Shown here: positions 1 through 64,000 of the stretch, piece after piece | Layout of the letters: each line of letters begins with the position of its first letter | How positions within the stretch are numbered: the stretch's first letter is position 1 | Source of the DNA: Adineta vaga | Lineage: Eukaryota; Animalia; Rotifera | Direction of reading: 5' to 3' | NCBI GenBank assembly: GCA_021613535.1 | Contig: CP075495.1 | Span: 2,790,001-2,854,000 of the forward strand | DNA: 64,000 nt | Position numbers and translations under genes: made by a program | The notes under the pieces: model-generated | Databases searched by the model: none | The model's input: the letters and a program-made list of their open reading frames with translations, nothing else | Told to the model about the DNA's origin: nothing

Positions 1-2743
1 AGGGGTTTGTCCATGTTTACTAGATGCTTATCCACCAATACAATCTGTATCATGGTATCAAAATGGTCGATCGATTCGTATTACACCAAAAGGTAGATCA
101 TAAGCAGGAAAAAAGTTGAATGAGATTTCTATTGATTTCTTTTCTTTAATAAAGGTGGAGCATATACAATTAATTCTGAATATTCATTAATTATCAGATC
201 AGTTGACGATGATGATCATGGAAAATATTTTTGTCGCGCTCAAAATTCTGAAGGTTTTGGGCGTGATAGTGTACCATTTTATGTTGAAATAAAAGGTTAG
301 ATTTCATCTCTTTATTCTTCCATTTCTTTTTTATTATTAAATAGAACCAATTAAATTTCTCTTGAAACCCAATTCAATCTATCATGTACGAGAAAAGAAT
401 CGATTAGTTTTACCCTGTTTAGCATTTGGTGATCCAAAACCACAAATAAAATGGTTTAAAGTATGTTGAAGGTTTCTTTTCTTATTCGATTTTCTTTACA
501 AATAATTGATTAGAATGCAAATGAATTGAATCATATCAATGAAAATTTTACCTTGGAACAAATTGAAAAAAGTGATCATGGTCTGTATATATGTCAAGCA
601 TCAAATGAGCATACAACAACTAATATTAGTACTTTAATTATTGTTGAAAGTAAGTTTGATAAATAACGATAATCTCCATTATTCATCATAGATTTCAGTT
701 TGCTCTCGTTGTCTCCTTATTATTACGATAATCTAGAACATTTCTCTTTTCTCATCATTTGTTATGTATAAAAATCATTTCTAAGTTTTCACTTATTATA
801 ACGTACTTTTCCCCCCTATTGAATCCTTACATGTAGCGTAATTCATATACAATACTTCGATCACTATTGTACAGTTTGTTTCAAAAAGTTTGCCATTTGC
901 TAAGATGAACTTTTTTCAAGTAGTGATGTTATTTTAACGACAATGAATGAAAATAGGTCATTGCATTTTGAGTGCGAAAAGAAAAATTGCTTGAGAATCC
1001 TTTTATAGTTTTATGAATAATTAGTGGAGTGAATGAGTACTTGTACAAAAATTCTTCAAATCGAACGAAAGTTACGAAAGAAAAGTCAATGCAGCTATGT
1101 AAATGATAGCTCATAGAATTCATCAATGAATGGTTTTTCTTTGATTTGATTAGATACAACACCACAAGCACCTTTGAATATTCGATATGAACAAATCTCA
1201 TCGAACCTATTACTTTCCTGGGAGCCTGGTTATGATGGTGGTCGAATTCAACATTTTATTATTTGGTATCGTTTGATACAGAATAAAAAACAAAATTGGC
1301 ATCAAATTCGCGTTCTACCAAATAATGCAACGGAATTTTTATTATTTGATTTACAAGTACAACAAACATATGAGGTCACAATTGTTGGCGAAAATGATTT
1401 CGGTTTAGGAAGTTTTAGTCCAATCATATCAATTTATTTAAATAATTATCAAGATCTATCCATTGGAAATCTTCATCGATCAAATGAAACGAATTTCCTA
1501 AGACCATTACCACCTATGGATCTTCATCTTTCATATTCAGGTTCAAATCTGCATATAACATGGAATCAAGGAAATCTTTTTGAATCACCAGTTAATATTC
1601 TCTACTATGTTATTCAATGGCGTTCAACAATTGTTTTTAATAATCAACAATCTCAACAATCAATTGTAGTGAAATATCCTAGTCGATCATATATATTAAA
1701 AGATATTAAACAATCGAGATATATTGTACAACTGATGTCATATTCAAATCAAGGAATATATAGTATTCCAATTGAAGCGGATATTGATATTCGTATGTAT
1801 TGATTTGATTGAAAAAGAAAAATTTTAATCGATTTCTTTGTAGAATTCAATTCTATTCTGGCATATTATGGTTCAAGTCGTTTATTAATATCAATACTTT
1901 GTTTTTTAACTGTATTAATAGTTGCAACATTATGTATATGTCTATTTTGTGTTCTCAAACATTACTATCATCGACAATCTTATTGCACAAATCATAAATC
2001 ACGTATGAAATATTTATCTTGCAAAATAAATATATCTTGTCTATGTATAGATTCAAATTGGATATGTTGCTGTTTTCCATCGATTCAATATCGGTAATAA
2101 GAGTTGAATGATATTTAGAATCTCTCTATTTGAATCTTATTGTTTTTTCAGACTAGATAATTGTTCTCCGATGGAAAAAGATCGATATAGTGCAAGTCTT
2201 CTCAAAACAAAAGATCTTCAATCATCACCCATATATTCAACTCGACATCGAATAACATCTCAATCAGTCAACAATCCACTTCGACCACTTTCGTCACCAG
2301 ATACTTGTACTGATTCATCCATATCATTAGCTAAAGTAACGGCAATTCCAAGTTGTCGAAATTCCATAATATCAAATGCAAGCGAAATACTACAACCAAC
2401 TTATGCTTCATTACCAACAATTGAAGTTCCACATGTGATACCATCATCGGCTCTTACTTTTATCTTAGTTCCAAATACGACAGATGACACTAAAATGACT
2501 TCATTTTTTCAACCAATTCCGATTAGTAATGCACCTTATATCGATCATGAAGGTCGTAAGAATAGTTCTCGTTTACCACTCGAAGTAGTACCCGAATTGA
2601 GTGAATTAAGTGTAGATAATAGTCGACATAGTTATGCTCCATCTGTTTCATCGACTGTTCATAGTTCTCAGCAATTACAATCAGTTCAACCTAGTCCTAT
2701 TCTTGTCACGTTTGATTCAAATTCACTGAAACGTCGGACTTAG
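1..2743 (+). CDS. Turtle/IGSF9-like Ig + 2xFN3 single-pass adhesion receptor, 5' part outside the window
   Basis: Spliced exons (~1-91, 154-295, 345-459, 514-649, 1154-1793, 1843-2001, 2051-2094, 2152-2743) give Ig motifs (CPCLLDAYPPIQSVSWYQNG; DDHGKYFCRAQN; SDHGLYICQASN), two FN3 repeats (LSWEPGYDGGRIQHFIIWY; LHITW...YYVIQW), a TM (LLISILCFLTVLIVATLCICLFCVL) and an S/P-rich tail. The order of domains matches turtle/IGSF9. Confidence 0.75.
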
Positions 2744-3728
2744 ATACATCATCCGTCAGATGTTATAATTCTTATCTAATCTCATATCATTTTCTTTTTT
2801 CATATTATTCTTCTAAAACTTTATATACATTTCATTTCTATATGGATTATTTGCAATGAAGATATTCTTGGATAATAAATCAATTTACCACTGCTTTTGC
2901 TTTCTATTCTAGATTATATTATTTGATTTCAAACACACAAATGGCAAAACCAAGGTATGAAAGAAAGAAATACTATTGTTTTTTTTTAATTTTTCGCCAC
3001 TTTTTTCTCTATGATTTCCTAGAATTTACAATCAAATTTTATTAAATTATTTAATAGAACTTTTTTCATTAAGTTCCCGCGTTTCTCAATAATAGGATGC
3101 ATTTGAGTACAAAGAAATATAATACGCAAGGTTTTTAACAGTTTCAGTTTCTTGACTAGCTATAATTGACTATTGAGAATTCTATTCTGATCCACCATCC
3201 TAGATTGTAAGAAAATACATTCGATTAAGAATACCAATAAGATCGAAAGAACATATAAATAGTATAGCCTTGATTCTCTTTCGCACCGTTTTATCCATTA
3301 AAACGATATTACTTAGCACAAGTGTAGGTGTAACGCTGATAAGATGATTGATACTTTCTTGCTCTTTCACACCCTGTTCTATTTCTTTCTTTTGCATACA
3401 TTCTCTCTCGCTGTGGTTAATTTACATCATCAATAACATAGCTACCGTGTTCTTTATCAAAGAGAATGATAAATCATATTAATATCCACTATTCCTACAT
3501 TGAAGTATAGAAGAAGAGAAAAAAAAAGAGAAAATAGAGCTTCGCACTAATATACAAAGAATCAAAAAAATATCCAGCTCTTTTTTCCTAATATACATTC
3601 TTGACCTTCTTTCATAGTGATACGTGAAACGAGTCTTTTATTGCCTACTTATTGTTCTACGCGTTACACGCAGTATCCATTGAAAGCTTAACATACAATT
3701 ATTTGTGGTTTTGAAAAATAACGAAAGA

Positions 3729-5550
3729 ATGTACGTTTTTGTTTGTTCGATAGTTTTTCAGAATCATATCATTTTTAATTTGCATTTGATTTATTTAGTT
3801 TTGTTCGAATAAAATGTTTTCGTCATACTAATCTAAGTTTTGTATTTAGGGTCGACGAAACTGAATTAGTTACAACAACAACAACTACTAGCAAATTAGT
3901 GCCGGTTTTACATGAAAAATCTGCAAAAAATCCTATCTTCTTTCCAGCGTTATTGGTGGGTCTTCAAGCAGTTTTTATTATTCTTTTGGGTTTTCATGGT
4001 GATTATGGACATGAACCCGTTCATGTCGAATCACATTTCCCATTACCACCCAATTCATTGATAATGTTTCCCAATGGAACTAAAATTCGTGTTGGTACTT
4101 ATGAACCAACCGGAACACCACATCGAGGTATATCCGATTTCTATGCAATGTTTCAAGATATACATGTGATGATATTCATTGGTTTTGGCTTTTTAATGAC
4201 ATTTCTTCGACGATATGGGTAAATGTTTACTATTTATTAGAAAAACAATTTTTTGAAATTCTGTTTCTATGATATTTTAGCTTCAGTGCTGTTGGTTACA
4301 ATTTTCTTGTTGCTGCATTTGTTCTCGAATGGGCGATTGTTGTTCGTGGTTATATGTTTGATTATGATCCATCAACGAAAACATTTCCTATTGATGTAGA
4401 ACGGATTATTGTGGCTGATTTTGTAGCTGCTGCAGTACTCATTTCATTTGGTGCAGTTTTGGGCAAAGTCAATCCAACTCAATTGATTATTATGGCTTTC
4501 ATTGAAGTTTTACTTCAATCAGCAAATGAATTTCTTGGTCTTCGACGTTATTGTGCATATGATATTGGTGAATCTATGTTCGTTCACGTATTCGGTAACA
4601 TTTTCAAAACCTTAAATCGTTTTTTTATAAAGATTTATTTTTTCCTCATTTTTGTTAATAGGTGCTTATTTTGGTCTAGCAGTATCTTATATGCTCTATG
4701 ATAAAGAATTAACAAGTATAGAAGCTGAACAACGAGAAAAATCTGTTTATAATTCTGATTTGTTCTCAATGATTGGTACAATCTTTCTCTTCTGTTTTTG
4801 GCCATCATTCAATGCTGGTGTAGCTGCAGCAGGCGATTCTCGTCTTCGAGCTATTGTTAACACTTATATAAGCATTGCATCTAGTGTCTTACTTACTTAT
4901 ATATGTTCATGTTTATTCAGTAAAGAAAAGAAATTCGATATGGTTCATATTCAAAATGCCACATTAGCTGGCGGTGTCGGTATGTTAAAATGAATGAGAA
5001 AAAAAATAGACGAAATTTATCATTATTTTTAACAATTCAATATTCCTTTTTGTTTCTAGCTATTGGCACTGTTGCTGATAAGATTGTTCGTCCATTTGGT
5101 GCTATGATTATCGGTTCATTAGCTGGTGCATTATCAACTGGTGGTTTCCGATTTGTTAAAGGAATTCTTCAAAAATTTCGTGCACATGATACATGTGGTG
5201 TTAATAATTTACATGGTATGCCCGGTTTACTTGCTGGTATTATCGGTATTTTCTTGGCATTATTTCCTGCTAATTCACTTTACACTGATAATTTACTTGC
5301 TACTTGTTGGAATGCATCGTATCGAACATACTTAGGTCAACTAGCCTATCAAGCTGCTGCATTAGGAACTACAATTGCTATCGCTGTTATTGGTGGTATT
5401 ATTACAGGTATTATTTTACGTTTACCATTACTTAATGATGAACGTCCATCCTCATATTACAATGATCGTACACACTGGGAAACACCTGATGATTTCCATC
5501 AAGACGTTACTACAGCATTACTTCCACCTCAAGTAGAACATCATATATAA
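3729..5550 (+). CDS. Rh-type ammonium/ammonia transporter (Rh50 glycoprotein family)
   Basis: Exons 3729-3730, 3850-4218, 4281-4594, 4662-4979, 5060-5550. Motifs [94 protein letters not shown]; twin-His pore residues present. Confidence 0.95.
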
Positions 5551-7128
5551 ACACATTTTATAGAAAAATAAGAACATTTCTTCCATATTGTAATTGAAAT
5601 ATGGGCATGTTACCCTACTTAGTGATTAGATAACAGTAATCTAGAAGAAAAAAAACTTATAGCTTTAGTTTTCATATGTTTCTGTTCAGAGCAAGCAAAT
5701 TTTTTTGATACAAGTCGTTTTCGTAGTTATAGCTTGTGATATAAATTGATTGAAACAGTTTTTTTTCCTTCGATTTTTATTTTTCTTTCTTTGAATAAAA
5801 TAATTTTCTTGTGATATTCTAAATTATTATTGATCATTGAGAAAACACAGATACTTGCTAATCAAATAGATGATATAGCACACATACACATCATAATTGG
5901 TAAGAAAACAAACAGTTTCTGTTCTATGCTTAATGAAATAGAGTTATTCCTTTGTTGCCATTCTGTTGTACTGATTGATATAAACAAACAGAAATCTCGA
6001 CATAAAGATATGATGAAAGAAACAGAATTGTCCATTATGATAATTTCTAAACCATATCGAAATAATAAATTAGAACACTTGTGATATATCATTCATTTCT
6101 ACAATGATAAATAGCTCGAGAAAAGAAAAAGAACGAATCTCGTTATCATATATGAATAAAAATTCTCACTTTGATCCGTCTGCTAATGTGGTATCAATCA
6201 AAAATCGATTTCTTTTATTCTAAGATCTAAGATAAAGTTTTATTATGATGATATACTATACATTCTTTCAATCATGTAAAGAAATTATCAATTATTATTT
6301 CATTCATATTCTTTTCTATAGCATTTCATTTAATTAAATAATTCAATGCATGACATTCTATTGCGATCAAGAGATCTCAAAAATCGAGTAAGTACATCCA
6401 CTTATCATTAATTGACAGCAGTTCGTTGAAGTGATTAGATAATACTGCTTTCTATCTCTGTCTAGAGAGTTGATACCTAATGTTTTTATAGAAAATTATC
6501 TTAGATTATTTATTTTGATTAGAATAATATTTATCTGATGGTGTATTGTACACCTGTATCCATCTGTCTATGACATAGCTCGGGACAATAGTCTCTATAA
6601 TGAATGAATCACAGACTCGAACAATTATGTTCTTCTTCTTCTACTTCTTCTTCTTGTTCTCGTCTATATATTTTTTTCTGCGAACATTTTAAGAACGAGG
6701 AAGGAGAAGAAGGAAGATGCGTAGCGTTTCTTTGTTCGCTTCGTTTGTAATGTTCTTCACTGGTTAGATGGTGAGATGTGAAAATGAAGCTCACTGCTTA
6801 TTTCACATACTAAGACCGATTGTCTCGCTTACTTCCTTCTTTTTTTCTTTCTCATGACATACAACAAACATACACATCGACGAGAAGAGAACGACTAATC
6901 GCTCTCTTTTCTTTTCTTTTTTTTACTAGACGATGGAATGCACAAACGGTTACAATGGCGATGACTTTTTCAAGAGAAAGACGCCTGTTACCAATGTGCC
7001 GTGATCGATTAGAACATAGCTACTTATTTCTTCTGTCATTTTTCTAAACAAAATATTTTTTTACGGTAACATATATCTAATTATTATTTCACTAGATTTT
7101 TCATTCGTTTTCCTACATAGATTAAATT

Positions 7129-8567
7129 ATGGATATTCATTCCTTAATGGGTCGAGCCTCGACAATGATGTCAGGCAAACGAAATGATGATAGTATGTCT
7201 GATCGACTTAATTATCGTTATACAGTCGCGATTTTGGTTATTTTTGCTATCATCAATATGAATCGTTTATATACAGATCAAATCAAATGTTGGGTAAGCG
7301 ATCTAATATCTGTTTCCTCGTTTAATCTACTTCTTCTTCTTCTTCTATATTAATCAACACCACCTCTTAGGTACCTGCATTTTTTACGCCAAACTATGAT
7401 GAATATGTTCGATCTGTATGTTTTGTACAAAATACTTATTATATAAAACATGTCGATAAAATTCCTAAATCATCGAATATAAAACGACAAAGTGAAATCT
7501 TATATTATCAATGGATACCATTTCTTTTACTTATGAAAGCCTTTCTATTCTATATACCACGAATGTCATGGAATACATTTGGATTGAGAAGTGGTATACA
7601 AATATCTGATCTTGTCGAATCATCATATGATTATAAATTACCCACAACTGATGCAGCACATCGACAAATGTGTCTTGATTATGTCATTAGTACAATTGAT
7701 GAATATTGTGATGATCATCGACGACAAGTTGATGCACGTAAACATTTAAATATATTACAACGAAAATTCTCCTTCGGTTGGTGTTTATCAGGAAAATATC
7801 TTGGGAATTATTTAGTTGTTGTTTATATGACAACGAAATTACTATATATTGGTATATCGTTATTTCAAATCTTTTTTTTAAGTGTATTATTAGGATCAAA
7901 TTTTGCATTCTATGGTATACAAGTCATTGGGCGTTTGTTTCGAGGTAAATATTTCTTTTTCTATTACAAAAGAAAAAAAAAGGAAATTCTCTTTTCTTTT
8001 CAAGGCATGAGTTGGGATTCGGAAACACGTTTATTTCCTAAAACAACATTATGTGATTTTACTGTACGAGAATTTGGTCATCCGAAACTTGCCCATGAAT
8101 ATACCGTTCCATGTGTGTTACCATTAAATTTATTCAATCAACAAATGTTCACATTTCTTTATTTTTGGTACCTCATTGTTATTTTATTAAATATTGGCGA
8201 TTTTTTTCTTTGGTTGTATATAATTTCTCCACGAAATCGTTATAGTTTTCTTCGTACACGTCTTCATACAAAAAAATATCCATTAACAAATGCAACAAGT
8301 GATTCCGAAAAAATTCGTCGATTTGCTGATGAATATCTTGAAGCAGATGGCTTTTTTATGTTAACATTAATTAGAGAAAATAGTTCAGATTTTGTTGCAT
8401 CAGAAATTATTCATCATCTATTTACAGATAAATTTCTCACCAGATATTTCCGAGACACAACAACAACGACAACAATCTATGATGCAATCGATACGAAACA
8501 TGATGACAATGATTCTGATAATAACAAAACAAAACGACGACATCAATTCTGTTCATTGATATGTTAA
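7129..8567 (+). CDS. Innexin (gap-junction/hemichannel protein)
   Basis: Exons 7129-7293, 7371-7944, 8005-8567. DDSMSDRLNYRYT, IKCWVPAFF, diagnostic YYQWIPFLL, FPKTTLCDF, CVLPLNLFNQQMFTFLYFW. Confidence 0.95.
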
Positions 8568-8653
8568 TTCGTATATTTGTATTTCTACATGTAAAAAAAA
8601 AGAATCGAGGTTTTTTTTCTCTATTAAACAAAAAAAAACAATGAAAACATTGA

Positions 8654-10647
8654 TTAGAAAAAGAAATTTTCACTTGATATAATACTAGTTTGAAAGAGAA
8701 CAATAAGTACAAGAAGAGTTGTGATACCCAGAAAAATAATTTTACCCGGACGAACGGTTAAACCAAAGAGTTTAGCACGTAATTCGGCTTTAGATAGAAA
8801 AAGTAGGAAACCATCAAGTTCATTCGAACTAGCATTAGGATATCCGTAGACACGCATGGAAAGACTAATTCGATAAAATTTATCACATTTTGAAGTTACA
8901 CGAGCAGCCTAAAGAGATTTTGATTAGAAAAAAACATTTTCTCATCAAAAGATTATCTCTTACTTGTGCTAAACAAAAGACTAAAATAGAAAACCAAACG
9001 ATAGTATATAACGATCGATAAATCCACATATCAGCACGAAAAATTCGATTTAATATCAAGAGAATAATACCTAATAAACAACCAATTTATTATACATTTA
9101 CTAAAAATCATGTATATCTTACCAAGTATTGTACGTTCAAGAAAGAAAATAATTAATATTGACATCATTCTTGATGCTGCACTATTCAATTGACTAATTG
9201 AAGCGCCGAGATCAAGAATTCGTTTCATTGCTTCTAAAAGTTGTACTGATTTTTCTTCTAAACGTATTCGAATAGCTTTACAATAAAATAAGATCATTTC
9301 ACAATGACATGCATAATTCATTGCCACTGCCATATGAATACAATTCGATATTAATAAACAAAGAATATCAATAGTAAAAAGTATATATCGTTCTGGTTTA
9401 CTAGGAAAAGAAGAGAAAGAAAAATACAAATACAAATAAAAAGATTTTAAATATTCAATGAGATGAACTTACTTTTGTACAATTTGATATTGTGCATCAT
9501 GAAAAATGAATGTATGAGCAAAATCATTCATGGCATTTGATAGAGCATGAGTGGCAACCGAAACAACTACCCATGCACATCCAATAAACATGAATAATCT
9601 AATTTAAAAGAAAAATGAATGAATCGATTTGTTCACTCTCTAAATCTTCTACTTTAATCGTCGAATTGCTCGATGAATACCAAATAGACGGATATTTTGA
9701 TCAGCATGAATAAAAACCTTTGGTAATTGTTTTTGTTTTTAAATAGAAAATTAATTCAAATATGAAATGTAATTCTTACTTTTTCCATTAAAGAATACAT
9801 AGGTTCGCCTTCGGTAACACGAAAATAAATAAAACCAATAATAAAAGCAAGAAAATGAAAAAGATCAGGAAGAATATAAGTTGTAAATATATGTCCACAT
9901 TCTGCATGTTTATGTATTATTGCCATACTAGCATTAGTTGTATGTGGTCTAGTGTGTCCAGGTTGCAATGTCGCCCATGTACCTGTCGATTGATTTCTTG
10001 GATTACTCGTTGTAATAGTATTTACTGTTGTTGTTGTAGTTGTACGAACTGTTGTAGTTGTCTAGTGCAATAAAAAAAAGAAATATATATGAAAAATAAA
10101 AATAAATCTTCTACTTGTGTATCAGTTATAACATTGAGTTTTCCTTGACAAATAATAATTTCATATGTATAATTAAATAGAAGTAAGATTAATATTAAAA
10201 ATGGATAAAGTATATTAATAAAACGTAAAAATATTGATGAACGTTTTAAACTATCAGCACCAAATGGTCTCCAACCGATCTGAAATGACAATATTCATTT
10301 CAGATATCATTTCAACAAATTCTTCTTACTAAACAGAGTAATTTTCGAAATGGATGAAGAATTTGTTTTTTACATTTCATTAAACTCACAGTTGTTGGAT
10401 TCGGACATGAATTATCTAAATCAGATATCTGAATTGACAAAAAACAATGAAAATCATTCTCTTTATTTATTTATTTATTTATTTACTTCAATTTTAACAC
10501 AATCGAATTCCTCATCTGTATTGACTGATTTGTTTACATTATTATAAGGATAATTATTTATAGACACAACCAATGACTAGAAAAAGACATGTAAAGAAAA
10601 AACGAATTATTTATGATCAATATTATTTCTACTTTTGGAGAATCCAT
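8654..10647 (-). CDS. Multi-pass membrane protein, gustatory-receptor-like/7TM ion channel (GrlHz/DUF3537-like)
   Basis: About 9 spliced exons from ATG 10647 (MDSPK|SLVV...KQILHPFRKLLCL|IGWRPF...). No signal peptide, about 7 hydrophobic segments, Thr-rich loop, C-terminal RVYGYPNASSNELDGFLLFLSKAELRAKLFGLTVRPGKIIFLGITTLLVLIVLFQ resembling the TM7 region of GRL/DUF3537 proteins. Gene structure is well supported; family call is from recalled similarity. Confidence 0.6.
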
Positions 10648-11295
10648 CGAATTTGCGAGTATTTTGTTGATATTTTGACAAGTAATTATTTAATATCTTT
10701 GTAAATGAAAGTCTATCACTATTTTCTTTCCATACACGTTAGACTATATAGTTTTCTTATCACGAAAACAAGAAGAACGAATGAAGAAGAAAAAAGAGAA
10801 TTAACATCGAAAGTTAAACGGTGTAATTCGCACACACAACCCATAGATAATATACTTTCATCTTCACCTCGAAAATTGCCGTTCTTTTTTTTGTCGGTGT
10901 ATGCATTCGTTCTTATCACAATAATCATACTTGAAAATAGATAATAGTCATCATGTGTTTAAATTTCGACGTTATTCAATTTTGAATCGATAGTATTTGC
11001 TTTAAAATTATCTTTAGTATTATCCTTATAAAAACAACATATGGGAAGAAGACGTAGACAAAAATGAGAGATTTGTTATTAAATAACTCCAGAAGGAAAA
11101 TCTATTTGTCTTCTATGGTATTATATTTGGATTAGTAATCGGTTCTTAAGGTTGAATATGGCATTTTAGCTACTTCATCCGTTAAACCGTTCTGCAGTGA
11201 AGGACATTTGTGTTTATATAAAAGTACATCTTGCATCTATGTACGATTGAATATGAGACTTTTCTTTCTTTTCGTTTTAAATTTTGGTAAATAAT

Positions 11296-11489
11296 TGACG
11301 TCAGAGGAAAAACAATAAGGGCGTACTTTAGTGTATATCCTACTGTGTTTACAAAATAGAATTAGTCTGATCAGTTTAAAGATAAATATCTATAATGATC
11401 CAAAACAACAACAGCAACAACTATAACAATAACAACAACATTGTAAAACATGTTACTTAAACCATAGCATGTACTACTATTTGACGTCA
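11296..11489. promoter_or_regulatory. Two perfect CRE palindromes (TGACGTCA at 11296-11303 and 11482-11489) in the divergent spacer
   Basis: Direct match to the CREB/ATF consensus; a near-match AGACGTCA at 11840-11847. Function not shown. Confidence 0.35.
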
Positions 11490-11811
11490 TATATGTAATC
11501 AACACTTCGTATATCTTTTTTTTGCCTTCGGAAAGTATCGCTCAACATCAATTAGTTAAGAAATAAAAAAGACTCTATCTTTGTATCACATCAATGTCAT
11601 ATAAACTTTTTCTGGCTCGTCTTGGCAATCATAGAAGCGAAAGAATAAGGCTGAAGTCCATTAGATTGATATGACCTAACCTTCATATGTCGATGAGCGG
11701 AAGATTGAAACATTTGTTAAATACGGTACGACAGATGTTGTTCGGACCAGGGTCGTGCGCATGTATGCATACATGCGTGTACATAAACAAAAGTATATAG
11801 AAGATAGGGAA

Positions 11812-11834
11812 AGAGAGAGAGAGAGAGAGAGAGA
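11812..11834. repeat. (GA)n microsatellite upstream of the guanylate cyclase
   Basis: Directly visible dinucleotide run. Confidence 0.9.
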
Positions 11835-12037
11835 CCAGCAGACGTCAAGAATAATCAGTAATAAATCTATTGATAGCGAGAGGAAAGAGAAATAGATAGA
11901 ACCAATGAAATATTTTTCATAATTATATTACTATCAACTTACCATTCGTGCTATTTATTTGATGTCTCTGGTTTTCTTTTTTGACAGACTGGCAGATTAT
12001 TAAGACGAGTACTTGATATTTACTGTCGAAGTTCAAA

Positions 12038-14071
12038 ATGCCTAATGATGATTCTCAAAGTATCAATTGTGCTCTTCTTAGTGATGATTCAAGTGGTCAA
12101 TTAACACGATCATCATCAATTAAACCAACAACTACGAATGTTAAATGGACATTACGAAATAGCATTTCAACGGCAAGTCTACGTCGATATCGATCACCAT
12201 TTCGTCGGAGTGCAATGAAAAATGGATCTGTTAAATCCAATTCGCAATATCCATCTCCACCTTCATTTCCATTATTTCGTCGTTTCTATCTCATGCGTAA
12301 TTCATTTGCACGAAAACGACAACGCGAATTACCAGAGCACAGTAAAGAATCCGATGTTCTAGCAACTTCAGAAAAAATCGATTCATCATTACGAATTGAA
12401 GCTTGCCATTTACTAAGTACTATCTTCATAATTCTTATCAGTGGATGTCTTCTAATATTTATGATTGTTCTTGATATGCTCTATTTGGATGATGCAATAC
12501 CAGATTCAAAGAAATCATTAATAACAACATCGAATACAAAAAATCAGACGACATTATGTTTTCGTCATCCAAAAGTTTGTACTATGAAAGCTTTAATTAT
12601 CATTGTATTTTCTGGCATTACAATCGTATTATGTTACATCGTTTTGACCTTATATACGCGTGCAAGAAGTCATACGCGGATATTAGAACGAAAAACGGAT
12701 GAATTAGAAAAAGAAAAATCTCTCACAGAAAAATTACTTCATGAAATTTTACCACCATGTGTTGCGAAAGATCTAATTAATGGACGGAAAGCACCTGCTG
12801 AATATTATGAATCAGTTACTGTATATTTTTCGGATATTGTTGGTTTTACTATTATAGCAAGGTAAGTTATCATTATATTCGTTCAAATTGAGTTTTATTC
12901 GTTTTACAAAACAATTATCATTTAGTACCTGTACACCAAATGAAACTTGTGATATGTTAAATCAACTTTATTCAATTTTTGATTCTTTATTAGAAAATTT
13001 TGATGTTTATAAAGTTGAAACTATTGGTGATGCATATATGGTCGTTTCTGGAGCACCGAAAAAGAATGGTGATAAAGTAATTTTGTTTGAAAAAGAATTA
13101 AATATCAAATAACAAATCAAATGTTTGCTTATCTATTCTAGCATCCAAATGAAATTGCTAATATGTCATTAGCTTTACTCCAGTGTAAACAACAAGTTCA
13201 TGTACCTCGTAGTTCAGCTCAATTAAAATTACGTATTGGTATACATACAGGTATTTATATAAAACTAATTAGCATTCTATATAAGATTTAATGGGAGAAA
13301 AAAAGTATTGTCGATTACGGGCATGTGTTCTATGTATAAATATCATCAGACTTTGGAACAATGAAATATCTTGAAGAAAAAATAACATAACTGACGTGTC
13401 TGTATAATACAGAAAACACAAGAGAACAATAATAAGATAATAAATTTGCCACAAGAGATTTATTATATTTTTCTTGACGACAACATATTGTTGATCTATA
13501 TTTTTATCTTCCAGAATTATCATCTGACATCAGCATTGGTCATAAACTTCGAGATTTCGACGACCAATATCTTTATATACATGTATATATAAATATTAAG
13601 AATTATTCAAGTTAATTGGACTTTCTGTGAGACATAATGAGATCTATAAATAACAAGAAGATAATAGTTATCATTATCTATAAGAATGTAGAGCTTGAAA
13701 AAGAATTCCGAAAGAAACCTATTGAATTACATGAAAATCTATTCTATTAATTATTTGTTAATATTTGTCTAGGACCAGTATGTGCGGCAGTGATTGGTTC
13801 GAAAATGCCTCGATATTGTATGTTTGGTGATACAGTTAATGTAGCTAGTCGAATGGAATCTAATGGTTTACCAGATAAAATTCACATGAGTAACGATACA
13901 TATAAACGATTAATTAATCGAGATCAATATATCTTCGAAGAACGTGGTGAAATATTAGTTAAAGGAAAAGGTCAAATGCATACATATTTTCTTTTGGATA
14001 GAAAACCAATTCAAAATGTATCGAAATCACGTTCAAATACAATAATTAAAGGAGAACGAGATTGTATATAA
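12038..14071 (+). CDS. Membrane guanylate cyclase with two TM helices and no kinase-homology or large sensor domain
   Basis: Exons 12038-12861, 12926-13076, 13142-13250, 13773-14071. Signalling helix ([24 protein letters not shown]) and class III cyclase motifs [57 protein letters not shown]. The Glu (VET) and Cys (RYC) specify GTP. Confidence 0.92.
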
Positions 14072-16842
14072 AATGCTTGTTGTGATACGAAAAAAAAATA
14101 TTTTTTAATTTTAGTATATTCTTCACTTGGGTCTTTCCATTTGATATAGCATGTTTATCAAAGAAAAAATAAAATGACTATTGAGAAAAAGAAAATTTTC
14201 GTGAATGATTTTTGTTTTGATTATCTTGTTTTATTCATTTATATGATAAATACTAAATTGTAATGAGATTTGAGAAATTGATGATTAACAGAACAACATA
14301 TCAGGTATGGAAACAAGTTTGCTTTGTATAAAAGTTGTTATCTATGATAAAAATCATTCAATAAATGAATGATGAACAACTCAGATTCAAATTTTCCGAT
14401 CATCTCTGAGTAGAACTGATTGTGATGTATTCAATTTCTTGAACCATATGTTTCTGTTTAAAAAGAAAAAGAATTATGTGACATTGATGTATGAGTTATT
14501 ACCAGATACATGACGTTGAATTCCATACATAGAAATCTTAATAACTATAATCAACTCGTTAATAAAAGTGGAAATAATCTAAAGTTTAGATGTAATCTTA
14601 ATATAGAAGAACAAAAATAAAAATGAACTGTGTTCTATAATTTCTTGTAAAAAGGTCAAAGTCGTATAAATATATAGTTTTTGAAAGTTATCTTCTTTAC
14701 CGATGAATACAATACTCTATGAATATCTAAATAATCGATTATTGAGAGAATCAGACAAGTGTGATAATCGAAACTGAAGTCTTTGATCATTTATGCTAAA
14801 CTTATATGAATAGATTCTTCATTTGAATAATATAGTTAATAGATCATTAAATAAAGAAGAACTGCACGTGAAAACAACATCCATACAAGCCTATGAATAA
14901 CTAACACAAAATAGAATAGATAATGCTGTTAAATAATCGGAAATATTCTCAGTCAACTTATTATTTGTAGAATAATAGTAATAGTATGATAGATCGTTCT
15001 TCACTATTCAGATGAATCGGATATTGTTTTATTAAAACAAATCTAAATCAACGGATCATGATGATTGTCAAACGAATTCAAAACTATCATCATACAAATA
15101 AGTCACTGATATGGTAAGAAAAAGTCAAGAATAGAAAAAAACAAATTATTCAAAAGCATTCTTTGTTTATTCAAATGAGAAAGTGATAGATGTCTTCTAT
15201 AGTAACCAGCATTAATATCGAGGAATAAATAATATACAATTATCATATCGATTACACACAGCAGTCGATCAAAATTGACATCATGAAATCATGTGGATTC
15301 TTGCGGCTATTCTTATATATATATATGTATATAAAAGAACAGTCCAATTACATGTGCATGCATTTCTTAACTTTCAATATATTCGTTGTAATTATTATTC
15401 GTATAGATGAAAAGTAAATTCTATTCACATTCTTTTATATAGATTCTAATCAATGATAATAATTAGGTAAGAATGTAAGTTATAAATCTCGTCTTTAATA
15501 CACATAGTTTCTTATAATGTAGGAAAGATGATAATAAGAGGATGTTCTATTAAGATTTGAAAATGACTTATTTAGAATCGACTATTTATTCATCAGTAGT
15601 CGTATTCATTGCATACAATTACATGCGTTCAATATCATCTGAATGAAAAGCTTTCATCAATCTTTATGTAATTTTTATTGATGAATTTCTTTTGTGCATG
15701 TTTCTTTTGACAAGTAAATCAAATAAAAGTATTGAAATTTCTTTCAAGAATCACTCAAGTTTTTCTCTTCGAACAAGAAAATCGTATTAGAAACGACATA
15801 GTAATGGTTAGTATCTTTCTATAAGAATGACAACGATGCTGTTGTTTGTTAACTGTCCGAAAATAACTTTTCTCTGTAAACATCATAGATAATTATTTTG
15901 GTTCTTGGAGAAATTATATTCATTGAATGTGTACATATATTGATAATCATAATCGTGATATCTATAATGAACTATATTTTATATTTATATAATAAATTGA
16001 AAACATACTTTGACATCTTTATATCACTTATCATATAAAGGCCACATTCTTTCAATCAAGAATAACACGTTTAGTATTTAGATAGATTAGACATTTCGAA
16101 GTAATAAATGAATAGGCAGTATGACTTGTCAGGTAGTGTAAGAATGATATCAACATCCGTTTCTATATGTTAATCTTACTCATGTTTTTATTAGAAGGAA
16201 AAACACGGCATACATATATACATAATCATCATCAAGCTCGCTTTCTTTCCTTTCTTTTCTATAGTATACATGGAGAACATCAAGTTAGCTTTCTTTCATA
16301 TAAAAGAAGATCTTTGCTTTCTTAACGACCAATACATTTTATTTCTCTCTCTCTCTCTCGCTCGCTCTTTTCTTTTGCTAATATCCAAGAAGAGAATGAA
16401 AAACACATAGAAAAAGAGTCAGTAGTATTTTATCTGTATATTTATATAGATTCAGTATCATCATAGCAAATGATATTTTTATAGTAGACAAGAAAAACGT
16501 TGTTGGCAGTAAAAGTAAGCATAAGTATACTCTATCTGAGGACCAGTTTCAATCATTAACAAAAGTTCATGAAACGAATATCAATTGATTATGTTTGTTT
16601 ATTCAAGATCGTATTTGCTCTTTATACTACTACGTCTAACCAACATACACATGGTCATATAAAGTATGTACAAATGATCTTGTACAGTTATTTTTACTTG
16701 AATTCTGCTAAATAAATCATATCTCGATTATTAGCGGTATTCATTGAATGTAGACCAATATATATATATAGAAGAAAACAAACCATTTTGTTCAACAATT
16801 AATCATATCATTAAACATAATCAACAAGACAATTTTGTTAGT

Positions 16843-17777
16843 ATGTTACCAAGACCAATCGCATCGTCGACAGCGGCAACTTTAGAACAAAAAACGAAAA
16901 TAATACGAATAACTCTTGCTGCAACAGTTGTTTCATTTATTGTTTTTCTTATAACATTAACATCAACACAATGGATATATGTTACTTATCCACGAGATTT
17001 CTATTCGAAACGACATAATATGACTCTTGTTCGATCTCGTTATGGTATCATTTGGGAATGTTTTTCTGGTAGACTAAAAAATGTTTCCACACTCAGTAAG
17101 TATATAGATTTAAATATAAATAGAATTTTTCAGGTACAAATCTAATGATTTTCTTCGTTTTCTGTATAGCAACTAAATGTGATTATCATCAATCTCATAT
17201 TCAAAATAATTCAACGCCAGCTGAACAAACACTTGTTGGTATGTTATCTATATGCATATATATAATTCTCATGAAATTTAATAAAAAAAATTCTAAATTT
17301 CTTTATAGGAATGACGCGTACAATGCTCTCATTCAGTGTTATTCATATACTTCTTGCAATTATTACATTTATTTGTGGATTATATAGTATTCGTGATTAT
17401 AGATATACTTATAAACGATTAACAGGCATGATTTATATTTTAAGTGGTAAAAATGTTTATGATTATTGAGAAAATCTATTTTCTAACATAACTTATTTCT
17501 TTTTCGTTTAGCTGCCGCAATGCTTGTTTGTATTGAAGTATTAAGTACAATATTCCGTCATATAAATGAACAATTACCGGATATTTATCCAGCGGGTACT
17601 GAACGTGCCTATGGTGTATGCTATGTCATGGCTTGGATTATTTTTGTACAATTACTCATCGCCTCGTTTACATTTTTTGCTTGTAGTAAAAAACGAAAAG
17701 GTACATTCGATGAAGCAACTGAAGAAGAAGCATTAGCAAATCGACCAGTAGATTTAGGTCGATCATTTAGACGTTAA
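16843..17777 (+). CDS. Claudin/PMP22/EMP-superfamily four-TM protein
   Basis: Exons 16843-17095, 17170-17238, 17309-17446, 17512-17777. Four TM segments, W...GIIWEC...C in loop 1, YGVCYVMAW before TM4. Confidence 0.8.
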
Positions 17778-20700
17778 AATTAATAATTCCATTTAATTAA
17801 CGAATAATATTTTACTCAAATATGTTCTGTTTTTCTTCTTGTTTTAATTTGATGTTTTGTTAGTGAACTCTTTTTATTCATCTGATCAGAAAGATAATTT
17901 ATACATATCAAACTGTTTCAAATGATAAACTTGATATATTCTCGCATAAACAGATTATTATTGAGTTTAATTTAAAATTCATATTCAAATACTTAAATTC
18001 TATTTTTAAGGTTTGTGATTATCATAAAGAAATCTTTCATAATAAACTAAAGGTTCAAATCATGTTTGTGATAGTTGTATTTGTTACAATGATGTGATCT
18101 GGAGAAAATCGAAGTGATATTCCTCTACAAACGCATGTTAATACTTCAATTTGGAAAACTTCATGGACGGACTCGTTCACTGCTTTTTAATAATGTAGAT
18201 GATAGTAAATAATACATGTGAGCACCGAAGCGACTAAGATAAGCTTGTAATTTCAATGGAAATCTTTTCATTAACACAACTTATTAATAATCAGAAGTAA
18301 GTGTCTCGACATAAATACGATGTAATCATTGCCTTCAGCAATTTTATTCGATCTAAAATGTGTTGTAGATCAATTCGAACTTTTATATTTCATTCAAAGA
18401 CTTCTGCCAATAAATTTTGTATCATATACTCAATTAAAAAAGATCACCTATAGTTATTTATATATATATATATCTAAATGTTCATAACACTTGTACGAAT
18501 TCTTAAGAAAAATGAATAACAAATATATGTTGTCTGAGATGCAATGCATTGCTTTTAGATCATCAAACATCGTTTTACATCATTGCCTGACTATCAGTAT
18601 TCATTCGATGACATTATTTTTATACGTGATTTAATTCTAAGAAGAAACAAAGTACAACAACGACATTTTGGTTTGAGCTAATAATCTTCTTTTCAATTTT
18701 TCACATCTTCCTGTCTCTATTCAAATAAATCTTCTAGATCATGCAATACAAGAAAAAAAACGTTCTCATAGTTTTGTTAGTCATAATGAAATCTATTAAA
18801 AATTCACTCTACTAACATCTTCAAAGTAGAGAAAGAAAGACAGAAGAAGCTAGGATAAATAAAATGAAAAATTAATTAATGTTTTTTTTATGAGAAACAC
18901 ATGTATGAATACTCATCGTATATATAATTCATATGACGGCTTGATTGATTGATTCATTCATTTACATGGTCATCCGTTGAAGAGATTTGTTCATTTATAC
19001 AGATGATACTATAGACACATTTGAAAACTAATGAACTTATTCACATGATTTCTATCATCTTGATCCTTGTGATAGAGATATTAAAATATGACATTTATCA
19101 TTGCATATGGAAGATATCTCTCATTTATACAAACGTTTCTCTTTGTTTATTTATAAAGTCCTTTTGAAAACTCGACTATTACTCTCTTTAATAGAAATAA
19201 TAGTATCCGTCTTCTTTTTTACATCTTTCATAATCTATGAGATCTGTATTCTTATTGGTTATTTCTGATAATCTATATTTTATCAATAAAATGAATCTTT
19301 TTTTAGAATGAATTTGATATAGAAGTCAAAAGGCAATTACATGGTATAAGGTCATTTTTTTAGTGATGCACATGTGATCGTCAAAGGTTAACGTTGAACG
19401 AGTGCTAATTGCATTGTTATCGGAATTGATTCGAACAACTTAACTTAGTTATTCAATTGATTATCACTACAGTGTAAATGGTCGATTTTTTTATCTATGG
19501 CATTCATCGTGGGAACATGTTTGTTTCCAAAGATTCCAATTTTTCTTTTCTTTTCCGCTTTGATTATATTTTGACTCATCAGGGTAACACTTTCTTTCTT
19601 ATCTTTACATATTGTCCATGAAGACGCACACGATGATGCATAAGCGAATGTAAACATCGCCTTAGATTATCATTATAATTATCTACTAATGATAAAAGAA
19701 GAACTGAGAAAGAGAGAACATAGAACAACAGTCGTTGTAACTATCCGATGAACGACAACATTATGTATAAGAGAAAGCATAAGACATATATATCTGGAAT
19801 GTTTGTATAATGCTTGATCGAATAAACCTCTTTTTCTTCTTCCACATCAGTAATGATCCTTTCTTTTTTCTTCCTCTCATTTGGTACTATCAATAGGCAC
19901 AAGAGATTTTTCTTTTGTTCACTCTCTTACTTGATATATGTTGTCCATGTGCATGACCTCTTTCTCTTTCCTTTTCGCTATAATATATATATATATATTT
20001 ATATTTATATTTATATGAAATAAAAATATTAATAGATATTGAACAATAAACGGAATTTAATCACGTAAAATTGTTCACATTCTACTAACTCATTTGAATT
20101 ACGTAAATCTTGACAATTGGTAAGTGAGCAACATAGTGGTCTGCATGTTTGTCCATGTTAGGTGATTATTACAGCAATTTGAATATACTAATTATACAGG
20201 TGTATACAGAAAGAAAAAAACCCGGTGATGATGGAAGCCAGACAGGCAATACAATATGCCCTTCGACATCATCGACGACAGTAAACATATGAATAAGAAA
20301 AGAGAGAAGATCGAGTATAGGGTCAACTTAGTTTATATATACAAATACCTATTCATAAATCTTAGAAGTCTTCGTTGCCGATGTTCGTATCAGACACAAG
20401 AGTATGAACAGAAGATGAGATTAAATGTCGATAAATTGATGGCTCAATGACATTCACAAAACTTTATCATACATACCAGAGACACAGTTAGTGCATCAAG
20501 GTTGATCAAAATGAGTCGAGAACAATTGAACTAATTTCTTACTTTGTATGTTTGTAAAAGTTACATCATTGATTTCTATGAATGACAACAGAATCTTTAG
20601 ATAAAATACTAATGCTCATTTTGTTGTTATCCAGCTGAGCACTTATGGACTGTATACTCCGTTGATGTTTAGTTGCCTTATCGTAGTTTATGTGTCCTCG

Positions 20701-20789
20701 ATTTACATCATTTGTTTTCTTTTGTCCTATATGAACTTCTTCGTTTTTGTCTTGATTTGACCGACTGAGTTAATGCTGTTCACTGAGAA

Positions 20790-20822
20790 TTCTTCTTCTT
20801 CTTCTTCTTCTTCTTCTTCTTC
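20790..20822. repeat. (TTC)11 microsatellite
   Basis: Directly visible. Confidence 0.9.
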
Positions 20823-21746
20823 TTTTTTTTGTACAATTTTCTGATATAGAAATAAGTTAAATCAATCAAAAAAAAGAAGAAAGAAAGAAATGAATGAATT
20901 AGATGGATGGCCAAAAGAAAGAGAGAAAAAAATTAAAAAGCTCAGATATCCTGTTATAATTTGATTGAATGAACAGGAACCAAAGTTTTCTCTTTTTCCT
21001 TTAGTTTGTCTTCAAGAGAAAAAAATGACAGATAGAGTTAGAAGAAGAAGAAAAACGGAAAAGAGACTGCTGACATCATCATTTACATTAAGTACTTATA
21101 CAACATATTTCTAAGCCATAGTTTGTGCGTATGTTCGAACACAAGGGAAAAAATACAATAGTTCTACTAGTGTTAAATAGTCCGTGCATGAACAGTTTCC
21201 ACCCCATATATAGACACATATTGAACAAAAAAACGCTTATCGAATCTGTCACATTGATGAAAATTAATTCGTTCTCTCTCCTGCCCTTTTTTCTTCTTCT
21301 ACTTCGATGACATGTACATTGAACCTATATAATGTGTTGTATGCTGTTCGTGATACTAGTGTTATAAACATATTTTGCCTTTAATGACATGTTACATATG
21401 TGTGTGCTTCCATAGAAAAGAACAGCGATGCCTACTTTTGTCTAATCTATTTTTCACACACAAACAGGCATTGTCAGATGCATTGTTAGAAGCTCTTTTT
21501 TTCGCGTTCTGATAAGCATTATGATGGAATATTTAGTATTGAATATGACCGATTTTTATCTTATTTCTTAAAAAGATGAAGTCATTCGATTATCTTAATG
21601 TGTCCACTTATTCTATTGTATTTTTCTATATGTATATGTTTCTTTTGTCTTTTCTATTATAGCTAATTTACATGTATAGTGACCACTCTCACGAGAATAA
21701 CTATTCACAATCACAATGAACTTAATATAAGAAGAGCAGGTGAACA

Positions 21747-23370
21747 ATGTATGATAATTCTCGCGTGCCTTCATATACAAATGTGGCATCTCGCCCATGC
21801 CGTATACAATACAGTCGTTGGTCATTAGACACACCAACAACGGAAACACCTATTGATCCATCATTACCATACCCATCGGCAAAGCTTTCTTCTTCACTCT
21901 ACTATCCTCACACGCGAAGAAACAGTCAAGTACTCACACCACATTATGTCAATTATTATCCATCATCATCATCATCATTATCGTCTCATCTATCCAATCA
22001 ACAATGTCCGAAATCGGCTATTGTACATGATTTTATCTCATCCGATCAAGAACAAATTCATGTTAATGATTTCCGACAACGTTATGATTCGAAACCTGTT
22101 GTAGGTATTGTTAAACCAATGGTTCATCAACGATCCTATACTCAATTAAATAACAGTTACAATAATGAAATAAAAATTTCTGAAAAAATGATAAATTCCT
22201 ATTATTCAAATTCAACTCGTTCATTACAACAACCAACATCAAAATCACCATCATTTCCTCTTCCGCCACCTTCTCATCTTGATTCATCTACGATCTATCG
22301 ATCTCGTCCAAATCCATCAGTGAATAATATCAATGGTCAACCACCATTGGCGCCGCGACGACATTCATCCATTGGCACTAGCAAATATTTGTCATCTTAT
22401 CGTTCATCACGAACAACATCAACGTCATCCTCATCTGTTGCGGCTGTTAATGAACTGTCATCAACAACATTATCTTATGAAAATGAACAGCATCAAACAA
22501 ATAATGAAAAAATCATTGATGGTAAACGTCTGGAAATGTTTTATGGAAGTGTTGGAACATTAGTAAAATCGTCTTGTTCAATAGCTCGTCTTTATGCAAC
22601 AACAACACGACAATTAGCTAATTTTGAAGACTGGTCATGCCAACAACGTGGTGTTCCCGTATGGATATATAATACAGTTCGTAATCTTCTTTTATTTACA
22701 TATTGATGTTTATAGAAATCTTCTCTAGGGGGCTAATCTTAAACGAACTCGACAAGTAAGATTATTACTTGCTCAACATGAAAGTTGCTTTGCTATATGG
22801 TCAGATCTCGTTTCTGATAGAGCAGAATTACGTATACCAAAAGATAATTATATTACATGTTGGTTACCTGAATCTAATTTACTTGTGGTATTTAAATTTG
22901 AACGTCATGATGCTTGTCGATTATTTTTTCAACAATATTATGAAATATTAGAATATGATCGTCGTATAAATTTAACTGATATACCATTATTACCTAAGGA
23001 AAAGATGATAGAAGAACAACAACAACAAACGAAAAATAAAGATGTGCCACGTCGTTATTCACGTTTAAAAACAATATCAAATAAACAAGATAAGGAACAA
23101 CAGCAGTTTGAACTGCGTCGTTCTCGTAGTTTATCTCGAATTCGAACAGTAAAAAAGTCTGCTATATCTGGACCGATCAATTTTGAACATGTGAATCATA
23201 TTAGTCTTAATTCTGATCAAGATCATTCATTATCAGGTACATCGACATTACGTTCTCTACATGCATCAATGTCACATATACCATGTAATGGTACATTAAC
23301 TGATCGATATTCTAAACAAAGTAAAAGACGCGCTTCTATCTTGTTCGAATCACGAACAACAGCCGTCTGA
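21747..23370 (+). CDS. WH1/EVH1-like domain + CRIB motif protein (MESR3-like)
   Basis: Exons 21747-22676 and 22729-23370. S/P-rich N-terminus; WH1-like block ARLYA...WSCQQRGVPVWIYNTG...VRLLLAQHESCFAIWSD; CRIB ISGPINFEHVNHI. Confidence 0.7.
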
Positions 23371-26300
23371 ATTATTTTCTTTGTGTTCGTTTTCTTGATA
23401 TTGTCAAGTATTATTTCCTTTTTTTAAAATAATTTCAATAATAACAAGTAGCGCTCATCCGAAAGATTCGCTGATCCTTTTTTGAAAGAAAATTTAGATC
23501 AAGTTTTATGGCAAAACCGGGTTTATGGTTATAGTTTTGATGTCAAAGATTTCTTAACTGTAAGAAAACTGAGAAGGAAGTGTACCTTTTTAGCTACGTA
23601 TGTTGTATAAGAATATCTATATCTCTCATCTATAATATAACAAATGCTCGTCATTCTTACTCAATATTTACCGAGAAAGCATGATTTATCACACTTAAAA
23701 GTCAGAATACAATAAGCAGAATTTCTCACATAGAAACGTTGCGAATGATATGACGAGACCATTTAGAATTGTGAGTTGTTTCCTGGACCTTTCAAGAAAA
23801 TATAGCTTCATATATACTTTTTTCTACTCCTGCAATGCATTCACAATACTATACTAGCATCAATGTACCGTGAATTGAATGGAGTTTTTATTCTAAAAGA
23901 ACGGGGACAGATAAGACCGTTAATCGGTCCATTTTTCGATATAGAAAGCTATGGACAAAAAGCCTAATTTTTAGGTTAATAATTGAAAATTTTTATTTTT
24001 ATTGTGGACTTTATTCCATGGCAAAGATACCAGATAAAATGACATTTAATCAGTGATTTCTATAGCTCTTGATCGCAGGGCTTTAATTATATGTATAAAA
24101 CAAATCCATTATTTAGTTTTATAAGAGGAAATTTCGATAGAATAAGCAACATTAGGACACACTTTGCTATATTTTTAGTTCTCCCTGATCTTTCAAGAGA
24201 TATATGATCAGAGAAATTGAAGGTACCAAAATTCTCATATAGTACGTTTAATAGCCCGTAAAAAAGCTACATTTCCCTTATATTTCTATTCAAAACGAAA
24301 TATGACCACTTGTGCAAAAAACGATTTTAACTATTTTGCTATATCAATTTTCTCGATTTTTCTCAATGAATTTCATGAAATGTAATAGAACTTCAAGTTT
24401 TTATCAAATGTTTTCATCTAGATTCATTTGAATGTGTGTTCTTCCATACATGTCTTATATTAATTCTATCTTCTCACTTCTGTTACAATGCTTAATTTTA
24501 TTAACATATAATAATATTCATATCATTTCTTTTATTATTTTTTGTCCTAAAATAGATGGTTTTCTTTGTTTGAATGACTTGATTTCTAGTAGTATTGTTT
24601 AGGTACGCCATCTATCAAAGTTGCGTATATGTGGATAAGGATTCGAGTTCAATCAACTTAGGTGATGTAGCATATGATATGACAATTACCCAACTTATAT
24701 TTACTTTCTATGAAATAATTATTTACGTTTATAACCTCCATTCAATGTAGTTTGAAAGCGATTGTATAGATAGGTACATCGATTTCTATCTGATATCCTT
24801 GGAGTATTGATTGATTATTCGTCTAAAATGTTCGATGTCTCATTAGAAAAAAAAAGAAAGTATTCTAATAAAATTAAGATTTTGTCGGTCGATATCACTG
24901 TTCAATGCTTTGAACAATGTACCATTTCATTTTATTAATAGGCAAATCTGTATGCTATTCATTTTTTCAGATTGACCAATTATGATAGGCATGAATTATT
25001 GGTATTAGTAATGATGAAATCTGTCAAATCATCTTAGTGAATTCATTGTTGAGGTAATCTTAATCTTTTTTTTATAATAAACGATTTTATCTCGTTGTTC
25101 CCTTCGAGATTAAAAACTCCTATTTAACATAATATTCAATTCAGTTCATTTGTTCAGTAATAAATCAATCTACTGGACAATGCCTATATTAGATCATAGC
25201 TTTGTCAAATAAACTAACATGCATACACTCTATTTGATTGCCTATTATGCATCAAATCATTTCGAGTGATGGTCAATAATAGAGAGAGAGAGTTCGGAGA
25301 AGAAGGAGATTATTATGAAAGTGATTACGTCCTTGACTCCATCCGCATATAAGCACATGATGTCGACATTTGTTCATTCTCATTTTCTCTTTTATATTGA
25401 TGAGTAATCGACACCAGCAAGCTGCTGTTCTATTTCTTTCTTCTTTTAACTTGTGAAAGGCTATTGCCGTTCAATACAATACTCATACACGAGTGCATTC
25501 ACATAGATTACATGATTACTTTACTCGTGTCTCTTTTATTTCAATATGCCTTCTGTGTGTGTGTGTATGTGTAGTGGTAGAGTTGGCCTTCGCATCCATA
25601 CGTCAACGTCGGACGGATTGATCAGTGAAAAAAAGAGAAAAAAAACTAAGAAGAAAAAAAACTTCCATACGTCCGCTATCGCTCAAATTCTCTGAGCATT
25701 CAAGATACTGGGCGACTAGTGCATCATGTTTGTGTGCGTGCGTATGTGTTGTCGCTCGGCATCGAAGACCGACAGGCATTAGATTAAGCAAAGAAAAGAA
25801 AGGAGAGAAAACCGAGACAGATATGTAAAGCAAGGCTATAGAAGGTGTCCCCCCCCCCGTCGTGTACACCCACACTATTCTCGCTTGATCTTTCTCTCAA
25901 TCTTTCTTCGTTGGTGTTGGTCGAGTCTTGACGGGTTTTTTCTCTTCCCTCTCCTTCGGCTCATGTTGATTTAATCTGCGTGGATTACTTCACCATTACC
26001 ATCGACCATCCGCATGTCAGAAGAAAGAGAAAAAGAGCACGAGTTGCATATTCGAAAGGCCAACTAGATCGGGCAACAAGGACGATCAAAGAATGAGTAA
26101 AACAAGAACACAATTTCTCCTTCATCATCGTCATTATGGTCGTTGAAGCGTCTATCGCTTTTTTTTCTCTGCAATTATTAGGTGTTTTTTATCGAGAAAT
26201 ATTCAGACAGATTATTATTATGACGTTGCATTGTAACAGGTCATTTTCGACCTTGAGATCTTTTTTTTCTATAAATATTTGTAGAAAAAAAAAGTGCTAT

Positions 26301-27520
26301 ATGTGCATGTGCATATTCATAGTCAGCATGATATCAATAGACATGTTCTACGTCTCTAGGATTCTATTGATGACGAAAGAAAATAGATTGTTGTTCTATT
26401 ATATACTATGAATTTTGGTCTGTTTTTCCTGAAACCAGAAAAAGAAGATGTACAACAAGGAAAACTAATATTGTAGAAGCAAAATGAGTTAGCAATGTAG
26501 TATAGCTGGACAACCAGATGTCGAATATCGCGTGATGAAAAGGGTGTGCGAGCAAGAAAATGTAACGCGAGAAGAGAAGAAGAGAAAAAAAAGAACGTCG
26601 TCACCATCATCAAACAACGCTCGAACGACGACCAACGGTAAAGCGTCAAATAATCGTCCGTTTCACTGCATTGCATTTTTTGCGTTCTTTTTATCCTTGT
26701 GCTGTCCTGTCCCTTTTGCTCTCTCCTTCTCTCATGTGTGCGTTTGCTTGCCCCTCACTTCGTCTTCGCTACTCTCAGTTTGCGCTGTCTTTCTCTTTCT
26801 CTCTGTCGTTGCACACATGCATACACATGCACACGATCAGTGCACAAGGACATAACAAGAAGGAAGAAGAGGACAAGAGAGAGCGAGAGACAGAGAAAGA
26901 AGAGTGTCGTCATTAACGGTCACTTCACCCACCCTCATACGCACACATATTGCGTTGACGACGAAGACGACGATTGCATTACTCGAATACATGTGCACCG
27001 AGTACGTAACACACACATATATATATATATGTATGCATGTATGTCTCCGTGAGTTGCATCAACATTTAACTCTTTGATTCTAAGATGCAAATTTGCAGAT
27101 ATGATATTAAAATACATTTGTTTGAAACTTTTTATTAATTTTTTTTCGAATTTTGTTCATATGTATTGATGTGAGTTCTGTGAGTTTTCTAAAATCAGAC
27201 ACAATACGACTGACTCAAATACTATTATTGCTATGTTGTTTTCCAGCACAACAAGAAATGAGTATCTAGGAAAAAAGAGAGAATGAATGGATGAAAGACG
27301 ATTCAGACCGGATGGGTAGCTCGCCTGCGGACTCTCGTTTCATTAACGAATAGCTATTATAACGAGTGACGATGACGGTGATGATGTTAGGGGTGGGTTG
27401 AATACCAACGCCCGAGCAATTTTTTTCCTTCTCACACTCTTTTTCTTGCGTTCTTTTTTATGTTTCTTTCTGCATCGTCCTTTTTTCCTTTTTTTTCTTC
27501 TTCTTCTTTTTTATTTCCAT

Positions 27521-30500
27521 ATGGCGGACACACAAGTCCGAGACGAGAGACGACAATGTCGATGTCGACGACGGCCGGGTAAGAAAAGAGTGAGAGAACG
27601 CAAGTAAAAGATGATTGCATGTCTAATTTACGTCATGGCGACTGCGACTATATAACGTTCGTTCTCGTCCTTTCTCCCTTCTTTCTTCGCACAACCAACA
27701 TCTAATCCAGTGCGAAGGACAAGGCTATTTCTTCTATGTGTGCGCCTAGTATATGAGTGTGAAAGACAGAACACTTATTCCCTTGCCATTATCTAATGTA
27801 TTGAACTTATAGCTTTCTCATTTTGTCTTCCGTCTACTTATAGCATTCTCGTTTCCTAATATAAAACGTTATTGATCGCAATGCAGGACAATTCGATAGA
27901 ATACAATTGAATTTGTTTTGCTCTGAAACAAAAACATATCCACTTCGTAGTTCCCTGGCTTTATTTCTCTTCTTTTGCAATTACTCTCTAGGATATTAAT
28001 GTTGTTGTTGTTGTTGTTGTTCTGCTATGTTTAACGTTCGAGGAAGATATATGTGCGTGCGTGTGCCCTCTCGATATCTACCATATCTCCTCTCTTTATT
28101 TTTCTGATCATCATCATCATTCTTCTTCTTATTATTATTATTATTCATGATAGATTTACGCAACTATTTTACGAATTATTTTTTAGAGTGGATGCTCAAC
28201 GGTACTGTTGAGCCGCTGTTGTCCATGAACAGTAGTAACAATCGATCAGTATCATTAATGATGACCAATGGCGATAGCAACAGTAATAATACTAAAACTT
28301 CACAAAAACGATCACCAATGAAAAATACATCATTAGTGGATTTGATGTCATCAACGAACAGTAATAATAATACGAATCATTCATCAACAGATACTGATAA
28401 TCGTATTAAATTTATCGATATGCTTGTATGTGGCTCATGTCAGCAAGATTTTCAACTATCAGATATTGTTAAATTTATTGAACACAAAGCAATATGTGGA
28501 AATAAGGAAAATAAACAAAAAATACCATATCATTATTCCCGTCGACATCGTCGAAGAGGAGAAGATGATTATGATGAAGATTATGATGAGGACGACGATG
28601 AAGACGATCACAAAAGCCATCAAAGTAGTCATTCAAGTGAAAGTGAAAATGAAAATAATATTCCACGGCATCATCATCATCATCAACAACGATCATCACA
28701 AAAACAAACAAATTTTCCAAAAGTTCTTGTCGATGCAAGTGCTAACACATTGAACAGTACAAGTGAGTCGAATCACTTTTTTTTAATTTTACTCTTGTTT
28801 TGTGTTAATTCATATATTTGTATTCTAGCTGAACCATATAATTTCGAATGTAGTCAATGTGGTGATGTGTATAGTACAGGTAACGTTCATGGAAACTAGT
28901 CATTCAATACATTTTACTCTTGTTTATTATTTAGCATGGTTTCTCATTCAACATCATCAATATGTACACGGAGTGAAAATGTATAATAATTGTCTGAATG
29001 AAAATTCATCATCAAATATGAATTTAAATCCAGCAACAGCAGCAACGCGAAATAATAGTCTATTATCTAATGATCCATCATTGCTTAACATAGATTTTAA
29101 TTTACTTGAAGCTGCATTTAAAGAAGCAATGCCATCGAATCGATCACTAGCATCATCGACTGCATTTGCTTCGAATCAATTAATTGCGGCTGCTAATGCT
29201 GCTCGATCAGCACAACAACAACAAACATTATCGATACGAACTACTACCGATAGTGACAATAACTCACGTAGTTGTTTCTCGGCAGGTATCAACTCAAAGG
29301 CTAACGTGCCATTTTCTTCTCTTGCTACTACATCAACATCTCATCCTTCTCCGACAAATTTTATACACGAAGCAGTCCGATCAAATTCGATTGTTCAGCT
29401 ATTTAAAGAAGTTGCTAAACAACAACAACAATCATGTAAAACTTATAGTAAAGATAAACCAAAAACTAATGATTCACAATTTCTTACACCAAAATCTTTC
29501 GATATCACTAAATCTCATGTAGGTTTATTCTTCTGTTTAATAACATGCGTATATTTGTATTTTTCTTTATCATAGGTTGGAAATAATTCACCCACCAATG
29601 TATATAATCATGATGGTGAGTGTCCTATTCTTTTATTCTTATTGTTTATTCGTTGTTCTCTAGAAGAATCAGGTCATAATTCTCGACGACAAAAACGACG
29701 ACGACCCATCGATTCCAATACAGAAGATGATCATGAACAAAAACGAAGATTCTCATCTTTATCTCTTTCAACATCATCCAATCGAGCTACAAACACATCA
29801 ATTCCATCTTCACGTTGTCTTTCAGCATCATCTACACCTTCAATAACTGTTTCATCATTTGAAGATGAATCAACATACCATGGAACAAATGGCAATAGAA
29901 CAATTAGTACTGATGCAGTTAACCAATCATTAACATCTATCGATCAACCTCAACAACGGAAACGTCATCAACGTAAACCAACACGACAAAAGCCTGCACA
30001 ATTATCCAATGGTATCACAACACAACATCAAACAACGATATCAGTTAAAGATGAACCATATGATACAGATGATAATAGTGTAACATATAATGGTAGTAAT
30101 GATGAAGAAAAACAATCTAGTACAAGGAAAAAATCAAGTTCATTACTGACAACCGGTGGAAATTCTTCTAACGAGTTAACTAATGATAATAGAATATCAT
30201 CAGGTAATTCTTCGACTTATAAATGGCTTCATCAAGCATTTCGTTCATTGATACCACCACAATCACAAATACAGGATACTGAGTTAATAACTCAAATAAA
30301 TTCAACATCTCCACAATCAAGTAAAAACATCATAATAAAATGATATTAATTAACTATTTGTTTTTCTCTTCTTAGTTTCACAAATAGATAACAATGGTAA
30401 CAATTGTCTATTATCCACACGTTCATCTCCATCATTATCAACAACACCACCATGTTCAACATCTGTGCTGAATTTATCAACTACAACTGCAAATAATACC

Positions 30501-31282
30501 GGTGATCAAAATTCACCATCACTGTCTAGTATGATGGAACATTCTTTAACATCACCTGATGATAATCGTCATAATCATCATCATCATCATCAGACAAGAA
30601 CATTAAATCAAGGAAATCGAAATGAAACGAATTCTATAGCATCCTCATCCTCATCATCGACATTATATACAAATAATGGTATTAATCTAACAAATATTTC
30701 CAGTCCCAATTCTCAACGATTAATCAAACGAGATCGACGAAATGATACATGTGAATATTGTGGGAAAGTTTTTAAAAATTGTTCAAATCTGACAGTACAT
30801 CGTCGTAGTCATACAGGTTAATATTCATCAATTTTGTTTTTCTAATTCAATATCTGTTTTATATATTAGGTGAAAAACCTTATAAATGTGAATTGTGTGC
30901 GTATGCATGTGCCCAATCTTCGAAATTAACACGCCATATGAAAACACATGGTCGTGGTGGAAATGAAGCATTTCATTGTCGTTATTGTTCCATGCCATTT
31001 TCCGTCGCTAGTACATTGGAAAAACATATGCGCCGTTGTGATCGGAATCCTCAAATTTTGGCTGTATTCAAACAACAACAACAAACAAATCTATCAACAA
31101 TAAATAGCAATCGAAAATCAACCATGGATTTAAAACATGAATTTGGTATTGATACAACGGAAGATAATGATGAGATGATGGCTGATGATTTTTCATCATT
31201 TGCAGAAATTATTGACGAACAAAATGATGCGAGTTTAGATGAAGATATCGATGATGTTGATCTTACAGAAGAAAATGAATAA
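27521..31282 (+). CDS. BCL11: BCL11A/B (CTIP)-like zinc-finger transcription factor
   Basis: Exons (27521-27578, uncertain), 28187-28762, 28829-28879, 28935-29518, 29576-29615, 29664-30320, 30376-30816, 30870-31282. CCHC finger [24 protein letters not shown]; [10 protein letters not shown]...[13 protein letters not shown]; C-terminal [52 protein letters not shown]...[21 protein letters not shown], close to BCL11. Confidence 0.92.
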
Positions 31283-32287
31283 CTTTGAGTTTCGTTTTTC
31301 TTTATTTTCCTTAATCAGATACTCTTGTCTCTTTATTTGTTGTGTGTTTTTCCCATTCGTTTTCTTTTTCGTTTAAATTATGATTTCTATATGTAAACTA
31401 TTCTGTTTATTTTTCGTCATTATCTTTATGATCCCACCTGTCTGTTTCATTTTCGATTTATGCAGTTCGGGTTACTTCTATTTTTCTTTTTACTGTCTCT
31501 TGTGTGTTCCCGGTTGGTTGATCTTCTTTTTCTTTTTAGTCAACCGAACAAACACAGAACAGTTTTTTTCTCTCTTTCTCTCTCTCTACATTCATGTCTA
31601 TGTTGTTATATGATGAATCTGTTGAACAGTCTCTTCTATCTATGATCTCTATCTTCATATATATATATATATTTACATTTACGTTTAATTCCTGTTCTTT
31701 CTATCGATTACTTATTTTCAGAAAACAAACACAAAAAAGTTTCCTTGTTTCCATTACCTGTGTGTGTGTGTACGTGTATATTTAGCAAGGACAGGAACAG
31801 CTCTATATATTTGCTTTGTATTTCTTGTTTGTTTTCTTTTTTCGTGTAAACGACGAAATGACCGAATGATTTTGTTTCTTTGGATTTGTTCGATTATATT
31901 ATTCTCATATCGGGTTGTTCTGTATTTTTTTCTTTCTGTTGTTTTCTTTTTTGTGTGTTTCTAACTAGAGCGAGGCAAACGAACAGTAGTTGAAAAACAC
32001 CTATATATGAACATTCATTCATATAGAAGTATTTTTCCTTTCTTCATGTTATTCGTATCTGTGTTATTTGTTGTTTGTTCATTTACATTGCACGTTGCTC
32101 TTCTCCCTTGTTCTTCTTTCTCTATCTCTTTTTTTTGTATAATTGATAATTAAGAATTAAAAAAAGAAAAGCACACACACACCCACATCTATCTCTAGTA
32201 GCTTTATATTATTGATAAAAAGAAATATTCTTGTTGATATTGACAAAAGAGCTAGTTTAATAGATTTCTATCTCTCTCTCTTCAGAT

Positions 32288-33788
32288 ATGGCGAACAATT
32301 CAGCATTACTACCGATAAAGCCATACCAACAAATTATTGCTTCGGGTTCCGGTGCTGTACTAACAGCTCTATTTATGACGTTAGATATATTGATAAATGA
32401 TATAATCAATCAGAAAATTTATTCGTTGATATTATTTTCATTAGCAATTGATATGCTAATATGAAAAAACGAATTCTTTCTTTGATTGATTCTATTATTT
32501 TTGTTATTTAAAATTTAACTTATATAATTTGACTTTTTTTTTAGGCCGTTTGATGTTGTTAGTAAGTATATTATCTATAAAGAATACATCTATTTCTTCT
32601 TCACTATTCATTTTCTATTTAATAGAAGTCCGTTTACAATCTCAAACATCGAATGCTGTTCGACAGAATGCTACTCGAACTCCACACTTACCAACAAAAT
32701 CAATATCTTCATCAGTATTATCATCAGCCACATTATGTCGACATTATATGACACATCAACAAGTACACTATTATACTGGTACAATAGATACACTAACAAA
32801 AATAACTCGAGCTGAAGGATTTCGTGTTCTATGGTCTGGTTTAACACCAGCTCTATGCGTATCTATTCCAACCGTTGTTATTTATTTTACGTCTTATATG
32901 AAAGCGAAACAATTACTTGGATATAATGAAAAAAGTCCAAATCCAATCTTACCTGTGATTGCTGGTTTGTAGGAGAAAAAAATCAATCGGTAGAAAAAAG
33001 GTTTATTGGTTCTTTTCATAATAGGTGCTTGTTCACGAATTTTTGCTGTAACAACTGTTTCACCATTCGAATTAGTTCGTACAAAAATACAATCAGAAAA
33101 GGTTCTATATAGTCAATTATTTCGTATTCTTCGTACATCATTAGCGGAAGAAGGACCACGTGTTCTATGGAAAGGTTTATTACCTACTCTATGGCGCGAT
33201 ATACCATTTTCAATGATCTATTGGTTTAATTATGAAACATTCCGAGGTAAAACTCATATCACATGAAATTACAAAAATCTTTTCTATTTTATTATTCATA
33301 GCGTATCTTGTTCGTTCAAATATTCCGGTTGATACTTATGCAACATTTGCATGTGGTGCACTAGCTGGTGGTATTGCTGCAACATTAACAACACCTGCTG
33401 ATGTTGCTAAAACGTTTCGACAAATTGAATTAGGACGTAGTAAATATTCACCAACTAATGGATGTCTTACTTGTGCATCGACATCTGTCAATCAACCAAT
33501 TCAATCAACAAATACTCTATCTATTTTATTACATATACTTCGAGTGGAAGGACCGAAAGGTTTATTTGCAGGTAACTATCCAAGAAGATTTTTATCATAT
33601 CTATATATATATATATATATTTAGGATTGGTACCTCGATTACTTAAAGTTGCTCCAGGTAAAATTGTTATATTTCAATTAATTCTTTTAATTTTTCATTA
33701 TTCTCTTTTTCTGTTAGCTTGTGCAATTATGATCACAAGTTTTGAATCGTTAAAAACATTCTTTCAGCTTGCAAATGCTTCCAACTGA
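32288..33788 (+). CDS. SLC25A40: Mitochondrial carrier SLC25A39/40 (Mtm1/Shawn-like glutathione importer)
   Basis: Exons 32288-32379, 32545-32561, 32626-32964, 33025-33246, 33302-33571, 33625-33657, 33718-33788. QQIIASGSGAVLTALFMTPFDVVKVRLQSQ, LWSGLTPAL, VSPFELVRTKIQS, TLWRDIPFSMIYW, PRLLKVAPACAIMITSFE. Cannot distinguish 39 from 40. Confidence 0.9.
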
Positions 33789-34151
33789 GTATTTAATGTT
33801 ATTGTTTTTCTACGTCGTCGATTATGTTGAATAAATGATAAAATATAAGAAGAAATAAAAACTTTGTATCCCGTGTCGAGAATAATCTTGAACATTTCAT
33901 ATTCATTCAAAACGTTATGAAGATCATCACTTATTAAATTAGTAATCGAAAAATAAAATAACAGATATTTTTTCTTCTAAGATAACGGATTAAATGCATA
34001 TATAATGTCAATATTGTTATCCGATGACATCAAACACTAAAGAAATGTTTTTTCAAGATAACTTTTCACATGAGTAAATGTTCGTTTTTCATTTTTTATC
34101 GATTATTTGTAATCTTCAACATCGAACAAATAGTAAATGTAAAAGAAAAAG

Positions 34152-34728
34152 TCATTTTCTCTCTTCAAACATATTTTTTGAAAGATAGAAATCATCTTCG
34201 GTTTTAAATTGTATACAAAAATTTTCATATTCAATAAAACTAACAAAAAGAAATACACATGAATTGAAAGAATTGATCAATCAAAAAATAATCACCCATC
34301 TTCATCAATTGGCAAATCTTTCATCATTTCATTCATTTCTTGTTCGGACAATGGTTCACCTAAAGACATCATGGCCGTTTTGAATGTTTCAACGCTAATC
34401 AAACCTATCGAATGTATTTATCTTCGAAAATTTCATACAAAAAACAAAATCTTCTTTTACCATAACGATTTTTATCGAATGTAACGAAGGCATTTTCAAT
34501 TTGTTCATAGGAATATTTCGTACATGAAAGTTTTGACATAATATCAGTAAACCAGAAATAATCGATAGTTTTATTATGAAGAAATTCATCATCAAGTCTT
34601 TCAAGATCATGCTCCGTTGGTGTATGACCTAATGCACGGATTAAAAAATGTACATCATCTACATTGATAACACCTGAATTTTCTTCATCAAGAAAGAGAA
34701 AAGCTTCTTTATATCGAATGTTATCCAT
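34152..34728 (-). CDS. Calmodulin/myosin light chain-like EF-hand protein with degenerate sites
   Basis: Three exons: YKEAFLFLDEENSGVI...IRALGHTPTE...IENAFVTFDKNRYG|LISVETFKTAMMSLGEPLSEQEMNEMMKDLPIDEDG|FIEYENF...ERK*. Confidence 0.85.
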
Positions 34729-35127
34729 CTAATTAGAAATAATAAAGAAAAAGTGTATAAAGCGATGATTTTATATATCAGCTATGCGCGACATCTATTG
34801 GCGAAAATAAAACGAAGGGAAATAGCTTAGAACAATGCGACAATATGGCTACATGTTTTAAAGACATTAGTCAGCTGTATGTATAACGATCGGGCACGTA
34901 GGAAAAAAAAACGAAGAAGAAAGATGAAATGAATCATTTTTTTTCTCTTCTTTCTTGTTGTTTTATTATTCCCGAACGAACGAACAAATAAGACAAACGT
35001 TGAAAGAGAAAAAATGTCTAGGTCTCTTTCATTTGCTTTTCTTATTGCCCCAAAGAATAATTGTATTTTTCCTCATTATATATATGTATACATCTCGTTT
35101 ATTTCAGATAGGTCTGATGGCTTCGAT

Positions 35128-38100
35128 ATGACATCAAATAATACTGAAGAAAATGCAATATCAATAGTTTTCAGTCCAAACAGTATTTTTGTTTCTTCGA
35201 CTTCACTTACACGTCCTCCGACAACACCTACAAATACAACTAATACATACGAATCATTAATTGCCAACATGCTTGATGCTGAACTTGATTCGGATCCTCA
35301 AATGTCTGATAGTGAACTTTCATGGCAATCGGTAACAGATGTTGATAGTTTAACAGCAACAAATCATTGGCGTGGTTGGAAACAACAAACGACAATATCC
35401 TCTACAACAATAATAAATTCAAATAATTCCTTACAATCTACCAATTCAACATCGATATGTAATTCTTCTTTAACAACATTCAATGAAGGTTTGTCTGAAT
35501 TCAAATAATCTTTTCTATTTTAATCATTTGTTTCTAATTTTTTTTCTTCTATAGATCGTATTCCTACATTAGTTGATTTAGCAGCTAAAACAATTGCTCG
35601 ACATATACCATTTGAATTAGTTGAACGATATAAGCAACCTGAACAACCTGTGCCTGAAAATTTACAATTAAAAATCGCTTTTTGGAGTTTTCCTGATGGA
35701 ATTGAAGATATTCGGTATAATAACAAAATTAAATTCTTTGCTTTTCGTAAACCATTCTATTTCCATTTTAGTTTATATACTTGTGTAGCTAATGGTAGTA
35801 CTGATGAATTTATTAAAGCTGAAGCATTACAACAAGCTAAAGCTGTACAAAATATGTTACAAATTGGTTTCCATTTAAGTTCACAAGTTTATGAAATTAA
35901 CTCCATAAATAATTCGGCAAAATGCACGACACAATTTTATCATGTATCGATTATATTTGATCGGAAAAAGATCACTTCATGTCATTGTACATGTACTAAT
36001 TCAAGTTCATGGTGTTCACATATTGTTGCTGTTTGTCTTTGTCGTATAGCACAAGTAAGATTATTGATGAATTGATTTTTCAATTGAAATTTTCTAAATT
36101 TTTTAGCCACAAAATTGTTGTCTACGAGCACCAGTATCGGAATCATTATCACGTTTAAAAATTGATCAATTACGGTATGATAGAGAGATATTTTTTCAAA
36201 TCAATCTTTATTCTATTTTTTTGTCTTTTCAGAAAATTTGCCCAATATCTTATATGGGAAATTCCTCAACAAGTATGTCTATTTCATGAGAGATATGAAT
36301 GAAATTCTTTAATGATTTTTATTTCTTAGTTTTTACCAAAAGCTCAAAGTTTACTCGATGAATTACTGAGCGATAAACCAACGAATGTAAATATGTTACA
36401 AGGAGCACCGGTAAATAAAAAAGTGATTTTGTTTTTTATATTTATATTTTTGTTCGTATTTTCCAGGATCCAACAGCTGGTGGTTTATCTTCAGATATAT
36501 CCGTTTGGTTTCTTGATGATACGAGTTTGCAAGAAAATATTAATAAAACTCTTCATCGATTTTGTCAACCTACACCACAAGTTGTTGGGTACGAGAATAA
36601 ATTCTAACATCAAGTGCATAGAGTTAAAAGAACCATTTTGACATATACTTATGCACTTAGTGTCAATGTTTTCTTTACATAATTAGATAAGATGGGACAC
36701 ATTAGCGACTTCTCTCTTCGATATATACTATTCCAATCTGAATGTTCTCCTCTTGTATTCTTTTAGTGACGTCACCTATTTAACTAGTCCACCAATCTTA
36801 GCTACCACTGAATATTCGAATCTGTTACGTCCATTACGTGGTCGTGAACCAGAAGGTATGTGGAATTTATTACAAATTGTCCGTGAAATGCTTGCTCGAC
36901 ATGATCTCAATGGTACTCAATTACTTGATATTCTTACACGACAATGTCTCTCTCAAGAACAAGTAAAATCTTTTTTTTTCTTCCTGTCTTACAAATCATA
37001 TCTAATCTTTCTCTATTAGATAATTCAATGGTGGTTTACAACGAAAGTTTCAAATGTTTACAATGAACGTGGAACAAATGGTTTGAAACCACATAATACT
37101 TCTTTAGTTCAACAAGCAAGTTCTGCTTTGTGTGATGAAATTGTTCAAATTTGGCGTTTAATCGCTTTGAATCCTCGTTTGAATAATGAAGAGCGAAATG
37201 CTATCTATATGAAATTATGTATATGGCATTTATCCATTATTGAACGTATATGTAAACAAAAAACAACGACAACAAATATTTCGACGACTACAAATGGTGT
37301 TTATACATCACCGACAATAAATTCTACAAATGATCGTACATTAAATCAGAAACGACGTGATATTGATATATTTCCAGGATTTTTACCAGCGATTGAAGTT
37401 TGTCAAATTGATTGGAATCATTGTTCCTATTTTCCAAATACAATTGAAGTCAATGATAATGATAATGATAATGAACGTTTATGGTCGGAATATGTTCGTT
37501 CCTATGATGAATCATTAACTGATGGTTATTCAAAATTAAATACTAATACAAACTTTAATTTCAATACTCAACAACGAATTTTAACTCAACCAATTTCAAC
37601 GATTACCGAAGAAGTTTCTTCGAACATACCAGATGATGAAGTAGTGAATAATCACGAAGAAAAATGTCAAGATATCGATAGTGGAGAAGAATCATGCGGC
37701 GCTGGAAATGGTGATCAACAATCATCATCAAATAGTAGTGATGAATGTAAAATTTATTTTACTGATCGACAATCGACAGTAAAATCTTCAAAGACTACAA
37801 ATACAACAGCACCAGCAGTAACAACAAATTGCGAACCATACGTTTTTAAAACATTGAAGATCATTAATGATTCACTACAGGTATAATGAACGAATATTTA
37901 TCTATGCGAACAAAAAGAAAGAATTGATGTTAATTAATTTAGATTGCCTTTGTTCGTTGTGAAGCATTACGAATTCATGGATATCATAAGGAAGTTTTCA
38001 AACTTGCGAAAGAATTAGCAAATCATATGCTTGAAAATGAAGAAAATCTGACATCTTCTCAAAGTTTGTTCATCGTTTGACTATTAATCATCTAGAAATG

Positions 38101-41100
38101 TATATTTTTTTTCTCCTTTTAGCTTATCTTGATGTTCATATATCCGATTATGCCACATCTCCAATAGTTCGTTGTGCTTTTCTTTGTACTATTTTAAATG
38201 AATCATCGGAATATCAACAACTGGCATTTCGTATTGGTTTACTCGGCTTAGAAATCTGTCGTATGCCAGCAACAACGAAAGCTCTCGAAGTTCGTTTACT
38301 CAATTGTGAACAAGAAATTTGTCAAGAATTGAAAAAAATCACACTCGGACAAAATGAAATTGATATTTTACGACAACGTGCTGAACATCTATGTGCACGC
38401 CTCTTGAGTTCACGTGATGATGGCATTCTATTACCACTTAGTTTAGCAACATATATCTTTGAAACATTGCGATCACTTAGTTTATATCGAATGAATTTAA
38501 ATTCTAATTCAACTGCGTCATTATCACAGAATTTTTCGATTCTATCATCAATTGAAAATAATAATCAACAGAATGGATCCGATGAATTATTAGCATTTGA
38601 TACAGCAATTTGTGCACTTGGAGCGAAATGTTATATTTCAGAAGGTAAATTTTCTTTTCAATGCAATACCAACAAAAGAAGAATTAATCGATTTGTTTTT
38701 CCTTCTAGCTCAAAATCCGATATTATGCGAAGGTATTCGTCGGCAACGTAGTGACTTAGCACTTAATTTACTCACATTATATAAAGATGATCAAGGACGA
38801 TTAATACAAATACTCGATAAATTACTTGATCGTGATATACATGTTTTATTTAAAAATTCGAATGTTAATCCTTTTAATGTTGGAACAAAAAAAGCTAATC
38901 AAACTTCTGCGACATCTCAACAAACAAACACTAATTCTCCAACATTATCAACGCGTTCACAACATAAGAAATCTACTACAACAGCTGCTGCTGCTGCTAC
39001 GGCGGCGTCGAATGCGAATGGTGAACCATTGACAGAAATTGATAGTTCAGGTTTAGATGAAAGTGAAGGAGAAAATTTTGATCAAAAAGCATGGGAAGCG
39101 AAATTTCGTTGTTTAAACTTAAAAACGAGTTCAAAACGAATATCCAATGGTAAATATACGAGATTGATTTCTATTTACAGAGTTGAATTAAATTTTCTTT
39201 CCCTTTAGGTTTTACTAGTATTGATAGTAGCGCACCGGAAACAAATTCAAGTGATAATTCACCAACTGTTTTACGTCGTAATATTCGTATGTCATCATCG
39301 AAAGCCAATGCTGATTCAGAAAGTGATAGTGAACGAGATACGGTACAACGAAATGGTAAATAATCAAATATAAAATTGTATAAAAAACCTTTATCTTCAT
39401 TTCATTTTTCTACTATTTCTAGTTCGCGGTGAATCTCCGTTACGTATGGATATGAATTTATCATCAACAGAACTTCTTTCGTCTCCATCTATTCATTTAA
39501 CAGCTTCAAGAAATACTTCAACTATACCAAAATCTCTTTCTCTTCAACAGCAATCTTCCGCAAGTTCGCATACTTTGAAACCTCCTAAAGGTCATATGAA
39601 TTCGTCGAATGGCAAAAATCGTTCACCATGTGCTCCTAATCAACCATCAGAAGCTTTATGTCATTTTATGTTTGAATTAGCAAAACTCTTGTACAACGTG
39701 CTGGTGGAACAACATCAACATCATTATTTGTTGGTCCAACACATAATTATCCTCCTCCACATCGAAATTTACATTTATGTGCAATTACGATTGCACTCTA
39801 TGCATTAGGTGTAAATAATCATGTACAAACCAATTGGATGATTCGAACATATTCAAGTTTAGTTTCTTGGATAACATCGACAGCTACAGATATTGGTTTA
39901 CAAGCAATATTACTCTTAATTGAATGTTGGGAAGGACAATTAACACCACCCGAATGTGCTGCTATAGCAGATCGTGCTTCACGTTCACGTGATAATGCTG
40001 TTGTACGTACAGCTGCTGAATTAGCTTTATCAACATTAAAATATGCGCATGCACTCAATGCTGCCGAAATACGTCAAGCATTAGCACAATGTAAAGAACA
40101 AAGTATAGATATGCTTGAACGTGCTTTAACAACCATTGAAAATGCGACACGTGATGGTAATCTTGTATTTATCGATATTCTTTTTGAAGTTGCTAAACGT
40201 TGGTATGAAATGTATTATGAACGAACCGGAGATTCATTAAATAGTGATGATGATGCAGCTGTTGTTGATATACGACAACCATTTGATAGTAATTTAACAG
40301 CAACAAATCCGATTGAATTACATTGGACACATGCAAATTCAGGAAATTCATCATCAAACACACCATCACCATCTCCTATGCTATATGCTACGAATAATCA
40401 GAGTGGAAATTTTCAGACACCATTTCCACCACATCCTTCTAATCATTTTAATACTCATGCTTATATGATACAAGCACAACATGGTCCACCGCCTCCACCA
40501 CCATCAATGCATCATCATCAATTAGGAAATTTTCATCAACAAGTACAATATCAACAAATCATTCCAATTCAATATTCTACACAACCTCAACAACAACAAC
40601 AGCAACAACAACAGCAACAACCACATTTTGCTTTTCACACAGGTCCGCCAAATAATTTTCATCCCCATCCGCATCTTCCTCGTCATCCACAACCGCCGCA
40701 ACAAATGCCCAATGCTATACTTGTTAGTCCTGGCAATTTTCCCACAGGTTATGCTGTTCATCATGCGACACAAAATCCAAATCAACAAATGTACTCTCCA
40801 AATCTAAATCCCCAACAACAATCATTTTATGCTGTCCGACAAATACCACTAGTAGTTTCTCCACCAACTGAATCAAATATTTCACCGTCTTCATCAACAA
40901 CTACAGCAGCAATAGTTGCACAACAACAACAACCAACTGCTGTTAGTCCCAGTACAACACCATCGGCTGAGGTAAAAATTATTCAAGCTTTTATTTTTCT
41001 AATGATTTTATTTTAGCAACAACAACAACAACAGCAACAGCCGGATCCAAGTCATCGTCAATATTTACTTAATGCTTTTCGTGTTGGTATGTTAGCAATG

Positions 41101-41676
41101 AATACACTTGCATTAGAACGAGCTCGTCAAAATCATGCACATATGGAACGTCGTGGTGAACAAAATCATCCTACACCACGCTATGGTGAAGATGTCAAAT
41201 GGCTTCTAAAAATTGCATTAAAACTAGGTAAAATCATCTTCTTTTCTTTTCGTTTAAACAATATTCTCTATCCAATCTTATTTTCTTTAGGTAATGCTGA
41301 ATTACAAGAATTTGTTACAACAGCAACAGCAGTTATTGTTAATCCATACTTATTACATAGTGCATTTAATATCTATCATGTTTCACAAAATAATCCTAAT
41401 GGTTCATCATCAAATCAAATGCTTCGTTTACCATTTGTTCAATCATTAATGCAAAAGTGTCTTCATGCTTATACTCGTTGTGTACACAATAAAATGGGAC
41501 ATATGACAACAAATAATGATATCGACGAATTGACATCATTAATGAAACATGCACGTTCGGCATTTTTATTCATGGGTAATACAAGTGATTATCAAGGTTT
41601 AATGAATTTCGTAAAAACATCGAAAAAATGCAAGAAAGATGTTTATCCACGACTTTGGCAAGCTATTCAAAATTAG
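35128..41676 (+). CDS. ZSWIM8: ZSWIM8 (Dorado/EBAX-1) cullin-RING substrate receptor; apparent 1-nt deletion near 39685
   Basis: About 16 exons. BC-box-like IPTLVDLAAKTIARHIPFELVE, QLKIAFWSFP...DIRLYTCVANGS, SWIM finger ITSCHCTC...WCSHIVAVCLCRI, LRPLRGREPEGMWNLL, IDSSAPETNSSDNSP, PNQPSEA, RTYSSLVSWIT, AFRVGMLAM, YGEDVKWLL. Start could be 35014. Confidence 0.93.
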
Positions 41677-42154
41677 AGCAAACACAAAATTCCCATATAT
41701 TTTCAACGATTGATGGCCATAAATTAGGAACGTTTACGAATGTGTGTGTGTGTGTATGATCTTTTTTTTAGGCATATGCATCTTGTTATTTGTTATTTGT
41801 TTCTCGTTTTTGTTTTCTTTTATACACCTATAACATCATATGGGCAGATTTTTTCCATCTTACACCAGATATAATGTATAGCGGCTAAATACGTTCGTAT
41901 TGCTCTCTTTTTTTCTTCTTCTTTATGTGTTGTGTGTGCTTGTTGTTTTGTACGATCTATACCATTTTTTTTTCTTCTTCTAGAGTTAGTTTATAATTGA
42001 GAAAATAACACAAAAAAAAGTTACGACTAATTTACGTTTTCTTTTTTTGTTCGATTCATGTATCGTATATATTATTCTAATTATAATTTGAATTAAAGAA
42101 AAGAAGATAAATAAATAAGCATTGTTGATGATAAAGTTGATATCCTTCTAGAAC

Positions 42155-44386
42155 ATGAAGACGATGATTCGTTCACGTTTATTTTCAATAAATCAACCTG
42201 TTTTTCAACGAACTATTGTTACAAAAACGAAGAATATTATCAATAATGAAAAGGAACAACAAGGAAATATGACAGAAGAATATCTTGCATCTTCTCTATC
42301 ACTTCAGCCTCCTCAACGTCCATTAACACAACAATTTACTCATCAAGTAACGAATCAAGTTCCACCATTGAATCGTATAGATTTGTATGAAACTGATTTA
42401 GCATTACGTGAATTTGTTACTGATGCAAATTGTGGACAAATCAAACAGATGGCTATTGAATTAGGTACTTTTCATTGGTTTGAACAAGGACATCGAGCTA
42501 ATCGATATGTACCAACATTACATCAATTTGATCGTTATGGACAACGTATTGATGAAGTTCAATTTCATCCAGCTTATCACGATCTTATGCATATGGGCAT
42601 GAGATATGGTGTATGTTTTATTTTCTCTTGTACAATATTGTTGATATTTTTTCAAACATATCCAATATAGGTACATTCTGTTGCTTGGGAATCTTTATCT
42701 GAAGAGAAAACTGAGATTAATGCATATGGACATTTACAACATGCGGTAAGGAATTGATTTAAATTAGAAGTTTGTATGAATTGTTTTGATTTAGGCAGCA
42801 CTTTACATATTGAGTCATATTGAAGCTGGTGTTGGTTGTCCACTATCAATGACTTATGCTGGTTATCCTGTACTTCATCGATATTTACATAAAACTGGTT
42901 CAGAATTAACAAATAGCTTTCCATTAGATAAAGTGTTATCTCGAAAATATGATCGACGATGTTTACCAGCAACTTTTAAATCTGGATTAACTATTGGTTT
43001 GTTTATTTCTTATTATTTTCGAATATGTCGATTTCTTCTTTTAGGAATGGCAATGACAGAAAAACAAGGTGGTAGTGATGTTCGTGCAAATACAACTAAA
43101 GCTTATTGTGATAATGCTAATGAAAAACGCTATATTCTTATCGGTCATAAATGGTTTTGTTCTGCTCCAATGTGTGATGGTTTTCTTGTTCTTGCACATA
43201 TTCATAATGATGATACGTCTACTAAACCATCGTCAAGTGGGATACCATCATGTTTTTTCGTTCCACGATGGTTACCCAATGGTGAACGAAATCCATTCTA
43301 TATTCAACGATTAAAAGACAAACTTGGTAATCGTTCAAATGCATCGAGTGAAATTGAATTCAATAATACTCAAGGTGTACGTAAAACAAAAGTTCTTTCA
43401 TTCAAAATTTAATTCCAAAAATCACTTTCTAGTGGTTGTTAGGCAAAGAACATGATGGTGTTAAAACTATTATTGAAATGGTACATGGTACACGTTTAGA
43501 TAGTGCAGTTGGTAGTGCAGGATTGATCCGACAAGGATTAGTACAAGTAGAAAGGAATCTTTTCATACTTTTAAAGAAATTGATTCCTAGTTTTTGTCTG
43601 AATCGTAGGCTACTTGGCATGCTCGACATCGAAAAGCATTTGGTCGATTACTAATCGATCAACCACTAATGAAACAAGTCTTAGTTGATTTACTTCTTGA
43701 ATCAGAAGCTGCTACAGCACTTGTCATGTATGTTGCTACACTTTTCGATGCGACATACAATAAATCGAATTCAACTAATATAAATGAAACTAAAGCATTT
43801 GCTCGAATTGCAACAGCTATAGCAAAATTTTGGATTTGTAAACGAACACCTGAATCAGTAGCCGAAGCATTAGAATGTCTTGGTGGAGCTGGATTTGTTG
43901 AAGAATCAAATATGCCACGTATCTATCGTGAAGCACCTCTAAATAGCATATGGTATTGTAACAATATACATTGAATTTATTCCATATTTCACTTTTTTGT
44001 TTAGGGAAGGTAGTGGCAATGTTATGTGTCTTGATATATTACGTGCAATGAAAAAGTCACCTGAATCACTTCAAGCCTATTTTTCATTTATGAAAGAAAC
44101 AAAAGGTGCCAATAAGCATTTAGATGCAGCATTAGAACGTGTGAAAAAAAGTTTACTAACAGAAAATTTTTCGAATGAAATTCTTGAACGTCATGCTCGA
44201 ACATTAACTACGCAATTAGCTTTGTGTTTACAAGCTAGTTTATTAATTCGTCGTTTTCCAGAAGCAATGAGTAATGCATTTTGTTCATCACGTCTTGGAC
44301 CTAATCGTGGTTCTATATTTGGTGATTTACCAATGGATATTGATACAGATACACTTGTGAAAAGATTACCTTTTGGTTCTATGTAA
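42155..44386 (+). CDS. aidB: AidB-like acyl-CoA dehydrogenase (bacterial type) with N-terminal presequence
   Basis: Exons 42155-42610, 42671-42745, 42795-42996, 43045-43376, 43433-43546, 43609-43952, 44005-44386. AidB motifs THQVTNQVPPL, FDRYGQRIDEVQFHPAYHDLM, EAGVGCPLSMTYA, IGMAMTEKQGGSDV, GHKWFCSAPMCD, QRLKDKLGNRSNASSEIEF, TRLD, YREAPLNSIWEGSGNVMCLD. Confidence 0.9.
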
Positions 44387-45284
44387 ACCTTTTCTTTTTT
44401 ATAATTAACTTAGCATTCATTCAGTAGTTTCAATCTTATATTTCTATGATTCATATAAAATATGATCATCATTCATGTTTTTATGATTTGCTAATTGATT
44501 CAGATAATTGAATGAAGAAATTAGTTGATGTTATTCAAACAAAGCTTTCATTTGTTGAAGACTGTTGAAAAACGACTGGAAAACATTCGATCATATCAAT
44601 ACTAATGTTTTTGATGTATATTTTTTTGAATGAATTGTTAATTCAACTATGAGATATAGCGAAAAACGTTTTAGATGCTATTTGTGAAGTGAAAACAAGG
44701 GAAGGGCAGAATTTTAGTATCCGAACATCACGCTTGCATCTTTTGATCGTACGTAATCAATTGATGGTACTCAAAAAAACTAAAGACATCACTACGAGGT
44801 TGAATGCTTGAATAATTCAATTCGAAACTATCTATCGTTCATTTTCTTAGAAAGAAAAGCATTTTAATTTTATTACGAAACTCCATGTTTATAATCTTGC
44901 TGTATAGTTGGACCATCAAATCGCATTTTCATAATAATAAAACATTGAATATTGTTCTTTATGTTCTTTCTCCAATTCGATAATTTTTGCTATTCTTATC
45001 TTTTAATTCAATCAGTCAAACTATATTTTCATGATGAAAGTTCGAGACGAAAGTCAATTTGACCTTGATCGTTTTGATTTCGAATACATCTTCCCGATAT
45101 TCATTGTCACACTACTACTCGAAATAGGTTTGTAAGAAATATATCGTGATGGTTAGTATCGATTATTGTTTTTGTCATAAAATTTAGTTATCTATTATTA
45201 ATACCAAGACAGAAAAAAAGAAGACTAAAAAGCAAAACAAACAAAAATACTCTCATCGTATTTTGTTCATTCTTTGTCTTTTAA

Positions 45285-46113
45285 TTACACATCATATTTC
45301 ATATGTGTTTGTAATTTTGCATGATTATTATGTTGTTGATTAGTAAATTCTTCTTCAGTATCGTCATCAATATATGGAATAATTCCTCGACCTTCGTATG
45401 GTCCAGTACTGTTGATTGACATCGATTGATTTTGTATATGAAGAAGACGTCGAACAAGGGCTGAGAATTCAGCATAATCTACTTGTCGATTTCCATCTAA
45501 ATCTGCTTCACGTATCATATCATTGAGTTCATCATCCGTTATTTTCTCGCCTTAAGATTCAAAATCAAATTAAAGTTATCGAATGATCTACGCGAAAAAA
45601 GCATATTACCGAGATTATTCATCGCTAAACGAATTTCCATTTCACTAATTAAACCATCACCATCTTTATCAAATATACGAAATGCTTCATTAAGTAGTTC
45701 ATCATTGAACATTTCTAATCGACTGGTATCTTTTTGATTCATCATTATTTTGAATTCTTCAAAATCAATTAAACCATTACCTACATATCAATATATACAA
45801 ACAAAAAAGAGATAGCTTACAAGATTTTCAGTTGATATATATATATATATACAAACCATCTTGATCAACTTCTCGTATCATACATTCCAATTCTGATGGT
45901 GTTGTTTGATATCCAATCGAATGCATGACAAAAGCTAGATCTTTAGTACTGATCAAACCACCACCAAGACGATCGAATAGCGAGAACGCTTCTTTCAGTT
46001 CTATTAAAAGAAAGAAGAAATTGTTTTTTTTTGGAAAAAATATACAATTATGATCGTTACGGAGACATACTATTCTCGTGTTCAATAGAGAAGGAATTCG
46101 TTCGCATTGTCAT
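45285..46113 (-). CDS. Calmodulin-like protein with about 50-aa C-terminal extension
   Basis: Four exons: [14 protein letters not shown]|[18 protein letters not shown]...EVDQDG|NGLIDFEEF...[18 protein letters not shown]...LG|[28 protein letters not shown]; EF1 degenerate. Confidence 0.88.
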
Positions 46114-47602
46114 CCGTAATATCGACAATAATAGTAGACAATAACGATGTTGAACATGAATGAATAAGTAAGAGGGAAAAAAAGAGAAAGAACACCAAGA
46201 AGAAATTAGATTTGTCACACGATCGTTGATGTAATGATGGAGTAGAAACAGAGTGTGTGTGAGAGAGAGAGAAAATAAGTGACGAAAAAAGAATATGTCT
46301 GGAAGTTCTGGAAATTATTGGTGTTAGAATATTTATGTCGTTTATAGATATATCATTGGGTTTGATGTTAGGAAACTGATGTGATATGTATCTCGAGCAA
46401 TTGTATACAATTTGTTCGTGAAATTTTCAATCGTTATCAACGCAAAAACTATCAGTAAAGAACGGAAACCTCTTCAATGCATGTGCGTCGACGCATCAGA
46501 CAATGATTATCATTGTATCTTCAATGACGAACACTAGTCTGCTCGCATCATTCTAAAAGACAACAGCTACAATATATATATATATATAATTCTTTCTCTT
46601 TTCCAGGATAGTGCCTTGTAGAGTACTTCGTACTCTGCTTTATATATATATTGCCGTTTCATCCGTTACATACGCTGAATGACTGTTATGGTAATAACGT
46701 CGATTTGCTCTTTCAAGTATCAGTATTGCCATTTTACTTGGAATGTGTATGTAGTGTAATTAGAACGAGAACAACATAGATATGGATATTCCAGGTGGTT
46801 TTTTCTTTGTCAAACTATGTGATAAAAAATGATTATTTCAAGAAAAATTTGATGAAAAACGATATAGATTAATTGGTAACAAAGTTATTCTTCTCGTGTT
46901 ACTTACGATACCAGTAATTTTTATCAATAGAAGAAAAGAGAAGAAAATTGATGTATATCTTATGAACAAGTTGTGATATTGTACTCTTCGTACAAATCAT
47001 CTAATTAAGCATTCTTTCTTTTTGTTTATTTATGAGTCCATTCCAGGACTTGACTTTTCCGATCAGTTATCACTATCATTAACATGAGCTTTATTGATAG
47101 GGACATATGCTTATCGATCGCGATAGCATCGACGCAAAAGTGTCACTCTTCTCTTTCTCTTATTAGTTGCGCATTTACAAGAGAAGAGCATCAAGTAATC
47201 CTCTTTTTTTTCTCGACAAGCATTCTATTGCTGAAATATAAATATACTATTCATTCTCTCTCTCTCTCTCTCTTCTCCAACATATCCATTTTTTTATTTA
47301 TTCTCTTGTCGTCAGTGTGTACCGACAAAATATTTCTCTTTTCTTTTACTAGTTTACTGTACAAATGGTCATTCGTGTATATATCGATTTACTCCTTTGA
47401 TCTTCTAACATGCACATACACAGTATCATCATTGAGAATATTCTTCAAATATTATTGAAAGGAAATAAACAATATTATACTATCCGATCTGTTCTCTTCT
47501 CGTTTACTCTAAGTAATGATATCATATTGAGAAAAGTTGGGATAAATATTTCCCTAAAAGAAATTCATTCTATCATTACAACCAAACAAAATACATATCA
47601 TA

Positions 47603-48369
47603 ATGGTGAGCCAATTGACTTTCTTTTCTAGCAGAAGTTGAATAGGAAAAAAAACTCGATTTTAGGCTGAAGAAGAACAAGAATTTCAAATGACTGAAGA
47701 ACAAATTGCTGAAATTCGTGATGCATTTAATATGTATGATCGAGATCAAAAAGGTGAAATTCCAACAACACTTCTTGGTACTGTCATGAAAAATCTTGGT
47801 CATAATTTAAAACCTGATCAATTACAAGAATGTATCGACGCTGTCGATGGTGATGGTATGTTCATTTCTTAAACAATAGTATGCGAATCTATTTTTCTTT
47901 TCCTTTCTTTCGTTCGTAGGTAGTGGTACTGTTGACTTTGTAAATAAATAATAGACTATTTCCTCTTCTCCTTATTGTTATTTCATTATTCAATTAGGAT
48001 GAATTTCTTGCTTTGATGGTGAAAAAAGCCAAAGAAGCCGAAGATGAACGAGAATTACGTGAAGTATTTCGTGTATTTGATAAAAATGGTGGTGGTATTA
48101 TTGATGTAAGTTGATAAATCTTCTTTTGATAGTTTATTTTGTATTGATATGTGATCTTTTCTCTAGGTTGCTGATCTGAAAATGATCTTTGAAGCAATTG
48201 ATCCCGATATGCCAGAAGATGAAATCGAACAAATTATTTCTGAAGTTGATGAAGATGGTTCTGGTACTGTAGATTATGAAGGTATGTTATTTTTTTATTT
48301 ATCTAGTCTAAAATATTACTTAAAACTTGTTTTTCTACGTTAGAATTTTACAAACTAATGACAGGTTAG
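47603..48369 (+). CDS. TnC: Troponin C (invertebrate type)
   Basis: Exons 47603-47605 (ATG only), 47666-47855, 47920-47939, 47998-48105, 48167-48281, 48344-48369: MAEEEQEFQMTEEQIAEIRDAF...DGDGSGTVDFDEFL...ERELREVFRVFDK...SEVDEDGSGTVDYEEFYKLMTG*. GSGTVD in sites II and IV and the MTG end are TnC-typical. Confidence 0.8.
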
Positions 48370-48952
48370 ATTCGATCAAAATTCTTCGACAACATCGTAT
48401 TTTTTTGTTTTCATTCTTCTGCAAAGTGTGTGCAAACCTTTTCTTTTAAGTTTAAAAAGTTTGTTTTGGTATGATTTCTTTTCTTTTTCTAAAATAAAAC
48501 AAATATCTAACCACTTTGAATAATAATAATAGAAAAATATATCCTTTGAAGAAGAGAAAAAAAGATAATGCATCGTAATAACATTGTGAAGCGTGTCATT
48601 TTTATTTCTCTATATTTGAAATGACGCATCAACGTTAAGTGAAACCTTTAATTTATCTTTGCAATTCAATCAATTTGCTGAATAAATTCACTTGTACAAC
48701 ACGTAAATATTTTACAGTTCTGAATGTGTCCTTAATGTTTAAGTAGAAAATAAGTAGACGAAAAAAGGACGGAAAAGAAAAGAGAGTGATTCTTTATTTT
48801 TTTTCCTTTGCTGATACTTGACATCGTCAGAAATGAAACATTAACAAACAGTTCGCCGAATTATTAAATTGCCGGAAAGTGCTTAAGTGAATTGAAATGA
48901 ATTTTGATAGTTTGTGTTGAATATATCCATTAGAAACAAGAAAAAACAAACA

Positions 48953-49924
48953 ATGACCATTCTACCATTTCTCGATGTTAAAGCTACGCCAATATGTTCA
49001 GTGGAATCTCCTCGACTGGCACGAACAAGATCAGTACCTCGTTCATTAGAATCCACTGATCATTCGATTCCATCATTGAAACCTTCATCCTCATTACATT
49101 TATCCAATTCATTTGCAACGACACGTACACCGAAGATTAAAATTGTTGCTCGAACAGATGAACAATTAAAGAAATTACCACATGCAAAAACAGCCCGAGC
49201 ACAAGCACATAATCCCATATGGAAACCTTTTGTTCGTGAACTACCTGATTATGATTATTTATGGGAACCTGTACATCGAGAAGATATTCGACATCAATAT
49301 GACTCTTATGTAGCTCCACAACATATTAATGCTGGTCGTCCGGACGAACCATATCGAATGTCATCATTCTTTGAAACTCAAGATAGACATTATTATAATT
49401 ATAAACGAGTACAAGCGATGCAACAACGACAAAGAAATAGAGAACATATGCAATATACAATCTATCCATATGCTCAAGCTGAAGAACGTGAGATGTACAA
49501 GTAAATAATGATTCTTATCTTTGGTCATTCTTGTAATACTTGATTGTATCTGTTCTATTTAGGAAAAAAATTCGAACAACACTGAAAGAACAAATGGAAG
49601 AAAAGGCTCAAGCTGAAAAACATCAATTAGATCTAAAGAATCGTTCGACTAGTCTAGTTTTAGAACAAGATCGTCAATTTCGTGAAGAAGAAAAACAACG
49701 AAATGATGCACGAACTCAATTATTAGCCAAAGTTTCTTTGAAAAATAAAGAAGTTAGTAACAAATGTTTTTTTTTCTCAAATCTATACAATACAATAAAT
49801 TGATTTATTTTAGTTAATGAATAATAGAAGAGAATATGATCAATGGAATCGTGTACATCAATGGCATGTTGAACGAGCTATGTTAGCTGATAGTCCTATT
49901 AATTGGAGTAAAACATTGACTTAA
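48953..49924 (+). CDS. Uncharacterised coiled-coil protein ending ...SPINWSKTLT
   Basis: Exons 48953-49500, 49563-49753, 49814-49924 join in frame at GT-AG introns; C-terminal half is E/K/Q/R-rich and helical. Confidence 0.75.
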
Positions 49925-51378
49925 ATCAATAAGACTGATTTGTAATAAAAAAATTGTACTTTATTCTTTGAAAAACTTTTCTTTCCTTCCGTTCACTGTT
50001 ACTATAGAAACCAAGTTACAGTTACGAAAACAAATTGAAATAACATTCCAGTATATATATATATATACACAATAGACTACTGAAAATATTCTATTAAGGA
50101 ATGTCAAACAGAATGAAGTAAACTTGAAATGGAAGAAGATGTTAGTACTTCAGTTAATTATATATTCTTTATGATGGTAATTTAAGATATCTCTTGTCCA
50201 GATTGATGACACATGTTAGATCTACTAAGAAATAAATCTGTGATAAACTCAAGATCATCAGTTCCCTCTAGTATCGATTTTCCATCTGGCACAGTTTTAT
50301 AACTGTTAAATCTCTTCTCTGTATGACTTTGTCTTTGATTTTCATCTAGTTTTTTACGGCAATGATGTTTTTCTGTATACGCGCGTGCCTTGATATTAAT
50401 GTATGCGACAAAAGAATGTATAAAAATGCATCTGATTTTATCATATGTATAATCTAAAACGTTATTGTTTGATATTTCTTCTTTACAATAATCTATAACT
50501 ATAAAAACAGTTCGACTATTTTCATCTTCAAAAATAAAAGAATGCGTATTGTAATATTTCTATATTTTCCTTTGTATGAAATTGATCAATTAAATACACG
50601 TCTAAGAATTAGATATTGAAAACATAACGTCGAATAACTTTAGATACAATACTTCCAAATGAATATCATCCATGTTTACAATTGTTTGGTTCATCTAATT
50701 AATCACTATATTCTGTTATAAAAACACATTTTTCCATCTGTCCGAACATTTGTTAACTTTCCGTATGCGACATAAAACTACTTCGGAACGCGATTGATTA
50801 TAGACCATTTTTGTTCTGATTACATCAATAAATGCAAACAATCGTTTTTCTCGTCGTTCTTTCATCACTCATTATAATACAACATTATTTGATGATAGAA
50901 AAGTTAAGAGGATAGGATGTAAACACGAGTAATACAATCGTTTATGTTGATAATCAAGTTTTAATTGATATCGCACAAAGATAAGAATTAGAATCATGCG
51001 ATTACGTCGAGGAACATTATTACACTCAATTCCACCTATTGAACAACATTTACTTCAATACAAACAACATAATTTGTCCGTAAGTACATTCTATCATTTT
51101 CTGTTCATCACACACGTTTAACGATGCTAGTTATACTAATATAGATGAAATCAGTCAATCATGATCGTAGAACAATGTTATCTAATTTCATATGGATATT
51201 TCTTCTTTCCCTTTTTTTTTGGCATTCGAATCTGTAGACAGAACAATATATTATCCAATCTGAGTATGCTCGATTGAAATCAGGCGAGTGTAAATGAACT
51301 GAAGCAGATGATAAACTACTATTGGTATAGAAAGAGACAATCCATGTGTATTCTAGTCGATGGAGTAAGAGAGTAGAG

Positions 51379-53636
51379 ATGATACGACGAACCTATTCTT
51401 TGCCAGAAATTCCTATTGATCGATTAGAACAACAATATAGACGAATTCGACATAAACAACGAATTCAGGCAATAAGAACATGTGTGAAGGTAAGGAAGAT
51501 TTCTTTATTGATTTAGACGAAGTTTATTGTTATTGTTCCATTGTCGATAATTCCATTATCAAGGGAAATAAACCAAAAAAAAGAGATTATAGATATTTTT
51601 AACGTAGTAGCTTCTCGAGACATATTAGATTTATCTGTTAATATAAGCAAAAACAGTAGTCGTTGATAACATCAGTTTGTCGACCTGCTACATACGGATA
51701 CTTCATTAATATCAGCCGGTTTTTCCATATATATATATATATATATAAAACAAGATGTGCTCAAATTGAATTTTTGTTGTTTGTTCATGGATTTACGGTT
51801 AGAAATAGAACAACATTTCATCCAATTTTTCAGGAATGTTAAAGTAAGACATATTTTTCCTTCATTCGTATGATGTAATCTATTTTCATCATTACCTCTT
51901 TCCTTGGATAAAATATCTCTAACATTTCTTTGTTTGATTTGGATATTACTATAACGTCTGATATTGATTAATCAATAGACAGACTAATTCATCGTCAATA
52001 GAATAAAATTTCTGATTAAATTCTTCTCTTTTCTTTTGTTTCAATCTAGTGGATTATGTCCGAATTTGTTGCTATAACAGCAGCAGCTGCTGCGCGAATT
52101 ATATTTGCCATCCATGGCATTGCAGCGATATGGCGCGTTGCATTAGTATATAAACAAAACAAATATTGGTTTCAAGCTATCACGTAGGATATAACAACAA
52201 ATTGTTTTTCTTGTTTATCTTTTCTCTTTTCTTTTGTTTGTATTTTCAAAGACTTTTTGGTATTCCAGCTGAGTTCTTTGTCACACTCTATGTTAATAAT
52301 GGTCATGAATGGAAATGGTAATCTTTAGTGGAAATGAAAAAAATCGAAGATATTCTTTTTTTTGTGCGATTTTAGGTTTTGTCCATCTGTATTTTTTTAT
52401 TTATGTACAGTTATACCAAGTGTATGGTTTCTTGAACTTGATCTTGCTGAACGACGTTCTAAATTTAATGTAACACAAGCACTTGGTTTAGTTTCTGTTT
52501 CACAAGGAAATAGTCATTTTGATATCGATGATACATTACCAGTAAAATAAAATTTAGGAGAGAAATTTTACTTTGAGATTGTTTGTTTTTTTTAATCAGC
52601 TTGTTCCATGGAAAATTCCGGCAGAAATGTGGACACAAATTGTCGAACAAACGCTTTTACTTGTTCTTATTATTGGACGTTGGTTATTACCTGTAGGAAA
52701 AACGATGACACGTGATCAACTTTCTCAATTATTACTTGTCTATATAGGTACAGCTGGTAAGATTGTTAATCGTTCGCTTTGATTTTGTTGTATAAATCGT
52801 TTTTTAGCGGATATTATTGAATTATTTGAAGCATTTAAAGAACATGATGTACAACGAAATTTAACGATAATACATCTTATATTAGCAGCTTGGTCTATTA
52901 GTCTAATGCAATTTACTCTTGTTGTTACATCAACAAAATCGCGGAAAAATCGTACAGGTGGCATGAAAAAAATCGATCCTGTTGAAACCGAAAGATTTTT
53001 CAGTTGTCGATTATTTTGGGAAACTGAACTTTGGGTAAATGAAATTTTCATCGTTTTGTGAATCAATTGTAGATCAAATCGAATCTATTTCAGGCTCTTT
53101 CAACAACAATTCTTTTACAAGACGGTCCATTTCTTTGTCTTCGACTAGGTTTAATTATTCATTATAAAATTATTTCACAATCAAATGTATTTTTTACAAC
53201 AAAAAATTTTCTTGTTGTTCTCTTACAACTCTATCGTGTTTGTGTCATTATTATTGAACATCGAAAACGTCAAAAATTAGCTCATTTAAATGGTAATCAT
53301 ATTGCAACGACTCCAACATCGATTTCATCACGTAAATCTTCGTCAAATCGTCGAAAACGTACAGATACAATGTCAACAATAGCAACTAATCAAAGTTTAC
53401 CATTACAATCCATTTCAATGACAAATCTTCGTCCAGCTCGATTTATTGATAATCATATAGAATTAGAAGGAAATTCAGATCCGTTACCAAGACGAAAACG
53501 TCTAGTAACATCAACTGTTGTTCCACCACGATTGCCACCAGGTCGACCTACAATTTCGCATTCCAACTCACTAACAATCGTACATCAACAACCCAATCTT
53601 AATGTAACTAGTCATAAAATATGTACAGAAGTGTGA
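51379..53636 (+). CDS. TMEM26: TMEM26 family multi-pass membrane protein
   Basis: First exon 51379-51489 (alternative 51787-51843), then about 52050-52183, 52252-52317, 52376-52541, 52600-52756, 52808-53034, 53094-53636. EWKWFCPSVFFYLCTVIPSVWFLEL, EQTLLLVLIIGRWLLP, TRDQLSQLLLVYIGTAADIIE, LQDGPFLCLRL, FFTTKNFLVVLLQLYR. Confidence 0.92.
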
Positions 53637-54313
53637 AATGATATATCGGCATAGTTTTTCTTTTTTCGTGTAACCTTGAACTAGAAAAAAATTTTCTTCT
53701 TGTGTTATACATGTGTCTTTTACGTATAAGTATAGGAGAAGAAGAAGATCATCATGATCAACATATAGAATTCAAACGAATGCAATGAATAGATCCAGTC
53801 AAGTAAGCACTAATCTTCAGTAAGTAGAGTTACGTAGTGATTTATGTACATACATATAATATATACTGAACAAGAGTAGTACGAAGAAATTCTTCATTCT
53901 ATTGCAAAAGGATACGAAGAAATGGAAAGAGAAAGAAAGAAAAAAAGCATATAATCGATTAAATGAAGAGAATGTCACGTATAATCGTGTACACGATGCA
54001 TGTATAAATGTTGTAGTCAATATCGATTTTCGAAATTTATATACTACAACTATTTACTCTTCCTACCGATTAAACGATTTCTACACGGTAAAATTGTGTT
54101 TTATTGAAAAAATTCATTTGAAGAAAAAGCAACAACAACTGAAATTTATTCTATTTTTTATAAATCAAGATATAAAGCATAACTGAACAACAAAAAAAAA
54201 GCTTCTTTCGAAAACACGAACGACTTCAGACAAGGTAAATATCATCTCAAGGTTTTTGTTGTTTTACTCTTTCCTTTTTTTAGATTCATTATATTCCTAT
54301 TGATTATGTATCA

Positions 54314-54556
54314 ATGTCGACTATAAGCAATAATAATGATGTATTATTTAATGGACAATTCGATGCTCGAATATTTGTTGCAATATTCGTTCCAGCAATG
54401 TTTCTATTGATCATTATTTTAACTATGCTCGTCTTTCTAATATATCGACAACCATCCTATTACGATAATTATACAGCTGATGATGAAACAGATCAATCTG
54501 ATATATCAAATTGTAAATTCGAAATTATATCTCGAGCACCCAATAATTACGTATAG
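54314..54556 (+). CDS. Small (80 aa) single-pass membrane protein
   Basis: ATG ORF with one strong TM (IFVAIFVPAMFLLIIILTMLVFLIY) and an acidic, Tyr-rich tail; preceded by a clean 5'UTR GT-AG intron (~54235-54284). Confidence 0.6.
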   Translation: MSTISNNNDVLFNGQFDARIFVAIFVPAMFLLIIILTMLVFLIYRQPSYYDNYTADDETDQSDISNCKFEIISRAPNNYV

Positions 54557-55300
54557 AACAGTAATCGTTCGGTTCCTTTTTTTGTTACTTCCGTGTTTGA
54601 ATTGAACACTGATTTATGTTTTCTGTTGAATTCTAGTTGAAAAGAAAAACGAAATGATATATATATATATATACTACATCTGTCCGCCCTTGTTCATTAC
54701 TTTAAACGTCTAACACATTCATTTTCTTTCGTTAGACCATTTCTTTAGCATATATTGAATTGTCTGACAATTTCTTTGGCATGTGTCAATCGATTAAAAG
54801 TTTCATTCAATTGAAAAAGTAAAAGAAGACAGTACACTCAGTTGACAGATTAATAACTCTTTTATATGCATCCGAGACTCGAAAAAAGCACATCAGAAGT
54901 ACTTGAAATTATTTTCTTAATAGAGAATATATTCAAGTATAGCTTTTTGTATTCTATTTCTCCTTCATTTGTACAATGAATGAAAAGCAACCTTATATTT
55001 TTGGAATAACAACACATCTCATTCGAAAGAAAAAAAGGTATTTTTAAGAAAACAAAACACAGAATTCTCTTCTCAAGATTCTATTTACATTTCAGTCACA
55101 TGTATGTAGACAAATTTTACTAAGAGATTATTACTTCTACATACATTCATTTTATTCAACTGATCCTTGTCAGTATTATTCAGGGTTAAAGACAAATACG
55201 GATATAATCTTACATATGTATATATATATATATATATATTACAACTCATTTTTTTTCTTGTAGACAATACAAAAAAAGATTATTTTCTGTTGAAACAAAT

Positions 55301-56198
55301 ATGACATCTCGATCACGTTAGCAACATTTACTTTTCGTATATAAGGTTATTATCTTTTCGTTCAGATCGAACACATACGACCACTTCTCCACGTAAAAAA
55401 CAAAGTCGTTCACAATCCACTCATCAGCATTTCGAATCTTCTAGAAAAACACCTAGTACTGTTGAGCAATTTAGTGGAGCAAACGATGATTTTCTTCGAG
55501 AATACTATGATCATTTGTCCGAAGTATATCGACGACCGAAATTGGGTTTACAACACTATCAATTGAATGAACCAGCTAGTTCAATATTGAGACAAAGTGG
55601 AATTTATCGTCATCCAGACTTAACAATTGGTCAGAAACTATGTCTACTTGAAAAATGTCGTGTAAATAGAAAGAAAACAACATTGAATGACTTTAGTTTT
55701 CTTTGGAAATTTTAGGTTTATGATAATGAAGATATGAAAAGACATCGCGCAAATTCATGTTTACACTTGTTAAACAAACGTTTCACAGAAGGTATGTAAT
55801 CAATTGCAGATTCTAGATCTTTTGTTTTTTGTTTTGTTTTTATAGATCTACTTTACAAGCCGCAATATCGTAATTAAACTAATAATAAAAGATTATCTAA
55901 TGATTTTTCTTATGAATTAGGTTTAAGTGACCCAAGAGATTATATTAGCTATGTGAATTTTGTGAGAACACCACGCCCAACAGCTCGTGCAGTGAATACT
56001 GGCTATCATACACCTCGAAATCCTCATACTTCTCGTTCACGAAATGACAATCGAGAACGATTTTCTAATGTTCGGTAATAAGATAAATCAATTCATTACA
56101 GTATTGACAATGATCAATATTCTTTTCTATTTAGTACGTCTAGTTATTTGGATAGAAAGGAATTTTCTGATCTATCAAATTCAACATTTACTTACTAA
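55301..56198 (+). CDS. FAM216-domain protein
   Basis: Exons 55301-55316, 55366-55661, 55716-55791, 55846-55869, 55921-56074, 56135-56198 make one open frame. HPDLTIGQKLCLLEKCRVYD resembles the FAM216 core (HPDLTxGQKxYL). Confidence 0.65.
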
Positions 56199-57388
56199 AG
56201 ATATTAATGTTATTTTGAATTCTTCGAAAATTGAAGCAAACACAAACAAGCTCACTATCATCACATCACATCAGAGACACATCGTTTATACAAAAGAATC
56301 TAATGTGTCACTCTTTATTTTATATTTCTTTTTTTTATTTTCATTAAATACTATTATTAAATGGGTTTTTTTCCTCATCTATGCCACTCATTCACAGCGA
56401 AGGAGTTGATAGTTAAAGAGATTCGAAAAGAGTGTATTGATAGCAATTTAAAAGTTGAAAATATTTGAATATGATCAAGTAGAATTTGAGCACATAGGTC
56501 CTAGTAAATGACTTTCAAATTCATATAAGACCAATTCACTTATCAGTTGTTTGAATTTTAAGCTTCATTTTTCTCATCTGGATAAAAGTTTGTATAGCAG
56601 AACCATGTAGAAAACTTCGAAGATGCCATTGAATCGATTGATACATCACAGAAGATGTTGGACACAAATAAAATCTGAGTCTAATAATTGGTTATGATTT
56701 CAATTTATGTTCCATTAAATACTGCGATCTACTATTTATTATACATTCTTTCCTTATTATTTTCACTTTCCTGGTGAATGATGCTATATTATTCACGTCA
56801 AATTGAACGTTTCTTGCATCATCATGTTGGAAATTTCTCAAGAGAGAAAAAGCGAGATTTCCATACTTCAGTTCTTCGATAAAAATTTATTTAATTTAGT
56901 AAAGAATCAGGTGGAATATATTATCTAGTGGCTTATTAATTTTACTTTTATCAATGATGTTTGTTTCTTATTTCTGTATCGATATTGATACAAAACAAAT
57001 TGTATTAGTAAAAATTCGTGCATGTTTTTTGGCTCAATCTAATATGGAAGTAATAACGATTTCTAGGAAGAATACTATCTGTATAATGAAGAAATACAGA
57101 AAACATAAACAGAAAAGTCAGTGTCGCACACACACACGCTTGTCGTATGAAAAGCACTGTAAACTATCAAAAAAGAAAAGTTTAGATATGTAAGTATAAA
57201 CAAAAGTAATATAAGAAAAGAAGAAAAAAACAAAGTTTTGTTCATGAAATTCTTGTTGCACGTAAGAAAATTGTTAATGGAATGAAAATTGAAGAAAAAA
57301 AGAAACGAGTTATTGTGTTTTGTTTTTGTAGGAGAAATTTTTGTGAGCATTTTGTTCGATAAGATATTTTGATTAAATTTAGATTTTG

Positions 57389-60300
57389 TTAATCATCTTT
57401 TACTTCCGATACAGTTATAATTGGTGTAAGACGCATATGTTTAAAACGCTGTTGAACAGCATAAAGAATATAACATGGACAGAAAAGAAATATAGCACCA
57501 CATATATATGTTGTTTTTTCACCAATCGACCAATATGCTATGAATAAAAAAGAATCATTGTATGAAAATAATCGAAATAAAATGAAGAGTAATACCAAAT
57601 GAAGCAATCAATGGACCAGTTGCTCGAGCAAGTGCTTGTAAACTTCGAAATATACCCAAAATAGTACCTTTTTCACTTTCTAAACCATATTTCGATGCAA
57701 AACTATTGATAACATTGACAACAATACTCGAAGCTAAAACAGCAGAATACAACGATTAAAAATGATCATTCCAAAACAAAAAAGAAACATTTTACCTATT
57801 GAAAAAAGTATTAAACCAATCCATAGAATTGTTTTTGATTGAGCAAAGCCCAGTAGAATAAAGGAAGGAATCAGAATTAAAATACCCTAGATAAATACGA
57901 AAACAAAAAAAAGAAATGTAATCATATGATCGAGATTGTAAACAATATCACAATGATGGAAATAGATAAACAATCGAGTCATAGACATATGATCGCAAAT
58001 TGAAAACAAAAAATTTCTTTTTTCAAATACTAGACAATCATCGGAAGGATAAGCAACGAGAGAACGAGAAGCATAGCAGGCGACCTGTTACCTCGTTTCT
58101 CTTCTTATCATCTATATCATTTTGCTATGCATAAAACAATACAGAAGGAAAGAATGTGACGAGGGAAAGAGAGAGAGAGAGAAAAAAAGAAACGGCATGA
58201 CGAATCATTCTCTTCTTTTTTTTTCTTCTCGCACTTTCGGTCGTCCTCTTCAACTCAGCAACACTATTCATATAAAATAAGAAGAACGATACTATCAGTT
58301 CCATTCAAAAAGTTTTTTTATATTCATATCCATTAATAAAATTCATGCAAATCTTAATGTGATGTTTTCAATTATTTTCCTATTATTCTCTTTAATAACT
58401 ATCAATTGTTTTCCCTGTCCAAATGAATGTATATGTAAACCTCTGATACAACCGACGGTGATTTTACACGAATGAATTATTTAATTAATTGTACAAATAG
58501 TCCATTAAAGAATGCAAAACTTATCTTTCATGCTGAATCATGGTCAATACTTGAAGATAAAATCGAAGATGATGATACAAGCAATGATTATACTATATCA
58601 ATTGATCTATCATTGAAACAATTCGATAATACAGCAATAAATTTAACTGGTTTTTCATATTCAATCGAAAGTCTTTCATTAACAAATCCATTATCTGAAT
58701 TGAAACCCAATGCATTCAATTCCACACTATATCAAAATTTAAAATTACTCAATCTATCATCATGTTGTCAACAAATACCAACTGAATGTCGTGAACTTTT
58801 TCGTCCACTTAACAAACTTGAAGTACTCGACTTAAGTGGATCAGATATGTACAAAACATGTCTTAATACACCAGGTAACTTATCATTTTGAATCGAAATA
58901 AAACTGATAAGTATAAAATATTTAGGTACAATATCTTCCACATTACGTGATTTAATCTTACGTAATAATAATTATGATACAAATGTATTTTCTCATACAA
59001 GTCCATATTTTACTGGTGTACGAACAATATCTGGTAAACTTAATTTAGAGAGTTCTCGTTTTAATCTAAGTACACAATTAAAAGGAAATTGTCTATTTGA
59101 TCTATTTCCGAACATAACCATATTAGATTTTTCTTCGATACAATTCATTTCTATATCAAACGATATTGATATTCATTTAAAACATTTCCTTCATTGTAAA
59201 AGTAATTCGGAAAATGTTTACAATGGAAAACAATTAATTGAATTATATCTACGTCAATTAAATCTTCAATATATACCTCAATGGTTTACGGATGATCGAT
59301 TTCCATTATTAACTCTATTGGATTTATCAAACAATCGAATTTCTACGATTGATTTAGGAAGTTTTTCGAAATTAACATATATATCTTTAGCTTTAAATCC
59401 AATTGAATTCGAGAAAATCACCTGGCGGACAAATTCTAATTATGATTCAATTAATTTACGTTCGATTATTTCCAATCGAACAAAGAATTTATCAATACAA
59501 TTAGAAAATCTCTTTCAACTATCAACAAATATTGATTATAGTGATAATTCTGGAAATTATCATTGGAATCTAACGAAATTTTCTATTGGAATTGATTTTT
59601 CTCGTGAAGTTTCATTAAATCTTTCTCGAATGAATCTTTATTCATTTGATATTCAAGATATATCAAGATTCGATGATTTATATCGTTTAGATATAAGTTC
59701 AAATGATTTAATTGAACTTAATTTAGAAAAACAATCGAAATTAACTTATCTTGATTGTTCAAATCAAAAACTCAAAAATTTAATTTTAAATTCCGAAAAT
59801 TCAAATTTAATCGAATTGAAATGTTCAAATAATTCCTTACAAATACTCGACAATCTTCTCTTTTATCGATATGAAAATATCAAATTAATCGATTTATCTT
59901 TCAATCAAATTCAACGAATTTCTCCCCAATTCAATAGTCGATTTCTACATACGATTAATTTTCAAGTGAATCAAATTGAAAAAATTCCTTCGAAAATCTT
60001 CCATGAAAAATTGCTAAGTCTCTATTCAATTAATCTATCTTGGAATAGAATAAATACCATCGAAAAAAATGCTTTTCAATCACCAAATTTACAAATATTA
60101 GATCTAAGAGGAAATCCATTGAAATCGATTGAAAATAATTTTCTCTTTACATCATCGTTACGATTATTCTTTATAATGAATAATACGGAAGATTTTCTCC
60201 ATCGTTGTACACAAAAGATCACCAATGATAATTTATTATCAACTTATTTAACATGGATAGAACAAAATGGAACTTATATGAAACATATTGAATCAATACC

Positions 60301-62366
60301 AATAGATAAATGTTTACGTCCTTATCAATCACGAAGTAAAACAAAATGGATGAAATTTAATGATAAATTTCATATAAAACATTTCTCATTCTATGTGACA
60401 ATGTTTGCAATTAGTGTGGGATTTATTCTTGGAGGAATTTATCTTTATCGAAAGAATCAATTGAATTTATTTCGAAATTTTAAACATTATAGATTATTAG
60501 ATCGAAATAATTCAAGTGAAAATACGAATGATTTTTATCAAGATCAACGAGAAGATGATGAAATTGTTATGAATCTTGATGAATCACCATTCAATGTGGG
60601 TAATCGAGTTGTTAATTAATTGTGTATTTCTTTTCTTTTTAGAATAAATACTATGTTTACTTATATGAATACAATTGATTTTCTCGTCTACAGATCTGAT
60701 ATATATATAGATGCGATAAACAGAAGATTTCTGAGAACTATATTAGACGTGATAATAATCTTTCTAATTATACTTACAGTCATAGCTGCAATGATTTCTT
60801 TTCCATGAGGTATTCGTCGAACATATCCACCTTGTACTAATGCCATACATAAACCCATAATAAAGAACATTTTTCCTTGTTGCATACTATGAAATTAACG
60901 ATTAAAAATATGTGAATTTCAAATTTAAATCAATATTTACCTATTCCAATTGAATCGATTATAGACAAGAAATGTTATGGTAAATTCTAATCCAGAAAAG
61001 ATCATCATATAAAGAAAACTTGCTAAACCTAATCGACGTAGAATTGCGATGTCTAAATGTTAATTTGATTAGAATTAATCTTTTTGAAAATCAAAATTTC
61101 TACCATCAAGAGATTTCACATTATGAATTGAAGTAAATTTAAATAAATGCCATGGTAATACAGCATTGTAAACATCTTCAATCGTAGTTTGTTTCGCATC
61201 CTTTAAAAAAAACAAAAAAACAAATCAAATAGACAATTGGATCAAGAAAAGTTTCGTACTCGTTTTGAAACTGGTAATGTTTCAGGACAGAATTGACTGA
61301 TAAAAGCAATATTTATCAAGGATAATATTAGTGAAACAATAGCCGGAAAAATAAAAAACATAACTGTTGATTGTGGCCAATAAGTAGTACCTAATTGACT
61401 GCATAATGCACCAAGTAATGGTCCAAAAATGAAGCCGAGTGAAAAAGCAGCACCAATCCATGCCTTTACAAAAGAAAGAAAAGGTTAGGAACACAAATAA
61501 ACATGAAATTCGATCCAGTGATGTGATTGTAAAAAACTTTTATTAACAACACAGACTCAATCAAAGAGAGAGAGAGAGATGTCAACGAAGATAGATAGAT
61601 GTCAACAGAAAATTATCTATTAATAAATATGAATGAGATCGGTCCTTTTTCCTTCTTCTTTCAACATCAAAATATTTACCATTGCACGATTTCGTTCATT
61701 TTCCGTTGTCGAATCTGATACAATTGCTAATGTAATCGCCACATTTGCTTTGGAAAGTCCGCCAATAATACGTGCTACCATAAATACAGTTAAATTCAAT
61801 GAAACACACCATATTGCATATGAAAGTGATATTCCTATCTAAATAAACATATCAAGTCATAATAGATCGATATAATACATAATTGTTTGCAAATTATATA
61901 CCATTGAAAGAAGAAGTATTGGTTTTCGACCATAACGATCTGATGCAGCACCACATAATGTTGAAGAAAAAAATTGTAAGAAAGAAAATAAAGAACCAAT
62001 AATTCCTATGGAAAATATTAACTGTACGAAGAAAAGAAAATCGAAATCTTTTTTTTGAAAATTTACCTCCAAATAAAACAGAATTCCATTTCGGATCATT
62101 CGGTGCTCCGGTTATATCTTGAATAAATTGAACAAATGACATCGTTCGAGCATAGAGTGAATCCTAAATGTATTGAAATTCAAAAACAAAACAAAAAATG
62201 TTTTTCTTTTCTTTCATCTTATTGAATATCTTACATGACCAATGCCGATTCCACTACCATAATATGTTAAAATTTTCGGTAATAATGGTAAAATAATGGT
62301 AAATTCCAAGAAATCAATGAGAATTGAAATAAACAATATACCAATAATATTCGACATAATTCTCAT
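57389..62366 (-). CDS. MFSD10: MFSD10/TETRAN-like major facilitator transporter
   Basis: About 12 exons. SILIDFLEFTIILPLLP, SVLFGGIIGSLFSFLQF, motif A GAASDRYGRKP, ARIIGGLSKANV, AFSLGFIFGP, FSGLEFTITFL, MQQGKMFFIMG, VQGGYVRR, GIFRSLQALARATGP. Contains a 2.9-kb intron, 57887-60777. Confidence 0.92.
58362..60619 (+). CDS. LRR single-pass receptor without TIR domain, nested antisense in an MFSD10 intron; apparent 1-nt deletion near 58442
   Basis: Signal peptide MFSIIFLLFSLITINC, LRRNT cap CPNECIC, exons 58362-58874 and 58926-60619, many LxxLDLSxN repeats, TM FSFYVTMFAISVGFILGGIYLY, short acidic tail. Confidence 0.85.
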
Positions 62367-63002
62367 TATGATAATTACTTAACCTTGAATTTCTTGTAGT
62401 ACGAGAGATTAATTTGGCATAAGTATTACCAGTCAAGATGTCATTCTATCTAGTAGGAAAAGATTTATATAGAGTTGTCTAAATCCACTCGGGATATTTC
62501 TATATTTTCTCTGTTTCTAAGGAAAACGTATCAACGACTAGCATCTGTACATTGTCATCGACATACGGGGTCTTTTATATAACTGTATAAGAAGTGTCTA
62601 TGAAGCAAACAGAGATAGAAAAAGACAGATGTATATTGGTTAAAGAACGCAAAAAAAGAAGAAAAAAAAGAAAAGAATGATACAAAGCACAATCATCAAG
62701 AGTGATAAGAACACTAATGTACAGAATGTTTGATCAGTAGCAAAACAGACATCATCGACAAATCTATAAACAAAAGAAAATGATGATGTTTATGTCCATG
62801 AATAGTTGCTTTGCTTTCATCAGTCATTCATTTGTACATTGATAGTTAAATATTTATGTATATATCGAGAAGAGAACAAAAGAAAAAGAGAATATCGATA
62901 TTTATTCATGGATTTTCATTTGTGTATAAAATTATAAAATGAATAAAAAAAATATATTTACGAAAGCAAATGCTATACAGAATGAGAGAAAATTTTGACA
63001 TT

Positions 63003-63419
63003 TTAGATTTGTTCATTTATCGTCGTATTTAATGTATCATTCGTTGTTGTGGCTTGCATCTGTTCCATGAGTAATTGAATTGCTTGTTGTCGAGCATCGA
63101 TATAACGTTGTCGACGAAGTTCTTTATAACGTTCAATACGTTCTTTTTCAAGAACAGGATCAGTTAATGGATTATCCCATCGAAGTGAAGCAAGATTAGC
63201 AGGTGTTAGTTTATTTAAATCAGATGGATTTTCTAAGCAAACTAAGATAGAATAAGAACGCTTTTTTCTTTTGTACAAACCATGAATGATTTGATCATTT
63301 CCATCGAGATTTTTGCCTTTGGATTGTAATTTTCGTTGTCGTCGTTTTTTATTCGTACGTTTCTTTTTTGTTGTCGGTTGTGGCTGAATTATTTCGGTAC
63401 TACTAATATCAATCGGCAT
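63003..63419 (-). CDS. LIAT1: LIAT1-like (ligand of arginyltransferase ATE1) protein
   Basis: Lys/Arg-rich stretch, then SLRWDNPLTDPVLEKERIERYKELRRQRY matching the LIAT1 domain pattern (SLRWxxxLxDPxxExERIxxYKxxRRxRY); probable intron 63233-63280. Confidence 0.75.
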   Translation of the reverse strand: MPIDISSTEIIQPQPTTKKKRTNKKRRQRKLQSKGKNLDGNDQIIHGLYKRKKRSYSILVCLENPSDLNKLTPANLASLRWDNPLTDPVLEKERIERYKELRRQRYIDARQQAIQLLMEQMQATTTNDTLNTTINEQI

Positions 63420-64000
63420 TCTCAATCTAAATAACTAACCATCTATCTAGAAAAAAAGAAGATTTTTAAATCAAGAAAATCTATGAAATTTTATTTCTTT
63501 ATTTTTAAATAACAAAATCAAATTTGATTCTTTTTATTTTTTTCTTTTCTTCGAACATCGTCAATTTATACTATTGGATGAACCTGAAACACGTAGAAAA
63601 ACAACTTTTTATATTAAAAGAAAATATGTTTTATTTTTCAAATAAGAACCTTAGTTTTAACTGACTGGATATATATATATATAGTCTTTGCAATGAATAG
63701 GAAGATAACATTGATTCTTCATGTAGTTAAATATTCCACGAAAAACAAAACATTTCTATTACGTATGTCATTCTCACTTTTTCTTCGAAAAGTTTTTGAA
63801 TAAGGTTATTACATGAAAGAATAAGAAAAAAAAACGAAAAGAGCATCGAACATGCCAAAAGAAGAAGAAGTAAAAAATCAAAGAATAGTCATGTGTACAA
63901 AACAAAAAAAGAAACCAAACGGCGAGTGACACACCGGGACAGAACCAAAATGAAGAAGAAGAAGAAGAAGAAGATAGAATATCCGACCGATCAAGAGAGA

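Follow-up and report, generated by a model that had tools for sequence, protein, structure and literature searches.

The AidB protein of Escherichia coli is the best solved relative of the N-terminal and fourth domains of the rotifer protein described below. In its structures (3DJL and 3U33) an AidB_N domain, the middle and helical domains of the acyl-CoA dehydrogenases (ACADs) and an extra C-terminal domain make up a four-part architecture that the rotifer protein shares. E. coli AidB belongs to the Ada regulon, is linked to protection from alkylating agents and has been proposed to act on DNA, and the AidB family as a whole is poorly understood biochemically. In animals, acyl-CoA dehydrogenases usually reside in mitochondria. 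The bdelloid rotifers are the standard example of animals that retain foreign genes in large numbers and put them to use, so that one more bacterial gene in a bdelloid genome is unsurprising in itself. The foreign genes that have been domesticated by bdelloids are recognized by certain hallmarks, which include phylogenetic affinity to bacteria, short introns that were acquired, a composition resembling that of the host, occurrence in pairs of copies and neighbouring genes of metazoan type. Our literature search found no paper joining AidB and bdelloids, and the one bdelloid paper with a mention of acyl-CoA dehydrogenase had no bearing on the gene; nor did a search for AidB in eukaryotes or in mitochondria yield any account of AidB-type genes from eukaryotes.

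The gene examined for the current report lies within 64,000 nucleotides of the genome of the bdelloid Adineta vaga (contig CP075495.1, positions 2,790,001 to 2,854,000, forward strand), a stretch that we refer to as the window. It exhibits the same hallmarks as other domesticated foreign genes of bdelloids, its introns, neighbour, collinear copy, composition and tree having been checked here, and it differs from them in carrying a conserved, added N-terminal leader that resembles a targeting signal. In comparison with E. coli AidB, it is a eukaryotic gene with six introns and 57 extra N-terminal residues, and in our trees the AidB sequences of Enterobacterales form a distant clade.

An initial annotation of the window had proposed an AidB-type gene at positions 42155-44386 of the plus strand, and the gene found there is intact, with seven exons, 634 codons and a stop (Table 1). 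The joined exons amount to 1905 nt and contain no internal stops, and an in-frame TAG stands two codons 5' of the ATG. The four AidB-type motifs that the annotation quoted are all present in the frame translations, and its six canonical short introns were likewise borne out: each of the six has GT-AG borders, their lengths range from 48 to 62 nt and their GC contents from 0.21 to 0.29. The open frames, the GT-AG borders and the conservation of the gene together suggest that these introns are spliced. The database, family and structure searches were run exon by exon rather than with the joined protein; the joined model, built from the window coordinates, was used in local BLAST, alignment, dN/dS and tree calculations.

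Table 1. Features of the AidB-type gene, in window coordinates
Feature	Positions	Strand	Remarks
Start codon and 31-residue acid-free lead, putative mitochondrial presequence	42155..42247	+	First acidic residue is residue 32
Polar, acidic linker of ~30 residues, from lead to AidB core	42248..42337	+	Absent from bacterial relatives
Exon 1, 152 codons: N-terminal extension and first part of AidB_N	42155..42610	+	Pfam AidB_N E 1e-25, residues 67-152; aligned to E. coli AidB 5-93
Intron 1, 60 nt, phase 0	42611..42670	+	GT-AG; position common to C5 copy and L038
Exon 2, 25 codons	42671..42745	+	Open frame
Intron 2, 49 nt, phase 0	42746..42794	+	GT-AG
Exon 3, end of AidB_N	42795..42996	+	Pfam AidB_N E 8e-8, profile positions 109-155
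Intron 3, 48 nt, phase 1	42997..43044	+	GT-AG
Exon 4, acyl-CoA dehydrogenase middle domain	43045..43376	+	Pfam Acyl-CoA_dh_M E 6e-17; NF008594 115.7 bits
Intron 4, 56 nt, phase 0	43377..43432	+	GT-AG
Exon 5, 38 codons	43433..43546	+	Open frame
Intron 5, 62 nt, phase 0	43547..43608	+	GT-AG
Exon 6, acyl-CoA dehydrogenase C-terminal helical domain; ends within Trp codon of W-E pair	43609..43952	+	Pfam Acyl-CoA_dh_1 E 1e-17
Intron 6, 52 nt, phase 2, splits Trp codon	43953..44004	+	GT-AG
Exon 7: catalytic-position Glu, AidB-type fourth domain, TAA stop	44005..44386	+	Aligned to E. coli AidB 425-521, E 3e-6; NF008594 positions 425-517

Judged from its sequence, the product of this gene is an AidB-family, acyl-CoA-dehydrogenase-like flavoprotein. 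The AidB_N domain (PF18158; profile positions 1-90 in exon 1, the remainder of the match in exon 3) stands where canonical ACADs have their N-terminal domain, and it is followed by the ACAD middle (PF02770, exon 4) and helical (PF00441, exon 6) domains, all with Pfam exon scores that are far above chance. Homology to the fourth domain of AidB (~425-541) extends in exon 7 over residues 425-521 of 3DJL. Exon 7 opens with a Glu that aligns with AidB Glu425, and the split codon TG|G before it specifies a Trp, the counterpart of AidB Trp424, so that the Trp-Glu pair of the E. coli protein is kept in the rotifer. In AidB, Glu425, with Trp424 before it, occupies the ACAD catalytic-base position. The NCBIfam family NF008594, the equivalog model for E. 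coli AidB, ranked first in every exon tested, with 54.1, 115.7, 102.4 and 48.9 bits for exons 1, 4, 6 and 7, a sum of ~321 bits (exons 2, 3 and 5 unscored) that does not reach the equivalog cut-off of 545 bits, and the function of E. coli AidB is therefore not simply transferable to the rotifer protein. The nearest bacterial relative, P0300, also falls below that cut-off, with 506 bits.

Membership in the ACDH-11/ACAD10-11 group was considered and rejected. The Pfam exon scan found no match to PF02771 (Acyl-CoA_dh_N) in any exon of the gene, the N-terminal part of the protein being AidB_N. The top structural matches of exon 6 were 5EZ3 (E 5e-27) and AidB itself (3DJL, E 5e-21), whereas ACDH-11 of Caenorhabditis elegans (4Y9J), with which the rotifer protein has the general acyl-CoA dehydrogenase fold of the helical domain in common, was matched only at E 5e-6.

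A homologue of the metazoan gene ZSWIM8 ends ~480 bp upstream of the AidB-type gene, on a contig of chromosome scale. A genome scan found exactly two copies of the AidB-type gene, the one in the window (C2) and a collinear one on C5 that is 76% identical to it, and AidB_N at no other locus; a collinear counterpart on C5 exists for the downstream neighbour as well. Loci with the canonical ACAD N-terminal domain number no fewer than nine in the genome, and we therefore regard the AidB-type gene as an addition to the set. All six intron positions are common to the window gene, the C5 copy and a third homologue, L038, that lies on a bdelloid-like contig of 49% GC; both L038 and the C5 copy have an extra intron within their counterparts of exon 4. 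Third-position GC (GC3) is 0.13 in the window copy, as in its host, 0.16 in the C5 copy and 0.58 in L038. The body of the gene has a dN/dS of ~0.19, which points to purifying selection. The affinity of the protein with bacterial sequences, and nothing more, might have suggested bacterial contamination, an artefact of assembly or a decaying pseudogene. The six canonical short introns, the host-like GC3, the metazoan gene on the same chromosome-scale contig, the collinear second copy and the intact frame under purifying selection all speak against these interpretations. The structure of the locus rules them out, and we assign them a vanishingly small probability.

The more careful of our maximum-likelihood trees unites the three rotifer sequences (100/100) and gives them as sister an 11-member group of AidB-family proteins from uncultured Gram-negative bacteria (99/98). 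The proteins of this group (P0300, P0372-P0389 and P0436) are ~50-52% identical to the rotifer protein over the full core and have the same Pfam architecture. Unlike the rotifer gene, they are intronless and located in bacterial operon contexts, and they specify proteins of 554-579 residues with no long leader. The contig of P0300 adjoins a PqiA-MlaD-family-ABC_trans_aux gene set, from which we conclude that P0300 is bacterial. The stem branch of the bdelloids is long (0.77), and the highest identity to a bacterial protein among the matches listed is ~52%. The initial annotation had called the AidB-type signatures of the protein proteobacterial. This holds loosely, in that one member of the sister-group cluster is labelled as a Deltaproteobacteria MAG; the sister group as such is uncultured, and AidB of the Enterobacterales belongs to a remote clade.

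A transfer from bacteria that was old enough to predate the bdelloid genome duplication is well supported by the tree, by the introns common to the bdelloid copies, by the host-like codon composition and purifying selection, and by the metazoan neighbour together with the collinear copy. The bacterial origin, age and domestication that had been proposed from the window sequence are supported. A grouping with metazoan AidB-like or ACDH-11-like enzymes, which would have spoken for vertical inheritance, was not seen, ACDH-11 being a remote match and no metazoan relative appearing among the matches listed. No metazoan proteins were found among the 150 best representatives or the best 120 matches, which consist mostly of unnamed metagenomic fragments and include no full-length bdelloid or monogonont proteins either. 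A profile search with an alignment of Capsaspora and rotifer exon sequences, dominated by Capsaspora, returned only Capsaspora and bacteria and no full-length animal proteins.

The only named holozoan homologues among the matches listed are those of two filastereans, Capsaspora owczarzaki (XP_004363464.2) and Pigoraptor chileana (EP01137_P003200). These are eukaryotic AidB-family proteins of 589-638 residues with presequence-like leads of their own (29-43 residues), and their existence raises the question of whether the bdelloid gene might instead be an ancient holozoan or eukaryotic mitochondrial gene of bacterial ancestry that has descended vertically and been lost in nearly all animals other than bdelloids. 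Further unnamed fragments with leader-like N-termini might be taken in the same sense, and AU tests on the 45- and 55-row sets do not reject a clade of bdelloids plus Filasterea (p 0.138 and 0.071). However, the tree constrained to such a clade is worse by 19-33 log-likelihood units, and in the unconstrained tree the filasterean proteins belong to a different clade, inside other bacteria (100/96), such that two strongly supported branches separate them from the bdelloids. The rotifer protein is also nearer to many bacterial proteins (49-52% identity over ~580 residues) than to that of Capsaspora (45%, as for the filasterean proteins generally). In the Capsaspora gene the core is one uninterrupted exon and the single intron is in the leader region, and the two genes therefore have no intron position in common. 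Each of the unnamed fragments with a leader has bacterial sequences as its nearest neighbours and ranks the bdelloids near the bottom, and under vertical descent the gene would have to have disappeared from essentially all of the other animal lineages sampled. We consider this history to be quite improbable. It can be suggested, tentatively and at rather less than even likelihood, that holozoans acquired AidB-family genes from different bacteria on two or more occasions, on the bdelloid stem and in Filasterea, and that a mitochondrial leader was fitted each time.

The bdelloid proteins differ from their bacterial relatives in their N-terminal extension. The conserved core starts with the T of THQVTNQ, which is residue 62 in the rotifer and residue 5 in E. 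coli AidB; the number of residues before this T is 61 in the rotifer and has a median of 11 among the bacterial relatives. The ~60 extra residues of the initial annotation are accordingly 57 when counted against E. coli AidB and ~50 when counted against the bacterial median. The first part of the extension is the acid-free segment rich in Arg, Lys, Ser and Thr that had been pointed out in the same annotation, with six R+K and six S+T in the lead. All three bdelloid proteins (window, C5 and L038) have extensions of 59-61 residues, the first 28-31 of which form a basic lead free of acidic residues, in which four to seven R+K and five or six S+T give the composition of a presequence, and in all three the length of the ~30-residue linker behind it is kept. 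Around residue 20 there is a conserved Gln-Arg-Thr motif. By a crude calculation, the helical hydrophobic moments of the leads are 0.52-0.82, that of the window protein (0.57) being moderate.

Judged by the composition and conservation of the leader, mitochondrial targeting of the rotifer AidB-type protein is plausible. An alternative is that the gene is indeed a domesticated bacterial transfer and that its extension is something other than a mitochondrial presequence, the protein being cytosolic, nuclear or located elsewhere, where it might, for example, act on nuclear DNA. The extension is long, at ~60 residues, and differs from a simple presequence in the acidic, polar character of its second half; it is only 34-52% identical among the bdelloid sequences, with a dN/dS (~0.35) above that of the gene body; and in the bdelloid proteins the fourth domain has a small positive net charge, +3 to +4, where those of the bacterial relatives are net negative. 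Nevertheless, the acid-free lead with its basic and hydroxylated residues has been kept in each of the three bdelloid proteins despite the turnover of its sequence and a large shift in GC content, acyl-CoA dehydrogenases of animals are mitochondrial as a rule, and the homologues in Filasterea have leads of classic appearance. We therefore regard a location outside mitochondria as unlikely, though less so than vertical descent of the gene.

The history that we favour, and hold to be somewhat better than an even proposition, is that of a functional, domesticated foreign gene, with mitochondrial import of its product as a working model. An FAD-dependent, acyl-CoA-dehydrogenase-like enzyme of the AidB family would have passed from a Gram-negative bacterium into the bdelloid lineage at a time that preceded both the bdelloid genome duplication and the split of the sampled bdelloid lineages. 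After the transfer, the gene would have gained spliceosomal introns and adopted the base composition of its host, and its first exon would have been extended upstream by ~60 codons, of which the first ~30 have the make-up expected of a mitochondrial matrix-targeting presequence. Most likely, the protein would then be imported into mitochondria and act there as a flavin-dependent enzyme of the acyl-CoA dehydrogenase type beside the canonical ACAD set. Import, the substrate and any DNA-protective role of the rotifer protein are the parts of this model that we infer, and the roles put forward in the initial annotation, mtDNA protection or acyl-CoA catabolism, are candidates.

As a foreign gene, the AidB-type gene of A. 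vaga represents a clean case, since it is intact and evolves under purifying selection, predates the genome duplication and has acquired introns that are conserved, and its conserved, added leader suggests that a bacterial enzyme has been retargeted to an organelle. If so, it would be an example of a transferred gene that gains a targeting signal by extending its own first exon and not by exon shuffling. The apparently independent presence of such genes in Filasterea hints at repeated recruitment, and a double capture, if true, would imply a recurrent selective use for an AidB-type enzyme inside mitochondria, which in bdelloids could be the detoxification of damaged or unusual acyl-CoAs or the protection of mtDNA during desiccation and rehydration. 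Should the mitochondrial location and the activity of the protein prove true, the gene would allow the real function of AidB-type enzymes to be studied in an animal.

The AidB-type gene was placed as a complete split gene of seven exons, a predicted model built from the sequence and the ORF list. Spliced by coordinates, the exons give 1905 nt (634 codons plus TAA, without internal stops), and since a TAG lies in frame two codons upstream of the ATG, Met1 is the earliest possible start in exon 1. The initial annotation had described six canonical short introns and quoted four protein motifs; the motifs were all found in translations of the window, and the introns measure 60, 49, 48, 56, 62 and 52 nt, in order, all six being GT-AG with a GC content of 0.21-0.29. 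The gene sits in a locus of ~30% GC and ~50-nt introns, shares the GC content of its surroundings (GC3 0.13) and begins ~480 bp beyond the last exons of a ZSWIM8 homologue (SWIM, TPR_ZSWIM8, ZSWIM4-8_C). This upstream neighbor is large and multi-exon, and because its C-terminal exon occurs only once in the genome, the second copy has apparently been lost. Upstream of it is an EF-hand (calmodulin-like) exon ORF; L038, a contig with a bdelloid-like orthologue of the AidB-type gene, has EF-hand ORFs too, downstream of that orthologue.

Table. Locations of the AidB-type gene, its relatives and associated features (C2, C5 and C6, contigs of the A. vaga genome)
Feature	Location	Strand	Basis or detail
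AidB-type gene	window 42155-44386	+	predicted model
Exon 1	42155-42610	+	sequence + ORF list
Exon 2	42671-42745	+	sequence + ORF list
Exon 3	42795-42996	+	sequence + ORF list
Exon 4	43045-43376	+	sequence + ORF list
Exon 5	43433-43546	+	sequence + ORF list
Exon 6	43609-43952	+	sequence + ORF list
Exon 7	44005-44386	+	sequence + ORF list
EF-hand exon ORF	window 34405-34728	-
ZSWIM8 homologue	window 35650-41676	+
Downstream ORF	window 48914-49501	+	196 residues
Copy of downstream ORF	C5:14496236-14496802	-
C5 copy of AidB-type gene	C5:14,500,653-14,502,992	-	AidB_N genome scan
Seventh intron, C5 copy	L009:2878-2989 (contig 5)	-	canonical, phase-2, 112 nt, middle domain
Seventh intron, L038 orthologue	L038:7008-7058		canonical, phase-2, 51 nt, middle domain
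EF-hand ORFs	L038:8523-9250	-
Capsaspora owczarzaki gene	L037:3001-5038		KE346364.1
TARA scaffold	L039:1-5006		ERZ28654239
AidB_N ORF fragment	L040:1387-1947		Logan SRR32456857
AidB_N ORF fragment	L041:674-1450		Logan SRR32456846
Acyl-CoA_dh_N match	C2:16154895-16155212		uninterrupted open frame 769 residues
Acyl-CoA_dh_N match	C5:2601681-2602019		uninterrupted open frame 415 residues
Acyl-CoA_dh_N match	C6:9282363-9282695		uninterrupted open frame 309 residues

Searches run exon by exon matched Pfam AidB_N (exon 1, E 1e-25; exon 3, E 8e-8), Acyl-CoA_dh_M (exon 4, E 6e-17) and Acyl-CoA_dh_1 (exon 6, E 1e-17). E. coli AidB was the top solved structure for the N-terminal domain (3DJL/3U33, residues 5-93, E 1e-11) and for exon 7 (residues 425-521, E 3e-6), whose alignment begins at a Glu opposite AidB Glu425, directly preceded by a Trp whose codon is interrupted by intron 6. 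NCBIfam NF008594, the equivalog model for E. coli AidB, was the top family for each exon tested; added up over those exons, as an exon-by-exon sum rather than a whole-protein score, the match comes to ~321 bits where the cut-off is 545, and P0300, the nearest bacterial relative, reaches 506 bits. These Pfam, structure and NF008594 matches place the protein in the AidB family, but neither as an equivalog of E. coli AidB nor as an ACDH-11-like enzyme. Exon 6 matches C. elegans ACDH-11 at E 5e-6 at most, versus 5e-27 for 5EZ3 and 5e-21 for AidB; the grouping with metazoan ACDH-11-like enzymes that had been named beforehand as evidence against a bacterial source was not seen among the matches listed.

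When exon 1 was scanned against 1.84 billion representative sequences, only five fragments among the matches listed exceeded 55% identity, all bdelloid-like exon ORFs; those listed below 55% were mainly short fragments, and the full-length ones came from Capsaspora owczarzaki, a marine TARA scaffold and bacteria. Word-index searches with three queries (the Capsaspora protein, an alignment of Capsaspora with rotifer exon pieces, and P0300) listed bacteria of many phyla, the only named eukaryotes among the matches listed being Capsaspora and Pigoraptor chileana. By local BLAST, many bacterial proteins share 49-52% identity with the rotifer model (525-578 bits), whereas the Capsaspora protein shares 45% (460 bits).

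Quick trees of 97, 45 and 55 rows and a careful tree (55 rows by 556 columns, LG+C20 PMSF) were concordant. The bacterial acquisition proposed in the initial annotation held up in this maximum-likelihood analysis: in the careful tree the bdelloids are monophyletic (100/100) and sister to an 11-member group of uncultured bacteria (98/88), the joint clade having support of 99/98. One cluster member of this group is labelled a Deltaproteobacteria MAG, and P0300, which also belongs to it, comes from a contig of 25.6 kb on which its neighbors are PqiA, MlaD-family and ABC_trans_aux genes, a set typical of Gram-negative bacteria. Capsaspora and Pigoraptor (98/81) fall within a separate 17-row clade (100/96). 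Enforcing a joint clade of bdelloids and Filasterea was 19.2 and 32.9 log-likelihood units worse, with AU p values of 0.138 and 0.071, so that such a clade is disfavoured but not formally rejected. Those p values leave some room for an older origin within Holozoa and massive loss thereafter; however, the likelihood cost, the different clades of the two lineages and the lack of any intron position common to the Capsaspora and bdelloid genes make this origin unlikely. Trees, BLAST identities and intron comparison together make bacterial transfer into the bdelloid stem the best reading, and we hold it to be probable.

The Capsaspora and Pigoraptor (P0207) proteins have presequence-like leads, and the Capsaspora gene has a single intron of ~120 nt in its leader region, its core (residues 15-638) being one exon. 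Since the two lie inside another bacterial group than that of the bdelloids, the family may have been acquired independently from bacteria in Filasterea. The TARA protein (635 residues) has a very long branch, and its gene adjoins a carboxyltransferase gene whose prediction is broken into three parts, as introns would cause; the source is probably a marine eukaryote. Further fragments with leader-like N-termini were each nearest to bacterial sequences, with bdelloids near the bottom of their match lists. A single sequencing study yielded two ORF fragments with AidB_N (L040 and L041); both have classic presequence-like N-termini, are nearer to bacterial than to bdelloid proteins, and may represent additional eukaryotic carriers.

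A genome scan found exactly two AidB_N loci. The second, on contig 5, was modelled from coordinates at 628 codons and has all six intron positions of the window gene, plus a seventh that the window copy lacks and that was either lost from the contig-2 copy or gained in the contig-5 lineage after duplication. A downstream ORF without a Pfam match has a counterpart, 60% identical and in the same orientation, ~4 kb downstream of the contig-5 gene, and therefore both AidB-type genes lie in a collinear duplicated block. The two genes are 76% identical, and their conserved body gives dN 0.135, dS 0.705 and dN/dS ~0.19. The orthologue on L038, a 483-kb contig of an ENA assembly (locus GC 0.49, GC3 0.58), has 633 codons and agrees with the contig-5 copy, with which it groups in the tree (97/87), at all seven intron positions. 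Judging from the shared introns, the collinear block and this grouping, the gene is older than the duplication and than the split of these bdelloid lineages.

The ~60 extra N-terminal residues and the Arg/Lys/Ser/Thr-rich, acid-free start noted earlier are borne out. When the 55 tree rows were aligned with MAFFT, the AidB core, which begins with a conserved Thr, proved to be preceded by 61, 59 and 60 residues in the three bdelloid proteins, against a median of 11 in bacterial proteins (n=46); the counts are 29 for Capsaspora, 43 for Pigoraptor and 47 for the TARA protein. The first 28-31 bdelloid residues lack Asp and Glu and include 4-7 Arg plus Lys, 5-6 Ser plus Thr and 11-12 hydrophobic residues, with a maximal helical hydrophobic moment of 0.52-0.82 (11-residue windows), and are followed by an acidic, polar linker of ~30 residues. 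Two motifs are common to all three proteins: Gln-Arg-Thr-(Ile/Val/Leu)-Val-Thr at about residue 20, and Pro-Pro-(Arg/Gln)-Arg-Pro just ahead of the core. Identity within the extension is only 34-52% (dN/dS ~0.35) while composition is kept, which fits a targeting peptide, where selection acts on composition rather than on exact sequence. On such features we lean towards putative mitochondrial targeting. Because a single exon holds both this extension and the first part of AidB_N, exon shuffling is ruled out as the leader's source, which was instead a lengthening of the reading frame.

Under purifying selection the protein has kept its four domains and, at the catalytic position of ACADs, the Trp-Glu pair, which argues for a predicted active flavoenzyme rather than a relic. 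With at least nine loci for the canonical ACAD N-terminal domain in the genome, the enzyme would add to the normal ACAD set and not replace it. The last 120 residues, in the fourth domain, have a net charge of +3 to +4 in the bdelloid proteins and a net negative one in the bacterial relatives, a weak and only suggestive hint of DNA binding. Three of the Acyl-CoA_dh_N matches, on C2, C5 and C6, have unusually long open frames, and these intron-poor ACAD genes might be further foreign acquisitions.

Our literature search found no text joining AidB and bdelloids and none on eukaryotic AidB-type genes. As the large-scale foreign gene content of bdelloids is well established, the window gene is a further case of it and not a new kind; it gains further interest from its conserved targeting-like leader and from the apparently independent occurrence of the family in Filasterea.
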